Notes under the pieces: generated by a model | Seen by the model: the letters and a program-made list of their open reading frames with translations, nothing else | The model's database searches: none | Told to the model about the DNA's origin: nothing | Translations under genes and position numbers: made by a program | Shown here: positions 1 through 64,000 of the stretch, piece by piece | Numbering within the stretch: the first letter of the stretch is position 1 | Layout: each line of letters begins with the position of its first letter | DNA from: Candidatus Peribacteria bacterium | Lineage (GTDB): Bacteria > Patescibacteriota > Gracilibacteria > Peribacterales > Peribacteraceae | Assembly (NCBI GenBank): GCA_041691135.1 | Contig: JBEPVF010000001.1 | Span: forward strand, 261,493-325,492 | Length of the DNA stretch: 64,000 nt | Direction of reading: 5' to 3'

Positions 1-615
1 CGCCGTAGTTGCCTGATCTTCGATCGAAACATTGAGCGAATCGGGTGTGCGATGCATGACCGCACGATGCAACGAGACAGGTGAAGGCAAAACAGCCACC
101 GCTCCGGTACCATCGGTTGCAGCCGCCCAATCGTACGGCAAGTCGGTCATCTTTTCGCGCAGGATCGTAAGCGGAGGAATCGTTGAACCGGAAGCCGAAA
201 ACGTGGCAATCGATTTCTTGATATCCGCTTTCCAACTGGCGGGAACGGAGAGGCTCATGGAAAAAGCCGGGACGGTCCATTCGCGCAAGTCCGCCTGGTC
301 ATCCTTGATCGCCGTCACATTGATGACCGGTGCGAGTTTCGTATCCGTATTGGCACTGAATGTTCCGGTGATATCGATCGGATGATTGGCATGTCGGAAC
401 AGATCGATGGTCGAGCTATCGGCAAAATACAATGGCTGGCCGCTGACCAGCACTTCGTGCGTACCGCGACGGGCAATATTGATCGGCAACGGCCGCAACA
501 CCACATTGCGCAACGTTTGCTCGCCAACGGGAATAGCGGATTGTGACGAGCCACCGCACGCTGCCAGGAGCGAACAAGTGAGTGCGAGCGCGACGAGAGA
601 GTTCCGTGCAAACAT
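1..615 (-). CDS. Putative lipoprotein, truncated at the window edge
   Basis: ATG at 615 reads MFARNSLVALALTCSLLAACGGSS..., a signal peptide with an LAAC lipobox. The frame appears open to the left edge, so it is absent from the ORF track. Confidence 0.7.
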   Translation of the reverse strand, partial: MFARNSLVALALTCSLLAACGGSSQSAIPVGEQTLRNVVLRPLPINIARRGTHEVLVSGQPLYFADSSTIDLFRHANHPIDITGTFSANTDTKLAPVINVTAIKDDQADLREWTVPAFSMSLSVPASWKADIKKSIATFSASGSTIPPLTILREKMTDLPYDWAAATDGTGAVAVLPSPVSLHRAVMHRTPDSLNVSIEDQATTA

Positions 616-659
616 GACGGCAATAATTTTATCAGTGACCGATGGCTATGGTAAGTGCG

Positions 660-1766
660 TTACGCCTTCTTGCTCAGATCCAGAGCGTACACCGCACGAC
701 CGACGCGCGTGAAGTACGGCATTTTCTGCAAGTTGAGCGAAATGGTACCCACCTTCACGGTGCGCTGCTTGGCGACTTCGGCGATGATCTCGCGCTTCGA
801 CAGCGGACCCTTATCGCGCAGGATATTTTCGATCACGTCGGCGACCGTACCCGGCTCGTAGCCCCATTCACGCAGTGCGTACAGACCGCGACCGACCAAC
901 ACGAATTGAGGGTAGCGGATCAACTCGTTGTGCACCGCCTGGACCGTGACATGCTTGTGATCGAAGCCAGCCTCGCGAATACGGTTGGCGATTTCCATAA
1001 AGTGCAGCGGCTCGCCGGACTTGCGAAGAATGATTTCGACTTTGTCGCGGATGCTGCGCGGACGGACGAATCTCCATTCGGTCAAACCCCAACCTTCGTC
1101 AATCTCGCGGAGACGTTCATCGATTTTGAGCGTGCTGACAATGAGTTCACGGCTCGGCACGCGATCTTTGAACAAGTTGAGCGCCTGGATGGCAGACACG
1201 AGTTCATCCTGCTTCATGCAGGTCTTGCGCTTGCGCAGGATGCGCACGATGTTATCGACGATCAACGAAATATCATCGGCTGACAAACTGCTGAGTCTCC
1301 AGAACGGAACGAACGTGCTGTTCTTACCGGTGGAACTCATCTCGTTATCGATGGAGAACGACAGGCGGAGCACTGCGCCATCGGCCTGTGCACTTCCTTG
1401 AATGCGCTTGAGGACGAGACTGATCAACTCGTCTTCCGGCATGACACCGCCATGGAGGCGGAGGATATTCTTTGCAAGTTCATTGACCTCATCGAGTCGT
1501 GTGGTCCGCACCGTGCGGCGGAGCTTGCTGAGGGCAATGGCCTCGATCTGACGGATGCGCTCACGTGTGACTTTGAAATGCTTGCCGATCTTTTCCAGAG
1601 TCTGCTTCGGCTGGCCAAATAAAGCGAAGCGTTTCTTAATCACCATGACTTCCTTTTCGGTTAATACCAGAAAAAGATTTTGAAGCAAATCCTGTAAGTT
1701 GACGGTAATTTGAGAGTTCATGGCTTGCTGGTGAGGAGTGGCAGTAGTCGTAACCGGAGTCGGCAT
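660..1766 (-). CDS. Sigma-70 region-4-like HTH plus C-terminal winged-helix (RNAP delta/HARE-HTH-like) DNA-binding protein
   Basis: LTEKEVMVIKKRFAL...TLEKIGKHFKVTRERIRQIE is sigma region 4. C-terminal GEPLHFMEIANRI...FVLVGRGLYALREWG resembles HARE-HTH. No sigma region 2. Start uncertain (1766 or 1721). Confidence 0.75.
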   Translation of the reverse strand: MPTPVTTTATPHQQAMNSQITVNLQDLLQNLFLVLTEKEVMVIKKRFALFGQPKQTLEKIGKHFKVTRERIRQIEAIALSKLRRTVRTTRLDEVNELAKNILRLHGGVMPEDELISLVLKRIQGSAQADGAVLRLSFSIDNEMSSTGKNSTFVPFWRLSSLSADDISLIVDNIVRILRKRKTCMKQDELVSAIQALNLFKDRVPSRELIVSTLKIDERLREIDEGWGLTEWRFVRPRSIRDKVEIILRKSGEPLHFMEIANRIREAGFDHKHVTVQAVHNELIRYPQFVLVGRGLYALREWGYEPGTVADVIENILRDKGPLSKREIIAEVAKQRTVKVGTISLNLQKMPYFTRVGRAVYALDLSKKA

Positions 1767-1928
1767 GGAGGGCGGGGAAAGAACAACCCTCGTTTTACCA
1801 GATAATTGACAGGAGCAAAAGAACTTCACAAGAGAGATGTAGACGACGACCATGACTTGTTTCACGCTGTTTCAATGTCAGGAAGTCACTACACTGTAAG
1901 TGATACTTTAATTTAAATTCACCAATTG

Positions 1929-2327
1929 TCAATAGCCTAAATAGGTAGTCAGAATCTGGGTGGCCGCTGCCGCGTTATCGTCTTCTGCTTGCGGTAAAAC
2001 ACGTTCTTTGCGCTCTCCTGATGTCCGCCGTGGGGTGGTATATCGCTCGTCTTTATAGAGAAGGGGAGTACCCAGAGCTTCCAGGAGCGCTCCGTACTCA
2101 CGAACGATGCTCGTTTGCGTGCCTTCTTCACCGGAGGGAAGCAGTGGAAGACCGATCAGAATCGTATCGATAGAACGAGCATCGCGAATTTTTTTTACCG
2201 CATCACACAGCTGTTCTTTCGTGCGATGTTCGATCGTGTCGAGCGGCAGGGGAATGCCATTATCGGTATCGACGTATGCGACGCCGGTGTGGCGAGTGCC
2301 GATGTCGAGAGCGAGGAGACGGGGCAT
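1929..2327 (-). CDS. ruvX: YqgF/RuvX family RNase H-fold nuclease (pre-16S rRNA maturation)
   Basis: Motifs LLALDIGTRHTGVA, ILIGLPL, DERYTT and DNAAAATQIL. Confidence 0.9.
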   Translation of the reverse strand: MPRLLALDIGTRHTGVAYVDTDNGIPLPLDTIEHRTKEQLCDAVKKIRDARSIDTILIGLPLLPSGEEGTQTSIVREYGALLEALGTPLLYKDERYTTPRRTSGERKERVLPQAEDDNAAAATQILTTYLGY

Positions 2328-2330
2328 GTA

Positions 2331-2355
2331 AATTGAGAATTGATAATGGAAAATT
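2331..2355 (+). repeat. Degenerate 7-bp tandem repeat
   Basis: AATTGAG AATTGAT AATGGAA AATT, intergenic. Confidence 0.55.
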
Positions 2356-2905
2356 ATTCGTTGAAAGAATTGATGGCCGTGAGCAATTCGGGGAAAGAAG
2401 TGTAACCGGCGGCGGCATTCAAATGTCCGCCGTGAGGGATGACATGCAGCGGTGCGCTCAGAAAGTCGCTCAGCTCTCTTGTTTTGTCGATGGAGACAAA
2501 GGGATCGTCGTCACCACAGAATACTTCGAAGTGTCCGCACTGCGCGCGCAAGCGCTGGCGATCGAACAGTTGAATGAACGATGTCATGCGTGGAGCGTAG
2601 GCGTTATTCGGCAATGTCATGAAACCCGAGACGAGAAATGACGCAGCGACCGGTTGGTCGAGCGACGAAAGCAGTGAGAGAAGAAAGGGGACTCCCAAAC
2701 TGTGTCCGATCAAAATTGTTTGATCGTTCATCTGCGAACGATACGGTTCCATATACGTGAGCCACTCATCGAGTGTCGGCTGATCCGCATGCGGCAATGC
2801 CGGTATGGTCACTGTATGACCCTCGGCTTCCAGCTGCTGCTTGAGCCACGGAAACCAGTTCTCGGCCGGGTGTCCTTCGATGCCGTGAAAGATGAAAAAC
2901 TGCAT
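2354..2905 (-). CDS. RBBP9/YdeN family alpha/beta serine hydrolase
   Basis: IFHG...NWFPWL, nucleophile motif GHSLG, DDPFV, GGHLN. Confidence 0.9.
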   Translation of the reverse strand: MQFFIFHGIEGHPAENWFPWLKQQLEAEGHTVTIPALPHADQPTLDEWLTYMEPYRSQMNDQTILIGHSLGVPFLLSLLSSLDQPVAASFLVSGFMTLPNNAYAPRMTSFIQLFDRQRLRAQCGHFEVFCGDDDPFVSIDKTRELSDFLSAPLHVIPHGGHLNAAAGYTSFPELLTAINSFNE

Positions 2906-3006
2906 GGGGATGAGGATACTCTCTGAGAACCTAGCAGCAAAAACTTGATTACACTATTGATGATAAAGATTATGAACATAAGATTAATCAATAATAATCA
3001 CATGCA

Positions 3007-3031
3007 ACACCCCGACCATTGGTCGGGGTGT
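3007..3031. repeat. Perfect GC-rich inverted repeat (terminator-like or REP-like)
   Basis: ACACCCCGACCA-T-TGGTCGGGGTGT with no U-tract, downstream of the small ORF ending at 3053. Confidence 0.6.
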
Positions 3032-3052
3032 GCCCATTCCTGAGTCGTGACT

Positions 3053-3247
3053 TCAGTCCCGAAGTTGGTAACCGAAGAAGGCAAAACCGCCTGCGAGCTG
3101 CACGCCGGGGAGAAAGGCACAGGCAGCCGCATACAGCCGGAATCCAATCGGTTCATCCAAGAAACCGAGCAGGCCGAGGCAAAGCAGTAATGTGATAACT
3201 GCGGCCACCCCTGCTGCAACAATCAAACGCCTCCCGATTTTTTCCAT
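3053..3247 (-). CDS. Small two-TM hypothetical protein
   Basis: MEKIGRRLIVAAGVAAVITLLLCLGLLGF... with two hydrophobic segments, followed by a hairpin. Confidence 0.5.
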   Translation of the reverse strand: MEKIGRRLIVAAGVAAVITLLLCLGLLGFLDEPIGFRLYAAACAFLPGVQLAGGFAFFGYQLRD

Positions 3248-3447
3248 TGTCGTCCTCGAATTGTGGAATGAGCAGTCCAGCCAGAGCCCGGCACGAGCCA
3301 AGCAGCATAAGCGCTGAACATATTTATTATTATAATTAATATAAATTAAATGTCAATTTAAGTACATAAAAGGAGCAGGATAGACAAAGCAAGCAGGAAG
3401 AAAATGTAAACACGAATGCTCTTTAGTTCTGATTTATTGCAGCTGCT

Positions 3448-4449
3448 TTATTCCATCGATAGCGACACTCTGAGACCAGCGTGATCGGAAGAAGATGTGA
3501 CGACAGGAATGATTTCGTACGAGGCTATCGGCAGTGACGGATCAGCGAGCGCCCAATCGATGCGCCAGACACGCAGAATGCGATCGGTCCATGTGGCGGG
3601 AAAATGAGATGTTCCGCGCGTGGCGGCATCAGTAAAACGCGTAAGGAACCATCGCATCGACCCCATTGCATGGCTCGTATTGAAATCGCCAGCGATGTAG
3701 TGGGGAAGGGGATTGGCGCTGATGTCCTGCTCAAGCGCAGTGAACTGACCGCTGCGCATAACAAAGTATTTATGAAGCGACTGCATGAACCTGACCGGCT
3801 GTTTAAGTAGTGATGGATTCACCGGATTGGACAGATGCACATTGTACACACTCACAACCTGGTTCTGAATGCGCAGATCGGTGCGCAGAAATTGTGTACT
3901 GCGTACCGTGTCGACTATCGGATACTTCGTGAGCGTGATGAGTTCGCCATTCATCACGAGCGTGTAGCCGGGAAACTGTTGCGTGATCTCGTCGAAATCG
4001 TGAAGCAACGGTTCGTCCTGCCGGTTCATGTGCTCCTGCAACAGGATGACATCAGCCTGCTGCGCATGGATGAATGCGTAAAAATCCTGGCGATCACCAT
4101 CCTGCCAGTACTCGGTATTCCAATTGAAAATCACCGGTCCATTCGCATTGCTCATCACCTGTTTCGCGAATGGAAGAACGACATCGCTGTTCATCCATAC
4201 CAAAGGAAACGACAGACACAGGATGAGAAGGCCGATCCATCGCCGCCGCATCAGGCCCACCAAAAAAAGAATGACGAACACACCCAGAAAGACATTCGGC
4301 GGAATCACCAAAAAGATATTCCACCACCACACGCGTCCCATCAGCCACACGTGCAAGGACATGAATAGGGCGAACAGCAAAACAAGTGCATGCCTCCGGC
4401 CGAATAAGAGAAAAGGTTTCAAAGACACACCGAAAGAATACAGGCACAT
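3448..4449 (-). CDS. Membrane-anchored endonuclease/exonuclease/phosphatase (EEP) family protein
   Basis: N-terminal TM helices, then FNWN, DVILLQE, YNVHL, AGDFN, RIDW and SDH motifs. Confidence 0.85.
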   Translation of the reverse strand: MCLYSFGVSLKPFLLFGRRHALVLLFALFMSLHVWLMGRVWWWNIFLVIPPNVFLGVFVILFLVGLMRRRWIGLLILCLSFPLVWMNSDVVLPFAKQVMSNANGPVIFNWNTEYWQDGDRQDFYAFIHAQQADVILLQEHMNRQDEPLLHDFDEITQQFPGYTLVMNGELITLTKYPIVDTVRSTQFLRTDLRIQNQVVSVYNVHLSNPVNPSLLKQPVRFMQSLHKYFVMRSGQFTALEQDISANPLPHYIAGDFNTSHAMGSMRWFLTRFTDAATRGTSHFPATWTDRILRVWRIDWALADPSLPIASYEIIPVVTSSSDHAGLRVSLSME

Positions 4450-4467
4450 CCGAAATAGTTCCGTTGA

Positions 4468-4728
4468 TTACTTCGCAGCTACCAGCCTGCTCACCATCGA
4501 CTTCTTGCGAGCGGCGTTGTTCGGATGGATGATCTGCTTCTTGGCGGCCGTATCAATAGCCTTAAAGACGAGTGGGAGCATTTTTTGACCCTCTTCCTTC
4601 TTGCCAGCCTTGGCCAGATCGGTGATCTTGCGGATCATCGTCTTGAGTTGCGTTTTGTAGGGCTGACGGCGTGTTCGGCGAACGGTATTCTGACGGGCAC
4701 GCTTGATGGCGGACTTGATAATAGGCAT
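4468..4728 (-). CDS. rpsT: 30S ribosomal protein S20
   Basis: MPIIKSAIKRARQ...IDTAAKKQIIHPNNAARKKS. Confidence 0.97.
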   Translation of the reverse strand: MPIIKSAIKRARQNTVRRTRRQPYKTQLKTMIRKITDLAKAGKKEEGQKMLPLVFKAIDTAAKKQIIHPNNAARKKSMVSRLVAAK

Positions 4729-4907
4729 AGAGCTGCGACAGGGTAAGTGCAAGCTACGAGTGAGTCAAGGATGAATATAGAAGGTTAAATAGTGAATATC
4801 GGGACATAGACACCTTATTGGACCTCACATTCCACTTTCGACCTTTCCTATTCAATCAAGATCTTCTGAATTGACCATTTTTTCAATACGCTTCACAATA
4901 AGCACAC

Positions 4908-6701
4908 ATGTGCGGAATATTCGGTTATGTCGGCAGCCGGAACAATGCGGGGAGCATCGTTGTCGACGGGCTCAAAAACCTGGAATATCGCGGATACGAC
5001 TCGTGGGGCGTCGCCAGCAAAACGGCTGACGGCCTGAAAGTTCGTAAGGATATCGGCAAAATCAGCAGCGTCGACACGTCCACCTTCGATCACGATTCGA
5101 CCATCGCCATCGCCCACACACGTTGGGCAACGCACGGGGGAGTGACGCAGATCAACGCCCATCCGCATTTGAGCGAGGACAAAATGATCGCCGTGGTGCA
5201 CAACGGCATCGTGGAAAATTACATCGAGCTGCGCGACGACCTGATCGCCAAAGGACATAAATTTTTGTCGGAGACGGACACGGAAGTTATCCCGCATCTG
5301 ATAGAAGAAGAGATGGCAAAGACGGGAGACTTCGCCGCCTCGGTACGCAACGCCTGCGCGCACTTCGAAGGCCGCTACGCCATCGTGGCCATGCACACAG
5401 CCTCAAATACATTGGTGGCGGCACGCACCGGCTCGCCGTTGATCGTGGGCGTCCTGAAGAGCAAAGAGGGGAGTGACGAATACGGTTACTTCATCGCATC
5501 GGACATTCCGGCCTTCCGCAAATACACGCACATCGTGCAATATTTGGATGACGGCGAAATGCTCGTGACGGATGGAAAGACTATTCTGTTCTCGGACATC
5601 AAAACAGGGGAAGAGCGTGTAAAGCGCGAAATCGAGATCACATGGGCCGCCGAAGAAGCCGACAAGGGCGATTTCGAACACTTCATGCTCAAGGAGATCA
5701 TGGATCAGAAGGAGAGTGTGGCACGCGCCGTGAACCAGAACGAAGAGCAGATCATGACCCTGGCCGACGCTATCCATAATGCCTACGGCACCTTCCTGGT
5801 GGCATGCGGCACGGCCGGCAAAGCCTGCATGGCAGCCGATTACTTCTTCTCCGTCATCGCCCAAAAGCACGTGAACTTCGCCCCGGCGAGCGAGTTCAAG
5901 TTGTATCACCATTTCCTCACCGATCGCAGCCTGCTCATCGTCGTGAGCCAGTCCGGCGAAACGGCTGACGTCCTCGAAGCGATGCATGTCGCCAAATCGA
6001 AAGGGGCCAAAGTCCTGGCGATCGTGAACGTGAAGGGCTCGACCATCGACCGCGAAGCGGATTACACACTGCTCATCAATGCCGGACCGGAACGCGCCGT
6101 CGCATCGACCAAAGCGCTCACCGGCCAACTGGCTGTCCTCCTGCTGATCGCCTACGCGCTGGCCGGCAAGTTGCAGGAGGGAAAGACCTTGCTCCTCGAA
6201 ACGAGCGCCAAGATCAACGACATGTTGAATCCGCGCTACGTGGAGCACTTGAGTGCGTTGGCCGACAGCATCAAGCAGCACGAGCACATGTACATCATCG
6301 GCAAGAGCTGGCACTACCCGATGGCACTCGAGAGTGCGATCAAGATTCAGGAAGTGAGTTACGTGCACGCCGAAGGCTTCGCCGCCGGCGAGCTGAAGCA
6401 CGGACCCATCGCCCTGATCGAAGAGGGTACGCCGTGCATCGTCTTCGTCGGCAAAGACGAAGTGACGCAGGACATCCTCAGCAACGCTATGGAACTGAAA
6501 GCGCGCGGCGCCAAGATCATTGGCGTGTCGCCCGACCAGCACCGCGTGTTCGACGAGTGGATCAAAGTCCCGGAAGCGGGAGACGCCCAAGCCATCCTCA
6601 GCATTATCCCGATTCAGGTGCTCGCGTACTTCCTGGCTGTGAAGCGCGGGAAGAATCCGGATATGCCACGAAATCTGGCGAAGAGCGTGACGGTGAAATG
6701 A
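4908..6701 (+). CDS. glmS: Glutamine--fructose-6-phosphate aminotransferase
   Basis: MCGIFG, LEYRGYDS, HTRWATHG, SQSGETAD, ELKHGP, PRNLAKSVTV. Confidence 0.98.
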   Translation: MCGIFGYVGSRNNAGSIVVDGLKNLEYRGYDSWGVASKTADGLKVRKDIGKISSVDTSTFDHDSTIAIAHTRWATHGGVTQINAHPHLSEDKMIAVVHNGIVENYIELRDDLIAKGHKFLSETDTEVIPHLIEEEMAKTGDFAASVRNACAHFEGRYAIVAMHTASNTLVAARTGSPLIVGVLKSKEGSDEYGYFIASDIPAFRKYTHIVQYLDDGEMLVTDGKTILFSDIKTGEERVKREIEITWAAEEADKGDFEHFMLKEIMDQKESVARAVNQNEEQIMTLADAIHNAYGTFLVACGTAGKACMAADYFFSVIAQKHVNFAPASEFKLYHHFLTDRSLLIVVSQSGETADVLEAMHVAKSKGAKVLAIVNVKGSTIDREADYTLLINAGPERAVASTKALTGQLAVLLLIAYALAGKLQEGKTLLLETSAKINDMLNPRYVEHLSALADSIKQHEHMYIIGKSWHYPMALESAIKIQEVSYVHAEGFAAGELKHGPIALIEEGTPCIVFVGKDEVTQDILSNAMELKARGAKIIGVSPDQHRVFDEWIKVPEAGDAQAILSIIPIQVLAYFLAVKRGKNPDMPRNLAKSVTVK

Positions 6702-6735
6702 GACATTCCATCCTCTGATAGAACGCCAATAATGT

Positions 6736-6762
6736 GTAGAAGCAGCCGTCCCCGGCTGCGGT
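6736..6762 (+). repeat. REP element (GTAG family), left copy
   Basis: GTAG-AA-GCAGCCG-TCCC-CGGCTGC-GGT. Confidence 0.85.
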
Positions 6763-6823
6763 CTCCGAAAGTATTTTTTCCACTACTAGAAGAATTGCAG
6801 GACATTCATAAAAATACAGTCAC

Positions 6824-7261
6824 ATGTCTCAACGTCATCCGATCCAAAACGATGCCATCATGTTCGTCACGACAAATATTCGTCATAAACAGCCAATTTT
6901 TTCAAATGAAGCTTGCGCGACAGAAGCCGTAGAAACCCTTTACCGCGTTCAGCAACTTCATCCATTTTTCTTATATGGTTTTGTAGTTATGCCTGACCAT
7001 TGCCATTTTCTGCTGAAAGTTATGGCACCCTATACCATTTCAAAACTTATGAGCACTTATAAATCAAATGTGGCTTTAAATATTGGTATGGGAAATATCT
7101 GGCAAGAACGTTTTCACATTCGACTTCCCAACAAGCCAGAAGCATCACGAACATATATTCATACTAATCCAGTAAAGGCCGGTATCATTGAACATGCCAA
7201 TTTATATCCTTGGTCATCCGCATCAGCAAAATGGGATGTATCGCCTATAGAAATTTTTTAA
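6824..7261 (+). mobile_element. REP-associated tyrosine (HUH, Y1) transposase, RAYT/TnpA-REP
   Basis: FVTTN, GFVVMPDHCH (HUH), WQERF, YIHTNPVKAG, YPWSS. AT-rich and flanked by inverted REPs. Confidence 0.9.
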
Positions 7262-7312
7262 TGAGCACGGTGGCAGAATTATAAGGATCAAAGGGGTGAC
7301 TAAAACCTCGGC

Positions 7313-7339
7313 ACCGCAGCCGGGGACGGCTGCTGCTAC
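7313..7339 (-). repeat. REP element (GTAG family), right copy, inverted
   Basis: Reverse complement reads GTAG-CA-GCAGCCG-TCCC-CGGCTGC-GGT, 26/27 identical to the left copy. Confidence 0.85.
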
Positions 7340-7369
7340 ATGATGATGGTGGCGATTATTATTTTTTAT

Positions 7370-9916
7370 TTAATGCTCCGGCGGCAACCCGTAATACTTG
7401 ATGAGGAATGATGCGATATCGTGGAACACCGGCACTGCCGTGGATGTACCGTAGATGTCGCGCTTCGGACGATCGAATTTGACGTAGATGAGGAACTTGG
7501 GGTTGTGTGCCGGCGCGTAGCCGATGAAGGACGTGATAGTGGAACCGGTACCGGTTTCGTACTTGCCGCCCGGACCGGCGATCTGCGAGGTGCCGGTTTT
7601 GCCGGCGATGTCGTAGCCCTTTACGCCGCCGGCTTTAGCGTAGCCGTACTGGACCGACTGAATGAGCATGTCGGTGATCGTTTTGGCAGTTTCGGGTTTG
7701 ATCACCTGATCCAACACTTTCGGCTCGCGCACTTCTTCGGTGCCATCGGGATGGATTACACGATCGATCAAAATCGGCTTCATCAATTTGCCATCGTTGG
7801 CCAGTGCCGCGAAGGCCATGGTCATCTGCAGGGGAGTGACGGAGATACCCTGACCGAAGGCGGTGGTGGCAAGCAACGCGTTGGACCAGTCGCCGCGCTT
7901 GCGCCACGGACGCAGTTCTCCGCCGAGCTCATCTTCCAATTCGATGCCCGTGATGCGGCCGAAGCCGAAGCGTTCGAGCATCCGGTCGAATAACTTGGCA
8001 CCAAGGCGGGCCGACACGCTTGTCATGCAGGTGTTGATCGAGAACGCCAGACAGTCGGTCATTGTCACATGACCGTAGTATCGCTGGAGCGCATTCTTGA
8101 TTTCGAATTCGTCCACCTTCACCGGACCTTTATCTTCGTAGGTGGTATCCGGCGTCAATTCACCCTGATCCAGCGCGATCGACATCGTGACCGGTTTCAT
8201 CACCGAACCCGGTTCGTAGATGGATTGAATATTGCGATTGAGATACGCACCCACTCCGAGTTGATTTTTGAACCGCAACCACGTGTTGGGATCGCTGGTC
8301 GGAAATACTTCGCGGCGGTTACTGTCGCCCTTCGTCTCTTCGGTTTGATACAAGTAGTACCGTGTGATGTCCGACAAATCATACAACTTCTCCAGATCAT
8401 CGATGACCTTTTGGCCTTTGGCACTCAGCAATTTGCGGCCCTCCGGAATGAAGACTTCGGAGTACGGCTCCTTAAGCAGACGCACGTTGGTAGTGGGATC
8501 GTACACTTCCACGATCAACTTATCGGAATGCACTGCGTCGAGAGCGAACGGTTCCTTGGCGTACACATCGGCGTAATTATTGCTGTCGAAGAGGGGAACA
8601 TTGACCATCGCGAAAATCTTGCCGGTTGCCGGATCCATCACGATGGCCTGACCGTCTTCGGCCTTGTATGTTTCGAGCGCTTGCTCCATCACCGTCTCGA
8701 CTTCTTTCTGAATCGTACGATCGAGGGTGAGCACGATGGAATCGCCGTCCTTCGGCTTCACGATCGTCTGCTGCGCTGTGAGGATTTGTCCGCCGGCAAG
8801 ATCGCGCACCGAACTGATGATTCCTTCCTGCCCACGGAGCTGAGGATTGAAGGCACGTTCGATGCCGTATTGCGCTTCTTCATTCGTATTCAGGAACCCT
8901 ACCACGTGCGATGCGATGGTGGTGTCCGGATAGAACCGCCAGTTTTCGGCGAGCAGAGCGATGCTGCGGAGCGGGTAATCGAATTCGGCATGCGTGTCGA
9001 CGCCTGCCTTGCGCTTCGCCTCGGCTTCCTGATAAGACGCGAGTTGCGCTTCGCGGATCTTGAGCGACATCGACGGCGACAACTTGCGCATGACCGGGAC
9101 GTAACGCAGCGGACGCGAACGCAGCAAGCTCACGATCGACGAGGGATCCATATCCAGAATTTTGCCGATCTTCTTGGCGATCGAATCGGTGTGGCTCTGA
9201 TCGATTTGCTCCGGATCGGCGTAGATAAGTTTTTCTTCTGGAACCACGACGATGCCCGGAATCGCAAGACCCTGCGTATCGTGGAGCTGCACTTTGTTGG
9301 CTCCGTATTTGATGGGCGAAAATATGACGCGCTTCTGCGAGATGCGCTGCTCAATCGACCGTGCGAACTGGCGGGTGGCCTCCGTCTTGTCGGGCAGGTT
9401 CAACACTGTGGGCGGCAACTGGCCGTCGGCCGGCAGAGGTTCGAGCAAACCCCCCGATTGACTGAGCTTGTACAGATCGATCGGATCGAAAGCCGGCGCA
9501 TAGAATGGAATCAGTTCTTTGGGACACGTGTCTTTGCCATGCGAACACGCATCATGCGTTTCGTCGGTTACCAGAATGCCGGCCAATGTCTCGGCGACGA
9601 AGGTGGGATTGGCGACGACGAGCGGATCTACGTAAACCAAGTTCTGCGTCGTATTGGTGGCGAGAATATTGCGCTCACCCGTTTTACTGTTCAGCGCGAA
9701 TATTTCGCCGCGCTTGGCCGGTAATTTCACATCGCCGAAATGCTGCAGCTGCGCGGCATTGCGGTAATCAGCACCTTTGACAATTTGCAATTCCATCAGC
9801 CTGGCTATAATCGTAAGCAGGATAATGAGGAAGAATGCATGCACGATGGTCATGCGCTGGAGAAGAGAGCGCCGCTTCTGCGTTTCGCTGGAAAGGAGTC
9901 GGGGTTTGACCGCCAT
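7370..9916 (-). CDS. Class B penicillin-binding protein (FtsI/PBP2-like) with insertions
   Basis: N-terminal TM, AKRGEI, RFYP, GIE, then transpeptidase motifs YEPGSVMK (SxxK), SIN (SxN) and GKTGT. Confidence 0.9.
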   Translation of the reverse strand: MAVKPRLLSSETQKRRSLLQRMTIVHAFFLIILLTIIARLMELQIVKGADYRNAAQLQHFGDVKLPAKRGEIFALNSKTGERNILATNTTQNLVYVDPLVVANPTFVAETLAGILVTDETHDACSHGKDTCPKELIPFYAPAFDPIDLYKLSQSGGLLEPLPADGQLPPTVLNLPDKTEATRQFARSIEQRISQKRVIFSPIKYGANKVQLHDTQGLAIPGIVVVPEEKLIYADPEQIDQSHTDSIAKKIGKILDMDPSSIVSLLRSRPLRYVPVMRKLSPSMSLKIREAQLASYQEAEAKRKAGVDTHAEFDYPLRSIALLAENWRFYPDTTIASHVVGFLNTNEEAQYGIERAFNPQLRGQEGIISSVRDLAGGQILTAQQTIVKPKDGDSIVLTLDRTIQKEVETVMEQALETYKAEDGQAIVMDPATGKIFAMVNVPLFDSNNYADVYAKEPFALDAVHSDKLIVEVYDPTTNVRLLKEPYSEVFIPEGRKLLSAKGQKVIDDLEKLYDLSDITRYYLYQTEETKGDSNRREVFPTSDPNTWLRFKNQLGVGAYLNRNIQSIYEPGSVMKPVTMSIALDQGELTPDTTYEDKGPVKVDEFEIKNALQRYYGHVTMTDCLAFSINTCMTSVSARLGAKLFDRMLERFGFGRITGIELEDELGGELRPWRKRGDWSNALLATTAFGQGISVTPLQMTMAFAALANDGKLMKPILIDRVIHPDGTEEVREPKVLDQVIKPETAKTITDMLIQSVQYGYAKAGGVKGYDIAGKTGTSQIAGPGGKYETGTGSTITSFIGYAPAHNPKFLIYVKFDRPKRDIYGTSTAVPVFHDIASFLIKYYGLPPEH

Positions 9917-10063
9917 GGAGAGCCGGGAAAAGCACGCATTGCCGCCCGCGAGCAGCGCACCCGAACGGGACGACATCTTTAAACCGAAAACCTGCTTTTA
10001 CTGACAGGAATTCACTGGAAAGCAGGGTATCACAAAGTGCCAAAAGATGATATAATAAAGGGA

Positions 10064-11167
10064 ATGTCTTCTCTCGACTTTGCGTCCATGGATGGCGAAA
10101 CGCTGCTTCGTACGTTGCAGGACTTCTGCACGCAGGAAGGGGCGTCAGATATCCACCTGTCGCCTCAAAAAGACGGCGTGCGATTGGAGTGGCGTTTGCA
10201 TGGAATTTTGGCTCCGCTGGCCACGCTCAAAACGGCCACGTACACCGACCTGTTGCGCCGCATCAAATTCGAATCGAAGCTGAAGATGAACGTGACGAAT
10301 ATTCCCCAGGACGGACAGTACACCTTCGCCGCCAAAGACCGGGCAGTGAACGTCCGTGTGGCGACGCTGCCATCGCGTTTCGGTGAAGCGCTCACGCTGC
10401 GTCTGCTTGATCCGAATAAAGGGATCCGCCCGCTCACCTCACTAGGATTCCCGGATGAGATCAGTACGAAGCTGAAAGAATTAGCCGAACTTCCCAATGG
10501 TCTGATCCTCGTCACCGGACCGACGGGTTCCGGCAAAACAACGACGCTGTACGCACTGCTCTCCACGCTGGTCGGCAAGGACCGCAATATCATTACACTG
10601 GAAGATCCGGTTGAGTACGAACTACCGGGCATTATTCAAAGCGAGATCGATGCCGATCATGACTACACGTTTTCATCTGGACTGCGATCCATTCTGCGTC
10701 ACGATCCCGACGTCATTCTGGTCGGAGAAATTCGTGATCTCGATACCGCCCAGACGGCAGTAAACGCCGCGCTCACCGGACACCTGGTTCTCAGTACGCT
10801 CCACACGAACTCCGCACTCGAAGCGATCCCGCGTTTCCTATCGATGGGCGTGAGTCCGTATACCTTCGCTCCCGCACTCCGCGCCGTCTTGGCGCAGCGT
10901 CTGGTGCGCACGGTCAAAGAAGAGTGTCGAACCGGCAGCAAAGTCTGCGACCCCGCGTCGCACGACACCTACGACGGACAAATGTGTCTGCCCGAACTTC
11001 TCGTCGTCACGCCTGCCATCCAACAGATGGTTCTGAATATGGAACAGGAATCAGCCATCGCCACCCAGGCAAAAAGCGAAGGCTTCAAGACAATGAAGGA
11101 ATGGGGTCAGCAATTTGTGAGCGAAAAGAAGACGACTATTCAGGAAGTGGAGCGGGTAACAGCGTAA
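10064..11167 (+). CDS. GspE/PilB-family secretion/pilus ATPase
   Basis: ASDIH, PQDG, Walker A GPTGSGKTT, TLEDPVEY, LRHDPDVILVGEIRD, TGHLVLSTLH. Confidence 0.92.
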   Translation: MSSLDFASMDGETLLRTLQDFCTQEGASDIHLSPQKDGVRLEWRLHGILAPLATLKTATYTDLLRRIKFESKLKMNVTNIPQDGQYTFAAKDRAVNVRVATLPSRFGEALTLRLLDPNKGIRPLTSLGFPDEISTKLKELAELPNGLILVTGPTGSGKTTTLYALLSTLVGKDRNIITLEDPVEYELPGIIQSEIDADHDYTFSSGLRSILRHDPDVILVGEIRDLDTAQTAVNAALTGHLVLSTLHTNSALEAIPRFLSMGVSPYTFAPALRAVLAQRLVRTVKEECRTGSKVCDPASHDTYDGQMCLPELLVVTPAIQQMVLNMEQESAIATQAKSEGFKTMKEWGQQFVSEKKTTIQEVERVTA

Positions 11168-11268
11168 TAAAAGTGGCCGCCGCGGACTTCATTGTTTGCA
11201 TACATAATTGCTTCAGCCGCTGTTGAGCTTTGCTCTTCCCCATGGCAAGCTGAGCTGGTTACCTCGCG

Positions 11269-13008
11269 ATGAAAGTGCACTACCGCCATCGTCGAAACGG
11301 CTTCGGTGATACCGGCCGCTCCAGCACCGGTTCAACCGGTCGCACCGTCGCGCGTATCGTCGCCGTTTTGGTGCTTTTGCTGGTTGTCTACTGGCTTGGC
11401 AAGGGCCTGTTGGCATTGATGGGATTTGGCGGTGGAGGACAGGACCGCACCGCAACAGTGATGGCCGAGGACGGTTCGACGGTCGAGGTGTCGTACGAAG
11501 GCAAGCCGTTCCAGACGGCCGAGTCGAACAGCAAATTGCAACCGGGTGACGTGGCCAAAACAGGTTCCATGTCGAATGCGTCCCTCACATTCTTCGACGG
11601 GACTTGGGCACGACTCGATCAGCAGACACAGGTATCTATTTCCAAGAGTGCGTTCGGATCGCAATCGCAACTCCAGCTGCAAGTACCCGAGGGAACGCTA
11701 TGGGTGTCTACGCCCGACCAGAAAGCATTCTCGGGCGCCATCGTCCGTCAGATCGTGACGCCGGCACTGACATTCGAGCTGCCACCCAAAACACAGGCAC
11801 TCGTATCCGGCACGAATTTGATCGTCTATGCGGCTGGCGGTGACGGTGTGAAAGTGACCGGCAAGGGAATCGATGACATCACCATCGGGGAAGGGCAGCA
11901 ATTGCAATTGCCCGCCACTGGAGCCCAGGGTGATCTGACGCAATACCGTTCGGCTCTCACGCTGGCCGCTCTCCGCAACGCGTTCGCCATCGAGAGTCAG
12001 GAGCAGGCATCGACGATGCTCGATGGGGGAGTGAGCGGCTCGGGGACTTTGACTGGCGCACTCAACGAAAACCTGCTGACTATCTCGAGTCCGTTGGATC
12101 ACGATAACGTGACCAGCAACACCATCCGTGTGACCGGCAAAGTGAGTCCGCGGATTTTGCACGTACGCGTGAACGGCAAGGAACTGCAGATCAGTCAGGA
12201 AGACGGCAGCTTTTCGGACGACATCATGATGCCGGATGGCGAAAAGACATTTGACCTTCACTTCGTCGCGCTCGGCAGCACCGACAAGATCCTCGCCGAA
12301 AAAATTCTGACCGTGCAGCATGGCAACGCCTCGAGTGCGGAAACGGCTTCCGGTTTCCCGGTTCCCGAAATTACGTCGCCAGCTAAGGCGGGACAGACGT
12401 TCAAAACAACCGACACACAAGTGGTTATCCGCGGCACGACCAGTGCCGACACGGCGAGCATCATGGTGAACGATTACAAACTGCAGCTCTACACGGTGGG
12501 AAACACCACATGGAGTTACCTCGCCAGCATGAGTCTGAACAACCTGGTAGCCGGATCGAATACATTTGATGTCGTCGCCTTCGACAAAGACGGCAACAAG
12601 AGCGCCAAAGCCACGATCACGATCGTGCAAGGCGAAGCGGGCGGCGTTGTGAGCGGCACCGCTGAATCGGCCGGCTCAAGCAGCAGCACCGTAAAGCCGA
12701 AGAACAACGAACCGCTCACGCCGGGAGTATTGAGCGTCACCGGGCCCACCGCCGGAACAGAGCACAACGAAACCGGCACCGGATTCCTGTTGGAAGGTAC
12801 GACATCGGCAGCGACAGATAGCATCTGGATCAACGACTACAAATTGCAGCTCTACAAGTCCGGCAAAAAAATCTGGAACTACATCGCCTCAGCCGATTTC
12901 AACAACCTGAAAAAGGGCACGAACGTGTATCACATCGTCGCACGAAACAAAGACGGCGAAGTACTCGATAAATTCGATTACACGGTGACCTACGAACCGG
13001 CTCAATAA
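11269..13008 (+). CDS. Membrane-anchored FecR-like beta domain protein with C-terminal Ig-like repeats
   Basis: One TM. LQPGDVAKTGSMSNASLTFFDGTWARLD is FecR-like. Two similar C-terminal modules (VNDYKLQLY..W.YLAS and INDYKLQLY..W.YIAS). Confidence 0.7.
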   Translation: MKVHYRHRRNGFGDTGRSSTGSTGRTVARIVAVLVLLLVVYWLGKGLLALMGFGGGGQDRTATVMAEDGSTVEVSYEGKPFQTAESNSKLQPGDVAKTGSMSNASLTFFDGTWARLDQQTQVSISKSAFGSQSQLQLQVPEGTLWVSTPDQKAFSGAIVRQIVTPALTFELPPKTQALVSGTNLIVYAAGGDGVKVTGKGIDDITIGEGQQLQLPATGAQGDLTQYRSALTLAALRNAFAIESQEQASTMLDGGVSGSGTLTGALNENLLTISSPLDHDNVTSNTIRVTGKVSPRILHVRVNGKELQISQEDGSFSDDIMMPDGEKTFDLHFVALGSTDKILAEKILTVQHGNASSAETASGFPVPEITSPAKAGQTFKTTDTQVVIRGTTSADTASIMVNDYKLQLYTVGNTTWSYLASMSLNNLVAGSNTFDVVAFDKDGNKSAKATITIVQGEAGGVVSGTAESAGSSSSTVKPKNNEPLTPGVLSVTGPTAGTEHNETGTGFLLEGTTSAATDSIWINDYKLQLYKSGKKIWNYIASADFNNLKKGTNVYHIVARNKDGEVLDKFDYTVTYEPAQ

Positions 13009-13040
13009 TCACAGATGAATAGGAAGAGTGTCGTGGGGCG

Positions 13041-13970
13041 TCAGTATTTAACATTACTCCGCTTCATCACTTCCTCCATGGCCACAGGCAATGGAGCTGT
13101 CACTGTATGTCGTGCGCCGTCCACCGGAGATTCGAATGTCAGCTGCCACGAATGCAGACATAAATTTTTCACTTCGAACTCATCATTCAAGCGCTCGGCC
13201 AGCGGAGAGCTATACGTCCCGTCGCCCAAAATAGGATGACCGATCGATTGCAGGTGAACGCGAATCTGATGCGTGCGGCCGGTGTGTAAATCGCATTCAA
13301 GCAATGCGACATGTTCCTTTGAATCTAAAACTCTATACGTCGTCTGTGCCTCGCGCACCGTTCCAACGCCGCGAATCGACATCTTCGTCCGATCGATGGG
13401 ACTCCGACCAATCGGCGAATCGATCTTGGCTGTATCGTGCATCGGCACGCCGGCAACCAACGCCAGGTACAGCTTGCGCACGCTCCGCGTTTCGAACTGC
13501 GCCTGCAGTTTCAATTGCGCTTCGGGCGTCTTGGCCACCAGCAAACAACCCGTCGTTTCTTTATCCAATCGATGCACGAGCACGCTCGCTTCGGAGAAGG
13601 GGAGTGAGCGCTGGCCGAACAGAAATGCAATGCCATGTAAAATGGTAATTTCATCCGGACTCATCGCCGCGCCGGGATGCACGGCGTAACCGGCCGGTTT
13701 ATTGATCACCAGACACATCGCATCTTCGTATGGAACATCGATGTGCAGATCGTGCGGTTCTATACCGGATACTATCACTTCATCACTCTCTTCCACTGTC
13801 ACGGTATCACCCTCCTGCAATCGCTCGGCCGCTTTGCGGCACACATGATCATTAACCAATACCAATCCGTCTTCGATGGCCTTCTGCGCCTTGGCACGGC
13901 TGAGGAAGACTTTCTCGGTGGCCAAAAACGTATCGAGCCGGTCGGGAAGGCTGACGAGAAATGTGGACAT
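13041..13970 (-). CDS. rluD: RluA/RluD family 23S rRNA pseudouridine synthase
   Basis: S4 domain (RLDTFL..SRAKAQK), NKPAG, VHRLDKETTG, TGRTHQIRVH. Confidence 0.92.
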   Translation of the reverse strand: MSTFLVSLPDRLDTFLATEKVFLSRAKAQKAIEDGLVLVNDHVCRKAAERLQEGDTVTVEESDEVIVSGIEPHDLHIDVPYEDAMCLVINKPAGYAVHPGAAMSPDEITILHGIAFLFGQRSLPFSEASVLVHRLDKETTGCLLVAKTPEAQLKLQAQFETRSVRKLYLALVAGVPMHDTAKIDSPIGRSPIDRTKMSIRGVGTVREAQTTYRVLDSKEHVALLECDLHTGRTHQIRVHLQSIGHPILGDGTYSSPLAERLNDEFEVKNLCLHSWQLTFESPVDGARHTVTAPLPVAMEEVMKRSNVKY

Positions 13971-14047
13971 GCGCACAGTGTACAGACAATCCGCGATATA
14001 TAGAGCTTATTTGACAGCGGTCGGCCAAAACGTTTGTATAGTGCGGC

Positions 14048-14623
14048 ATGACAAAGGAATCCGGTTTACCACCCACAGAATACCCACGCTCGGCTGATTG
14101 GGCCCTTGTAGAAGCCAAGATCGGATCCGAGATTGCCGGCTATCTACGGATGCTTTCGCCCAGATTACTAATAACTGACGTCTTTGATGACACAACTCAG
14201 TTTTGTTTCTACGGCCAAGTAGACAGGGATGCAATGGCTCTTCTCCTGAGCCAAAACGGACCGGAGGCATTGAAGGGATCAAAACCCCTTTCGCATGCCG
14301 CGCGATTATTTTTACGAGAAGTACAAGAGGCCTTCGTCGTGATACGACAGGCAGAAGTGGTAGGCATAACCGAATTCTTCGTGCATAACAGGCCGGGCGA
14401 TATTCCTACCGTCGACTGGCAACAGGTGCCGCTACACATCAACATTTTTGTCGATACGCACATTCGACCGCAACTTGAAAAAGTCATGGGATTGCACGCC
14501 GTTGATCGTTGGCTGCAAGTCCCACGCGAAAAATGGAACGGCAAGAGTGCCATCGAACTTTTGCAGGATGATCGCGAGGAAGAGGTGTTCAGTGTCATCG
14601 ATTATCTGATCAGTGATTTCTAA
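14048..14623 (+). CDS. Hypothetical protein with C-terminal Xre/MbcA/ParS-type antitoxin domain
   Basis: C-terminus VDRWLQVPREKWNGKSAIELL...EEVFSVIDYL matches the W(L)xxP...G..P/A..LL pattern of the toxin-binding domain. Confidence 0.55.
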   Translation: MTKESGLPPTEYPRSADWALVEAKIGSEIAGYLRMLSPRLLITDVFDDTTQFCFYGQVDRDAMALLLSQNGPEALKGSKPLSHAARLFLREVQEAFVVIRQAEVVGITEFFVHNRPGDIPTVDWQQVPLHINIFVDTHIRPQLEKVMGLHAVDRWLQVPREKWNGKSAIELLQDDREEEVFSVIDYLISDF

Positions 14624-14653
14624 ATTCATGATGACGAACAACTCCTTTATTTC

Positions 14654-14932
14654 TCAATTTATCCGAACTCTTTCACTCGGTAACATACGTCCTTCGAGTA
14701 CCTCCAATAGCAATGCAGAAACTGATACCTTCAATTGACGAATGGTCGACTGCTCTTGCCGATACAAATACAACATGTCTTCTATGGAAGAAGCGGTGGG
14801 TTCTACCGCTGCCGTAAGGAGCATATCGCGCGCAGTCTTGCAAATGCCGAAGATTTGCCCTGCCTCATTTTCCGCCTGAAGATTCTCATGCAATTTTTCC
14901 AGAGCAAACCTTTGAAAATAATCCAGTGGCAT
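14654..14932 (-). CDS. Hypothetical protein
   Basis: 92-aa helical-looking ORF filling the intergenic space, AT-rich. Confidence 0.5.
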   Translation of the reverse strand: MPLDYFQRFALEKLHENLQAENEAGQIFGICKTARDMLLTAAVEPTASSIEDMLYLYRQEQSTIRQLKVSVSALLLEVLEGRMLPSERVRIN

Positions 14933-15054
14933 GCGTGATAGCTTGTCTGTACCGTTTTTTTAGTCAGAGAAATGACTATTTGTTCAAGGTTTTTCATGCC
15001 CCATACGGAAAAACACGCATTTTGCACAATGGAGGTTAATGGTATTGTTTGTGT

Positions 15055-16218
15055 ATGCCCTCGAATGAATTGCTCACACGTGCCGTTTCGGATGTGACTC
15101 CCCGCAAGTTGGCGGAGGAGAAGATCAAATCCGGACAGCCGATGCGTCTATACCTGGGTATTGATCCGACCGGATCCAAGCTCCACCTGGGCCACTCAGT
15201 CCCATTGCGCAAGTTGAGGGCGTTTCAAGATGCCGGGCACCATGTGATTTTTTTGATCGGCAGTTTTACGGCGATGATCGGCGATCCGTCCGGACGCGAC
15301 AAGCAGCGCGAGCCGCTCACCAGGGAAGATGTGATGAAAAACTTTCAGACGTACAAAGATCAAGCGTCCAAAATTCTGGATTTCAATAAAATTGAAGTGG
15401 TTGAAAATCACACATGGCTGGAAAAATTGAAGTTCGACGACATCATCAAATTAGCCAGTAACTTTACAGTGCAGCAGATGCTGGAGCGCGATATGTTCGA
15501 GAAGCGATTGGAGCAGGGCAATCCGATCGGATTGCATGAATTTTTCTACCCGCTGATGGTCGGTTACGATTCGGTGATGCTCGACGTGGATTGTGAACTC
15601 GGCGGCAACGACCAGTACTTCAACATGCTCGCCGGTCGCACGTTGCAGCACGCATTCGGCAAGCGCGAAAAGTTCGTCCTCACCACCAAATTGATCGAAG
15701 GCACTGACGGCCGCAAGATGAGTAAAACCTACGATAACTGCATCTGGATCGATGATTCGGCGACGGATATGTACGGCAAAACATTGTCGATCAAAGATGA
15801 ACTGATCGTGCCATACATGGAATGCCTCACGGATATTCCGATGGAGGAAATCAAAAAAATCGAGAAGGCGATGGAGAAGGGGAGTAATCCCAAGGACTTC
15901 AAGATGCAACTCGCTCGCGCAATCGTCGAATTTTACTACGACAAAGATGCGGCCAAAAAAGCGGAAGAAGAATTCGCAAAAATCTTCAAAGACAAAGGCG
16001 TGCCGGATGATATGCCCGAGATCAAAGCGAAGAAGGGGAGCGGTCTGGTCGATCTGATGGTCACTAATAAACTCGCCCCGTCGAAAGCCGAAGCAAAGCG
16101 ATTGATCGAACAAGGAGGCGTAAAGTTGAACGACGAAACAGTGGTTGCCATGGACGCGACTGCGAAGGAGGGGATTCTGAAAGTAGGGAAGAGAAAATTC
16201 GCGAAAATAATTTTCTAA
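15055..16218 (+). CDS. tyrS: Tyrosine--tRNA ligase
   Basis: YLGIDPT, HIGH-like HLGH, GGNDQ, KMSKT, C-terminal S4 domain. Confidence 0.97.
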   Translation: MPSNELLTRAVSDVTPRKLAEEKIKSGQPMRLYLGIDPTGSKLHLGHSVPLRKLRAFQDAGHHVIFLIGSFTAMIGDPSGRDKQREPLTREDVMKNFQTYKDQASKILDFNKIEVVENHTWLEKLKFDDIIKLASNFTVQQMLERDMFEKRLEQGNPIGLHEFFYPLMVGYDSVMLDVDCELGGNDQYFNMLAGRTLQHAFGKREKFVLTTKLIEGTDGRKMSKTYDNCIWIDDSATDMYGKTLSIKDELIVPYMECLTDIPMEEIKKIEKAMEKGSNPKDFKMQLARAIVEFYYDKDAAKKAEEEFAKIFKDKGVPDDMPEIKAKKGSGLVDLMVTNKLAPSKAEAKRLIEQGGVKLNDETVVAMDATAKEGILKVGKRKFAKIIF

Positions 16219-16221
16219 CAA

Positions 16222-16683
16222 ATGAAAAAGGAGCAACTTGCCTCAATCGGCTTGTCGACGGTAATCAGTCTAATCAGCATAACCTTAGGTTGGTATTTGT
16301 CCGAACAATCTTATAACAAACATTTTTTATTGGACCAGAAATCTCAGATCCTTCAGAAGCGTATTGAGCTGGTTGAAAGAACCACAAAAATTCTTTATCA
16401 AACAACTGGAATTGAAGATTTAGGAAATAAATATCTAACAAAAATTCACTTTGATCCTATAACAAACAAAATTTCATCTGATGATTTATTACTGTCTGAA
16501 AAGTTATCGAATTATTATGGAGACTATGTAAGTGTACTTGAATTAGATCAAATTTTTTTTGGGCCCGAAACAAAAAAATCTATAACTACTCTTTTGGCTG
16601 AAAAAGAACCATTTTGGGCCAAAACAAAAGAAAAAAATGATGCTGTGATTGCAGCTATGACTAATGAATTATATGGGCAGTAA
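16222..16683 (+). CDS. Hypothetical protein with N-terminal TM (AT-rich ORFan)
   Basis: 153-aa ORF starting 3 bp after tyrS, markedly AT-rich. Confidence 0.65.
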   Translation: MKKEQLASIGLSTVISLISITLGWYLSEQSYNKHFLLDQKSQILQKRIELVERTTKILYQTTGIEDLGNKYLTKIHFDPITNKISSDDLLLSEKLSNYYGDYVSVLELDQIFFGPETKKSITTLLAEKEPFWAKTKEKNDAVIAAMTNELYGQ

Positions 16684-16694
16684 AAAAATTGAAT

Positions 16695-16973
16695 TTATTT
16701 CACCTCAACACCCTTCCAAAACGCTACATACCCGGCAATCTCTTTGGCCGCTTCTTTTGGCTCAGCATAATACCAAGCTGCATCCTCGTTGCGCTCACCG
16801 TTCACTTCCACGGTGTAGTAACTGCAAAACCCTTTCCACGGACACGTCGTATGCGTGTCACTGGGCTTCATATATTCCATGTGCACCGATGACGGAGGAA
16901 AGTAGTGATTTCCTTCGATTACAATCGTCTGATCGCTCTCGGCAAGAACGGTGTTGTTCCAAATGGCTTTCAT
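16695..16973 (-). CDS. DUF427 family protein
   Basis: MKAIWNNTVLAES...EGNHYFP...TTCPWKG..SYY...AAWYY.EP. Confidence 0.92.
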   Translation of the reverse strand: MKAIWNNTVLAESDQTIVIEGNHYFPPSSVHMEYMKPSDTHTTCPWKGFCSYYTVEVNGERNEDAAWYYAEPKEAAKEIAGYVAFWKGVEVK

Positions 16974-17179
16974 AAAGCAACTCTAGCATACCTTTCAGAG
17001 GGAAAACATTTCCGCATTCCAGGCTCCTTCATCACAGTAGGACTGTGGACTCCACTGAGGATCATCGGAACGGAGGATGAAATGCGCGTACTCTCCATCC
17101 CAAAAATCCTTAATGAGAATGAGGCCCATGGTTCTCTTTATATATTGTCGCATGCATCGAAAAAGGGGCTGACGTAAGA

Positions 17180-17560
17180 GTGGGAGATATAAATATTCGG
17201 GACATTCAACAAACAACCTCCATACTACTGAGGGAATTGCTCAGTGCTGAGTTACTATTTTCTTCAAATCCAGTAAGTACCGACTTAGATGCAGTACAAG
17301 AAGATCTCCTTACTACAATTGCCCATCATGCATCTTTGCAGTTCTTAGAATTGCTCACGCCGGAAGATCGAGAGCAACTGGAAGCCGAGTGTCAGATTGA
17401 ACGCCAAGCCCAGCAAATGTTGGATTCTATTAATGAAGATGAACCAAGGAACCACGGAAAACCGCCTAAAAATTTCGATGCAGAAGCGGCAAATCTTATC
17501 ATGCTCCGAGAGGACATTATAGATTTCATAAAGGAAAGAATCTGGAAAATTGCTAAATAG
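17180..17560 (+). CDS. Hypothetical acidic helical protein
   Basis: 126-aa ORF with GTG start, AT-rich. Confidence 0.5.
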   Translation: MGDINIRDIQQTTSILLRELLSAELLFSSNPVSTDLDAVQEDLLTTIAHHASLQFLELLTPEDREQLEAECQIERQAQQMLDSINEDEPRNHGKPPKNFDAEAANLIMLREDIIDFIKERIWKIAK

Positions 17561-17573
17561 AAGTGCATTGTTT

Positions 17574-17843
17574 TTATCGCCTGCGCCTGCTCTTTGCACC
17601 GCGATGCACCGGTACATTCTGCGTTTCCATGACATAACGAAGCATCGTAGCATCGATCTCTGTCGCATGATTGCTTTTATAGCGCAGAATGGCCATCAAA
17701 CGAGATCGGATTCTTCTGATTACCAAAGTACGCTGAGTAGCTGTTATGGGAAGCAACAAGTTATTCTGTTTCAGGGCCTCAATGATCCTTTCTTCCGAAA
17801 GAGCAGCAACCCTGATTTTTGCCTCTGCATGCGATAATCCCAT
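17574..17843 (-). CDS. Small basic hypothetical protein, probably co-transcribed with xer
   Basis: ATG 2 bp after the xer stop, 89 aa, Arg-rich. Confidence 0.5.
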   Translation of the reverse strand: MGLSHAEAKIRVAALSEERIIEALKQNNLLLPITATQRTLVIRRIRSRLMAILRYKSNHATEIDATMLRYVMETQNVPVHRGAKSRRRR

Positions 17844-17845
17844 AA

Positions 17846-18784
17846 TCAGTCAGCAGATTTGCGATGAAACTTCTTGTGCACTTCTTTGAGCTGCGTATTC
17901 GTCACGTGCGTGTAGATCTGTGTCGTAGAAAGATCCTTGTGTCCCAACATCTCCTGCACCGAGCGAATATCGGCTCCATTGCGCAATAAATCAGTCGCAA
18001 AAGAGTGACGAAGCGTGTGCGGAGACGGATCGCTGACGATGCCGGCCTGCAACGCGTATTTTTTCACGATTTTGTAGATGCTGATACGTGACAGACGAAA
18101 TTCTTCTCCCGGTGGCATCACATTCACCGCTTTCTGAATATTACGGATAAAGAGAGGGGACAGGGAATCGAGGCGTGCATTCAAATAGAGCTGCACCGAC
18201 TTCACGGCTCCATCAGAGAGAAAAACAACTCGGAGCTTGTTGCGCTTCCCTCGCACGCTCATTTCCCTGGTATCGAAATTCAAATCTTTCCGATTGAGCA
18301 TGCGCAGCTCTGTCAGACGCAGACCGGTTGAAAAAAATAATTCAAGGATCGCCGCGTCGCGCTTGCCTTCTTTGTCACTGGTATCCGGCGCCTTGAGTAA
18401 GCGCTCTATTTCATCCCCGTACAGAACCTTTACCTTCCGTTCTTCTTCTTTAAACCGTGTGATGCGGTCGGGTGGGTAGACGTCCACCTCCTCTTCCTGA
18501 ACTAAGTAGCGAATAAAGGCCCGCAGGACGGTTAAATGATGATTTTTAGTGCGAATCCCCAGCTCACCGTTGCGTTTGGTGCGAAATTCGTGAAGCGCCT
18601 GCTTATAATGACGGACCGATGCCTTGGTGATATCAGAGAAGGTGAGCAGTTCGGACAATTTCAAAAAAAGATCGAGCGATTCATGGTAATTACGGATGGT
18701 CAGTGGTGATTTATTTTCTTCGGCCTGGAGGTAGGAGAGGTAGCGGCCAACAGCCTTCGCGAGGGGAGAACGTTCGGAGGACAT
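17846..18784 (-). CDS. XerC/XerD-like tyrosine recombinase
   Basis: N-terminal SPLTIRNY, then catalytic RDAAILELFFSTGLR, RGK, HTLRHSFAT, LGH and TTQIYTHV. Confidence 0.95.
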   Translation of the reverse strand: MSSERSPLAKAVGRYLSYLQAEENKSPLTIRNYHESLDLFLKLSELLTFSDITKASVRHYKQALHEFRTKRNGELGIRTKNHHLTVLRAFIRYLVQEEEVDVYPPDRITRFKEEERKVKVLYGDEIERLLKAPDTSDKEGKRDAAILELFFSTGLRLTELRMLNRKDLNFDTREMSVRGKRNKLRVVFLSDGAVKSVQLYLNARLDSLSPLFIRNIQKAVNVMPPGEEFRLSRISIYKIVKKYALQAGIVSDPSPHTLRHSFATDLLRNGADIRSVQEMLGHKDLSTTQIYTHVTNTQLKEVHKKFHRKSAD

Positions 18785-18813
18785 ACGCGGAGTGTAGCAG
18801 ATGACAATATTTT

Positions 18814-18841
18814 AGTTAACATAATGCAGTTTATGTTAACT
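18814..18841. other. dif-like recombination site (symmetric, 11-6-11)
   Basis: AGTTAACATAA-TGCAGT-TTATGTTAACT. The arms are perfect inverted repeats and each matches the E. coli XerD arm TTATGTTAAAT at 10/11. Confidence 0.8.
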
Positions 18842-18909
18842 ATCATTCTAAGTATGATTATACATCTGTAGGCCCCTTTCTACAGGTTATTTGTCAAGCG
18901 AGTCCCCTG

Positions 18910-18931
18910 TTATCCACACCCCTGTGTATAG
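18910..18931. promoter_or_regulatory. Pair of inverted DnaA boxes
   Basis: Consensus TTATCCACA at 18910-18918 and TGTGTATAG (rc CTATACACA) at 18923-18931. Confidence 0.6.
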
Positions 18932-19083
18932 ATTCGGAAAAGTTTACTTTCCAATCCTCTTCTGACACTAGACAAAAGATGATAATAATTTTTATTGATA
19001 CAATATGGGAAAGCAGAGGGAAGTCCCCTCCTCTGGAGAAAAAGCCCAAATCAGCGGTTAGATAGCACTTTTTGCCACTGTAT

Positions 19084-19719
19084 TCAGGATTTCTCAAACA
19101 ATCCGTACCACAGAATCGCCAAAGCTTCTCGTAAGACGCTTTTTGCCTCAAAAGGCAGGGCGGCAACTTCTTTGGCTGGGAATGTCGGCAGTGTCCAACC
19201 CTGCTGCTTTGCCAAAAAGCCAATACGGGTCAAATGGTATCGGTCACTGATGGCGATCACGCTCGTGCAATTTCTGGTAAGCGGACGGGTATACAAAATA
19301 TTTTCCTTGGTTGTGGTTGATTGGCTTTCCGCAACCACATCCTGGTGGGGAATATGACGCAAAATTGCATATTGCATCATAATTTGCGCTTCACTCCGCC
19401 GTTGCCTGTCGCCCTTTCCACCGCTCAGAAAAAGCTTGTGCACTTTTCCCTGCTTGTAGAGTTCCACCGCAGTCAGCATTCGACGTTGGATGCCGGGGCC
19501 GCTCTGACTCTCCACGGCATGACCGGTCGAGTCGTACAGCGGATGGACTGCCGCACCGAACACAATGGCGCAGTCGGCAGGGAGCACCGCCGTACCCGAG
19601 AAACCGGCAACGACCAAGCCGACGACATACCCAAATACCACAACGGTGGCGACACAGATTCCGGAGACAAAAATGAGAACTCCTCGCCACCGCCGGTACA
19701 CGGCGACCAGCCACTTCAT
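19084..19719 (-). CDS. YdcF/DUF218 (SanA/ElyC-like) envelope protein
   Basis: TM, AIVFGA, LFLSGG, SEAQIM, E..STTTKEN, SDRYHLTR, RE. Confidence 0.88.
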   Translation of the reverse strand: MKWLVAVYRRWRGVLIFVSGICVATVVVFGYVVGLVVAGFSGTAVLPADCAIVFGAAVHPLYDSTGHAVESQSGPGIQRRMLTAVELYKQGKVHKLFLSGGKGDRQRRSEAQIMMQYAILRHIPHQDVVAESQSTTTKENILYTRPLTRNCTSVIAISDRYHLTRIGFLAKQQGWTLPTFPAKEVAALPFEAKSVLREALAILWYGLFEKS

Positions 19720-21314
19720 TCCTGCACGATCGAAATATTACTCGGAATCGTCGTGATCTTCCCAGTCCACGGCGGCCACAGCGCAATTTCTACCTTTTCG
19801 ACCTCGGGCAGGTTGCGAATGATCTTCACTGCATCGGTGCGATGCAGGCCTACAATGAGTTCGCGTACTTTTTTTGCGAAATTCGCGCCGGTTGGAGTGA
19901 GCGGATCGAGCAGAAATTGTTCCGAGCCGGTAAGGTCGGCCGTACCTTTCACCCAGGTCAGATCGTCGGCAAAATTGATGATCGTGAACTTGAGCCGGTC
20001 GAGCGTCACACTGTCATCGAGCAGAGCTTTGCCGGTCTCGATATGCGCACTCAAGTCGTTTCGCAACATACCGAGAACATCGTTGATATCGAAAGCGACA
20101 ACTTTGTAATCGAGAGCGCCTTCAACAGGCACGGATGTAACTGTCTGGCCCAGAAACTGCGTCGGCAGGACAAAATCGTGATAGTAGATATGCATCAGAT
20201 CCTTGTCGTCGTCTTCGGTAAAGACTCTGAGGCTATGGCCGGGATGCGTGCGATTGTAGTCAGCGACCTGATCATCCACCATCTGACGGGCAGTCTGGAG
20301 CAGATCCTGTTCAAGTTTCTTGCGAGCGGTGTCGATGTCCTTCTGTTGCAGGACAAGCCTGGAAGAAGTGGTGCCCCCGGTCGCCGGTTGCTGGTTCTTG
20401 GCATAAATAATGTCTTTCTGATCCGATCCCAACGCCGGAAAATACCATTGGGTTCCAGCCGGTACATTGCCGCGTGCGCCGATGATCTCGCCGTATTGAT
20501 CGGTGTCTTCCGCAATCGCATTCACCATCGCTGTTCCACTGGCCGTCAGCACTGCGGAATTCTGCAGGCGAAAGACCAATCCCTGCGCATTCACCAGCCG
20601 ACTGTCTTTGCGGATACTTACGGAATCGCGAGTTGTATTGATTATTTTCATCCTTACATGTGACGGCGTTCCGGTGAATTGCTGGGTGATCTGATCGAAC
20701 GTGATCGTGCGTTTGGTGCTGACTTTGATGGGAATCAGGGGCGCATGACGTGCCAGAGGAGACACCTGCAATTGCGCGCCGCTCTGGGTCAGGTAAATAT
20801 TAACCGTTTGATTGACCGAGTCTTGGCGGGGCCAGATACGTACCTCGGCCGATGGCAGCAGACGCAGCACAACGAACAGAAAGAGAAGAACACTGGTGCC
20901 GATAAGCACCCAGATACGAAGCTTGGGAAGTGACAACAGGCCGATGGACTGAAGCCGCGTACGCAGTTGTTGGCTCCACAAGTGCGGCGAAAAAAGCCGT
21001 ACTGCTTCGTCGAGTTGCGAATTATCCTTCAGAAGTTGGCGCACCGCCGATAACCTGTCTACCACTTCTACATTCTGCCGCCGGCATTCTTCGGCTATCT
21101 GCGGTTGTTTGGTTGCCACCATCAAACGGTCTTTGAGTGTGCCGCATTCGTAGAAGAACATTTTCCGATCTTTTTCGTGGGCCTGAAGGGACAAGTGATC
21201 CTGCGGAGTGAAAATCAGCAGTACATCGCCCACGCTTTTTTGAATGCGCTTGAGAAACGCCGACCATGGTTCCTCTTCTCGCCGAAACAGGACAGTGCGG
21301 GTCGGAGTGGCCAT
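19716..21314 (-). CDS. Conserved hypothetical single-TM protein with baseplate-J-like segment
   Basis: Central TM. IINTT...LV...GLVF...GARGNVPAGT...N..PATGG resembles the baseplate J-like region of CPR proteins. Confidence 0.6.
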   Translation of the reverse strand: MATPTRTVLFRREEEPWSAFLKRIQKSVGDVLLIFTPQDHLSLQAHEKDRKMFFYECGTLKDRLMVATKQPQIAEECRRQNVEVVDRLSAVRQLLKDNSQLDEAVRLFSPHLWSQQLRTRLQSIGLLSLPKLRIWVLIGTSVLLFLFVVLRLLPSAEVRIWPRQDSVNQTVNIYLTQSGAQLQVSPLARHAPLIPIKVSTKRTITFDQITQQFTGTPSHVRMKIINTTRDSVSIRKDSRLVNAQGLVFRLQNSAVLTASGTAMVNAIAEDTDQYGEIIGARGNVPAGTQWYFPALGSDQKDIIYAKNQQPATGGTTSSRLVLQQKDIDTARKKLEQDLLQTARQMVDDQVADYNRTHPGHSLRVFTEDDDKDLMHIYYHDFVLPTQFLGQTVTSVPVEGALDYKVVAFDINDVLGMLRNDLSAHIETGKALLDDSVTLDRLKFTIINFADDLTWVKGTADLTGSEQFLLDPLTPTGANFAKKVRELIVGLHRTDAVKIIRNLPEVEKVEIALWPPWTGKITTIPSNISIVQE

Positions 21315-21353
21315 GGAAAAAGTCTGAGGAGAGGAAGATCGCGGCAGAGAATA

Positions 21354-22547
21354 CTACGCGCGAAGGGCGACAAGAGCAGGAAGCTCCTCGCCGGCGATGA
21401 ACTCGAGCATCGCCCCGCCTCCGGTACTGACAAACGTGTAGGCATCCAGAGGATACTGATACCGCACGTGAAAATCGATCGTATCACCGCCGCCGATGAT
21501 AGTCGTGGCGCCGCGCTGAGTGGCGCGCTGCAAAGCTTCGGCGATGCGCTTGGTGGCGTGCGAAAAGCGATTCACTTCATAGAAGCCCAATGGACCGTTC
21601 CACACAATCGTCGCAGCTTTCTCAATCACACGACAATACCGATCGATCGTTACCTTGCCGATATCGAACATGCTCATGTCGCCCATAACGTCTTCGACCG
21701 GCAGATCGATCTTCTCGGCTCCGTCCTCGGGACTTGTGGCAACCACTGCATCACGGGGAATATGAATCACCGCATGACCCTCCTGTTCGGACTCCAGCAT
21801 AAACTCCTGCGCCTGTTCCACGAACTCCTGTTCGTACTTGGACGTTCCCACGTCGAAACCGCGAGCCGCGACGAACGTGTTCGCAATGCAACCGCCCAGC
21901 AGAATATCGTCTCCCCGCGACAGGAAACGCTGAATCACCGGTATCTTGGTTTCCATTTTGGAACCGCTGATGATGAGTGCCAGCGGGCGTGCAGGATCAT
22001 CGATGATCCGCGAGAGGTTGGTGAGCTCTTTCTCGAGCTGCAAACCCGCGTATGCCGGTAGCAGATGCGCCAATGCCACCATACTGGCATGAGTGCGATG
22101 ACAATTGGTGAATGCGTCGTTGACATAAACATCTCCCAACGCCGCCAGTTGTTTGGCAAAGCCTTCGTCGTTCTTTTCTTCACCCGGTTCGTAGCGCAGA
22201 TTCTCCAGAAGCAAAACTTCTCCCGGCTTGAGTTTTTTTGCGGCCGCCTCGGCATCGGGACCCACTATGGCTTCGCTGAAGTGAACCGGCACTCCCAGAA
22301 GTCGTTCGAGTTCGGGAACAATCGGCGCCTGACTGAAAGCCGGATCGCGTTTTCCTTTGGGACGCCCCTGATGCGACAGCAGAATAAGCGCTCCTTCTTT
22401 CAAAATACGCCGCATCGTCGGTACTATTGCCTCGATGCGCTCCGTTTCCATCACTTTTCCATTCTCGATCTTTACATCGAACCCCGCCCGCAACAGCACG
22501 CGCTTTCCCTTCATGTCGGCCTGATCCAGTGTGCGGTAGTTCGTCAT
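21354..22547 (-). CDS. pgk: Phosphoglycerate kinase
   Basis: GKRVLLR, SHQGRP, LLENLR, YVNDAF, WNGPLG, GGGDT, STGGGA. Confidence 0.97.
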   Translation of the reverse strand: MTNYRTLDQADMKGKRVLLRAGFDVKIENGKVMETERIEAIVPTMRRILKEGALILLSHQGRPKGKRDPAFSQAPIVPELERLLGVPVHFSEAIVGPDAEAAAKKLKPGEVLLLENLRYEPGEEKNDEGFAKQLAALGDVYVNDAFTNCHRTHASMVALAHLLPAYAGLQLEKELTNLSRIIDDPARPLALIISGSKMETKIPVIQRFLSRGDDILLGGCIANTFVAARGFDVGTSKYEQEFVEQAQEFMLESEQEGHAVIHIPRDAVVATSPEDGAEKIDLPVEDVMGDMSMFDIGKVTIDRYCRVIEKAATIVWNGPLGFYEVNRFSHATKRIAEALQRATQRGATTIIGGGDTIDFHVRYQYPLDAYTFVSTGGGAMLEFIAGEELPALVALRA

Positions 22548-22669
22548 GTGTTCCTGATTGTAGAGAAAGGGTTGTATGTTTGGAATACCGCAACGGGAAG
22601 AAACCGAGGCAACCAATGGAATCGACGGTTCCCTCTTCCACTCTGCCGCCTCACCAGTATCATAGTTCC

Positions 22670-23761
22670 ATGTCACCCCTGCTCTTCATTCCGTTGTTGG
22701 CGCTTGCCTGCTCGGTCATTGGATACGCAGCAACGCTCAAAATTTTCCCCAGGCTGGGATTGGTTGATTTTCCAAACCGCTACGGACTCAGTCGCACACC
22801 TATTCCATATCCGGCCGGCATCGTGGCCGTCGTTGTTTTTCTCATCTTCTTCGGCATCGTAGAGCCTACGACGGAAAAGAAAATCGGCGTGATTATAGGA
22901 ATCATTCTGCTGACGATATTCTCATTCATCGATGACCGCCGGCCGCTGCCCTCGTGGATACGCTTATTGGTACACATCGCGATTGCGTGTCTGATCTTTG
23001 CAACCGGTACGCGCATCTATTCGCTCACCAATCCGTTGGCCGGGTCACTGCAAGTCGGCGGCCATTTTATACTGAATGATATTTTTCAACTCGATACGAT
23101 CAAGATTCTGGTGCCGCACTTCGGATTACTTCCCGTTGCCAGCGGACTCTTCACGTTGCTGTGGCTCGGGATGACCATCAATGCTCTCAACTGGTTCGAC
23201 GGCATCTCGGGCCAGGTGAGCCTGCTTTCGACCATCGGCTTCTTCACCATCGGCTTTTTGTCGCTGAGCGATCGGGTCAACGAACCGTCGTTGGCGCTCC
23301 TCGCCTTCCTGCTCGGCGCACTTGCCTTCGGTTCGCTCATGTTTGATTTTCCGCCGCCCAAGCTGCTGCTCGGCGATACGGGCGCCATGTTCTTCGGTCT
23401 GATGCTCGGCGTCCTCACTATCTATTCCGGAGGAAAAGTGGCAACCATGTTCCTCGTGCTTGGCGTTCCGCTGATTGATTCGGTACTCGTGGTGATCCGA
23501 CGCCTTCTGAAAGGCAAATCCATCTTCCAGGGCAATACGCGCGATGAGCACCTCCATCATCGCCTGCTGCAGAAAGGCTGGACTCCTCGCCAGGTGCTCT
23601 GCCTCACCGCGGCCCTGGGAGCCAGCTTCGGCATCATTGCTCTGTTTTTGGATACCCTCTCCAAGTTTCTCGCCGCCGTTCTTCTTTTTCTGATCATGCT
23701 CCTGCTGTCGCAGTACTCCCGGCCGCGGCCGCAAGAATCTATTGACCCACGCCCGCATTAA
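22670..23761 (+). CDS. MraY/WecA/TagO family UDP-GlcNAc:undecaprenyl-P GlcNAc-1-P transferase
   Basis: Polytopic protein with IDD, NALNWFDG, LLGDTGA and HLHHRL motifs. Confidence 0.9.
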   Translation: MSPLLFIPLLALACSVIGYAATLKIFPRLGLVDFPNRYGLSRTPIPYPAGIVAVVVFLIFFGIVEPTTEKKIGVIIGIILLTIFSFIDDRRPLPSWIRLLVHIAIACLIFATGTRIYSLTNPLAGSLQVGGHFILNDIFQLDTIKILVPHFGLLPVASGLFTLLWLGMTINALNWFDGISGQVSLLSTIGFFTIGFLSLSDRVNEPSLALLAFLLGALAFGSLMFDFPPPKLLLGDTGAMFFGLMLGVLTIYSGGKVATMFLVLGVPLIDSVLVVIRRLLKGKSIFQGNTRDEHLHHRLLQKGWTPRQVLCLTAALGASFGIIALFLDTLSKFLAAVLLFLIMLLLSQYSRPRPQESIDPRPH

Positions 23762-23799
23762 TTTAGATTTGCTGTCTATTCCCTTTCCTCCCTTTATTT

Positions 23800-24540
23800 A
23801 TGCGTAACACGCGAATCGCCATGGCGGTTGCCACACCGCTCGTGCTGCTGCTCATCGCTCCTGCCGCCTTGGCTGCGGACGATTTCAGCAACGTCACTTT
23901 CGATCCGTCCGATGACGGCTCGATTACCGTAACAGCCAATGTCTACAAGGACATGAAACCGGATATCCTGAACCTGAGTATTTCCTGCGATTACTCGCAA
24001 CAAGCGGTTCCGCGCAAGGACCTGCTTCAGAAATTCCAGCAAACGTTCACCGACCTCAAAACAATCGTCGGCACAGACGGCGACGTGCGCAAGACCGGTC
24101 GTACCGTCTACGCCGGCTACATCGATCCATCCGCACCAGGCATAGACCAAACTTTCACTGGTAATGCCAGTTTTCTTGTTCGCAACTTCAAAGGCGACAA
24201 TGCTACGGCAGTGCAAGATGCCATCGAAACGAAACTCCCCGGCTGCACGCCATCATGGGATGCACGCGTTCTGTACGTCGAAAAAGCGGCTACCGAAGAT
24301 TACGGCGAACTGATGGAACAGGTGATGTCGCAAAAAGCGTTCTACGAGAAGATGATCAATAAGAAACTCACACGCATGACAAATGCTTCACTCAGCGGCT
24401 ATGCCGATTCCACCTACTATGGCGGCGGCGGCTATGGATCGAATTCCTCCCCTTACGATCCTGAGACGAACACTCTCACCATGAATATCAGCCTGTCCGT
24501 CAGTTTCGAATTCGCACCCAAAAAAGACACCACCAAATAA
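23800..24540 (+). CDS. Secreted protein, SIMPL/DUF541-like
   Basis: Signal peptide (ALA-A), SITVTA...KPDILNLSIS at the N-terminus and C-terminal SLSVSFE strand. Confidence 0.55.
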   Translation: MRNTRIAMAVATPLVLLLIAPAALAADDFSNVTFDPSDDGSITVTANVYKDMKPDILNLSISCDYSQQAVPRKDLLQKFQQTFTDLKTIVGTDGDVRKTGRTVYAGYIDPSAPGIDQTFTGNASFLVRNFKGDNATAVQDAIETKLPGCTPSWDARVLYVEKAATEDYGELMEQVMSQKAFYEKMINKKLTRMTNASLSGYADSTYYGGGGYGSNSSPYDPETNTLTMNISLSVSFEFAPKKDTTK

Positions 24541-24560
24541 GAATCCGTTTGATTTCAACA

Positions 24561-24593
24561 CAAAGACGCCAGAAGATTCTTCTGGCGTCTTTG
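24561..24593. terminator. Bidirectional intrinsic terminator
   Basis: CAAAGACGCCAGAAGA-T-TCTTCTGGCGTCTTTG between convergent genes. Confidence 0.75.
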
Positions 24594-24618
24594 GTCTATC
24601 TCAGTGGTTCTTCCCAAT

Positions 24619-26115
24619 TTACCGTGCCTCAAACTTGATCGGCTCTCCCTGATAATCGCCTGGTTGGATAAGCGGAACAACGGTGGGAGTGCGTCCGAGT
24701 ATTTCGATGGTCGCCTCGCCCGCATGAATATCCAATGATGTCAGAGTGGACGGCCGGAAGTCGGCATCACCGAAAGCGGTGCGGAAGACCAGATCTTTCT
24801 TGAGCAGCGGATTCAAGACCGTATTACCATTTTCGTCGACGAAGCGCAGATGAAGTGTCATCCATGCCCGTCGGATACCCTCCGACGAATCCGGAATGAT
24901 TTCGATACGGGCGAATGGCTGGGGCGCAGACGCGATCGGAGCAGCTGCCACCGACACGCCTGATGCAATGGAAGACACGGCGGCGGAACTCGCTGCGACA
25001 GGAAGAGGAGCCGGCACAGCTGTCGGGCGGGCGTCAGCCACGGCCGTTCGGTCGATAAGACTGGGCTGACTGCTGGCAACTGCCAGACGATTCAAACGAG
25101 CCTGTAACCGTTCCTGCTGATGACTCACCAGGAGAGAAATCTTCGAAGCGGCAGAAGAGGATGCTTGCGCCACCGTAGCAATGAATGGCGCGTAATGTGC
25201 CTGCACGTAAGCAACCGGACTGATCGTTTCGGCCAAACCGCGCGACTGGAATTGCTTGGAGTCAACTGCCTCCGTATACGACAAGCCGACTGCCGTCGCA
25301 TCTTTGGTGGTGAAGGGCCATTCCATATGCGAACCGACAATGCCGTCATGCTTATAATCGCGATCGATCTGGAAATGCAGGTGCGCCGTCGTGGCGAAAC
25401 CGGTCGATCCGACTTTGCCGACCAACTGTCCTTTTTCCAGGATCATTCCTTCGGACACATCCACTTCACTCAAGTGCGCATAGCCGGCAAACAGCGTGAT
25501 GCCACGTGAGGGATCGGCTGGGTCTGGGGCATTGGCAGTCTTCACAACAACATAGTTACCGAAACCAGACGGATCATTCCCGATACGCGCGACAACGCCG
25601 TGCATAGAACTGACGACCGGCGTGCCAGCCAGAGCATAAATATCCACACCCGGATGACTTCCATCCATATCGTGTCCCGTGGCGTACGAACCCATATATC
25701 CAATGGGATAGGCCAGCATGAGTTTGTCAGACCGCTGCGCTTGTACATCATACGGCGGCAAATCGATCAGGAAATCCTGCGGCAACTGGTCATACGTAAA
25801 GTCCTTATGATTTCCACCATACTGCGCCCAACGCTTGTAATCAGGAATCTTCACCGGCGATACGGTGCCATCGTAGGTAATCAGGCTCTGATCCACTTCG
25901 GCGAACATGGCGCTGAGCATCACGTTCCATCCGTGAGTGCCCACAAGGTTGCCGGCCGCGAACGCAAACATGGAGAACAGAGCAGTCCAGAAGGCAAACT
26001 TCCGCGATAGATAGCGGAGAATTGACATCTGCTTCTTGCGATACATCGGCAGTGTCCGAAAGCCCATTGTACGTCGTGAGCGAATCTTCATAATGGTTGT
26101 GTATGTTTCATACAT
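24619..26115 (-). CDS. M23 family peptidoglycan metallopeptidase
   Basis: HPGVDI (HxxxD), GFGNYVVV, YAHL, VGSTG, HLHFQI. Start uncertain. Confidence 0.88.
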   Translation of the reverse strand: MYETYTTIMKIRSRRTMGFRTLPMYRKKQMSILRYLSRKFAFWTALFSMFAFAAGNLVGTHGWNVMLSAMFAEVDQSLITYDGTVSPVKIPDYKRWAQYGGNHKDFTYDQLPQDFLIDLPPYDVQAQRSDKLMLAYPIGYMGSYATGHDMDGSHPGVDIYALAGTPVVSSMHGVVARIGNDPSGFGNYVVVKTANAPDPADPSRGITLFAGYAHLSEVDVSEGMILEKGQLVGKVGSTGFATTAHLHFQIDRDYKHDGIVGSHMEWPFTTKDATAVGLSYTEAVDSKQFQSRGLAETISPVAYVQAHYAPFIATVAQASSSAASKISLLVSHQQERLQARLNRLAVASSQPSLIDRTAVADARPTAVPAPLPVAASSAAVSSIASGVSVAAAPIASAPQPFARIEIIPDSSEGIRRAWMTLHLRFVDENGNTVLNPLLKKDLVFRTAFGDADFRPSTLTSLDIHAGEATIEILGRTPTVVPLIQPGDYQGEPIKFEAR

Positions 26116-26143
26116 ATTGTAGCACTTTTTCTATTTTCGGTCA

Positions 26144-27166
26144 ATGGTCGAATCTATCCAAATAACACTGGCAAACAGCGAACAGACGCGCAAATGTGGC
26201 GCTTCCTTAGCTGTAACGCTGTACCGTCGTCCACTCGACATCGCCCTGATGGGCAACCTCGGCGCCGGCAAGACGACATTTCTGCAGGGCTTCGCACAGG
26301 CATTGGGGATCCAAGAAGTCATCACCAGTCCTACGTACGCGCTGGAACAACGCTATAGGACATCTGACCGAACCGAATTCATTCATCTCGATCTGTATCG
26401 GTTGGAATCGGCTGAAGCTGCAAAGATCCTTCGACAATCGGATGATCATCAGGGCATCCGCTGCATTGAATGGGCTGATCGTGTTCCTGCCAGCACGAAT
26501 GAATCGGATATGCTCAGGATCCAGCTGGAAGAAGAAGGAGATCATCGCCATCTTATCTGCACGTTCGAGGACACTCCCCTTCCTTCACGCACAACGATTG
26601 AAGAATGGAGAGCGCTCGTTCGGGCACCTGCTCATATAACGGAACATTGTGAGGCTGTAGCCGACGTGGCAGCACAAGTAGCCGACGCACTCATCGCTGA
26701 TGGACGATTGGTCAGAAAACACGTGTTGGTAGCCGCCGCATTGGTCCATGATCTGTTTCGTTTCGTCGATTTTCGCTCGCAGGCGCTGCCACCGGGCATT
26801 CAGGAACCTACTGCGGAGCAAACCAAAACCTGGGAGTACTGGAAGCAGAAATATCCGCAAGCACCTCACGAAATGGCCTGTCCCCTCTTTCTACGCGAGC
26901 ATGGCTACCAGGCCGTCGCCGAAATCGTAGAAACGCATGGACTCCATCACTTCCCTGCCCTCCACCGCACTATCGAACAGAAAATCCTGTTCTACGCAGA
27001 CAAGCGTGTGCGACATGATCAGATCGTTTCGCTGGAAGAACGCTTCACCGATATTGCCAACCGCTATGCAGACGGCAAACCCAACGATAAGAATCGAATG
27101 TGGCTGGAAGAATCACAGAAAATCGAACGGAGCTTGTTTCCAAATCGTGTTCCACTCCTCTCGTAA
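26144..27166 (+). CDS. tsaE: TsaE (t6A ATPase) fused to a C-terminal HD domain
   Basis: GNLGAGKTT, ITSPTY, HLDLYRL, IEWAD, followed by H..EH, LVHD, H, HG, YADKRV. Confidence 0.88.
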   Translation: MVESIQITLANSEQTRKCGASLAVTLYRRPLDIALMGNLGAGKTTFLQGFAQALGIQEVITSPTYALEQRYRTSDRTEFIHLDLYRLESAEAAKILRQSDDHQGIRCIEWADRVPASTNESDMLRIQLEEEGDHRHLICTFEDTPLPSRTTIEEWRALVRAPAHITEHCEAVADVAAQVADALIADGRLVRKHVLVAAALVHDLFRFVDFRSQALPPGIQEPTAEQTKTWEYWKQKYPQAPHEMACPLFLREHGYQAVAEIVETHGLHHFPALHRTIEQKILFYADKRVRHDQIVSLEERFTDIANRYADGKPNDKNRMWLEESQKIERSLFPNRVPLLS

Positions 27167-27184
27167 TCTGTGGTCACCGTTTAT

Positions 27185-27760
27185 TTAGATTTTCCAGGGA
27201 AGCACTTGAAACGACAGCCATTGGAGAAACCACGTATCATCCGCGTTGCGCAGAATCAGGATAGTGAGAATACCGAGCAGAAAGAAGGCAAAGAACAAAT
27301 TGAACTGCTCCCCTGCCGTCCATGCCGAGCGCGTTGCGAATGATTTGGCGCGCAGATGACCGCGACTATTAAGGAGAACGCGCATGAATCGAAGCAGAAT
27401 CAGAAGTTTCGAGACGAGAATACCGAGAAAGCTGGCCAATGTGAGTCGCACGCTGGGCGAAAAATGCAGCGCCTGAAACCCAGGTGAGGCGCTCAGAACC
27501 AGTGCAATGCACAGTCCCAAGCTGAGTAGCATGATATCCGCTGCACTTTCGCGGATAGTCCCCCGCCAGGTCAATCGCCAGCTGCACCGATGATACTCGC
27601 GGTATTTTACGACATCTAACGCCATGTGCCCGATGATCAGCAGCGCAAAGACGCCAAAATTGAGAAGTGCCGCCAGGATGAGTGATACCACGAAGAATCC
27701 AGCCCGGAATGCCGGAATTTCATCATGTATCTCAGCCAAATATCGTAAGGCAGCTCGCAT
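27185..27760 (-). CDS. Hypothetical membrane protein
   Basis: Four to five hydrophobic segments. Confidence 0.7.
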   Translation of the reverse strand: MRAALRYLAEIHDEIPAFRAGFFVVSLILAALLNFGVFALLIIGHMALDVVKYREYHRCSWRLTWRGTIRESAADIMLLSLGLCIALVLSASPGFQALHFSPSVRLTLASFLGILVSKLLILLRFMRVLLNSRGHLRAKSFATRSAWTAGEQFNLFFAFFLLGILTILILRNADDTWFLQWLSFQVLPWKI

Positions 27761-27825
27761 GAGTAAGAGACATTGGTATGAATATTAGTAGTATTATTAT
27801 ATCATTATTTTGACAAAATTACTAG

Positions 27826-29112
27826 TCATTGCTTATTACTATTATTGCCGCGGATGATCGACCGTGTTTTCGTCAGGCGGTCGCGCACTTCTTTCTCGAA
27901 TCCCCGATCAGTCGGATCGTAGAAAATTTGCGGCTGCAGGCCTATCGGAAAGTAATTCGCCTCCACAATTCCAGCCGGTGCGTCGTGCGGATACTGATAA
28001 TCCTGTCCATATCCCTGCTGAGCCATACCTTTGACCGGCGCATTTCGCAGATGATTCGGTACCTCGCTGAGCGGTGCGGCGCGAAGTGCGGCTTTGACAC
28101 CGCCCATTGCCCGGGTGGTCGCATTGCTTTTCGGCGCCTGCGCCAGATAGACACACGCATGTGCCAGAAAAAACTCGCCTTCCGGCAATCCCACGAATTC
28201 GAACGCCTGCCAGGCAGACATCACGTGTGTCAGAGCATGCGGATCGGCGTTGCCGACATCTTCGCTGGCGAAAATGGCCATCCGCCGGAACAGAAACCGC
28301 GGCTGCTCGCCGGCATTGAGCATGGTGTAGAGCCAGGCGAGCGACGCATCCACGTCACTGCCACGCATGGATTTGATAAAGGCCGAAACCACATTGTAGT
28401 GATCCTCATCGCCCTTATCGTAGCGCTGGCGGCGTTCCTTGAGCAGTCGTTCGGCATCCTGGACCGACACCCGGTTGCCCGCGGTCGTCACCGCCAGTTC
28501 CAAACTGTTCAGAGCCACGCGTGCGTCGCCGTTTGCGACCTGTGCAATGCGCTCCAGCGCCCCTTCGTCCACTTGTACTTTGCCGCCGTAGCCATGTGAA
28601 TCAGTCAGAGCGCGGCGCAGAATCGTCAGCAGATCCTCCATCGACAGCGGCTTGAGCAAATAGACCTGTGACCGCGACAGAAGGGCCTGATTCACTTCGA
28701 AGTACGGATTTTGCGTCGTGGCGCCGATGAGTGTGACAGCACCGCTTTCCACGAATGGCAACAGAGCATCCTGCTGTGATTTGTTGAATCGATGGATTTC
28801 GTCGATGAACAACACGGTCCGATGATGGAGCGATTGCTGCCCGCGACTCGCCTGCTCCGTTACCGCCTTGATATCCTTTACGCCACTGGTAACCGCATTC
28901 AGCTGGACGAAATCGGCAGTGGTTATTTCGGCAATGATGCGAGCCAACGATGTTTTTCCGGTCCCCGGCGGCCCGGCCAAAATAAGTGACGACAGCTGGT
29001 CGTTGAGGATGAGATTTCGAAGGGCGCTCCCCTCTCCCACGATTTCTTCCTGACCGACAAAATCCTCCAGACGAGTCGGGCGCAGGCGATAGGCAAGGGG
29101 TGGAAGGTTCAT
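27826..29112 (-). CDS. rarA: Replication-associated recombination protein A (AAA+ ATPase)
   Basis: [51 protein letters not shown]. Confidence 0.96.
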
Positions 29113-29141
29113 GAGAAAAGAAACCGATGCTAAGAAATAAT

Positions 29142-29588
29142 CTATGCACTCGTCTTGAGCGCTTGTATATCGTCAAGGATTTGCTGAGCGTGGGCTATGC
29201 AGTCGATTTTCTCGTAGATTGTTTGAATGACGCCATTCGGGTCGATCAGGAACGAGGTGCGTTTGGGAAAAAGTGTACCAACCCCGTACGCAGTGATGAT
29301 TGTGCGATCGGTATCGACGAGAAGTGGAAACGGCAGTTGATATTTTTCGGCAAACATCCGATGGCTCTCTTGGGAATCGGCACTGACGCCTACGATATGC
29401 ACTTTGGGCTGAAATTGCGGATGGAGATCGCGAAAACCACATGCTTCTTTCGTGCATCCGTCCGTATCGTCTTTCGGATAAAAGTAGAGCAGAAGCCACG
29501 CTCCCCGATAATCAAGCAGCTGATGCCGTGCTCCCGTCTGATCAACGGCATCGAAGCCTGGAGCCGGACTATGGACAGATGCTGTCAT
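29142..29588 (-). CDS. bcp: Peroxiredoxin BCP/PrxQ
   Basis: YFYPKDDTDGCTKEAC, GVSADS, RTSFLID. Confidence 0.92.
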   Translation of the reverse strand: MTASVHSPAPGFDAVDQTGARHQLLDYRGAWLLLYFYPKDDTDGCTKEACGFRDLHPQFQPKVHIVGVSADSQESHRMFAEKYQLPFPLLVDTDRTIITAYGVGTLFPKRTSFLIDPNGVIQTIYEKIDCIAHAQQILDDIQALKTSA

Positions 29589-29619
29589 AAATCGAGCCTA
29601 CGCTCCTCTTCTTTTCCAC

Positions 29620-30579
29620 TCAACGGCGGCGGGCCGTATTTTGCAGAGATTGTCGCAAATACTCCTCACCGGCAGCCACCAGGGATAGGAGCTCCGGTAC
29701 CGCTGCGCCATCCATACTCGCCAGAGCCGCCAGCTTATCCCCGTCAGCTTGGGGCAGGACTGAAAACGGCACACCCAATGCCAAAGCGGCAAGAGCGCCA
29801 TGGTATCGCTGCGACACGACAAACGCCGAGGGGAACACGACCTCCACAAGTTCTTGCACGGTTGTGACCGAACGGACAGTAGCTTCGAGCTTTTCGGCCA
29901 GAACGGCGGCGACACTCCGCTCAACGGGATCATCACCCTGCAGGCACAGAACGACGACCGAATTATATATGGCCTGTGCCTGAGCATCGCGAACAACCTT
30001 CAAAAAGGTCGCATCCGAATTTTTCCGTGGGATCACGGTCAGTATTTTTTGCGTCACTTCGGTGTGATTGTCTCCGTGCAACATAGAAAAGACCGGATCA
30101 AAACTCTGGATAACGGGGACGGGCAATTGCCAGTGATCCACAAGTTTCTTGGATTCCGCGTCGCGCACCGAGATCGATGCCGCCCACCGGCAGACTTGCC
30201 TAGCCAGCCGCTCCCCTCTTTTCGAGTTCAATGGACCAATTCCCTGGAAAGCCAAATGGATAGGTTTACGAAGAACATGTGCAACCGACGCATGGATCCA
30301 CCACAAGAAACAGGCATAGGGTGACTCGCTGTCGGTAAACAGCGATCCCCCACCGAACACAACCGCATCACTATAGCAGTAGGCGCCAATCGTACGGATC
30401 CATCGAAAGGAAAGCAGTGATCGAAAGCCACCCGGCAGACGAGAACGTTCCCGGGCCGTCTGAGGATGAGCAGACAGAACAGTCCATTCGACCTCAGGAA
30501 AATGCGTCAAAAAATATTCTTTCAGTGCTTCGTCACCGAGATTCCCCACCCCATAATTGCCCACGAGAAGACAGCGCAT
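29620..30579 (-). CDS. Polysaccharide pyruvyl transferase (CsaB-like)
   Basis: GNYGVGNLGDEA, GGGSLFTD, QGIGPL, SVRDAES, RYHG. Confidence 0.88.
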   Translation of the reverse strand: MRCLLVGNYGVGNLGDEALKEYFLTHFPEVEWTVLSAHPQTARERSRLPGGFRSLLSFRWIRTIGAYCYSDAVVFGGGSLFTDSESPYACFLWWIHASVAHVLRKPIHLAFQGIGPLNSKRGERLARQVCRWAASISVRDAESKKLVDHWQLPVPVIQSFDPVFSMLHGDNHTEVTQKILTVIPRKNSDATFLKVVRDAQAQAIYNSVVVLCLQGDDPVERSVAAVLAEKLEATVRSVTTVQELVEVVFPSAFVVSQRYHGALAALALGVPFSVLPQADGDKLAALASMDGAAVPELLSLVAAGEEYLRQSLQNTARRR

Positions 30580-30619
30580 GGCAGAAGTATAGCGAATGTC
30601 TTGGTTCCCTCTGATGGTT

Positions 30620-31093
30620 TTACGCCGCTTTGGCTTCCTCGCTTCCAGCAGCGGCTTCTTCGGCAGCTGCCGGGGCTTCGACAATATCGGTTACCTCTTC
30701 TTTCTCGGCGGGAGCAACGGCAATGGCGAATTCGTCAGCAGTCGTGAAACGCTCGGTCATGCGTGCCGACTTTCCACTCCTTCCGCGAAGGAAGGACAGG
30801 TTGGCGCGACGGACTTTGGCCACTTTCTTCACTTCGATCTTTTCGATGAACGGCGAGTGGAGCGGGAAAATACGCTCAACACCAATACCCGACGCGATGC
30901 GGCGCACGGTGAAGGTGGCATCGGTGGCGGTGTGGCCACGATGGAGGTCGATCACGAGACCTTCGAATATCTGAATACGCTCCTTTTCGCCTTCCTTGAT
31001 GCGCTCATGGACACGAACAGTGTAGCCAGGCGCCAATTCGGGACGCTGTTTGATGTTTTCCTTGGCCTGATGATGCAGAATTTCTGAAGGCAT
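30620..31093 (-). CDS. rplS: 50S ribosomal protein L19
   Basis: [35 protein letters not shown]. Confidence 0.97.
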
Positions 31094-31290
31094 AGAGCCC
31101 GGAGAGGGTAAAGGAGAGAGAAGGCCTTTGCAAGGCAATTCTTTGGGCTAATAGACTAAAAAGGAGAACCAAGAGCCAAAAACCAAATAACAACCAACTC
31201 TCAAATCTCAACTGCCAAAAAAGGGTTCTGTTTTTAGAAGTATCACTATTTATATTCTCCTGGTTCATAGTTCTTTGCACTTCCACCTTT

Positions 31291-31893
31291 TCATTTCTTC
31301 CCCTCCGCTTCCTCAATCTGCTTATACAAGAGGTTCAGGACAATAAAGTGGCGCGGGTCGTTCATGATTTCCAGAATGAAACGATCTTTCAGGCTCAGAC
31401 GATACAAGAAGTCTGCCTCTGAAAAGATGGAGTACTTCACATTCTTCAAGCTGGGGTCTTGGAGTAGGAGTGCCTCAAGTAATTCTTTCTTCACATTACC
31501 GACTACCAGCAGGTCGACCTTACTCTCGGTGTTCGCAAATGAACCGGCCAGAAGAACCAACTGCACGCCAGGCAACTTCTTAAGCTGCAATACAATCGGG
31601 CTCTCGGCTTGAATCTCTTTCGCAAAAATGTTCTTCAAATCAGTAAAGAGTGGAAATTCAGGATCGATATGGTAGTACTTCTTGCGATTGCGATGGCGCG
31701 CCTTCACCAAACCGATCTTGCGCAGGTTTTCCAGTTCGCGGCGGATAGAATTGATCTGCTCCCCCAGCAAACGTGTCAGTTCCCGAATGAAGTACTCCTG
31801 CTCGGGATGCAGCAGAAAAGTTGAGAGAAGTTTTACCCGGGTCTGTGAACTGAACAGTGCTTTGAGGACGGCGGAAGACATGTGCACAAACAT
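31291..31893 (-). CDS. Winged-HTH regulator with C-terminal nucleotidyltransferase-like fold
   Basis: LFSSQTRVKLL..F...YFIREL...INSIRREL.NL (wHTH), then LAGSFA...VDLLVVG (degenerate MNT). Confidence 0.8.
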   Translation of the reverse strand: MFVHMSSAVLKALFSSQTRVKLLSTFLLHPEQEYFIRELTRLLGEQINSIRRELENLRKIGLVKARHRNRKKYYHIDPEFPLFTDLKNIFAKEIQAESPIVLQLKKLPGVQLVLLAGSFANTESKVDLLVVGNVKKELLEALLLQDPSLKNVKYSIFSEADFLYRLSLKDRFILEIMNDPRHFIVLNLLYKQIEEAEGKK

Positions 31894-32147
31894 TACTCAT
31901 AGGAAGTGACTTAGTGCAAGAAAATTGTACAAGTGAGAGATCACAAAATTTGATCTATTTTTTCGTCTATCTAAAGCCAAATTAATACATTTTAAGCTCC
32001 TTAATTTTATTAGAGAGAATACAAAATATACTCACATAAAACTTACTTTTATTGTATAAACATACTTCAGTAGCACCCACAAACGCCTTTAAATCGCTCG
32101 TTTGGCGTGATTGAGAAAAACCTCAAAATGTGGTATTATTAAGAGAA

Positions 32148-33905
32148 ATGTTCAAACCAAAACAATTCATCGTCGCGGGCGCCTGTCTGTTCCTCGGCTG
32201 GGTCGTCATGCACTATGGTTTTGGCGAAGGGTTGATCGTCCAACATGCCAGCGCGGCAGCGGGCGATCCTCTTATCAGCAGCGACATCATGACGAATATC
32301 TCGGGGTTCATGTCGATGATGATTACCATCATGGATGTGGGCATGTGGGTGATTTTCAAATTACTCAATGTCGTGATGGATCCAGCGACAATCTTTGACC
32401 AGGATATAACCGGTAACAGCGGCATCCTGGAAATGATGCACAATATCTGGATGCTCTCGCGTGATTTGATGAATCTTATCTTCGCTTTCCTGCTGATTAT
32501 CGGCGCCGTCTATATTGTAGTACAGCCGCCGAAAGGCAAAGAATTCGTCGGGTCCTACGCAGCGAAGTTCGTGATGGCTGTGGTATTCGTCAATTTCTCG
32601 TGGTTTGTTCCACGTGTCATCTTCGATTTCTCCCAGGTTGCGGCATACACCGTCTACCAGTTGCCCAGCTTGATCGAGAGCGATGCGGCCTGCCAGGTAC
32701 CTCCGGTCGGCGGCGCCAAGGGCGCGAAAATGGAATCCTGCGAAGTGGTGACGAATGTGCTGTTCCTGAGCGAAATTGAACGCAGCGGCGTAACGGATGG
32801 CAAGGACGGCTGGCGTTGCCCGGTCAATAACTTCGTCTGCTATCAAGCTATGCGCATGGATGATCCCAATCTGGAAGCCAGTCCAACTTCCAAGATCATC
32901 AACGGTATCATTATCAACCATGCCCGACTGCGGTCGCTGGTCTATCTGGCAGATCCCGGGGTCGGCGCGGCGCGGGTGGGAGACAAGCGGTACGTCGCCA
33001 TGCTCACATTCATCATCAAGTTATCGATGGTGTTCATCATCCACATCGCGCTGTTCTTTCCGATGCTGGCTTTGCTTGTTGCCTTCTTCCTTCGCATTCC
33101 CATTCTATGGCTGACGATGGCCTTTATGCCGTTCGTGTTTCTGGAGTTCGTGGTCGGCAATAAGTTCGGCGAGCACAGCCCCATGCAATACCTGTGGCAG
33201 GGTTTCTTGAAGGCGGCTTTCATGCCCGCTCTCGTCGGCATTCCGCTGAGCATCGGCTTCATCCTGCTCAACGCCGGCAACAACATCGCACCGCCAGCCA
33301 GGTTGGCTGCGGGTGTCGACGGCATCATTCCCGTCTTCAGCGATGTCCATACATTCTGGCAACTGCTGTGGATGATGCTTGCACTCGGCATTCTGTGGTT
33401 CGGCGTGTTCTCGGTCCTCAAGGGCAATAGCATCATCGGTGGCATTACCAACCGCATCGGAGACTTCGGTAAGAACGCCGGTAAGTTGGCCCTCCAGGCA
33501 CCGCTGGCCCTGCCGATCCTACCCATCGGTGCAAACGGCAAGAGCATTATGGAAGCCATGCACGACATCGATCCTCAGCGTCACCTTAATGAACTGAGAA
33601 TCGGCGGACGATTTGGCGGGTTGAATATGACTCCGGGAACAAATACAGCCGTGAACCATTTCAGAGCCAATCCTCTAGATGCAGCACAGAGAGTGACAGT
33701 GAATGCCATCATTAACAATCGACCGAATAGTGACGTCGACTTCCGCCAACTCGTAAATAATCTCCACGCTCTTCCTGCTTTAAACAGAGTAAACGCGCAT
33801 GACATTGCAACTGCCATCGCCCACGAAATGAACATACGCGATGCTGCGACCATTCGTCGCATGCAAGACGCTGCCGCGCCCGGCGGGCCCCCTCCCCCTC
33901 CATGA
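32148..33905 (+). CDS. Polytopic membrane protein, TrbL/VirB6-like
   Basis: WMLSRDLMN, VFVNFSW...D and LRIPILWL...PF patterns typical of CPR VirB6-like proteins, with a Cys-containing extracytoplasmic loop. Confidence 0.55.
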   Translation: MFKPKQFIVAGACLFLGWVVMHYGFGEGLIVQHASAAAGDPLISSDIMTNISGFMSMMITIMDVGMWVIFKLLNVVMDPATIFDQDITGNSGILEMMHNIWMLSRDLMNLIFAFLLIIGAVYIVVQPPKGKEFVGSYAAKFVMAVVFVNFSWFVPRVIFDFSQVAAYTVYQLPSLIESDAACQVPPVGGAKGAKMESCEVVTNVLFLSEIERSGVTDGKDGWRCPVNNFVCYQAMRMDDPNLEASPTSKIINGIIINHARLRSLVYLADPGVGAARVGDKRYVAMLTFIIKLSMVFIIHIALFFPMLALLVAFFLRIPILWLTMAFMPFVFLEFVVGNKFGEHSPMQYLWQGFLKAAFMPALVGIPLSIGFILLNAGNNIAPPARLAAGVDGIIPVFSDVHTFWQLLWMMLALGILWFGVFSVLKGNSIIGGITNRIGDFGKNAGKLALQAPLALPILPIGANGKSIMEAMHDIDPQRHLNELRIGGRFGGLNMTPGTNTAVNHFRANPLDAAQRVTVNAIINNRPNSDVDFRQLVNNLHALPALNRVNAHDIATAIAHEMNIRDAATIRRMQDAAAPGGPPPPP

Positions 33906-35080
33906 GTCCGCTTAATTCGCCCTCACCGGTACCAGGTCCTTTTAATCGCATGCCAGCATTAAAGGGAGCGCCTGAGGACCTGCGCGCTGTAACCGTGCTT
34001 GGATCGATGTACGACCGGGCACACCTTTTTTTGGGATTGGACGGCATGGTCCCCCATTCACAACCGGTCATCCCGGCTATTTTCCGTAAGGGATACAGCG
34101 AACGCAGCCTGATGGCGAAAAGGAGCACGGAGTATCATAGTGAAAATATCAAAGCACATGGTGCTCTGCTACAAGAGAGTATTGCCACTGCCAAACCATT
34201 ACTAAGAAAAGAAGAGCGATTGAAGGATTTGCTGCCGGCTATCGAAGCCAGCTACAAAACACTCCGCGAGTCTGTCAGCAAAACGGCGAATGGAAAACCT
34301 GATATGCCCTTCTGGGACACGATGGAGGGCGTGCGGCGTGCAGAGAGAGTCTTGGAAGCTGCCGGCCCGCTGGAACAGACCTCAGTCGATCCACAGGTAA
34401 AGCAGTTGGTGCAGAACTTTCGTGCGTATACCGAAAGCATTTATGAGGCGATCAAGCTACCAGGCCAGCCAAATATGCAGCGGAATCCGCGCGATTATCG
34501 TACCGATGACCGCTACGTAAAAATTACCTCCGCGGCTGGTTTTGCCGGCACCATTCTCTTTGGCGGCATTGCAGCCGCTTCCGCACTCACAACCCTAATC
34601 AGTGGCAGAGATGATCGGAATCCGACTGGCATCATCACGTACGGCGTTCTCGCGTATCTTTGTGCCAATGGTCTGCCGTTCGGCGACACGCAGCTGCGCA
34701 ACCTGCAGAATCAGGTAAAGGGATACGTCTCATTCAACGACCCCATCAATAAGGCGTACATCATTCCCTACAAGACTGCCGACAAACCCAAGACATCCGC
34801 CGCGATCGCCAAGAAGGCACTGGAAAAGAATGCCGAACTCGAACAATTGGTAAGGAATGACGCAACCCCTGAGCAAATCGCTCAGTTCTTCGGCAAAGAA
34901 AATGTGGCGGCAATCCCCGGCTTCACCAAAGATCGGGAAGCCATATCGGCTCTTCAAGTAGCTACCCAAGGAAAAGACGCGGAAGCCAAAACCTTTATCG
35001 AACACTTCTTCGAAGAGGGCATGGGGCCGTCGATGCTCTCGACATTGATGGAACAGGCATCGAAGAATCTGAAAGCATAG
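33902..35080 (+). CDS. Hypothetical protein with central hydrophobic hairpin
   Basis: 392 aa, ATGA overlap with the upstream gene. Confidence 0.7.
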   Translation: MSPLNSPSPVPGPFNRMPALKGAPEDLRAVTVLGSMYDRAHLFLGLDGMVPHSQPVIPAIFRKGYSERSLMAKRSTEYHSENIKAHGALLQESIATAKPLLRKEERLKDLLPAIEASYKTLRESVSKTANGKPDMPFWDTMEGVRRAERVLEAAGPLEQTSVDPQVKQLVQNFRAYTESIYEAIKLPGQPNMQRNPRDYRTDDRYVKITSAAGFAGTILFGGIAAASALTTLISGRDDRNPTGIITYGVLAYLCANGLPFGDTQLRNLQNQVKGYVSFNDPINKAYIIPYKTADKPKTSAAIAKKALEKNAELEQLVRNDATPEQIAQFFGKENVAAIPGFTKDREAISALQVATQGKDAEAKTFIEHFFEEGMGPSMLSTLMEQASKNLKA

Positions 35081-35092
35081 AAAAGAAATTCG

Positions 35093-35132
35093 AATTTCCC
35101 TGGCTCTTAGCTCTCGGTTCTTCGCGCTTATT
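35093..35132 (-). repeat. Dispersed repeat ATAAGCGCG-(7-mer)n-AGGGA, copy 1
   Basis: Reverse complement AATAAGCGCG AAGAACC GAGAGCT AAGAGCC AGGGAA. Confidence 0.75.
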
Positions 35133-35146
35133 TTTGCCCTTTATAA

Positions 35147-37429
35147 TCAACTCTCTCCTTTTTTCTTCAACTCCCGATTGTATGCCTCCAGCACATCCTT
35201 TTCCAGGATCGGCGTCGTAGTTTCGACACGCAAACCACATTCGGTGCCTTCTTTTGCCTCCTTGATATCTTTGTCGACGTGCTTGATCGAGAGCACGCGT
35301 CCGGTCCCCACCTGCTGGCCATCACGCTGCAGACGGAATTGCACACGTTTAAGGATGCCATCGGTGACGCGGCCGCCGATGATCTGCTCGCTGCGCTTGG
35401 TGAGGAACACGCCACGTACTTCCAGGTGTCCTAAAATCCTCTCTTCTTCGACCGGCTCAACCAAGCCTTTGAGCAAACTGTCGACTTCGTCGAGCAGCTG
35501 GTAGAGAACAGTGTACTGACGAACCTCTACCCCCTCGCGCTCAGCCGTACGTAATACTTCCGACGGCGCATTGGAATGGAATGCCAGCACAATTCCTTCG
35601 CTAGCCGAGGCCATCATCACATCGCTGTCGGTGACGCCGCCAATGGCCGCATGGATCACCTTGGCACTCACTTCGGTATTCCCCTCACCCTGCTTGCGCA
35701 GCGCTTCCTGTATCGCTTCCAGCGAACCCTGAGCGTCTGTCTTGAGCACGATTTTGAGCTGCTTCAGTTTCCCTTCACTCAACCGACTGACCAAATCGGC
35801 GAACGACCGTTTCTGCTTGGCACCCGACTGGTCTTTGAGCCCATCAAGCAGCGCTCGCGCCGCCTTTTCGTTGGCGACAACCTGCATGATATCGCCTACC
35901 TGCGGCACGCCGTCCAAACCGGACACGCGGGCCGGGCCGGACGGAGGAACTTCGGTAAGACGTTCTCCTTTGGCATTCATCAGCGCCTTCACTTTGCCGG
36001 TTATTTCGCCACAGACGAAAATATCTCCTACCCGCAGCGTTCCGGCATTCACGATTACAGTCGCCAGTGAACCATGGGATGTGTCCAAATGACTCTCGAT
36101 GACGGTCGCCACGGCGGTCCGCTTTGGATTAGCCTTGAGCTCCTTCAATTCGCTCACCAGGAGAATGGTATCCAAAAGCTCGGGAATCCCCTGCTTTGTC
36201 ACGGCTGATGTCATCACGAACGGCGTCGTGCCACCCCACTCTTCCGGCTGCAGTTCATGCGCGGCCAGTTCGCCTTTCACACGGTCGATGTCGGCACGTT
36301 CCTTATCGACCTTCGTGATCGCCACGATGATCGACACGCCGGCTTCTTTGGCATGATGGATTGCCTCGATGGTCGTTGCCTTCACGCCTTCCTCGGCCGA
36401 AGCCACGATAATTGCGATGTCGGTCACCTGAGCTCCCCGAGCGCGCATAGCGGTAAATGCCTCGTGTCCGGGAGTGTCGAGGAACGTAATCTTGCGCATC
36501 TCCGTCTTACCGCCTTCCTTGAATTCATGCTCTACTTGGTATGCGCCGATGTGCTGTGTGATGCCGCCTGCCTCGCTGGCCACCACGTTCGTCGAGCGAA
36601 TGGCATCGAGCAGTGCTGTTTTGCCGTGGTCGACGTGACCCATGATCACCACGATCGGCGGACGCGGCTTCAGGTTTTCGGGTTCGTCTTTGAGCAGTTC
36701 TTTGAGGTTCTTGGACAATAAATCTTCGACTTTGGCTGACCGCTCCTCGCGTTGCACGCCGAGCCCCAGTTCAGTCGCCACAATCGCCGCCGTATCGTAA
36801 TCGATCGACTGAGTGATAGTGGCCATCACGCCGTTCTTCATGAGGGCTTGAATAATTTTCGGTACCTGGATGCCGGTTTTCTCGGCCAGTTCTTTGACTG
36901 AAATTTGATCCGGCAACAGAACCATTCCGTCCTTCTTTTTGATCTGCTCCTGATGCAAGCTCTTCTGCTGACGCTTCTTCAATTCTTCCTGCTGTAAAAT
37001 CTTCTCTTCGCGGAGCTGTTCTTCGCGTTCGGCCCGCGAGAGTTCTGTTTCTTTGGTCTGACGAGCAATCGCCTCTTTGGGAACATCTTCGAGCGATAGC
37101 TTGCGCAGAACATTGAGCGACTCAGGCGCTACAGGCGCGCTCTGTTTGGCTGCACCCACGACCGGCGCAACGGCATCGGACGATGCTGATCCGTCAGTCT
37201 CTGTCTCGGGCTTCTCCTCCCCTCCTTCTTCATCGCCTCCCGTCATATCCAGTGTATCGAAGTTGATCTTCAGGCCTTTCTTGGTGGCCACGAAACGGAT
37301 AATACCTTTGGCAAGACCGTCCGGAATCTCGCGATCTGTCGGCTTAACGCCAAAATTGACCTCAGAGAGCTCTTTGCGCAATTCTTGGCCGGTCATGCTG
37401 AGAATCTTGGCGACTTGTACCAGACGCAT
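35147..37429 (-). CDS. infB: Translation initiation factor IF-2
   Basis: RPPIVVIMGHVDHGKT, GGITQHIGAY, DTPGHEAF, ECG. Confidence 0.98.
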   Translation of the reverse strand: MRLVQVAKILSMTGQELRKELSEVNFGVKPTDREIPDGLAKGIIRFVATKKGLKINFDTLDMTGGDEEGGEEKPETETDGSASSDAVAPVVGAAKQSAPVAPESLNVLRKLSLEDVPKEAIARQTKETELSRAEREEQLREEKILQQEELKKRQQKSLHQEQIKKKDGMVLLPDQISVKELAEKTGIQVPKIIQALMKNGVMATITQSIDYDTAAIVATELGLGVQREERSAKVEDLLSKNLKELLKDEPENLKPRPPIVVIMGHVDHGKTALLDAIRSTNVVASEAGGITQHIGAYQVEHEFKEGGKTEMRKITFLDTPGHEAFTAMRARGAQVTDIAIIVASAEEGVKATTIEAIHHAKEAGVSIIVAITKVDKERADIDRVKGELAAHELQPEEWGGTTPFVMTSAVTKQGIPELLDTILLVSELKELKANPKRTAVATVIESHLDTSHGSLATVIVNAGTLRVGDIFVCGEITGKVKALMNAKGERLTEVPPSGPARVSGLDGVPQVGDIMQVVANEKAARALLDGLKDQSGAKQKRSFADLVSRLSEGKLKQLKIVLKTDAQGSLEAIQEALRKQGEGNTEVSAKVIHAAIGGVTDSDVMMASASEGIVLAFHSNAPSEVLRTAEREGVEVRQYTVLYQLLDEVDSLLKGLVEPVEEERILGHLEVRGVFLTKRSEQIIGGRVTDGILKRVQFRLQRDGQQVGTGRVLSIKHVDKDIKEAKEGTECGLRVETTTPILEKDVLEAYNRELKKKGES

Positions 37430-37586
37430 GGAAAAACTTCGGAGAAGAAATCTGGGCGCAGTGTATCAGGAAAAAGAAGGAAAGAAACGGAAGAAACCAA
37501 GGAATCCGACGATTCCGAGGAGTTTTTAGCAAACAAAATTCCACATCCTCTCCTCGGTTTCTTTGGCGCCATCGGTTCCCTCACAT

Positions 37587-38927
37587 TCAGGCGGTCAGAT
37601 CTTCCACGATATCGCGCTCATGCGAATCATGTTTCGAACCGTTCGCAATCCCTGAAACCACATCCAGCTGGGGCGGCTTGTCACTTTTCACTGATGGCTC
37701 GCCGAGCGGGAGTGATTGCTGCGGCACATCCACCTTGGGAATCGGCTTCGCTTCTTCCGCTTCGGGATTGCGCTGATGACGCATGCCCTCCTTCAACTTA
37801 TTAATCGAATCGAGCACTTGCAGCTGGAAGTTCTGGTAATTCCGAACGCGGAAACCGGCCGCACGGCTGTGTCCGCCGCCGCCGTACGTTTCGGCTGCCA
37901 GACGGCTGCTATCAAGAGCAGCCGACGAGCGCATACTCGCTTTGAATCCGCCATCTTCCACTTCGGTAAATAGCACGTGCAGGTCGGCATCGGGGATAGT
38001 GGAGATGAGCTCATCGAGAATGCCGTGCGTCTCTTTGCTGTTGGCATCCATTTCCTGCAGATCTTCGCGGCTGATGGCCGACCAGACGATACCGGCTTCT
38101 TTGTCGATTTGTATGCGGTTCAGCGCCCGACCCCAGATCTTGAGCGTCGACAGCGGCTTGGTCTTATAAATGTGCTGAATGATCTCCTGCTGTCTGGCTC
38201 CGCGCTCGAGCAGTTCGGCCGCGATCTCCAGTGATCGCGGAGTGGTGTTGGGATTCTGGAAACTGCGCGTGTCGGTGATCAGACCTGTAAGAAGTAGGGT
38301 CGCCAAATCCGGCGTAATCTTCTCGTTCCACTCGGGAATGGATTTGAACCAGGTGTAGAGCACTTCGGTAGCACTGGCCGCCGTCGGATCGATCAGCTGG
38401 AACTGTCCGTAGCGCAGGTTGCTGATGTGATGATCCACATTGAGGATCGTCGTATCCGAGAACAAATCGATGTGATCGCGGTACAGAGATCCAAGCAGGG
38501 CCAGATCAGCGGTGTCGACCAAGACGATCAGATCGTAGCGTTTCTCCCCTTCTCCGAACGAGATGTGGCTTGGGCGGATCTTTCCTTTCTTCGGCACGAC
38601 AATGATATTCACCTTCTGGTCCTCCACCGTGTACCGCAATTTATCAATCTCGACGCCTTCGGTCAGATTGACGGTGATAATGAAGTTCTGGCTCTCCTGA
38701 ACACCCATTTCGACCTTCTGGAAACCCGGCAAAAACTGGAGCGATTCGGGCGGTGTATCCGGGCAGATTACGGTGACATCCTTGCCCAATGCCTGGAACA
38801 GCTGATAACAGGCCAAGGCGCTGGATAGCCCATCGGGATCCACGTTCCCATGTGGGATCACGAGGATTCGCTCATGCTGCTCGATTATGAGCTTTGCGGC
38901 CGATAGATCTTGGGGGGAAAGACTCAT
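37587..38927 (-). CDS. nrnA: DHH/DHHA1 phosphoesterase (nanoRNase NrnA-like)
   Basis: HGNVDPDG, VDTA, NVDHH, TDT..F, ASMRS, GGGGH.RAAG. Confidence 0.88.
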   Translation of the reverse strand: MSLSPQDLSAAKLIIEQHERILVIPHGNVDPDGLSSALACYQLFQALGKDVTVICPDTPPESLQFLPGFQKVEMGVQESQNFIITVNLTEGVEIDKLRYTVEDQKVNIIVVPKKGKIRPSHISFGEGEKRYDLIVLVDTADLALLGSLYRDHIDLFSDTTILNVDHHISNLRYGQFQLIDPTAASATEVLYTWFKSIPEWNEKITPDLATLLLTGLITDTRSFQNPNTTPRSLEIAAELLERGARQQEIIQHIYKTKPLSTLKIWGRALNRIQIDKEAGIVWSAISREDLQEMDANSKETHGILDELISTIPDADLHVLFTEVEDGGFKASMRSSAALDSSRLAAETYGGGGHSRAAGFRVRNYQNFQLQVLDSINKLKEGMRHQRNPEAEEAKPIPKVDVPQQSLPLGEPSVKSDKPPQLDVVSGIANGSKHDSHERDIVEDLTA

Positions 38928-39027
38928 ACTTGACGTAACATAATATTATGCCATAAATTCATTTATAATGCAAGGGCCAGGAATGAGAAAAAGAGGACAT
39001 GAAAGCATAGATAGAAAGGAATGACAA

Positions 39028-39064
39028 ATAAGCGCGGAGAACCAAGAGCCAAGAATCAGGGAAT
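39028..39064 (+). repeat. Dispersed repeat ATAAGCGCG-(7-mer)n-AGGGA, copy 2
   Basis: ATAAGCGCG GAGAACC AAGAGCC AAGAATC AGGGAA. Confidence 0.75.
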
Positions 39065-39066
39065 TT

Positions 39067-39927
39067 CTATCGAATATTATATAAAGCATTTCTCCCCAAG
39101 AACGCTCCGGCCCTCAGTCGCGGAAGGGAGAAGAGCGTCTTTTCGGTTTGGACTATTCCTTTGTCCTCGGACACCGCTGCAATGTAGCCGGCTTCCTTTG
39201 CCAATCGCTGGAGCATGTCGTTATACGAACCATAGGGATACGCAAAGGTGGTAACGCTGACGCCGTAGTCTTTCTGCAGACGATCACGACCTTCTGCGAT
39301 CTGTTTCCGCGCATCAGCTTCGGACAATGTGGTAAGGCGCAGGTGATCCTCTGTGTGACCGCCGATTTCCACGAGGCCACTCAGTACAATTTCCTTTAGC
39401 TGATCAGCTGTGAGGTACCCATCTTTGCCAATGAAATTATCGACGATGTAGAGCGTCGCCTTCATATTATATTTCTGCAGAAGCGGCAGAACGTACTGAT
39501 AGAAGTCGGCGTAACCATCGTCGAATGTCAGCATAATCCCCTTCTGCGGCAGATCCTGCCGCCCATCGATCATGGCTGGGATGTCGCGCACGAAATATGT
39601 TTGATAACCGTTTTTCTGCAGCAATTGAAGTTGTAGCTCAAACGTATCCGGTTTGATGTTCATCGCCTGACGTAACCGATCTCTGGGGTTCTGGACGATT
39701 TCGACATAGTGATAGACCAGAATGGGAATCCGTACGGCACGTGACAACCGCTGTGCTGACGACGATGAAGCAGACGATACGCTGCTCACGTCAGCCATGC
39801 TTTCCTCCGCTGCGTACGAAGAGCTCACACCATCAACATGAAAGATACGCGAAAGACTGACGAAAAAAGCGAAGACGATCAGCCCGAGCAAAAAAACAAT
39901 GGCGATCGGTTCGTGTAGTCGCTGCAT
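39067..39927 (-). CDS. Polysaccharide deacetylase (CE4)
   Basis: PILVYH, LTFDDGY, IGGHT..H, FAYPYG, LPR, N-terminal TM. Confidence 0.92.
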   Translation of the reverse strand: MQRLHEPIAIVFLLGLIVFAFFVSLSRIFHVDGVSSSYAAEESMADVSSVSSASSSSAQRLSRAVRIPILVYHYVEIVQNPRDRLRQAMNIKPDTFELQLQLLQKNGYQTYFVRDIPAMIDGRQDLPQKGIMLTFDDGYADFYQYVLPLLQKYNMKATLYIVDNFIGKDGYLTADQLKEIVLSGLVEIGGHTEDHLRLTTLSEADARKQIAEGRDRLQKDYGVSVTTFAYPYGSYNDMLQRLAKEAGYIAAVSEDKGIVQTEKTLFSLPRLRAGAFLGRNALYNIR

Positions 39928-40057
39928 TGCGGAACTTAATCATGCTTGTGACCTTCAATCAAGAGCCCAAATTGTTGTTGTAAAAATTTAGCTATTTCCT
40001 TTTGATCAACTCCAGACACAGAGGAATCTGATGCATAGCGGGAAAATTAGTAATGAA

Positions 40058-40134
40058 TGGTCGGGACGACAGGACTTGAACCTGCGACCTCATGCCCCCC
40101 AGGCATGCGTTCTAGCCAACTGAACTACGTCCCG
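40058..40134 (-). tRNA. tRNA-Pro(GGG)
   Basis: CGGGACGTAGTTCAGTTGGCTAGAACG CATGC-CTGGGGG-GCATG AGGTC GCAGG-TTCAAGT-CCTGT CGTCCCG ACCA. Confidence 0.96.
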
Positions 40135-40172
40135 AGCGCAGGAACTATAGGGGAGACACCTAGGACCTACAA

Positions 40173-50070: not shown

Positions 50071-50140
50071 CCGATTCGAGTTGCCACGAGAGAAGAAAAA
50101 CTGAGCTGTATATTGTCCAGTTTTGAACTCAAGAAAGTAG

Positions 50141-50776
50141 TCATCCTCTGGCCAACACCAACGCCTCCACTCTCTCTGCACCGGCTGCCTTCAGCGCCTT
50201 TGCGCACATGTCGAGCGTCGCACCCGTCGTGAACACATCGTCGATCAGAATCACTTTGGGGGGAGAATGTTCAACGCAACGAAACGCATCCTGCATCGCA
50301 TTGAATCGTTCCTCACGCTTGCGCCGGGCCTGATGACCGGTCGCCCGAATGCGACGAAGTACATGGTGCACCGGTACTCCCCTGCTCTTGCCCACTGCTT
50401 CCACTAACAGTTGCGCCTGATTGAACCCACGCGCGAACAGGCGTGACCAATGCAACGGAACCGGTGCGAACACCGCATCATCGAGAGTCAAAAGCCGAGA
50501 CGCACTGATGAGCTCGGCGGCGAGAGCAGTGGAAAGCTGAGGAATGCGCTTGTACTTGTAGGTATGGATAGCCCGCTTGAGCAGCGGCACCGATCGATAG
50601 TCAGCCGCAGCCACGACGCGATCGAGAAACTTCAAATCGGTTTTGCGGAGCGCGGGTTGCTCAAGTACGACAGGAACAGAATGGAGCTGAAGAATCTCCG
50701 TTCCGGTGATGAACTGTCCTTCTTCGTCGCCCAGCGATCGGCGCGGAAACACGAAGTCGAGAAGAATATCCCACAT
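50141..50776 (-). CDS. comF: ComF family phosphoribosyltransferase-like competence protein
   Basis: PVPLH..R...RGFNQA, ILIDDVFTTGAT. Confidence 0.9.
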   Translation of the reverse strand: MWDILLDFVFPRRSLGDEEGQFITGTEILQLHSVPVVLEQPALRKTDLKFLDRVVAAADYRSVPLLKRAIHTYKYKRIPQLSTALAAELISASRLLTLDDAVFAPVPLHWSRLFARGFNQAQLLVEAVGKSRGVPVHHVLRRIRATGHQARRKREERFNAMQDAFRCVEHSPPKVILIDDVFTTGATLDMCAKALKAAGAERVEALVLARG

Positions 50777-50832
50777 ACGGCGAGTATAGCCTTGTTGGAG
50801 GCGGTAAGTGTTGGTACCCTCTGACAACTCCC

Positions 50833-50909
50833 GGGCAATTAGCTCAGCTGGCTAGAGCGCCACATTGACATTGTGGAGGTCACTGGTTCAAGTCCAGTAT
50901 TGCCCACCA
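50833..50909 (+). tRNA. tRNA-Val(GAC)
   Basis: GGGCAATTAGCTCAGCTGGCTAGAGCG CCACA-TTGACAT-TGTGG AGGTC ACTGG-TTCAAGT-CCAGT ATTGCCC ACCA. Confidence 0.96.
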
Positions 50910-50911
50910 GC

Positions 50912-50993
50912 CTTCGCTTCTGTGCGCAGAAACTACGGCCGGCAAGCCATGCCTCTAATCATCTGCGACGAAGGCTGCCCCTCGTAGCTCTGC
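50912..50993. repeat. REP-like repeat pair (CTTCGC..CTACG..GGCAAGCC family)
   Basis: CTTCGCTTCTGTGCGCAGAAACTACGGCCGGCAAGCCAT followed by the inverted relative GGCTGCCCCTCGTAGCTCTGC. Similar to the copy at 62001-62035. Confidence 0.6.
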
Positions 50994-51321
50994 CTTTTGT
51001 AACGACAATTGTTTCAAATTACTGTGATTATCTTTCAATAAGTCGCTGAGCGGAGTGGGGCTATGTCTACACCTCAACGTCACGTGGCGGCGCAGTCGCT
51101 TTACGGGGATCGGTTTGTTGATAAAACGAATAAATACTTCATTACACCCTCGTCATAAATACATTCATCAAACGTCTCTGTCATCAACTCGCAAGCTTTG
51201 TGCCTGTGAGTGTTCCTTTGCAGCACCGGCAACAGCAATGTAAGCGGCGCAATGAGTGACTGTCATAGCCATTGTTTGCGCTGCTTACGTATCAACCAAG
51301 TTTCCTTAGAGGAGCGACACA

Positions 51322-52407
51322 GTGAAGCAACACGTTCGAAAGATGACCGCGCTGATGATCCTGATGCTGATGACCACAACGGTCTTCGGCCAACGGCCAT
51401 CATCCAAGGCGAAAGTGACTGGCGGCAGCACCGGCAATCCCTTCGCCGGCCACGCCCTGTGGGTCAATCCCTATTCGGATGTCGCCGGCTGGGTGAGAGG
51501 CCACGAGAAAAGCAAAGATCCGACAACGCGCGAACAGGCGCAACTGATCAAGAAGTACATCGTGCCGGGTCCACAGACACCTTGGTACGGCGACTGGAAC
51601 AGCAACGTGCACGAGGATGTGCTCGGCTGGTTGAATCAGATCAAGAAGATCAACGCGACGGCCAAGCAACCGATCCGACCAGTCGCCGTCATCTACAACC
51701 TTCCACTGCGCGACGCGGGCGGGAAATATTCCCAAGGCGGCGAAAAGACGCCGGATGGCTACCAACGCTTCGTCGCGAACATTGCGAAAGCCGTCACGGA
51801 CTCAGGCATCGACGAGAAGCCTGTGTTCATCATCGAGCCCGACTCGCTCGGGCACATGAGGTCGTTAGAAACTTCCGAGCAAGAGGAGCGACTCCGACTG
51901 CTTCGCTTGGCACACGACACCTTGCGGAAGGCAGGATGCTTCACGTATCAAGATGCAACCCATCCGAACTGGCTTCGCCCAGACACGGCCGCCTATCTTC
52001 TCCGGCAACTCGGTCCGGAACATTTCAATGGAATCGCCGTGAATGTGTCGAACTTCTGCACCAATGAAAGGTGCGTTGCCTACGGCATGGCGCTCTGTGA
52101 AAAGCTTGGCCCAAAGCACGGCATCGTCATCGATTGCGGACGCAACGGCAACGGCCCGCCGCCCGACGGCGTGGAGCCGTTCAACCCGCCGGGAGTCGCC
52201 CTGGGCGACTTCCCAACAACTGCCGCGTACAAAGACCAACGTGGCCGCATGAATCCACGCGTTCATGCGCGGATTTGGGTGAAAGGCCCTGCCGGGTCCG
52301 ACGGCGAGCATCATCCGGGTGACCCGGCCGCTGGTCAGGTCTTCCCGCGGTATGCCGCAGAACTGATCCAGAACCGCCTGAATTCCAGGCGAAAAGATGC
52401 AAAATAG
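51322..52407 (+). CDS. Secreted glycoside hydrolase family 6 (cellulase-like)
   Basis: Signal peptide, NPFAG..LWVNP, IYNLPLRDA, IIEPDSL (catalytic acid), YQDA.H.NW, NVSNF, VIDCGRNGNG, WVK..GSDG. Confidence 0.9.
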   Translation: MKQHVRKMTALMILMLMTTTVFGQRPSSKAKVTGGSTGNPFAGHALWVNPYSDVAGWVRGHEKSKDPTTREQAQLIKKYIVPGPQTPWYGDWNSNVHEDVLGWLNQIKKINATAKQPIRPVAVIYNLPLRDAGGKYSQGGEKTPDGYQRFVANIAKAVTDSGIDEKPVFIIEPDSLGHMRSLETSEQEERLRLLRLAHDTLRKAGCFTYQDATHPNWLRPDTAAYLLRQLGPEHFNGIAVNVSNFCTNERCVAYGMALCEKLGPKHGIVIDCGRNGNGPPPDGVEPFNPPGVALGDFPTTAAYKDQRGRMNPRVHARIWVKGPAGSDGEHHPGDPAAGQVFPRYAAELIQNRLNSRRKDAK

Positions 52408-52431
52408 CTGTTGCTACATAGCTGCAAATAG

Positions 52432-52460
52432 GCCCCATTCTTAACAGAATGGGGCTTTTT
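52432..52460 (+). terminator. Intrinsic terminator
   Basis: GCCCCATTCT-TAAC-AGAATGGGGC-TTTTT. Confidence 0.85.
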
Positions 52461-52537
52461 GACATACAGACAATCCATGGAATAACGGATGGTCAAAGTG
52501 TGGTCAAAAACGCGTTTTTCCGCTATAATTATTCGAT

Positions 52538-53020
52538 TTGGAAACAAACACTCCATCCGTACCGGTTCTCCTGGAATGGAGCGCTCCCGTGACCCCCCAT
52601 CACGAGCGTTCGAAGCGCTGGTATGTGATCGGTTCGGTGATCGTGTTGGTCGGTGCCGTGTACGGCATTTTGTCGGCCAACTGGAGCTTCACGCTCGTCA
52701 TTCTGCTACTGGGCGGCGTGTATTTTTTGAACCGCAATGCTCCGCCAGTGATCAAGAGCATCACCATCAACGAGCGCGGCTTCGACTACGATGCAAAATT
52801 CACGCAGTGGGCCGACACGAAAGATTTCTGGCTCATCTTCACCCCGCACTACACCGAACTGCACTTGATGCGAAAAGTCGGCTGGGACCGCGAAGTGATT
52901 ATTCAGACAGATGACATCGATCCGGCCACGCTGCGCGAAATACTGACGGCACTCGTCCCTGAACGTTCCAATCAAAAGGAAAAAATGGTTGACATTATTA
53001 TTCGTTTTTGTAAACTATAG
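52538..53020 (+). CDS. Conserved two-TM + PH-like domain protein (DUF5673-like)
   Basis: LEWSAP....ERS..WY, two TMs, ITINERG, W.....FW. Confidence 0.7.
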   Translation: METNTPSVPVLLEWSAPVTPHHERSKRWYVIGSVIVLVGAVYGILSANWSFTLVILLLGGVYFLNRNAPPVIKSITINERGFDYDAKFTQWADTKDFWLIFTPHYTELHLMRKVGWDREVIIQTDDIDPATLREILTALVPERSNQKEKMVDIIIRFCKL

Positions 53021-56000
53021 ATGCTGCGCTTGAGTCATGTCGCGCGCTTTGCCTCCAACTCCTCTCCCCTCCGGGAGCAGAGAGAGGTTCTTTTCGCTGC
53101 TCAGGGAAATGATGATTCAAAGAACAAAATTGAAGCGCTTGTACGACAGGCAGATGAGGAAATTCTGAACCACTCACATGCGACAGCGGATACCAACGTG
53201 AGTGATACGATTCAAAGAGTCATCCAGGAGACAGCCCAAAAAATTAACGGACCACTGGCAACCATGCATCTTGAGGAAGCGCGTGAGATTGCCATGAATG
53301 AGCTGCGTCTGACTTCACCCAACGCGCTCAAAATCATTCTCGACGACCAGGAAGTCTTCGACGAAGCACTGGCACGTCAAATCGCACAGGATCTGCAGAT
53401 TCCTATAGAACAGCAGATGACCACACAGGATATTTCCAGTCTGATCGAAGAGTACACACTCGGCGAATGGACGCCGCCCGAAACGAAGAATCTCCTACTC
53501 GCTCATTTGTCGGAACAGCCACCGGTCGTGGCACGCCTGGCACGTGGCTTGCTGGGAAAGCTGACGAGATACGATGAACTTTTCCGTCTCCTCTCCACAC
53601 CGGCGAGAGGACCAATCAGTGCCTTAGAAAAATACGGCCATGAGTTCGCGACGATTGTGGATGAATACCAAAGCCTTACGAGTGAAACCGACCGCGACAA
53701 AATGCGCCGCGAGTACGTGGAAGTTTTAAAGACGCAGGTTCTGCGCCTGGGACAACTGCTGAAGGCACAGGTCGATGAAGAAGTCCGCGAAAACACAGAG
53801 ATTTTGAAGCAAGCAACGGAAAGACTGACAACGGAATCGGGACCAATGCCTGCGGAGGTAACACTGGGATACAGGTTGGGCACATTGACCAAACACTTTG
53901 CGATACAAGCTGAGCGCGCCAACAACATTGACTTCACGACACTCGCTGTTGCCGCCGAAAATACCTCGGCGTTCATTGAACAGGCTCTGGACGTCATCAG
54001 GGAATTAGAAAACTGTGCCGAAGAGATGGCGGGAGAACGGGCCGAAATGGAAACGGCAAATGCATTCCGCCTTGCCCCTTCCACACCGGAAGCTGCCGTG
54101 AGCCGCGAAGCCTTCTTAGCTCCTGATTTGGCCGAAGACCGCCGGTTCAATGCATTGATCGAACACCACGGATCGGACGCGGCCGAGCTTCGTCTCAGCA
54201 TCGCATCGTGGCCGGAGGATGCCAAACAATTTGTGGAAGCAATGGAATTACCAGCGATGCTGGAGATTATCGAAAGACTCTACAACGCCCGACAGGGCAG
54301 CACCCCGCAGGAACGCCGCATGGTACCGGGCGCCGAGATGTTGGACGCCGATACGCTGGATCAATGGATGACTCTCGTCCACACCATTCAACGCGGTGGT
54401 CCCGAGGGAGTACGCACTATGGCGGAGGCTTCGCAGCAGCAAAAAAAATGGGAAGGACAGGAGGTCAATCAAACGACCTGCGAGACGTGGCACACACGAA
54501 TCGAGGCCGTAGAGACGAGCGTCCTGAATCGGGTGGAACATGCTGTGTGCAGGTACCTCGAGATTCCCCGGCAGCTGCGAGACAAGTGCAACATCGTTCG
54601 CACCAGTATCGACGAAATCGCCGGATGGACCGTGGGTGGACCGGGCAGTCCCGGCTACGATCGCATTCCAGAGCTGCAGGCCAGCGTCGAAAGAGAATTG
54701 GCACTCCTGGAGGCAATCGACAGAGCACTGACGCAGAAGGTAAAAATTGTCGAGCTCGAGAAGCAGGACTACGTCGAAAAAGCGGGTGAATCGCGTGGGA
54801 TGTATCACCGGGGCGAGAAATGCATTTACCTCAACAAACAGTGGCTTGATGGTGCCAAAGACGGCACGCGCGAGAAAAAATACCAACGGCTCGTCGAGCA
54901 CGAAATGGGCCACCATATTCTGAATATGCTCCAGCACACGGCTTTCCCGTCTCTGCTCAGCGACGCTCTTGATGCACTTGATGAGTTTGTCGACGAGGAA
55001 GGTACGCCGCTGATCACCGATCAGATGCTACTCAATGCCGGTGAAGAATGGGGATACCCACGAGAAGCGTACGAGCAGGACCTATTCCGTTTCCAGCAGG
55101 GATACGACCGACATACAGCCCGTGCAAAAGCACTGGAACCCTACGTGGAGGAATTGTTTCTGAAATTCGAATCGTGGAAGCGAAACAAAAATACGCGGAA
55201 CGGCGGTTCCCCCGCAGAGCGCGCACTCTTCACCACGCTGCTGGAGAAAGATGCATTGCGCCGTCTTCCCATCAGTGACGTGACCATAGGTGGACTCAAT
55301 TTCTCACATGCCTCTGCAAATAACCAAGATGTGCGCTATTCCACTGGAGGAGATCCCGACGACGACGAAGAGGACGCCGATGACGCGGCCGCCCCTGCAG
55401 CCCCTGCCGACGCGCTACCATTGACCGAAGCCGATGACGCGGCCGGCTATTACAATGCCGAAGAAGACCTGAAGAAAGTCAAACGCGATATAGTGACGAT
55501 TTCCGGATTTCGCGACGCCTATGCAAAGGATTATCCTAACCTGAAAACAAAATTGGATGATCAGCTGGAAAATGCCGGCGGACTTCGCGAAGGGGCCGAG
55601 CAAGTGGAAAGCGTGTGGCGGAAGGGATACTATCTCGAGCATGGCCACGTAGTCCAAGTGCCGAATCCGGAAAAAGACGAAACCTATAAGTCCGAGATGG
55701 AACGTCTAAAAGAACACTTGAAGGAAATAACCGACTTCATCGAAAAATTCGATGCAGACAAAGCCGACGTGGACAAAGCAAAAGCCACAGGCTCCAAGGG
55801 AATGTGGGGTTGGTGGACATCACACGTGACGCTCCTCAGCGTTCTGGACATCATGAAGATCGGCAATGACTTTAAAGAAGACTACCTGGATATGTGGCAC
55901 CGCTACCAGGTGCGCCATGTATCGGAAGTCGAACTGGGACTCACCAAATGGATACCGGAATGGATACCGGCAGCTGGAAAGTTCAAGCACTACTTCGAAC

Positions 56001-57616
56001 GCCGCAAGAACCAGGCCGAACTCGACGACGTGCAAAAGTGGCAGAACGCCTACGAGAACTCCGATGCCCACACCATCATCAGCAAACTCGGCGGTGTCCG
56101 TAACAAGGACCAGCTGAAAGGTATCATGAACCTGCTGGCGAAACATGGACATATCGAGTGGGATAACCAGGGACTGTGGGAAGCACTCAATGCCCTCTCA
56201 CCCTCGGGTTACAGAATACCGCGCGAGCCCTGTCTTCGTGATACGCGTTTGCGCGACCGATGGCTTAGAAAGATCATCACCGACATCTGGGACGACTACG
56301 AGCTGTACACCAACTGGAAAACACAGAACGACAGCGGATACGACCACAAGAAGAACGAGTTCACCGCCGAAGCCGACAATGCATCCAACATGTCGGGCGG
56401 ACTGTCGACAGAGCTCAAGAGTATGCTGCGAAAATTTATGGCCCATCATCATGGGCCTCCCGGCGTACCGGAACCACCTGACGTGTCGCCACACCGCTAT
56501 GAGGAATATCTCACATACGCTATGCGTAACGGCAAAATGTCCATGGAACAGAAGTTCTACTTCCTTATCCGCGGCATTGCAGAGGGTCTGTTGCCCGTCG
56601 ATCGTCTGCGTGTGATCGCCGGCGAAAAGGGTGAGATTCTTCTCAAATTCCCCTTCCTGGATTTCTTCTACCAAAAGAACAACACACTGGCCGAAATCAG
56701 GGCACTCGCCGATAAAATCATGGAAAAACCGGGGGATCATAACAATCTCGATATCGGTCTGCGAACGACGCAATTGCTACGCTTCATCGTTCTCCGCGAC
56801 CCCACTGTCCGTGTACGCGTCAACAAAGCCACCGCCCGCCGCGGCGAAGGAATCGACCACGAAGACATCCCATACATCTTCACAGACGTGGGCGTCTCAA
56901 CCGTAGAAGGCATGATGGGTAACAGCGGCGATGACCAGGCAAAAACGACCTTCCAGGGCATGCAGAATGCCTACGTAGGCTTCAACGAGAAGTTCAAGTT
57001 CTTCGCCCGACTCGCAGAGTTGAAGAATAAAGGCGAAGCAAACTTCACGCGCGAAGACGCGAAGAACCTGGCCCAAACCATCGCTGCCTATGTCGTCTTC
57101 GATAACCAGGCCAGTAACTTTTCTACGTTCGGCCGACGCAAAGGCCTCTCCCCCTCTCAGTTTGATTCTGAATCACCGCCATCAAACGACAAAATCAAGA
57201 CACGTGATTTCCGCAATCGTACGAGCGATTTCGTTCAGAACCTCGTTATAGATAGACTTATGCCCAATGCTGGCTTCAATTTCGATAGAGTATTCAAAAA
57301 TAGTAAATTGCGGGCAGATGCCAAAAAAGAGGACATGGTAAAGATGGACCGCAACAAATACGACGAGAAGACGGCCGAAATTTTCCACAAAGCGGCAGGA
57401 GCTTTTGAAGAAGAACTGACGGCAGCAATTCTCAGGGATCCTCAGCAACTGATCGATGCACTAGCTGCATTCGAAACGCAAAAGGGATTTCTATGGAGCG
57501 ATTCCGAGGGCACGACAACGAAAGCTGAACGTGATACGGAGAAAATGGACAAATTCGACGAAGAATACTTCGCCCTTATTACTGGCGGAGGAGCAGGTGG
57601 AGGACATGGCCACTAA
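53021..57616 (+). CDS. Giant (1531 aa) hypothetical protein with zincin HEXXH module
   Basis: RGMY...CIYLN...LVEHEMGHH, downstream VEE, acidic/Ala-Pro linker, long helical regions. Confidence 0.8.
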   Translation: MLRLSHVARFASNSSPLREQREVLFAAQGNDDSKNKIEALVRQADEEILNHSHATADTNVSDTIQRVIQETAQKINGPLATMHLEEAREIAMNELRLTSPNALKIILDDQEVFDEALARQIAQDLQIPIEQQMTTQDISSLIEEYTLGEWTPPETKNLLLAHLSEQPPVVARLARGLLGKLTRYDELFRLLSTPARGPISALEKYGHEFATIVDEYQSLTSETDRDKMRREYVEVLKTQVLRLGQLLKAQVDEEVRENTEILKQATERLTTESGPMPAEVTLGYRLGTLTKHFAIQAERANNIDFTTLAVAAENTSAFIEQALDVIRELENCAEEMAGERAEMETANAFRLAPSTPEAAVSREAFLAPDLAEDRRFNALIEHHGSDAAELRLSIASWPEDAKQFVEAMELPAMLEIIERLYNARQGSTPQERRMVPGAEMLDADTLDQWMTLVHTIQRGGPEGVRTMAEASQQQKKWEGQEVNQTTCETWHTRIEAVETSVLNRVEHAVCRYLEIPRQLRDKCNIVRTSIDEIAGWTVGGPGSPGYDRIPELQASVERELALLEAIDRALTQKVKIVELEKQDYVEKAGESRGMYHRGEKCIYLNKQWLDGAKDGTREKKYQRLVEHEMGHHILNMLQHTAFPSLLSDALDALDEFVDEEGTPLITDQMLLNAGEEWGYPREAYEQDLFRFQQGYDRHTARAKALEPYVEELFLKFESWKRNKNTRNGGSPAERALFTTLLEKDALRRLPISDVTIGGLNFSHASANNQDVRYSTGGDPDDDEEDADDAAAPAAPADALPLTEADDAAGYYNAEEDLKKVKRDIVTISGFRDAYAKDYPNLKTKLDDQLENAGGLREGAEQVESVWRKGYYLEHGHVVQVPNPEKDETYKSEMERLKEHLKEITDFIEKFDADKADVDKAKATGSKGMWGWWTSHVTLLSVLDIMKIGNDFKEDYLDMWHRYQVRHVSEVELGLTKWIPEWIPAAGKFKHYFERRKNQAELDDVQKWQNAYENSDAHTIISKLGGVRNKDQLKGIMNLLAKHGHIEWDNQGLWEALNALSPSGYRIPREPCLRDTRLRDRWLRKIITDIWDDYELYTNWKTQNDSGYDHKKNEFTAEADNASNMSGGLSTELKSMLRKFMAHHHGPPGVPEPPDVSPHRYEEYLTYAMRNGKMSMEQKFYFLIRGIAEGLLPVDRLRVIAGEKGEILLKFPFLDFFYQKNNTLAEIRALADKIMEKPGDHNNLDIGLRTTQLLRFIVLRDPTVRVRVNKATARRGEGIDHEDIPYIFTDVGVSTVEGMMGNSGDDQAKTTFQGMQNAYVGFNEKFKFFARLAELKNKGEANFTREDAKNLAQTIAAYVVFDNQASNFSTFGRRKGLSPSQFDSESPPSNDKIKTRDFRNRTSDFVQNLVIDRLMPNAGFNFDRVFKNSKLRADAKKEDMVKMDRNKYDEKTAEIFHKAAGAFEEELTAAILRDPQQLIDALAAFETQKGFLWSDSEGTTTKAERDTEKMDKFDEEYFALITGGGAGGGHGH

Positions 57617-57675
57617 GAAAACAGGGGACATCATTGATTGTTGTATTGATAGTGGCAACGCGGCACACTGCTCCT

Positions 57676-58110
57676 ATGCACATCACTATTCAACGCGTCG
57701 ATACAACTCTCCCCCTCCCCGAGTACCAGACACACGGCGCAGTGGGTTTTGATTTGATCACGCGCGAAACGACTATCATCGAAGCCGGTAAGATCGCCCT
57801 GGTGCCCAGCAATGCGATTGTGAAGGTTCCCGAGGGCTTCATGCTGATGATCGCACCCCGGTCTTCCCTGCCGCGTAAGAAAGGCCTTATCTGCCCGCAC
57901 TCCATCGGCATCATCGATCAGGATTATCACGGCGAAAAGGACGAGCTGATGGTGCAGGTGCAAAACATCACCGATCAACCCGTCACCGTCGAACGCGGCG
58001 AACGCATTGCTCAAGGAATCTTCGTCAAAATCGAGCGCGCCGAATGGCAGGAAGTGGATTCGCATGGAGCAGAGACAAGAGGCGGATTCGGCAGCACCGG
58101 CCACGCATAA
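57676..58110 (+). CDS. dut: dUTP diphosphatase (trimeric)
   Basis: GAVGFDL, APRSS, GIIDQDYHG, GERIAQG, RGGFGSTG. Confidence 0.96.
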   Translation: MHITIQRVDTTLPLPEYQTHGAVGFDLITRETTIIEAGKIALVPSNAIVKVPEGFMLMIAPRSSLPRKKGLICPHSIGIIDQDYHGEKDELMVQVQNITDQPVTVERGERIAQGIFVKIERAEWQEVDSHGAETRGGFGSTGHA

Positions 58111-58112
58111 AA

Positions 58113-58135
58113 AAACCGAGGACCTCCCTCGGTTT
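58113..58135. terminator. Bidirectional terminator between dut and ftsZ
   Basis: AAACCGAGG-ACCTC-CCTCGGTTT flanked by A/T tracts. Confidence 0.75.
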
Positions 58136-58155
58136 CTTCGATTACATCGATTCTC

Positions 58156-59394
58156 TTATTTACTGAGCGGTTTTCTCATAAACGCCGGTACTTCCAATTC
58201 CTGTTCATTCAAGTCCAATGCCGTGGACTTCAGCGTCGTTTCGCGGTGCGCTGCAGCGCGAGGCGATTCGCTCTTCTCCAAAGTTCCGCTGGGACGCGAG
58301 AAGTTGTTCTGCAGAATGCGCTGAGCGGGGCTGGCCATCTGGGCCGCCTGCTTCTCGGATTCGTCGAATCCGGTTGCCACCACCGTCACCTTTACTTGGC
58401 CGGTGTAGGCCTCGTCGATCACTGCGCCGAAGATAATGTTCGCCTCTGGCGATGATGCTTCGGTAATGATGCGGGCAGCCTCGTCGACTTCGTACATCGA
58501 CAAGTCATTTCCACCGGTGATGTTGAACAGAATTCCCTGTGCTCCGTTGATGGATGTTTCCAATAATGGGCTGTCGATGGCGGCGCGTGCGGCCTCCGCT
58601 GCGCGGCTGTCGCCGGTGCCGTAGCCAATACCCATCAGTGCCGTGCCGGCATCCTGCATGATGGCTTTCACGTCGGCAAAGTCGACGTTCACGAGTCCAT
58701 GGACCGTGATCAAACTGGAGATACCTTCGATGGCATGCTTCAGCACTTCGTCGACGACCTGGAATGCTTCGGTCAGCGGCGTGGTCTTGTCGATCAGGCT
58801 CAGGATTTTATCGTTCGGGATCGTGATGAGCGTGTCGACTTTCCCCTTGAGCAATTCGAGCGCTTCATCAGCCTGCTTCTTGCGCTTGAAACCCTCGAAG
58901 CTGAACGGCTTGGTCACGACTGCGACAGTGAGGATACCCATACTACGTGCCGCCTCAGCAATGATCGGCGCACAACCGGTTCCCGTACCGCCGCCAAGTC
59001 CAACCGTGATAAAGAGCAGATCAGTTCCTTCGAGTGCAGCCTTGATTTCCTCCAAGCTCTCCTCAGCAGCGCGCTTCCCGATTTCGGGGTTCGCTCCCGC
59101 ACCGAGACCACGAGTGGTACCACGACCGATGGTGATCTTCTTGGGCGCCGGGTTATTGTAGAGCGCCTGCACATCGGTGTTCACGGCAATGAATTCCACA
59201 CCTTGTACTTTGCTGTGGATCATCCGGGCCAGCGCATTCGCGCCACCGCCGCCGGCACCCAGGACGCGGATCACCGCGCCGGGCAGGACATCCGGACGCA
59301 CTTCGCGGGCGGACGTAGAAGTATCGTCTTGTTTGGCACCACCGCCGGCACCCGTACCTTTACCGGAGAAGAGAGAGCGAAAGGAATCTGACAT
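58156..59394 (-). CDS. ftsZ: Cell division protein FtsZ
   Basis: GAGGGG.NA, NTD, GLGAG, tubulin signature GGGTGTG, NVDFAD, C-terminal LEVPAFMR. Confidence 0.98.
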   Translation of the reverse strand: MSDSFRSLFSGKGTGAGGGAKQDDTSTSAREVRPDVLPGAVIRVLGAGGGGANALARMIHSKVQGVEFIAVNTDVQALYNNPAPKKITIGRGTTRGLGAGANPEIGKRAAEESLEEIKAALEGTDLLFITVGLGGGTGTGCAPIIAEAARSMGILTVAVVTKPFSFEGFKRKKQADEALELLKGKVDTLITIPNDKILSLIDKTTPLTEAFQVVDEVLKHAIEGISSLITVHGLVNVDFADVKAIMQDAGTALMGIGYGTGDSRAAEAARAAIDSPLLETSINGAQGILFNITGGNDLSMYEVDEAARIITEASSPEANIIFGAVIDEAYTGQVKVTVVATGFDESEKQAAQMASPAQRILQNNFSRPSGTLEKSESPRAAAHRETTLKSTALDLNEQELEVPAFMRKPLSK

Positions 59395-59426
59395 GGGAGA
59401 GAAGGAAGGAAAGCAAAGGAAAAGAA

Positions 59427-60662
59427 TCACGGAAAGAGGCTCTTGAGCCATGTGCCGACCTGTTTGACGGCGCGCTTCACCTGGAAGTTGTTGCCACGGA
59501 CGGCGTTGTCGTCGTCGCGCATCCCCCAGACGAGGGTGCCGAGAGCCGTGGCGTAGGCCGGATCATCGACTTTCTCGATCACGCCGCCGATCTCGACCGG
59601 GAAACCCATTTGGACCGGGAGACCCAGAACATCGCGCGCCAGGTCCAGAACCCCGGGCGATTTGACGGCAGCACCGGTAAGAATGGCGCCCGCCGGCAAC
59701 ATGCCACTGCGACCCAGTCGCTGCAGTTCGGCTTTTACCAGCGAGAAGATCTCGTAGTACCGCGCCTGCATGATCTCGGCCATGTAGCGTTTGCTCACTG
59801 TCTGCGTATCGACCTTGCTGACAGAGGAGAGATCGATCATCTCGCGTTCATTGATCTCGGTGGGGAGCACCGAACCGTGTTCGATCTTGATCTTCTCAGC
59901 CGTGTCGATGGACGTGCGCAGACCGATGGCGATGTCCGAGGTCACGCTCTCGCCAGCGATGGGCAGACTGACTGAATGCAGGATCGTCCCCTCTTCGAAC
60001 ACCGTCATGCTCGTGCAGCCCGCACCGATATCGATGACGATGACGCCCAGCTCTTTCTGACGCTTGGTGAGTGTCGCTTCGGCCGCGGCAATGGTCGCCG
60101 GGACAATGGCATCAATGTCGACGCCGGCCTGGTCGATACACTTCTCGATGTTCTTCACGTGCTGGATGTGGCCGGTGATGATGTGTGCTTCGACTTCGAG
60201 ACGGATACCGGTCATACCCATCGGGTTCTTGATCCCCCGCTGTTCATCCACGGCGTAGGACTTCGGTTCGATGTGCAGGATGCGGCGGTTGGCCGGAATG
60301 CTGACCGCCTGGGCGGCCTCGAGGACGCGGACGATATCGTCGACCGTGATCTCGGCGCCCGAGATGGCAATGACACCACGACTGTCGAACGCTTCGATGT
60401 GCGATCCGCTCATTCCCACGAAGACATGGTTCACCGGCACGCCGGCCATGCGCTCCGCATCTTCCAAAGACGAGATAATGTTGTGGATTAATTCTTCCAC
60501 ATCAATCACATGACCCTTCCGCATTCCGAGTGACGGTGAGAGTCCGACCCCGATCACATTGGGGACTCGCTCGGTGGGTTGAGTGCCGTCGACGACGGCG
60601 ATGACAGTACGAATTTTAGAACTTCCGATATCCAGACTGGCTAGTACTCGTTCTTTTGGCAT
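59427..60662 (-). CDS. ftsA: Cell division protein FtsA
   Basis: LDIGSSKI, GMRKG, P.GMTGIRLEV, IDIGAG, AEKIKIEHG, LTG. Confidence 0.97.
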   Translation of the reverse strand: MPKERVLASLDIGSSKIRTVIAVVDGTQPTERVPNVIGVGLSPSLGMRKGHVIDVEELIHNIISSLEDAERMAGVPVNHVFVGMSGSHIEAFDSRGVIAISGAEITVDDIVRVLEAAQAVSIPANRRILHIEPKSYAVDEQRGIKNPMGMTGIRLEVEAHIITGHIQHVKNIEKCIDQAGVDIDAIVPATIAAAEATLTKRQKELGVIVIDIGAGCTSMTVFEEGTILHSVSLPIAGESVTSDIAIGLRTSIDTAEKIKIEHGSVLPTEINEREMIDLSSVSKVDTQTVSKRYMAEIMQARYYEIFSLVKAELQRLGRSGMLPAGAILTGAAVKSPGVLDLARDVLGLPVQMGFPVEIGGVIEKVDDPAYATALGTLVWGMRDDDNAVRGNNFQVKRAVKQVGTWLKSLFP

Positions 60663-61037
60663 GTGGATGGGGTGAAATCAGGGTGAGCAGCGATGCGCTT
60701 GAAGGAGAGATCACAAAATGTGAAATCTCGAAGAGTCTAATCGTCCGCGAAACATGGGTGCAAGGGCGGTATGACTACGTTTCGTATACACCAATGCATC
60801 AACTGTGCACAGAAGATGTTCAGTTTTTTTGGCGTTCCCTTGGTATATAACAAAAAAAGTATTCACGATAAAAACACGATAAAAAGAATGAGCACCTTTT
60901 GTAGTCGATGAGCGATGAGTAGTGGATGTTATGAGCAAATGATGGGATGGCATATTAAAAGGTAACCGACGCAACCGAGGGAACCGAAGAAGCCGAGGGA
61001 AAAATTCCTCTGAGTCTTCTGCATCTTCTGAGTCTTT

Positions 61038-61991
61038 TTAAAAGAGGCTCAACTGTCCCTCCCCTTTCTTCGTCACAGCAACTTGTGCCTCTTCCTGCTG
61101 AAAGTGCAACAGACCGTAGGGCGACTTACGCAGGGTATCCAGACGCCGGGATAGCATGGAGAATTCCAAGTCGCGGAAGAGCCCCAGCACCGAATCAATC
61201 GACAGGTTTTGCAGCGCAAGTTGTTCGAGCGGCACAGGCAACGGTTCCACGCATACCAACGTGGCCATGTGCTTGCAGAAGAATGCCTGCTCACGGTCGT
61301 GTTCCAGCTTCTGACGGGCTGACCCCTTCACTTCCTCGATATGTTCATAAATGCCCTCGAGTGTGCCGTAGGTTTGAAGCAGCGAGGCGGCCGTTTTTGG
61401 GCCGATTCCCATCACTCCCGGCAGGTTGTCCGACGCGTCACCTGTCAGCCCCTTATAACAAGGTATCTGATCCGGCCGCACGCCGTACTTTGCCAGAATC
61501 TCATTCGGCCCCAGATACTCGGCCTGTTGGTAGGCTTTGTGCGGGATGGCAATGCGAATCTTATCGCTGGCAATCTGGAACAAATCGCGGTCGCCGGTCA
61601 CCACCGTTGCGCGCATCCCCTCCTTCACGGCTGCCTGTGCGTAGGTGCACAGGAAATCATCGGCTTCGTACTTCTTGTCCGCCACGTGCGCCAGACCAAG
61701 GCGTTCGATCATCTCGATAATCCGCGGGATCTGGACGAAGAAATCATCCGGCGTCTCGGCCCGGCCATCCTTATAGGTGGCGTTCTCCTGATGGCGAAAG
61801 GTCTCTTCGCCTTCGTCGAAACAGAAAAGCAAACTATCCGGCTCCTCTGTTTTAAGGATCGTAATCAGCATGGAAGCCACCCCAAACACCGCGTTCGTCG
61901 GCTCCCCGCTCGCTGTCTGCATCCCACGTGGAATGGCGTAGTAAGCCCGATACATTAAATGATGGCCGTCGATCAGAACGAGATGTTTCAT
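61038..61991 (-). CDS. Stand-alone 5'-3' exonuclease/flap endonuclease (PolI N-terminal domain family)
   Basis: LIDGH..MYRAYYA, TNAV.G, YK.GR, YEADD, TGDRD, GDASDNLPGV.GIG.KTA. Ends with no polymerase domain. Confidence 0.92.
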   Translation of the reverse strand: MKHLVLIDGHHLMYRAYYAIPRGMQTASGEPTNAVFGVASMLITILKTEEPDSLLFCFDEGEETFRHQENATYKDGRAETPDDFFVQIPRIIEMIERLGLAHVADKKYEADDFLCTYAQAAVKEGMRATVVTGDRDLFQIASDKIRIAIPHKAYQQAEYLGPNEILAKYGVRPDQIPCYKGLTGDASDNLPGVMGIGPKTAASLLQTYGTLEGIYEHIEEVKGSARQKLEHDREQAFFCKHMATLVCVEPLPVPLEQLALQNLSIDSVLGLFRDLEFSMLSRRLDTLRKSPYGLLHFQQEEAQVAVTKKGEGQLSLF

Positions 61992-62065
61992 AGAGAAGAT
62001 GGCTTGCCCGGCGTAGCTCCACAGAGCGAAGTCGGGTGTCCGTCGATCAGCACAAGATGCTTCAT
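61988..62065 (-). other. 25-codon upstream mini-ORF containing a recoded duplicate of the exonuclease N-terminus plus a REP-like repeat
   Basis: MKHLVLIDGH-PTSLCGATPGKPSSL*. Its TGA overlaps the exonuclease ATG (ATGA). Confidence 0.7.
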
Positions 62066-62397
62066 GGCGGATAGGGTGCGCCAGGAGACGGTCAGATACA
62101 AGCGAAGTGAGCGAAAACACCTGATCAAAAACAGTCACTGTTGCTACTTCAATAGTTGGAGCGCTATCGCTTTCTTGTGCGCGTGTTCCCGTTCTTTCCC
62201 TCCAGCAAACGCGAGCTTCTGTAGTCAGCGTCTCCCTATCCGTATAACTGCAGATTTAGTGACTTCTGGAATAGAAAAGCTCAAATATAATTAAAATTAA
62301 TATACTACAAAAGTCAACATGCACAGACTCCACAGGAACCCCATTTTTTGCTATAATGGAAGGTCATCTGTACATCAAACCTGACACACAAAAATCC

Positions 62398-62973
62398 ATG
62401 AATCCCATCAATATCAAAGCGCGCCTGGAACAGAAGCTGCAAGACAAGCTGGATATGCAAGCGTCACTCAGCTGGCCCAAGGAACCAAAGCGTCCAATGC
62501 TCTGCATTCCGACAGGAATGACTGATTCACTGGGCGGCAAACTGATGGCCGACGTGCTCCCCGGCATCTTGAGTCTGCAGACAGAACTTCTGATCCTCGG
62601 AAAAGGCTCCGCCCAGTACGGTGAGTTCTTCACCAAGCTGGCCAAGGACCAACCGCATCGCGTGCACATTGTGGCAAACGATGAGGCATCGATGATCAAG
62701 ATGATCAACGCCGCCGACATGGCCCTCTTCTTCAGCACCGAAGGCGAAGAGGAACTGAAGGCTTGTCTGGCCGCTGGCGCTGTCCCGCTGTCCCCTGCCC
62801 GCTCCCCACTCGACGATTACAATCCTGCGCAGGAGAGTGGCAATGCGTTCCTCTACGAAGGTGATTCGAAGTGGTTATGTTTCGCCTCGCTGGTTCGCGC
62901 GATGGAAACGTTCAAACTGCCGTACGACTGGCGGACAATTCAGAGGCATGGGATGGAAACACAAATTGCATGA
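62398..62973 (+). CDS. Glycogen synthase (GT5) C-terminal-domain-only protein
   Basis: KARLEQKL, LLILGKG...Y...F, AADM, GAVP, DYNP..ESGNAF.Y, LVRA.E.F....W..IQ..GM. The in-frame upstream ATG at 62356 is also possible. Confidence 0.7.
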   Translation: MNPINIKARLEQKLQDKLDMQASLSWPKEPKRPMLCIPTGMTDSLGGKLMADVLPGILSLQTELLILGKGSAQYGEFFTKLAKDQPHRVHIVANDEASMIKMINAADMALFFSTEGEEELKACLAAGAVPLSPARSPLDDYNPAQESGNAFLYEGDSKWLCFASLVRAMETFKLPYDWRTIQRHGMETQIA

Positions 62974-62976
62974 CAT

Positions 62977-63204
62977 TTATAGGCGCTTGTCTCTTTGTAA
63001 AGATGCCTTGATTTCATTTTTTCTTCGTTCTATATCGAGCTTATACCCTTCATCGAACTCACGATCTTCAGGGAGGGAATTTAGCGGCAGCTCTCCTTTC
63101 GACTGTCGTCTAAGCATTGAGGTATGCGACTCCAATCTGAAAGGTACGAGTTCGGTCTGATAAATCTGACGGCATAAGGTCGGAGTAGTCGATGTTGCCA
63201 TCAC
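62977..63204 (-). CDS. Small hypothetical protein
   Basis: 75-aa ORF convergent with the preceding gene. Confidence 0.35.
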   Translation of the reverse strand: MMATSTTPTLCRQIYQTELVPFRLESHTSMLRRQSKGELPLNSLPEDREFDEGYKLDIERRKNEIKASLQRDKRL

Positions 63205-63387
63205 CTGAGTATGTCTCTGACATATACAAAAGAGAAAAAAGACGCTTAATTATAGATAAGCGTAAGCGGAATTTCAACTCTTAATTCCATGAAATTCATA
63301 CCTATCCTTGGGAGAGGTTCGAAAGTCCTCCTCCTCAAATAACTTCACCAGTACAAGATGCGATTGGAACATTGTATGATTAGTCAC

Positions 63388-63939
63388 ATGGATCATGATA
63401 TCGAAAGACAGCAACTACCCTCAGCATGGAAAAGTGAACGTCTCATGGTCCGAGACGCGATAGAAAAAGACCTTCCTGAACTGCGAAAGGTCTATGACGA
63501 GTGCTCCTATATCGGGGAACTTACGGGCTATCATGACGAGTCCAAAGATCCGATGCTTGCAGAGTTTCGGGGCGAAGCACTTCCACCGAACGGCAAACGA
63601 GAACTTCAGCGACTCCAATCAATTCTGGAATCAAGAACACAAGACATCATTGGTTACCTCGTTTCCTATCACGGGTTTCCGGATCATGAGACATTCTGGA
63701 TAGCAGCACTGGCCATTCGGCCAGAGTTCCAGCGCCAGAAATTCGGCAACGAAGTGATCAGTTCTCTTGCAAAGCACATAGAGGAACTTGGTGGTTATTC
63801 AAAAATGGGAATCGCTGTTGGGGTGGGTAATGATCCAGCCATGAAATTCTGGTCGACGTGTGGATTTACAGAAGTTATCAAGACAGAAGATTTCGGTGCG
63901 TATGCAACCACTTGGATAGTGAAAAAATTAGAGAATTGA
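63388..63939 (+). CDS. GNAT family N-acetyltransferase
   Basis: ERLMVR.A...D, LAIRPEFQRQKFG (motif A), N.PAMKFW...GF. Confidence 0.9.
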   Translation: MDHDIERQQLPSAWKSERLMVRDAIEKDLPELRKVYDECSYIGELTGYHDESKDPMLAEFRGEALPPNGKRELQRLQSILESRTQDIIGYLVSYHGFPDHETFWIAALAIRPEFQRQKFGNEVISSLAKHIEELGGYSKMGIAVGVGNDPAMKFWSTCGFTEVIKTEDFGAYATTWIVKKLEN

Positions 63940-64000
63940 TTTTTATGGTGGCTCTTTACGCCGAAGTCCGAACCTATTTTATCACGAATCCTTGAGTTTT

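Follow-up and report, generated by a model that had tools for sequence, protein, structure and literature searches.

The window analysed here, by which we mean the whole stretch of 64,000 nucleotides from a Candidatus Peribacteria assembly, contains a gene for a Xer-family tyrosine recombinase preceded by a short, perfectly symmetric palindrome, and this arrangement raises the question of whether the palindrome is a recombination site, a regulatory element or part of something mobile. In our view, this CPR bacterium of the Peribacteria type very probably uses it as its chromosomal dif, on which a single Xer, the product of the neighbouring gene, would act. This interpretation is built on a set of observations, namely the site itself, its uniqueness in the assembly, its conservation, its place at a switch of motif polarity, the finding of one Xer gene and the presence of an FtsK gene. 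The features of the locus are collected in Table 1.

Table 1. Features of the xer locus and its surroundings, in window coordinates.
Feature	Position	Strand	Remarks
tyrS	15049..16218	+	TIGR00234, 394.1 bits (cut-off 113.8); convergent with xer; conserved neighbour
89-aa ORF	17574..17843	-	Present; not counted in the module
xer	17846..18784	-	312-aa Xer-family tyrosine recombinase; sole Xer-like gene found in the assembly
Last + strand AGGGGA before the site	18762..18767	+	Left replichore; points at the site
DUF218-xer intergenic region	18785..19083	-	Contains the site and the putative xer promoter
Promoter candidate TTAACT-17-TACACT	18819 to 18791	-	Read from sequence; putative function
Dif-type site	18814..18841	.	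Arms AGTTAACATAA / TTATGTTAACT; 11-6-11 layout; perfect palindrome
Extended -10 candidate TGTATAAT	18864 to 18857	-	Upstream of the site; putative function
First - strand AGGGGA after the site	18903..18908	-	Right replichore; points at the site
Perfect DnaA box TTATCCACA	18910..18918	+	69 nt from the site; one of 12 in the assembly
DUF218-family gene	19084..19719	-	PF02698, 89.9 bits; conserved neighbour, beyond the site as seen from xer
dnaA	47442..48938	-	TIGR00362, 468.9 bits (cut-off 343.9)

The full site, AGTTAACATAATGCAGTTTATGTTAACT, can be read directly in the window. Its two arms pair at 11 of 11 positions, all 22 arm bases being palindromic, around an asymmetric 6-bp spacer (TGCAGT on the plus strand, that is, ACTGCA on the xer strand); the symmetry reaches one base further (T at 18813, A at 18842), and the site is intergenic, with a gap of 29 nt to the ATG of xer. 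A preliminary description of this DNA had reported this layout, the extra symmetric base and the spacing to xer, and had proposed that the site is dif-like and that both of its arms are XerD-type, all of which agrees with what we find. Dif sites are characterized by a length of about 28 bp, two 11-bp inverted arms, a 6-bp centre, a non-coding location and a G+C content lower than that of the genome (PMC2731167); the present site has each of these properties, its G+C amounting to 7 of 28 bases (25%) versus 51% for the contig on which it lies (C1). In addition, the arm TTATGTTAACT is identical at 10 of 11 bases to the E. coli XerD arm TTATGTTAAAT, as taken from Table 1 of PMC2731167, and it is carried on both sides of the spacer.

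The site also proved to be single-copy. A search of the window allowing up to 3 mismatches gave one match to the site pattern and none in 100 shuffles, and a second copy was absent at up to 5 mismatches over the 22 arm positions from the whole assembly, which comprises 35 contigs and 1,739,992 bases and has a completeness of 92.28%. Two arm matches with 6 mismatches (C5:63092 and C28:2984) look like chance. The assembly yielded no further dif-like sequence and no flanking repeat, and the region from 14000 to 23000 of the window gave no Rfam match at E ≤0.1.

The protein encoded by xer contains both the catalytic domain (PF00589, 149.8 bits, gathering cut-off 27.1) and the N-terminal SAM-like domain (PF02899, 40.5 bits, cut-off 22.3) of the family, and it falls below the cut-offs of the NCBIfam equivalog models for XerD (TIGR02225, 244.9 bits, cut-off 329.6), XerC (TIGR02224, 239.7 bits, cut-off 335.15), XerA (NF040815, 203 bits, cut-off 220) and XerS (NF003462, 111.8 bits, cut-off 267). 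The catalytic motif of tyrosine recombinases, R-K-H-R-H/W-Y (PMC5357621), is represented by R156, K180, H256, R259, H282 and Y291, which are invariant in 17 orthologues and align with identical residues in E. coli XerD (1a0p); this is also the closest solved protein (130.6 bits, versus 53.9 bits for XerH, 5jjv). The close homologues carry the database names Peribacteria or Peregrinibacteria, in agreement with the earlier assignment of the host to the CPR, and the Xer proteins of loci with a linked site are set off by a long branch from the remaining Xer proteins of this class. The preliminary description had also assumed a single Xer, and counting the paralogues supports this: three matches to PF00589 were found in the 92%-complete assembly, and only one of them is Xer-like. 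The second match, a 213-aa ORF, has only the catalytic domain, and a recombinase on a 5.6-kb contig (C28) was rejected as a second Xer, with 34.1 bits and no SAM-like domain. The genome also encodes an FtsK of 748 residues with alpha, motor and gamma domains, the last scoring 82.3 bits against a cut-off of 30.6. A predicted complex between Xer residues 115-312 and FtsK residues 672-748 scored 0.02, the mark being 0.32, a result that counts neither for nor against an interaction.

A dif site should be considered together with its position on the chromosome, and here the hexamer AGGGGA was informative. On the contigs used for training (C3, C4 and C5), this motif is biased toward the leading strand by 99:14, compared with an expected share of 0.58 from base skew and a median of 0.60 over 59 hexamers of the same G/C content, and this bias is independent of gene orientation, the C3 counts being 31:2 for genes on the plus strand and 23:0 for those on the minus strand. 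On C1, which lay outside the training set, AGGGGA is distributed 85:17 to the left of the site and 3:32 to its right (Fisher p = 1.4e-15), and it ranks first of 1600 hexamers for a strand switch at the site. Its cumulative maximum falls between window positions 18762 and 18903, an interval of 141 bp that contains the site. The switch recurs in two further genera: in G014, the counts are 118:15 versus 4:39, with the switch between 404204 and 405137 (933 bp) and the site at 404443, and in G005 they are 52:4 versus 5:51, the site lying between the last plus-strand motif and a run of minus-strand motifs. The fact that the switch brackets the site here, in the assembly that we denote G000, and does so again in two other genera indicates that the site is the dif of the terminus. 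Cumulative GC skew, the other marker that had been proposed for this purpose, fits only roughly: a local maximum on C1 lies at C1:271,703, 8.6 kb from the site, and the contig-wide maximum is found at 158 kb because the region from 190 to 232 kb has negative skew, so that on this contig GC skew is too weak to serve as the lone marker of the terminus.

The preliminary description had remarked that the site lies only about 29 kb from dnaA, which was unexpected if dnaA marks the origin. The distance is correct (28.6 kb), and it is similar in related genomes (34 kb in G014, 35 kb in G015 and 60 kb in G005, hence 29-60 kb over the four genomes). However, the premise did not survive: on contig C4, 7 DnaA boxes are grouped upstream of dnaN where the GC skew changes sign, and this cluster is oriC, while dnaA is located within the right replichore and no switch in AGGGGA polarity occurs there. 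With the origin at dnaN and not at dnaA, the puzzle of a dnaA gene near dif dissolves.

The linkage between site and gene is not peculiar to this genome. The site was found upstream of the xer orthologue in all 18 loci compared (Xer 65-100% identical), as would be anticipated from the single-Xer module suggested initially, at 3-165 nt from the xer start, a range that depends on chosen start codons which are uncertain in several loci. The inner 9 bp of the arms (positions 3-11) are symmetric in 14-18 of the 18 loci. At arm position 4, T.A is replaced by C.G on both sides in 4 loci, and at position 7, C.G is replaced by G.C in 3 loci, with a one-sided change in one further locus; these compensated positions are confined to one Xer subclade, and thus correspond to about one event each and not to many. 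The spacer is AATGCA in 10 of the 18 loci, and its orientation relative to xer is constant in all of them. A second dif-like sequence with 1 mismatch occurs away from xer in two relatives (G010:C44:9265 and G018:C5:15523), so the site is not single-copy in every genome. Outside this group, a palindrome scan of 30 loci gave, among the matches listed, none that resembled dif close to the 12 unlinked xer genes; another seven best matches, with 38-53% identity, lie outside the locus set (G027, G031, G032, G034, G038, G039 and G040). More distant relatives (33-49% identity) were collected by an alignment-based pattern search, and in the first 29 of at least 80 such loci (L035-L063, nearly all with CPR titles) no dif-type 11-6-11 palindrome was found in the 400 nt upstream of xer. 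Among the distant relatives, one WWE3 locus has a perfect 11-7-11 palindrome upstream of xer.

The surroundings of the site are conserved in part. The order DUF218-site-xer is kept in 14 of the 18 linked loci, as determined by tblastn, and L011, L013 and L019 have tyrS-like ORFs downstream of xer, the gene content downstream of xer being variable among loci. The small basic ORF following xer, which had been included in the module as a co-transcribed gene, does exist but had to be dropped from it: no Pfam or NCBIfam family matches its product, tblastn detected it in none of the other 17 linked loci, including that of a congener with a 91%-identical Xer, and it found only itself among 5.8 billion proteins. 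It is therefore considered an orphan. A comparison with a sister lineage of the same family (G008) was particularly instructive. In this genome, a dif candidate with different arms occupies the same slot, with DUF218 beside it and tyrS downstream, and it coincides with the AGGGGA switch, but no xer is adjacent, the xer gene being located 411 kb away. In another genome (G026), a first dif guess at C1:163,991 was rejected, the AGGGGA switch lying at 237,175-238,221.

The region between DUF218 and xer was also inspected for promoter elements. As previously described, the ATG is preceded at a distance of 6 nt by a TACACT hexamer (18796 to 18791 on the minus strand), and the site covers the corresponding -35 position, since TTAACT, found 17 nt upstream, is formed by the last six arm bases. 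However, only 8 of the 12 sigma-70 consensus positions are present in the pair, and a promoter scan that required at least 9 of 12 listed neither this pair nor TGTATAAT, which is also found in the locus of a congener (L006); no candidate passed. Thus, the positions given for these elements hold, and their identification as a promoter is not backed by the scan. Among the sequencing runs listed as containing this DNA there was none of RNA, and the single one may derive from the source sample. As for the DnaA box beside the site, a box of the form TTWTNCACA is found in the 300 nt preceding the xer start in 13 of the 18 linked loci and in 0 of the 12 unlinked ones.

The proximity of the palindrome to xer might also mean that it is an operator at which Xer or another dimeric regulator controls transcription, that it is never recombined, and that dif lies elsewhere. 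Its invariable presence 3-165 nt upstream of the xer start, its overlap with the weak -35/-10 candidate and its symmetric arms, which are typical of operators, would all suit such a role. Nevertheless, we regard this as highly improbable, given that the element combines an 11-6-11 layout with a 10 of 11 match to the XerD arm, that it falls inside the switch interval in both this assembly and G014 and between the oppositely oriented motifs in G005, and that the assembly yielded no other dif-like sequence. Moreover, G008 has a different palindrome in the same slot and at the switch but lacks an adjacent xer, which speaks for a dif slot and against a xer operator.

Comparably improbable is a two-recombinase system of the XerCD kind, in which the identical arms would leave no distinct site for the partner. 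A gene for that partner could sit in the missing 8% of the assembly, as its completeness allows, and 5 of the 17 linked-form relatives do have extra tyrosine-recombinase matches (27-34% identity). Yet these extra genes are not common to the clade, and the other 12 relatives have exactly one Xer-like match, three of them (G003, G019 and G023) being rated 100% complete. Least probable, we believe, is that xer and the site constitute a module that moves, or an integrated element's attachment site, with no part in resident dimer resolution. XerS/difSL has been described as a module (PMC5357621), and both the long branch of the linked Xer proteins and the variable gene content downstream of xer would be in keeping with mobility; this is countered by the stable DUF218-site-xer order, by the coincidence of the slot with that of the G008 dif candidate, by the failure to find a second copy or a flanking repeat in this assembly and by the finding that, in three genera, the polarity switch falls at the site.

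If the palindrome is indeed the dif of a single Xer, its mechanism of action can be sketched as follows. In a chromosome dimer, the two dif copies would be brought together at the division septum, and FtsK, on which the reaction would depend, would probably pair them by reading AGGGGA, which is oriented toward dif on either replichore; that FtsK uses this motif as its guide is a guess based on motif polarity. Each dif copy would be occupied by two Xer monomers on its two identical XerD-type arms, and a tetramer of one Xer protein would then exchange both strand pairs across the 6-bp spacer. Since the arms are symmetric, the alignment of the two sites could be set only by the asymmetric spacer, whose orientation is conserved. 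Finally, with the site located in the xer promoter or leader, bound Xer may also limit the transcription of its own gene, as argued from the position of the site.

A wider scenario can also be formulated, although we consider it doubtful as a whole. One CPR family would have rebuilt its dimer-resolution system in place, with one of its lineages passing from ACAA/TTGT-type dif arms with an unlinked xer to XerD-type arms with a diverged, adjacent xer, while keeping the DUF218-tyrS slot at the terminus. With xer placed under a DnaA box, and dnaA at 29-60 kb from the terminus and away from oriC, both Xer expression and DnaA dosage would be coupled to the completion of replication, with AGGGGA acting as the guide motif of FtsK throughout the class.

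In the literature consulted, we found no paper joining CPR bacteria, dimer resolution and a described site, while the supplementary data of PMC8138268, PMC4736985 and PMC2731167 may list such genes or sites; this would therefore be a first concrete dif/Xer assignment for a CPR lineage. The site provides a marker for the terminus and the dnaN-linked cluster of DnaA boxes one for the origin, and both are useful for assembly checks and for growth-rate estimates from metagenomes. The GRiD method for such estimates assumes that dnaA is near the origin (PMC6251912), an assumption that fails in this Peribacteria-type family. In addition, two Xer/dif forms occupying the same slot within one family offer a natural comparison of how recombinase and site change together, and a single protein acting on perfectly symmetric arms would be a simple substrate for studying how the spacer controls the order and direction of strand exchange.

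The logic of such a site is that of Cre/loxP, where one recombinase acts on identical inverted arms and direction derives from the asymmetric spacer alone. Cre is not a Xer, however, and the system serves the maintenance of a phage plasmid and has a 13-8-13 geometry; to our knowledge, it has no link to FtsK and is not located at a terminus. With XerCD/dif, the system of E. coli and most bacteria, the present site shares its length, layout, low G+C, non-coding nature, terminus location and a near-identical XerD arm, but XerCD comprises two paralogous recombinases acting on two different arms, encoded away from the site, whereas a single, linked gene is found here. Proteobacterial dif sites are palindromic at 16.3 ± 3.0 of their 28 bases (PMC2731167), far from the full arm symmetry observed in this case.

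Among the candidate phyla, Smyshlyaev et al. (2021) defined a 'Cand' subgroup of Xer-related recombinases and suggested that simple recombinases specific to a class may take the place of Xer (PMC8138268); the passages dealing with this subgroup name no recombination site. In Helicobacter and Campylobacter, XerH acts alone on difH, which is linked to its gene in most epsilon-proteobacterial species (PMC2731167), an organization like that found here, although the two proteins are only distantly related, judging from the scores given above. The XerS/difSL system of streptococci and lactococci likewise consists of one recombinase and a site that adjoins its gene as a module at the terminus, in genomes that encode FtsK (PMC5357621; see also passages of PMC1914069 and PMC2965235). 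Nevertheless, difSL has 31 bp, an 11-bp central region and unequal arms (PMC5357621), and the Xer described here does not reach the XerS cut-off. Archaeal XerA uses a 28-bp site with 11-6-11 inverted repeats, which in some species forms one module with xerA, and short polar motifs are skewed toward dif (PMC5357621), so that the likeness extends from the number of recombinases and the site geometry to linkage and polarity. XerA has been reported to be FtsK-independent, archaea being devoid of FtsK (PMC5357621), while the present genome encodes an FtsK with a gamma domain, and the XerA model, too, is missed. Linked single-Xer/dif modules are therefore already known, as XerS, XerH and some XerA systems illustrate, and the pair described here joins them.

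The preliminary description had reported a symmetric site of 11-6-11 build just upstream of an xer gene, and both the symmetry and the spacing to the start codon were borne out by the sequence (see the table). The site pattern matched once in the window at up to three mismatches, as compared with zero in 100 shuffles, and no second copy was found at up to five mismatches over the 22 arm positions in the whole assembly (35 contigs, 1.74 Mb, 92% complete). The TACACT proposed as the -10 element is indeed present 6 nt before the xer ATG and 17 nt after TTAACT, which ends the arm; however, the TTAACT-17-TACACT pair shares just 8 of 12 positions with the consensus and is absent from the output of the promoter scan. 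A second candidate promoter element, the extended -10 TGTATAAT, is located a little upstream of the site in both G000 (the Peribacteria assembly studied here) and its congener. The window corresponds to G000:C1:261493-325492.

Coordinates of the features described in the text (G014 and G005, two other genera; G008, same family; G026, another family of the class; AGGGGA counts as +:-)
Feature	Position	Details
dif-type site, G000	window 18814-18841 (C1:280306)	AGTTAACATAA-TGCAGT-TTATGTTAACT; symmetry extends one base further on either side; AGGGGA left 85:17, right 3:32; switch C1:280254-280395
xer, 312-aa ORF	window 17846-18784, minus strand	site 29 nt upstream of ATG
89-aa ORF	window 17574-17843	
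Perfect DnaA box	window 18910-18918	69 nt from site
dnaA	window 47442-48938	28.6 kb from site, within right replichore
DnaA-box cluster	C4:85393-85587 (L143 4393-4587), outside the window	directly upstream of dnaN
Site, G014	C1:404443	AGGGGA left 118:15, right 4:39; switch 404204-405137
Site, G005	C2:86382	AGGGGA left 52:4, right 5:51; switch around site
dif candidate, G008	C11:668,642 (L156 2084-2111)	ATAATGTACAA-GATACA-TTGTGCATGAT; arms symmetric 9/11; DUF218-tyrS intergenic; AGGGGA left 73:7, right 3:24; switch 668,513-668,844
dif candidate, G026	C1:237351	ACTTCGCACAA-TATACC-TTGTACGAATA; in switch interval, C1:237,175-238,221

According to Pfam, the Xer protein has a tyrosine-recombinase catalytic domain and an N-terminal SAM-like domain. 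Its top NCBIfam models were XerD (244.9 bits), XerC (239.7), general Xer (229.9) and archaeal XerA (203), all four scores lying below the curated cut-offs, and the XerS model gave 111.8. The nearest solved structures were those of E. coli XerD (130.6 bits), two XerA proteins (111.1 and 101.7) and XerH (53.9). All six catalytic residues are found in the protein and do not vary among 17 orthologues. Every one of the best 120 database matches listed showed at least 70% identity, and the proteins 70-79% identical are named Candidatus Peribacteria, Peregrinibacteria or Peribacteraceae. The G000 assembly contains three PF00589 matches, xer included; the second, a 213-aa ORF on contig C2, has the catalytic domain only, and the third scores 34 bits and lies on the 5.6-kb contig C28. 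Neither of them looks like a Xer partner, which leaves one Xer-like gene in this 92%-complete assembly. Of the 17 relatives with a close orthologue, 12 yielded one Xer-like match each, and the other five yielded extra matches, at 27-34% identity. On C28 (L003 513-2581), the recombinase ORF adjoins a 371-aa ORF with a YVDD segment and no Pfam match; the contig may carry a unit resembling a retroelement, or be foreign DNA that entered the bin. Elsewhere in the class, several Xer matches from other families are broken only by TGA (six in G034, C31:1985-2854), which fits a genetic code there in which TGA stands for an amino acid. The genes of the window read well with table 11.

The Xer protein was searched for in 41 genomes, namely G000 plus 40 relatives from its genus, family or class, and the best match was 65-100% identical in 18, 38-53% in 19, only weak in two and absent in two. 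The site proved to be conserved upstream of the orthologues, being found in all 18 close-orthologue loci (hereafter, linked loci) at 3-165 nt from the chosen xer starts, some of which are uncertain. Arm positions 3-11 are symmetric in 14-18 of the 18 loci, and the outer two positions are variable. Position 4 changes from T.A to C.G in four loci, and position 7 from C.G to G.C in three, with a one-sided change in one more; since all loci with altered arms group in a single subclade in the Xer tree, each change corresponds to approximately one event. The spacer reads AATGCA in 10 loci, and its orientation relative to xer is constant in all 18. In the same tree, a long branch, supported at 100%, separates the proteins with a linked site from the others. 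Among the palindromes listed, no such site was seen in 12 loci with Xer at 40-46% identity, nor was any dif-type 11-6-11 palindrome in the first 29 of 80 further loci, the 29 belonging almost entirely to other CPR groups. A WWE3 locus (L063, PEYT01000010.1), with a Xer at 41% identity, carries a perfect 11-7-11 palindrome, AAGTTAACTTA-AGTAATT-TAAGTTAACTT, 131 nt upstream of xer; this palindrome may represent a further case of a linked site, in another group of the CPR. A 16-base core pattern, allowing 0-1 mismatch, matched beside xer in 13 genomes; two more one-mismatch matches lie away from xer (G010:C44:9265-9286 and G018:C5:15523-15544), and these could be sites of an Xer-using integrated or plasmid element, or chance matches.

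The GC skew of C1 is weak: it is positive in most of the first 280 kb and negative over the rest of the contig, and its local cumulative maximum lies 8.6 kb from the site. A sharper signal came from AGGGGA, a hexamer picked on C3, C5 and C4 (oriented by skew), C1 having no part in the choice. On these three contigs it favors the leading strand by 99:14, the share expected from base skew being 0.58 and the median share of the hexamers of the same G/C content (n=59) being 0.60; the bias is equal in genes of either strand and, therefore, is not a coding effect. On C1 its strand preference reverses across the site (Fisher p = 1.4e-15). Of 1600 hexamers, AGGGGA is the top one for a switch at this point, and its cumulative maximum falls at window 18762 to 18903, 141 bp enclosing the 28-bp site. 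De novo hexamer choice in G014 again placed AGGGGA at the top. On either flank the motifs are directed toward the site. Five genomes in two families of the class (all contigs of G000, G014:C1, G005:C2, G008:C11 and G026:C1) show a leading-strand share of about 0.88, with a switch at the terminus in each. In other bacteria, polar motifs guiding FtsK point at dif (PMC3384302), and, by analogy, we infer that AGGGGA is a candidate guide motif for FtsK. Contig C23 encodes an FtsK of 748 aa comprising alpha, motor and gamma domains. Two compositional oddities were noted: the 42 kb of C1:190000-232000 show negative GC skew, though AGGGGA stays 17:2 on the + strand, and C6:20000-50000 shows a very strong positive skew (0.09-0.22).

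On the far side of the site from xer, 14 of the 18 linked loci carry a DUF218 gene, and tyrS lies convergent beyond xer in G000 and several relatives, the stretch between xer and tyrS being variable. The small basic ORF that the preliminary description had included in the module was rejected as a module gene, because it has no match in the other linked loci, the congener with a 91%-identical Xer included, and no homologue among 5.8 billion proteins. The gene order of G000 recurs in G008 (a homologue of window 19716-21314, DUF218, an intergenic stretch and convergent tyrS). The Xer of G008 is just 40% identical and encoded at C11:256,289. No xer is found in the DUF218-tyrS slot of G008, and the dif candidate there is 411 kb from the gene; in G026, xer is on the other contig. 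In both genomes, which have the unlinked Xer type, the inner arms of the dif candidate differ from those of the linked site (ACAA-N6-TTGT). As the same slot holds a dif candidate but no xer in G008, the terminus slot predates the linkage. Judging from these comparisons, the linked lineage departs in arms and in recombinase alike, and its xer may either have moved into the slot or been replaced.

The closeness of the site to dnaA had been considered surprising on the premise that dnaA marks the origin, a premise that did not hold: neither skew nor AGGGGA polarity switches at dnaA on C1. The sole DnaA-box cluster in the assembly (seven boxes in 200 bp, five of them perfect) coincides exactly with the point where the GC skew of C4 goes from negative to positive. 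This places oriC at dnaN, with dnaA relocated, and the cluster is the likely oriC, without linkage to dnaA. The distance from dnaA to the site is 34 kb in G014 (dnaA at C1:370231), 35 kb in G015 (C3:45488) and 60 kb in G005 (C2:146012), and in G002 and G003 dnaA is on another contig. In four genomes of the family, then, 29-60 kb separate dnaA from the terminus site, and polarity does not switch at dnaA. A dnaA gene so near the terminus is an unusual arrangement, and it would mislead tools that use dnaA as an origin marker. DnaA boxes (TTATCCACA or TTTTCCACA) also occur in the 300 nt preceding the xer start in 13 of the 18 linked loci (L005-L022), where TTWTNCACA is found 15 times in the ~5.4 kb upstream of xer versus six in the other ~62 kb. 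In contrast, none of 12 unlinked xer genes has a TTWTNCACA box within 300 nt, nor does the G008 dif locus, indicating that the box belongs with the promoter region of linked xer and not with dif. DnaA control of xer is a possibility.

All in all, a site conserved in 18 of 18 loci, located at the AGGGGA switch and accompanied by one Xer-like gene, upholds the main proposal of the preliminary description, and the reading of site and xer as a real dif/Xer module of a CPR lineage is well supported at the sequence level. Autoregulation of xer through the site, also suggested there, is a possibility. Our literature search found no paper joining a dif site, Xer and the Candidate Phyla Radiation, or chromosome dimer and Patescibacteria, and no relevant one among those listed for Xer, dif and Patescibacteria. 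Chromosome dimer and candidate phyla are both mentioned in PMC6251912 and PMC7159879, and in excerpts of the former dnaA and dif serve as coverage markers only; a subgroup of Xer-related recombinase sequences from candidate phyla has been named "Cand", with no site given in the excerpt of PMC8138268. Known single-recombinase systems in which gene and site are adjacent include XerS/difSL and some archaeal XerA/dif pairs (PMC5357621), as well as XerH/difH in most epsilon-proteobacterial species (PMC2731167). Legionellales have another system with one recombinase, XerL. As in XerS/difSL, XerH/difH and some XerA/dif pairs, here too a single recombinase has its site beside the gene; the predicted G000 module is, therefore, of an already known kind, here with canonical XerD-type arms on both sides.

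What the first reader, a model, noticed from the sequence alone, without database searches (positions are those of the whole stretch)
61962..62080. Synonymously recoded duplicate of a gene's first 10 codons bracketing a small repeat, with translational coupling
Seen on the minus strand: ATG AAG CAT CTT GTG CTG ATC GAC GGA CAC (62065-62036) and ATG AAA CAT CTC GTT CTG ATC GAC GGC CAT (61991-61962) both encode MKHLVLIDGH. All five differences are at third codon positions. The 44 bp between them hold the REP-like CTTCGCTCTGTGGAGCTACGCCGGGCAAGCC. The upstream copy follows a -10-like hexamer (CACCCT, 7 nt) and reads as a 25-aa mini-ORF whose TGA overlaps the real ATG. Purely synonymous divergence means the two copies come from different alleles under selection, not from a simple target-site duplication. 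Inference: the scar of an element or allele-replacement process that inserts into a gene's 5' end, brings a replacement start, and keeps expression through termination-reinitiation.
Basis: partly seen in the sequence, partly recalled or inferred. Interest (0 to 1): 0.75.

Follow-up and report, generated by a model that had tools for sequence, protein, structure and literature searches.

The report
Hairpin insertion with duplicated gene start
A small hairpin-forming repeat has landed inside the start of an essential DNA-repair gene of an uncultured groundwater-type bacterium, and the gene survives because its first ten codons were duplicated behind the insert; the same trick recurs at transfer-RNA and housekeeping genes across this bacterial family.

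Summary
On the minus strand, two 30-nt copies encoding MKHLVLIDGH (62065-62036 and 61991-61962) flank 44 nt, and the upstream 25-codon mini-ORF ends in a TGA that overlaps the true ATG. The gene is a stand-alone 5'-3' exonuclease of a Candidatus Peribacteraceae (CPR) genome.

The 44 nt hold a 34-nt hairpin element (62036-62003). It is single-copy in this genome but a dispersed family in Peribacteraceae: 72 of 200 genomes, against 3 weak hits in 336 genomes of other families.

Elsewhere the element sits just 5' of tRNA and tmRNA genes and of AlaRS, TrmD, Adk, LepA-like and CarA genes. There it lies inside a duplication that regenerates the gene's end. Four 3'-end cases also exist.

Twelve of 81 exonuclease loci are filled. 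Filled and empty alleles alternate among near-identical relatives. One empty allele is an A/B recombinant (loss), and one young insertion has identical copies plus a new ATG.

Copy differences are overwhelmingly synonymous (53:9 and 26:5 codons). This probably reflects recombination between alleles, but selection on the upstream copy where it sits is not excluded.

The organism lacks an anti-SD sequence and the gene looks leaderless. In 15 of 18 filled protein loci the mini-ORF stops within -4 to +20 nt of the real start, which fits termination-reinitiation. I found no description in print.

The parts
62073..62078 (-). -10-like hexamer CACCCT, 7 nt upstream of the upstream ATG; probable promoter of a leaderless transcript
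   Evidence: Sequence. At the same position, 40 of 68 empty orthologous loci have TAnnnT 5-8 nt before the start codon (31 at exactly 6 nt), against 3 of 68 in a control window. The hexamer here lacks the first T, so the assignment for this locus is by position only.
62036..62065 (-). Copy A: relic of codons 1-10 of the exonuclease gene (MKHLVLIDGH). It is the start of the mini-ORF. Its last base is also the first base of the element.
   Evidence: The sequence upstream of copy A matches the sequence that directly precedes the gene in the empty allele of a same-genus relative (L003/L102).
62003..62036 (-). 34-nt hairpin element E: a 6-bp outer stem (with an A.C mismatch here), an internal loop, inner stem GCTC/GAGC with loop TGTG, and a 3' tail CAAG
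   Evidence: The family was defined. Covariation is shown (88.7% of cells paired against 35-47% with slid partners; 52 cells changed on both sides against 19.8 in shuffles, 0 of 500 shuffles as high).
61992..62002 (-). 11-nt pyrimidine-rich spacer (ccatcttctct). It is either filler or the diverged left end of the right-hand repeat.
   Evidence: the gapped alignment lets the 40 nt before E align to the 40 nt after E; score 44 against a shuffle maximum of 30, most of it from the coding part.
61988..62065 (-). Mini-ORF of 25 codons plus TGA. It reads copy A, the element and the spacer, and its stop overlaps the real ATG (ATGA).
   Evidence: The same geometry holds in 15 of 18 filled protein-gene loci.
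61962..61991 (-). Copy B: codons 1-10 of the intact gene
61038..61991 (-). Intact gene: stand-alone 5'-3' exonuclease, 317 aa
   Evidence: Pfam PF02739 (3.3e-50) and PF01367 (4.1e-30). Orthologues were found in 41 of 41 genomes searched.

Best explanation
A 34-nt hairpin element of a Peribacteraceae-specific dispersed family was inserted after base 29 of the 5'-3' exonuclease gene. The insertion came with a direct duplication of the target (here about 30-40 nt), so an intact gene start (copy B) lies on the element's 3' side and a relic start (copy A) stays next to the native promoter. This step is shown by comparison. Such insertions into essential genes survive only when the duplication spans the gene's end. 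That explains why the element is seen at the first 12-33 nt of tRNA, tmRNA and housekeeping genes and at gene 3' ends; this step is inferred. The transcript probably starts at copy A's ATG (leaderless), and the organism has no anti-SD. Ribosomes would therefore start at copy A, read through the element, stop at the TGA overlapping copy B's ATG, and restart there; this step is inferred from geometry kept in relatives. Filled alleles persist for long times, are lost by recombination between copies A and B, and are reshuffled by homologous recombination with other alleles. That reshuffling most likely produces the synonymous-only differences; loss and mosaic blocks are shown, and their role in the differences is inferred.
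For: Family and structure: the pattern occurs in 72 of 200 family genomes and 38 of 84 genera, up to 11 copies per genome, with 0 hits for the reversed control. It occurs in 23 of 64 family genomes against 3 of 336 genomes of other families in the class. Hairpin covariation is shown.

Gene-end duplication: by a strict criterion, 24 of 72 copies examined have a direct repeat that ends at the element. Fifteen of 72 have a same-strand tRNA starting 1-132 nt after the element. Other targets are tmRNA and AlaRS, TrmD, Adk (two loci), an EF-Tu-type GTPase and CarA. Four 3'-end duplications were found.

This gene: 11 of 80 further exonuclease loci are filled, at two insertion points 6 nt apart. Filled and empty alleles alternate among near-identical proteins.

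Events: in L143 vs L153 the copies are identical over codons 3-10 and the insert supplies a new ATG TCC. L102 is an A/B recombinant (2 of 2 informative sites like A, then 4 of 4 like B). Mosaic blocks are seen in L112/L114 and L116/L122 (all).

Expression: the 16S 3' end lacks CCTCC and 85 of 908 long ORFs have an SD-like motif. Ca. Peribacter riflensis is listed as lacking CCUCC (PMC10783764, passages read). A -10 box lies at 5-8 nt in 40 of 68 empty loci against 3 of 68 in the control window. The mini-ORF stop lies within -4 to +20 nt of the real start in 15 of 18 loci, with 5 exact ATGA overlaps.
Against: No RNA or ribosome data exist: no RNA run holds the locus, so the transcription start and the restart are untested. 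The -10 hexamer here (CACCCT) lacks the usual first T.

Copy A evolves like coding sequence. Differences between A and B fall 61 at codon position 3, 10 at position 1 and 1 at position 2 in 12 exonuclease loci. There are 26 synonymous and 5 non-synonymous codons in six loci of five other genes (P = 0.007 against a model with copy A neutral). In the trio L116/L117/L132, copy A is conserved while the promoter next to it is not. A plain relic should decay, so either recombination refreshes it or it has a use that this explanation does not name.

Three of 18 loci break the stop geometry (L112 at -42, L143 at -17, L162 an in-frame fusion). The insertion mechanism is unknown: most tRNA loci carry a filler that begins with 5-9 nt copied from just past the insertion point, which a plain staggered-cut duplication does not predict. 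The sample of copies is not unbiased. It consists of the 30 best matches, five hand-picked multi-copy genomes and three copies from two same-genus genomes (G001, G003). A stricter gapped test calls only 14 of 81 copies duplication-positive.
Confidence: 0.7

Rival explanations
1. Copy A is functional where it sits. Ribosomes that start at copy A make the real enzyme by hopping over the 74 nt (element, spacer, copy B) from the last copy-A codon to the matching codon of copy B, as recalled for phage T4 gene 60. Alternatively, the 74 nt are removed at the RNA or DNA level. Either way copy A encodes the protein's true N-terminus part of the time.
For: Copy A shows a protein-coding substitution pattern: 53 synonymous against 9 non-synonymous codons in 12 exonuclease loci and 26 against 5 in other genes. 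It is conserved where the adjacent promoter has diverged. In the adenylate kinase pair, the A copies differ by 1 nt and the B copies by 3. A conserved hairpin starts right at the would-be take-off codon.
Against: Copy B also keeps its ATG and a coding pattern, and the mini-ORF stop is kept at copy B's start. That fits restart and is not needed for hopping. The same architecture occurs at tRNA and tmRNA genes, where translation plays no part. Relic copies beyond stop codons at gene 3' ends show the same coding-like differences, including Ser TCA/AGC, so selection on the relic where it sits is not required. There is no stop codon right after the take-off codon. Nothing was measured.
Confidence: 0.08
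2. The two copies come from different alleles. The element marks the end of a DNA block imported from a diverged relative (recombination anchored by homology in the gene body, with an illegitimate joint at the element). On this view copy B is foreign and copy A is native.
For: In L112, copy A and its upstream region are nearly identical to the empty relative L114, copy B plus about 120 nt is about 15% diverged, and the gene then returns to 97.5% identity. L116 and L117 share identical spacer and copy B but differ in the inner hairpin and upstream. The intact copy always lies on the element's 3' side. Coding-like differences occur in untranslated 3' relics.
Against: Young cases have identical copies (L143 codons 3-10; L080 38 nt identical; many tRNA loci), so the duplication arises locally. 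The filler that copies 5-9 nt past the insertion point is target-specific. The genes are mosaics throughout, so blocks near the element may be coincidental. For this window no relative is close enough to test the idea (nearest 74% protein identity).
Confidence: 0.15
3. Assembly artefact: a strain-chimeric join created a false tandem repeat.
For: The genome is a metagenome-assembled draft of 35 contigs, and repeats with single-base differences are typical of collapsed strain variation.
Against: The same arrangement is present in 11 other assemblies that carry different study codes in their record titles, with the reading frame and stop geometry kept. A second assembler's 18-kb contig spans it with no differences (same sample, so only weak support). 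The element has covarying stems across 66 distinct copies.
Confidence: 0.01
4. Remnant of site-specific integration: an integrase-borne element carrying a replacement gene end integrated into the gene, and later lost its interior, leaving joined attachment sites.
For: The target spectrum (tRNA, tmRNA, ends of protein genes) and duplicated gene ends resemble what I recall for integrative elements.
Against: No larger form was seen at any of the 89 copies inspected; the interval is always under about 180 nt. The same 34-nt hairpin serves unrelated targets whose duplicated parts share no sequence. In tRNA genes the insertion is in the D-loop region near the 5' end, not at the anticodon or T loops that I recall as usual. 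There were no hits on viral contigs.
Confidence: 0.04

Closest known systems
REP / REPIN elements mobilised by RAYT (Y1 HUH) transposases
   Same: A short imperfect palindrome of about 30-35 nt, dispersed and lineage-specific, sometimes in inverted pairs and composite arrays. Y1_Tnp genes are present in 134 of 200 family genomes, and by my hand count in 60 of 72 element-positive against 74 of 128 element-negative genomes.
   Different: Low copy number (0-11 per genome by my pattern; 1 here). It sits inside gene ends with 12-56-nt target duplications. It is strongly polar relative to the intact gene copy. The two Y1 genes found next to a copy have it on one side only. Twelve element-positive genomes, including a closed one (G066), have no Y1_Tnp match.
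MITEs that insert into or next to genes (Correia elements, RUP, Rickettsia palindromic elements; recalled)
   Same: Small, non-coding, structured and dispersed; they can be co-transcribed and even translated as part of host ORFs.
   Different: Those make short fixed target duplications (as I recall) and do not regenerate a gene end. Here the duplication is long and variable, and it is what keeps the gene alive.
Integrative elements that carry a replacement gene terminus in their attachment site (tRNA/tmRNA-targeting islands and prophages; recalled)
   Same: It works like them in outcome: the target gene is split, and an intact end is supplied next to the insert.
   Different: There is no integrase-bearing element. 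The insert is 34 nt plus filler, young duplicates are local copies, and the 5' rather than the 3' part of tRNA genes is involved.
Termination-reinitiation (translational coupling) at overlapping stop/start codons
   Same: An ATGA overlap of the mini-ORF stop and the main start; no SD available.
   Different: The upstream ORF is not a gene. It is a relic of the same gene's own start fused to a mobile hairpin, and it probably begins at the 5' end of a leaderless mRNA.
Phage T4 gene 60 bypass cassette and mitochondrial 'byp' elements (recalled)
   Same: A mobile, hairpin-forming insert inside an essential coding sequence, tolerated through an unusual translational route.
   Different: Here an intact duplicate start follows the insert, so ordinary restart suffices. 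Bypass is only an unexcluded possibility.
P12 helix of bacterial class A RNase P RNA
   Same: In three metagenome RNase P RNAs, the P12 helix plus the following CAAG is 32 of 34 nt identical to one dispersed copy and a median 27 of 34 to 88 copies. tRNA and tmRNA precursors, the commonest targets, are RNase P substrates.
   Different: Those RNase P genes lie on 58-66% GC contigs of distant organisms. This genome's own P12 is minimal, as it is in all 10 family RNase P RNAs where I could locate it. The direction of any transfer is unknown.

Membership tests
REP/RAYT system | Short imperfect palindrome conserved as a structure | tested here: met
   11 pairs, 88.7% of cells paired, covariation mostly at pair 7-30 (GC 20, CG 16, AU 12, UA 2)
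REP/RAYT system | High copy number, extragenic | tested here: not met
   1 copy in this genome and at most 11 per genome by the pattern. Many copies lie inside duplicated gene ends.
REP/RAYT system | Cognate Y1 transposase gene flanked by the repeats | tested here: not met
   at the two loci where a Y1 gene is within 500 nt of a copy, the copy is on one side only, and none lies near the two of this genome's four Y1 matches that were inspected. Only 4 loci were inspected.
REP/RAYT system | Conserved GTAG/CTAC tetranucleotide at the foot of the hairpin (recalled feature) | tested here: inconclusive
   CTAC is present inside the 3' internal loop in about half of the copies (the others have CTTC), not at the foot.
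Leaderless mRNA | Promoter -10 element about 6-7 nt upstream of the start codon | tested here: inconclusive
   For the gene family it is met (40 of 68 against 3 of 68 in the control window). For this locus only CACCCT is present, at 7 nt.
Leaderless mRNA | Mapped transcript 5' end at the start codon | not testable with these tools
   No RNA run holds the locus
Termination-reinitiation coupling | Upstream ORF stop overlapping or within a few nt of the downstream start | tested here: met
   (ATGA); 15 of 18 filled protein loci within -4 to +20 nt
Termination-reinitiation coupling | Downstream translation depends on upstream translation | not testable with these tools
   This needs reporters or ribosome profiling.
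Transposon-type target-site duplication | Direct repeats of target sequence immediately flanking the insert, identical at birth | tested here: met
   L080 has 38 nt identical and L143 is identical over codons 3-10. The repeat starts 0-4 nt after the element in 7 loci including this one.
Transposon-type target-site duplication | Fixed, short duplication length | tested here: not met
   lengths run from 8 to about 56 nt, and many loci have 7-60 nt of filler between the element and the right repeat.
Diversity-generating retroelement (template/variable repeat pair) | Differences between the repeats confined to adenines of the template | tested here: not met
   the five differences are G/A, T/C, G/T, A/C and C/T.

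The most novel reading that the evidence does not exclude
The element is a copied fragment of RNase P RNA: helix P12 plus the first bases of the joining region that follows it. On this reading, the chimeras 'tRNA bases 1-13 / P12 / next 5-9 tRNA bases' found upstream of tRNA and tmRNA genes arise by template switching (by a reverse transcriptase or another polymerase) within the RNase P-substrate complex, where, as I recall from the solved complex, the tRNA elbow (the D and T loops) lies against the joining regions on either side of P12. The product then integrates next to the parent gene. This would be an RNA-templated route that writes part of a ribozyme into the genes of its own substrates. 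Copies in protein genes, such as the one in this window, would be secondary spread.
Probability: 0.08. Interest if true: 0.9.

Novelty: new variant of a known kind. Interest (0 to 1): 0.72.

Why it matters
**A rule for tolerated insertions.** The locus shows how a tiny mobile hairpin can live inside essential genes of a reduced genome: the insertion duplicates the gene's end, so nothing is lost. This gives a simple, testable rule for where such insertions are tolerated.

**A natural test of SD-free translation.** The filled alleles make it possible to study how ribosomes reach an internal start codon in an uncultured CPR lineage that lacks the Shine-Dalgarno mechanism. They supply ready-made mini-ORF and main-ORF pairs, and some differ at residue 2, so metaproteomics could read out which start is used.

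**Markers for recombination.** Filled and empty alleles alternate between near-identical strains, and one loss by recombination between the copies is documented. These loci are therefore usable markers for recombination and turnover in natural Peribacteria populations.

**Consequences for annotation.** The relic starts create false upstream starts and N-terminal extensions. In this window, table-11 ORF calling gives a 366-aa GTG form.

**A possible origin.** The unexplained near-identity to an RNase P RNA helix, together with the preference for RNase P substrates, would point to a new kind of origin for a mobile element if it holds.

Tried and rejected
**Repeat family within this genome.** Rejected: 1 copy only.

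**Rfam match for the locus.** None is meaningful: one sub-threshold RydC hit, 14.9 bits against a gathering score of 48.

**A stable RNA structure spanning the locus.** Rejected: minimum free energy -24.5 kcal/mol, z = +0.78.

**Duplication bounded by the transcription start (an RNA 5' end).** I held this idea. I dropped it as a general rule because young cases place the left edge at about -25 (L080), at least -18 (L038) and +7 (L143). In old cases the apparent edge at the ATG, or at tRNA position +1, may simply be where constraint begins.

**Y1 transposase as the mobilising enzyme.** Inconclusive: the association is weak, it is confounded by relatedness, and there is no flanking arrangement.

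**Viral vehicle.** 0 matches on viral contigs.

**The element as this family's own RNase P P12.** Rejected for the 10 of 30 loci where my regular expression located P12; the other 20 were not located.

**Taxon of the contigs with the element-like P12.** Only shown to be distant from this genome.

**Strict gapped census of contexts.** Too conservative for 12-16-nt tRNA repeats, and its ORF-based context calls are noisy. I use it only as a lower bound (14 of 81).

**RNA evidence.** No RNA holder was listed.

**Reads.** Only contigs could be laid, so rare empty or excised forms cannot be excluded.

**Literature.** Searches (listings seen) found no description of this element or architecture. Neither did passages read in PMC10783764, PMC9297842 and PMC4736985. 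Supplements were not seen, so a repeat listing in a supplement could exist. Statements about T4 gene 60, byp elements, integrative elements, MITEs and the RNase P-tRNA complex are recalled and were not read here.

Full report
**1. The observation.**
On the minus strand the window reads ATG AAG CAT CTT GTG CTG ATC GAC GGA CAC (62065-62036), then 44 nt, then ATG AAA CAT CTC GTT CTG ATC GAC GGC CAT (61991-61962). Both stretches encode MKHLVLIDGH. All five differences are at third codon positions. The upstream ATG opens a 25-codon frame whose TGA (61990-61988) overlaps the second ATG (61991-61989). The repeat scores 19, against a maximum of 8.5 in shuffles. The downstream copy starts a 317-aa stand-alone 5'-3' exonuclease (PF02739 and PF01367).

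The organism is a Candidatus Peribacteraceae bacterium (Peregrinibacteria, candidate phyla radiation), judged from the record titles of its nearest relatives. The draft genome is 1.74 Mb in 35 contigs.

**2. The spacer holds a hairpin element that is a family, but not in this genome.**
It occurs once in the genome even at 6 of 30 mismatches and with a structure-based finder (0 hits in a shuffled genome).

Across the bacterial family, a degenerate 27-nt pattern matches 72 of 200 genomes and 38 of 84 genera, with up to 11 copies per genome. The reversed control matches nowhere. In a class-wide sample the pattern is found in 23 of 64 family genomes, but only as 3 single weak hits in 336 genomes of other families. 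It gives 0 hits on viral contigs.

The unit is 34 nt (window 62036-62003). It has a 6-bp outer stem, a small internal loop, a 4-bp inner stem with a tetraloop, and a 3' tail CA(A/G)G. On 66 distinct copies, 88.7% of cells pair, against 35-47% when the partners are slid. Fifty-two cells are changed on both sides, against 19.8 in shuffles (0 of 500 shuffles as high). In other exonuclease loci the inner hairpin is replaced by unrelated sequences that still pair. The RNA fold of the whole locus is unremarkable (z = +0.78).

**3. The architecture is general.**
I inspected 72 copies: the 30 best matches, 37 from five hand-picked multi-copy genomes, three from two same-genus genomes (G001, G003), this window, and its same-genus counterpart. 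By a strict criterion, 24 have a direct repeat whose left copy ends at the element.

The targets are as follows.
- tRNA genes of nine specificities: 15 of 72 copies have a same-strand tRNA starting 1-132 nt after the element, and none has the mirror arrangement.
- The tmRNA gene.
- Protein genes: AlaRS, TrmD, adenylate kinase (two genera), an EF-Tu-type GTPase and CarA, besides the exonuclease.

With the element removed, the left copy continues for 5-9 nt that still match the gene in most tRNA loci. A filler of 3-60 nt follows, then the intact gene. In seven loci, including this one, the right repeat begins 0-4 nt after the element, which is a plain repeat-element-repeat layout with a 37-53-nt repeat.

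Four loci are 3'-end versions. A gene of at least 164 codons (L091, L081; both ORFs run to the end of the locus), 729 codons (L201) or 497 codons (L046) stops 3-8 nt from the element on the opposite strand. A relic of its last 10-12 codons plus the stop lies on the other side. In every one of these cases the intact copy and the gene body are on the element's 3' side. One exception has an 8-nt repeat and the gene on the other side (L064).

An independent metagenome scan (19 stretches, 17 analysable) gave one more tRNA case and one more 3'-end case. The rest were intergenic composites or RNase P RNA.

**4. This gene in relatives.**
Eleven of 80 further exonuclease loci are filled, which makes 12 of 81 with the window. 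Nine have the element after the second base of codon 10, as here. Three have it after the second base of codon 8, so the gene was hit at least twice.

On a quick maximum-likelihood tree of 80 proteins, filled and empty alleles are neighbours with very short branches: L116/L122 at 0.004 and 0.009, L143/L153 at 0.013 and 0.028, and L103/L102 at 0.034 and 0.038 (the careful tree search did not finish).

Nucleotide comparison of such pairs shows three kinds of event.
- **Gain.** Relative to L153, L143 has gained the element, 27 nt of filler, a new ATG TCC and a 23-nt copy of codons 3-10. Its two copies are identical there.
- **Loss.** The empty L102 carries copy A's synonymous variants at codons 3-4 (2 of 2 informative sites) and copy B's at codons 6-10 (4 of 4). 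It therefore arose from a filled ancestor by recombination between the copies.
- **Exchange.** L116 and L122 are identical from about codon 17 onward but unrelated upstream of that. L112 matches the empty L114 in copy A and upstream, differs by about 15% over copy B and the next roughly 120 nt, and then returns to 97.5% identity.

**5. The synonymous pattern.**
In the 12 filled exonuclease loci, copies A and B differ at 72 bases: 61 at codon position 3, 10 at position 1 and 1 at position 2. That makes 53 synonymous and 9 non-synonymous codons of 102, with the non-synonymous ones mostly at codon 2. In six loci of five other genes the counts are 26 and 5. A model with copy B constrained and copy A neutral is rejected at P = 0.007 for the other genes. 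For the exonuclease set it is rejected at P = 3.5e-5, but those loci are not independent.

In the trio L116/L117/L132, copy A is 27-28 of 30 conserved while the promoter beside it has diverged and the inner hairpin has been swapped. Two readings remain.
- Copy A is under selection where it sits.
- Both copies repeatedly descend from working gene ends through recombination between alleles.

I favour the second reading for three reasons. Untranslated relics beyond stop codons show the same coding-like differences, including Ser TCA/AGC. Mosaic blocks and an A/B recombinant are documented. Some tRNA relics have decayed.

**6. Expression.**
The genome's 16S rRNA 3' end lacks CCTCC. Only 85 of 908 long ORFs have an SD-like motif upstream, and base composition shows a -10-like signal at -12 to -7. 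A published survey lists Ca. Peribacter riflensis among organisms lacking CCUCC (PMC10783764, passages read).

In 40 of 68 empty exonuclease loci a TAnnnT hexamer lies 5-8 nt before the start codon (31 at exactly 6 nt), against 3 of 68 in a control window. The gene is therefore most likely leaderless. In this window CACCCT occupies that place, 7 nt before copy A's ATG.

After the insertion, the intact start is internal and has no SD. In 15 of 18 filled protein loci the frame opened by copy A runs through the element and stops between -4 and +20 nt of the intact start, with five exact ATGA overlaps. The exceptions are L112 at -42, the young L143 at -17, and the in-frame fusion L162. The element's 3' half is read in three different frames in different loci, so it is conserved as nucleic acid and not as peptide. 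This geometry is what termination-reinitiation needs. No expression data exist.

**7. Mechanism of insertion.**
This is unknown. The following are established:
- a local duplication of 8 to about 56 nt at birth;
- frequent filler that begins with a short copy of the bases just past the insertion point;
- strict polarity relative to the intact copy;
- no transposase gene tied to the element.

These features fit template switching during replication or repair, or one-ended copying from the hairpin, better than a staggered-cut transposase. That is inference. The bias to the first 12-33 nt of genes needs no targeting, because only duplications that span a gene end leave the gene intact.

**8. An unexplained link.**
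In three metagenome contigs the element is the P12 helix of a class A RNase P RNA (305, 279 and 207 bits). Its CAAG tail aligns to the conserved bases that precede GGUGAAA. That P12 is 32 of 34 nt identical to the copy in one exonuclease locus, a median 27 of 34 to 88 dispersed copies, and 28 of 34 to the window's copy.

The contigs are 58-66% GC, and their MraW is only 30% identical to this genome's, so they belong to distant bacteria. This genome's own P12 is minimal, as it is in all 10 family loci where I could find it. The commonest targets, tRNA and tmRNA precursors, are RNase P substrates. Whether this reflects origin, capture or transfer is open.

**9. Verdict.**
It is wrong that a local target duplication is excluded.

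The locus is one old, solitary member of a family-wide and apparently undescribed class of insertions. I found no description in six literature searches or in passages of three papers. I rate it a new variant of a known kind (small hairpin repeats), with an unusual way of being tolerated by the host.

Noticed in passing
L199:1193-1626, L212:5757-6185, L211:4056-4316: The 34-nt element is the P12 helix of class A RNase P RNAs on high-GC metagenome contigs of distant organisms. It is 32 of 34 nt identical to the dispersed copy in L060.
   Followed up: partly
Exonuclease loci L102-L181, aligned start position: At the position of the start codon, 10 of 68 empty loci have ATC and 5 have ATA (16 have GTG), many with a -10 box at the usual 6 nt. 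This suggests non-canonical starts on leaderless mRNAs, or misplaced starts.
   Followed up: no
Upstream of the exonuclease gene in L013, L007, L026, L010, L014, L111, L122, L169, L170, L172: Long inverted repeats built from tandem 7-8-nt units lie just upstream of the promoter. Each genome has its own unit sequence. They look like a second, different class of structured intergenic element or terminator.
   Followed up: no
G000:C9:2933-4401 (16S rRNA, L194): The 16S 3' end lacks the CCTCC anti-SD core, and upstream regions of long ORFs are G-poor with a -10-like signal at -12 to -7. This points to genome-wide SD-independent, often leaderless initiation.
   Followed up: partly
L066 (G009:C9): The LepA-like gene has a second, degenerate element and a third partial copy of its start further upstream, which suggests repeated insertions at one gene. 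L044 has three copies of a tRNA-Met 5' end, and L090 has two elements in tandem.
   Followed up: no
L034, L036, L203, L205, L207, L217: A recurrent composite: the element, then an inverted element-like hairpin with a longer inner stem, then a terminator-like hairpin followed by a T-rich run. It is conserved between genomes.
   Followed up: no
window 61038-62138 (-): Mechanical ORF calling gives a 366-aa GTG-started ORF that runs through copy A's region in another frame, and a 46-aa TTG form of the mini-ORF. Automatic annotation could mis-start this gene.
   Followed up: no
Family genomes, e.g. G021:C37:11259-11597, G008:C22:265843-266184: A Y1_Tnp domain lies inside open frames of about 1000 aa in many family genomes. 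These are much longer than ordinary IS200-type transposases.
   Followed up: no
window 62356-62973 (+): The divergently placed 205-aa ORF next to the locus has no Pfam match.
   Followed up: no
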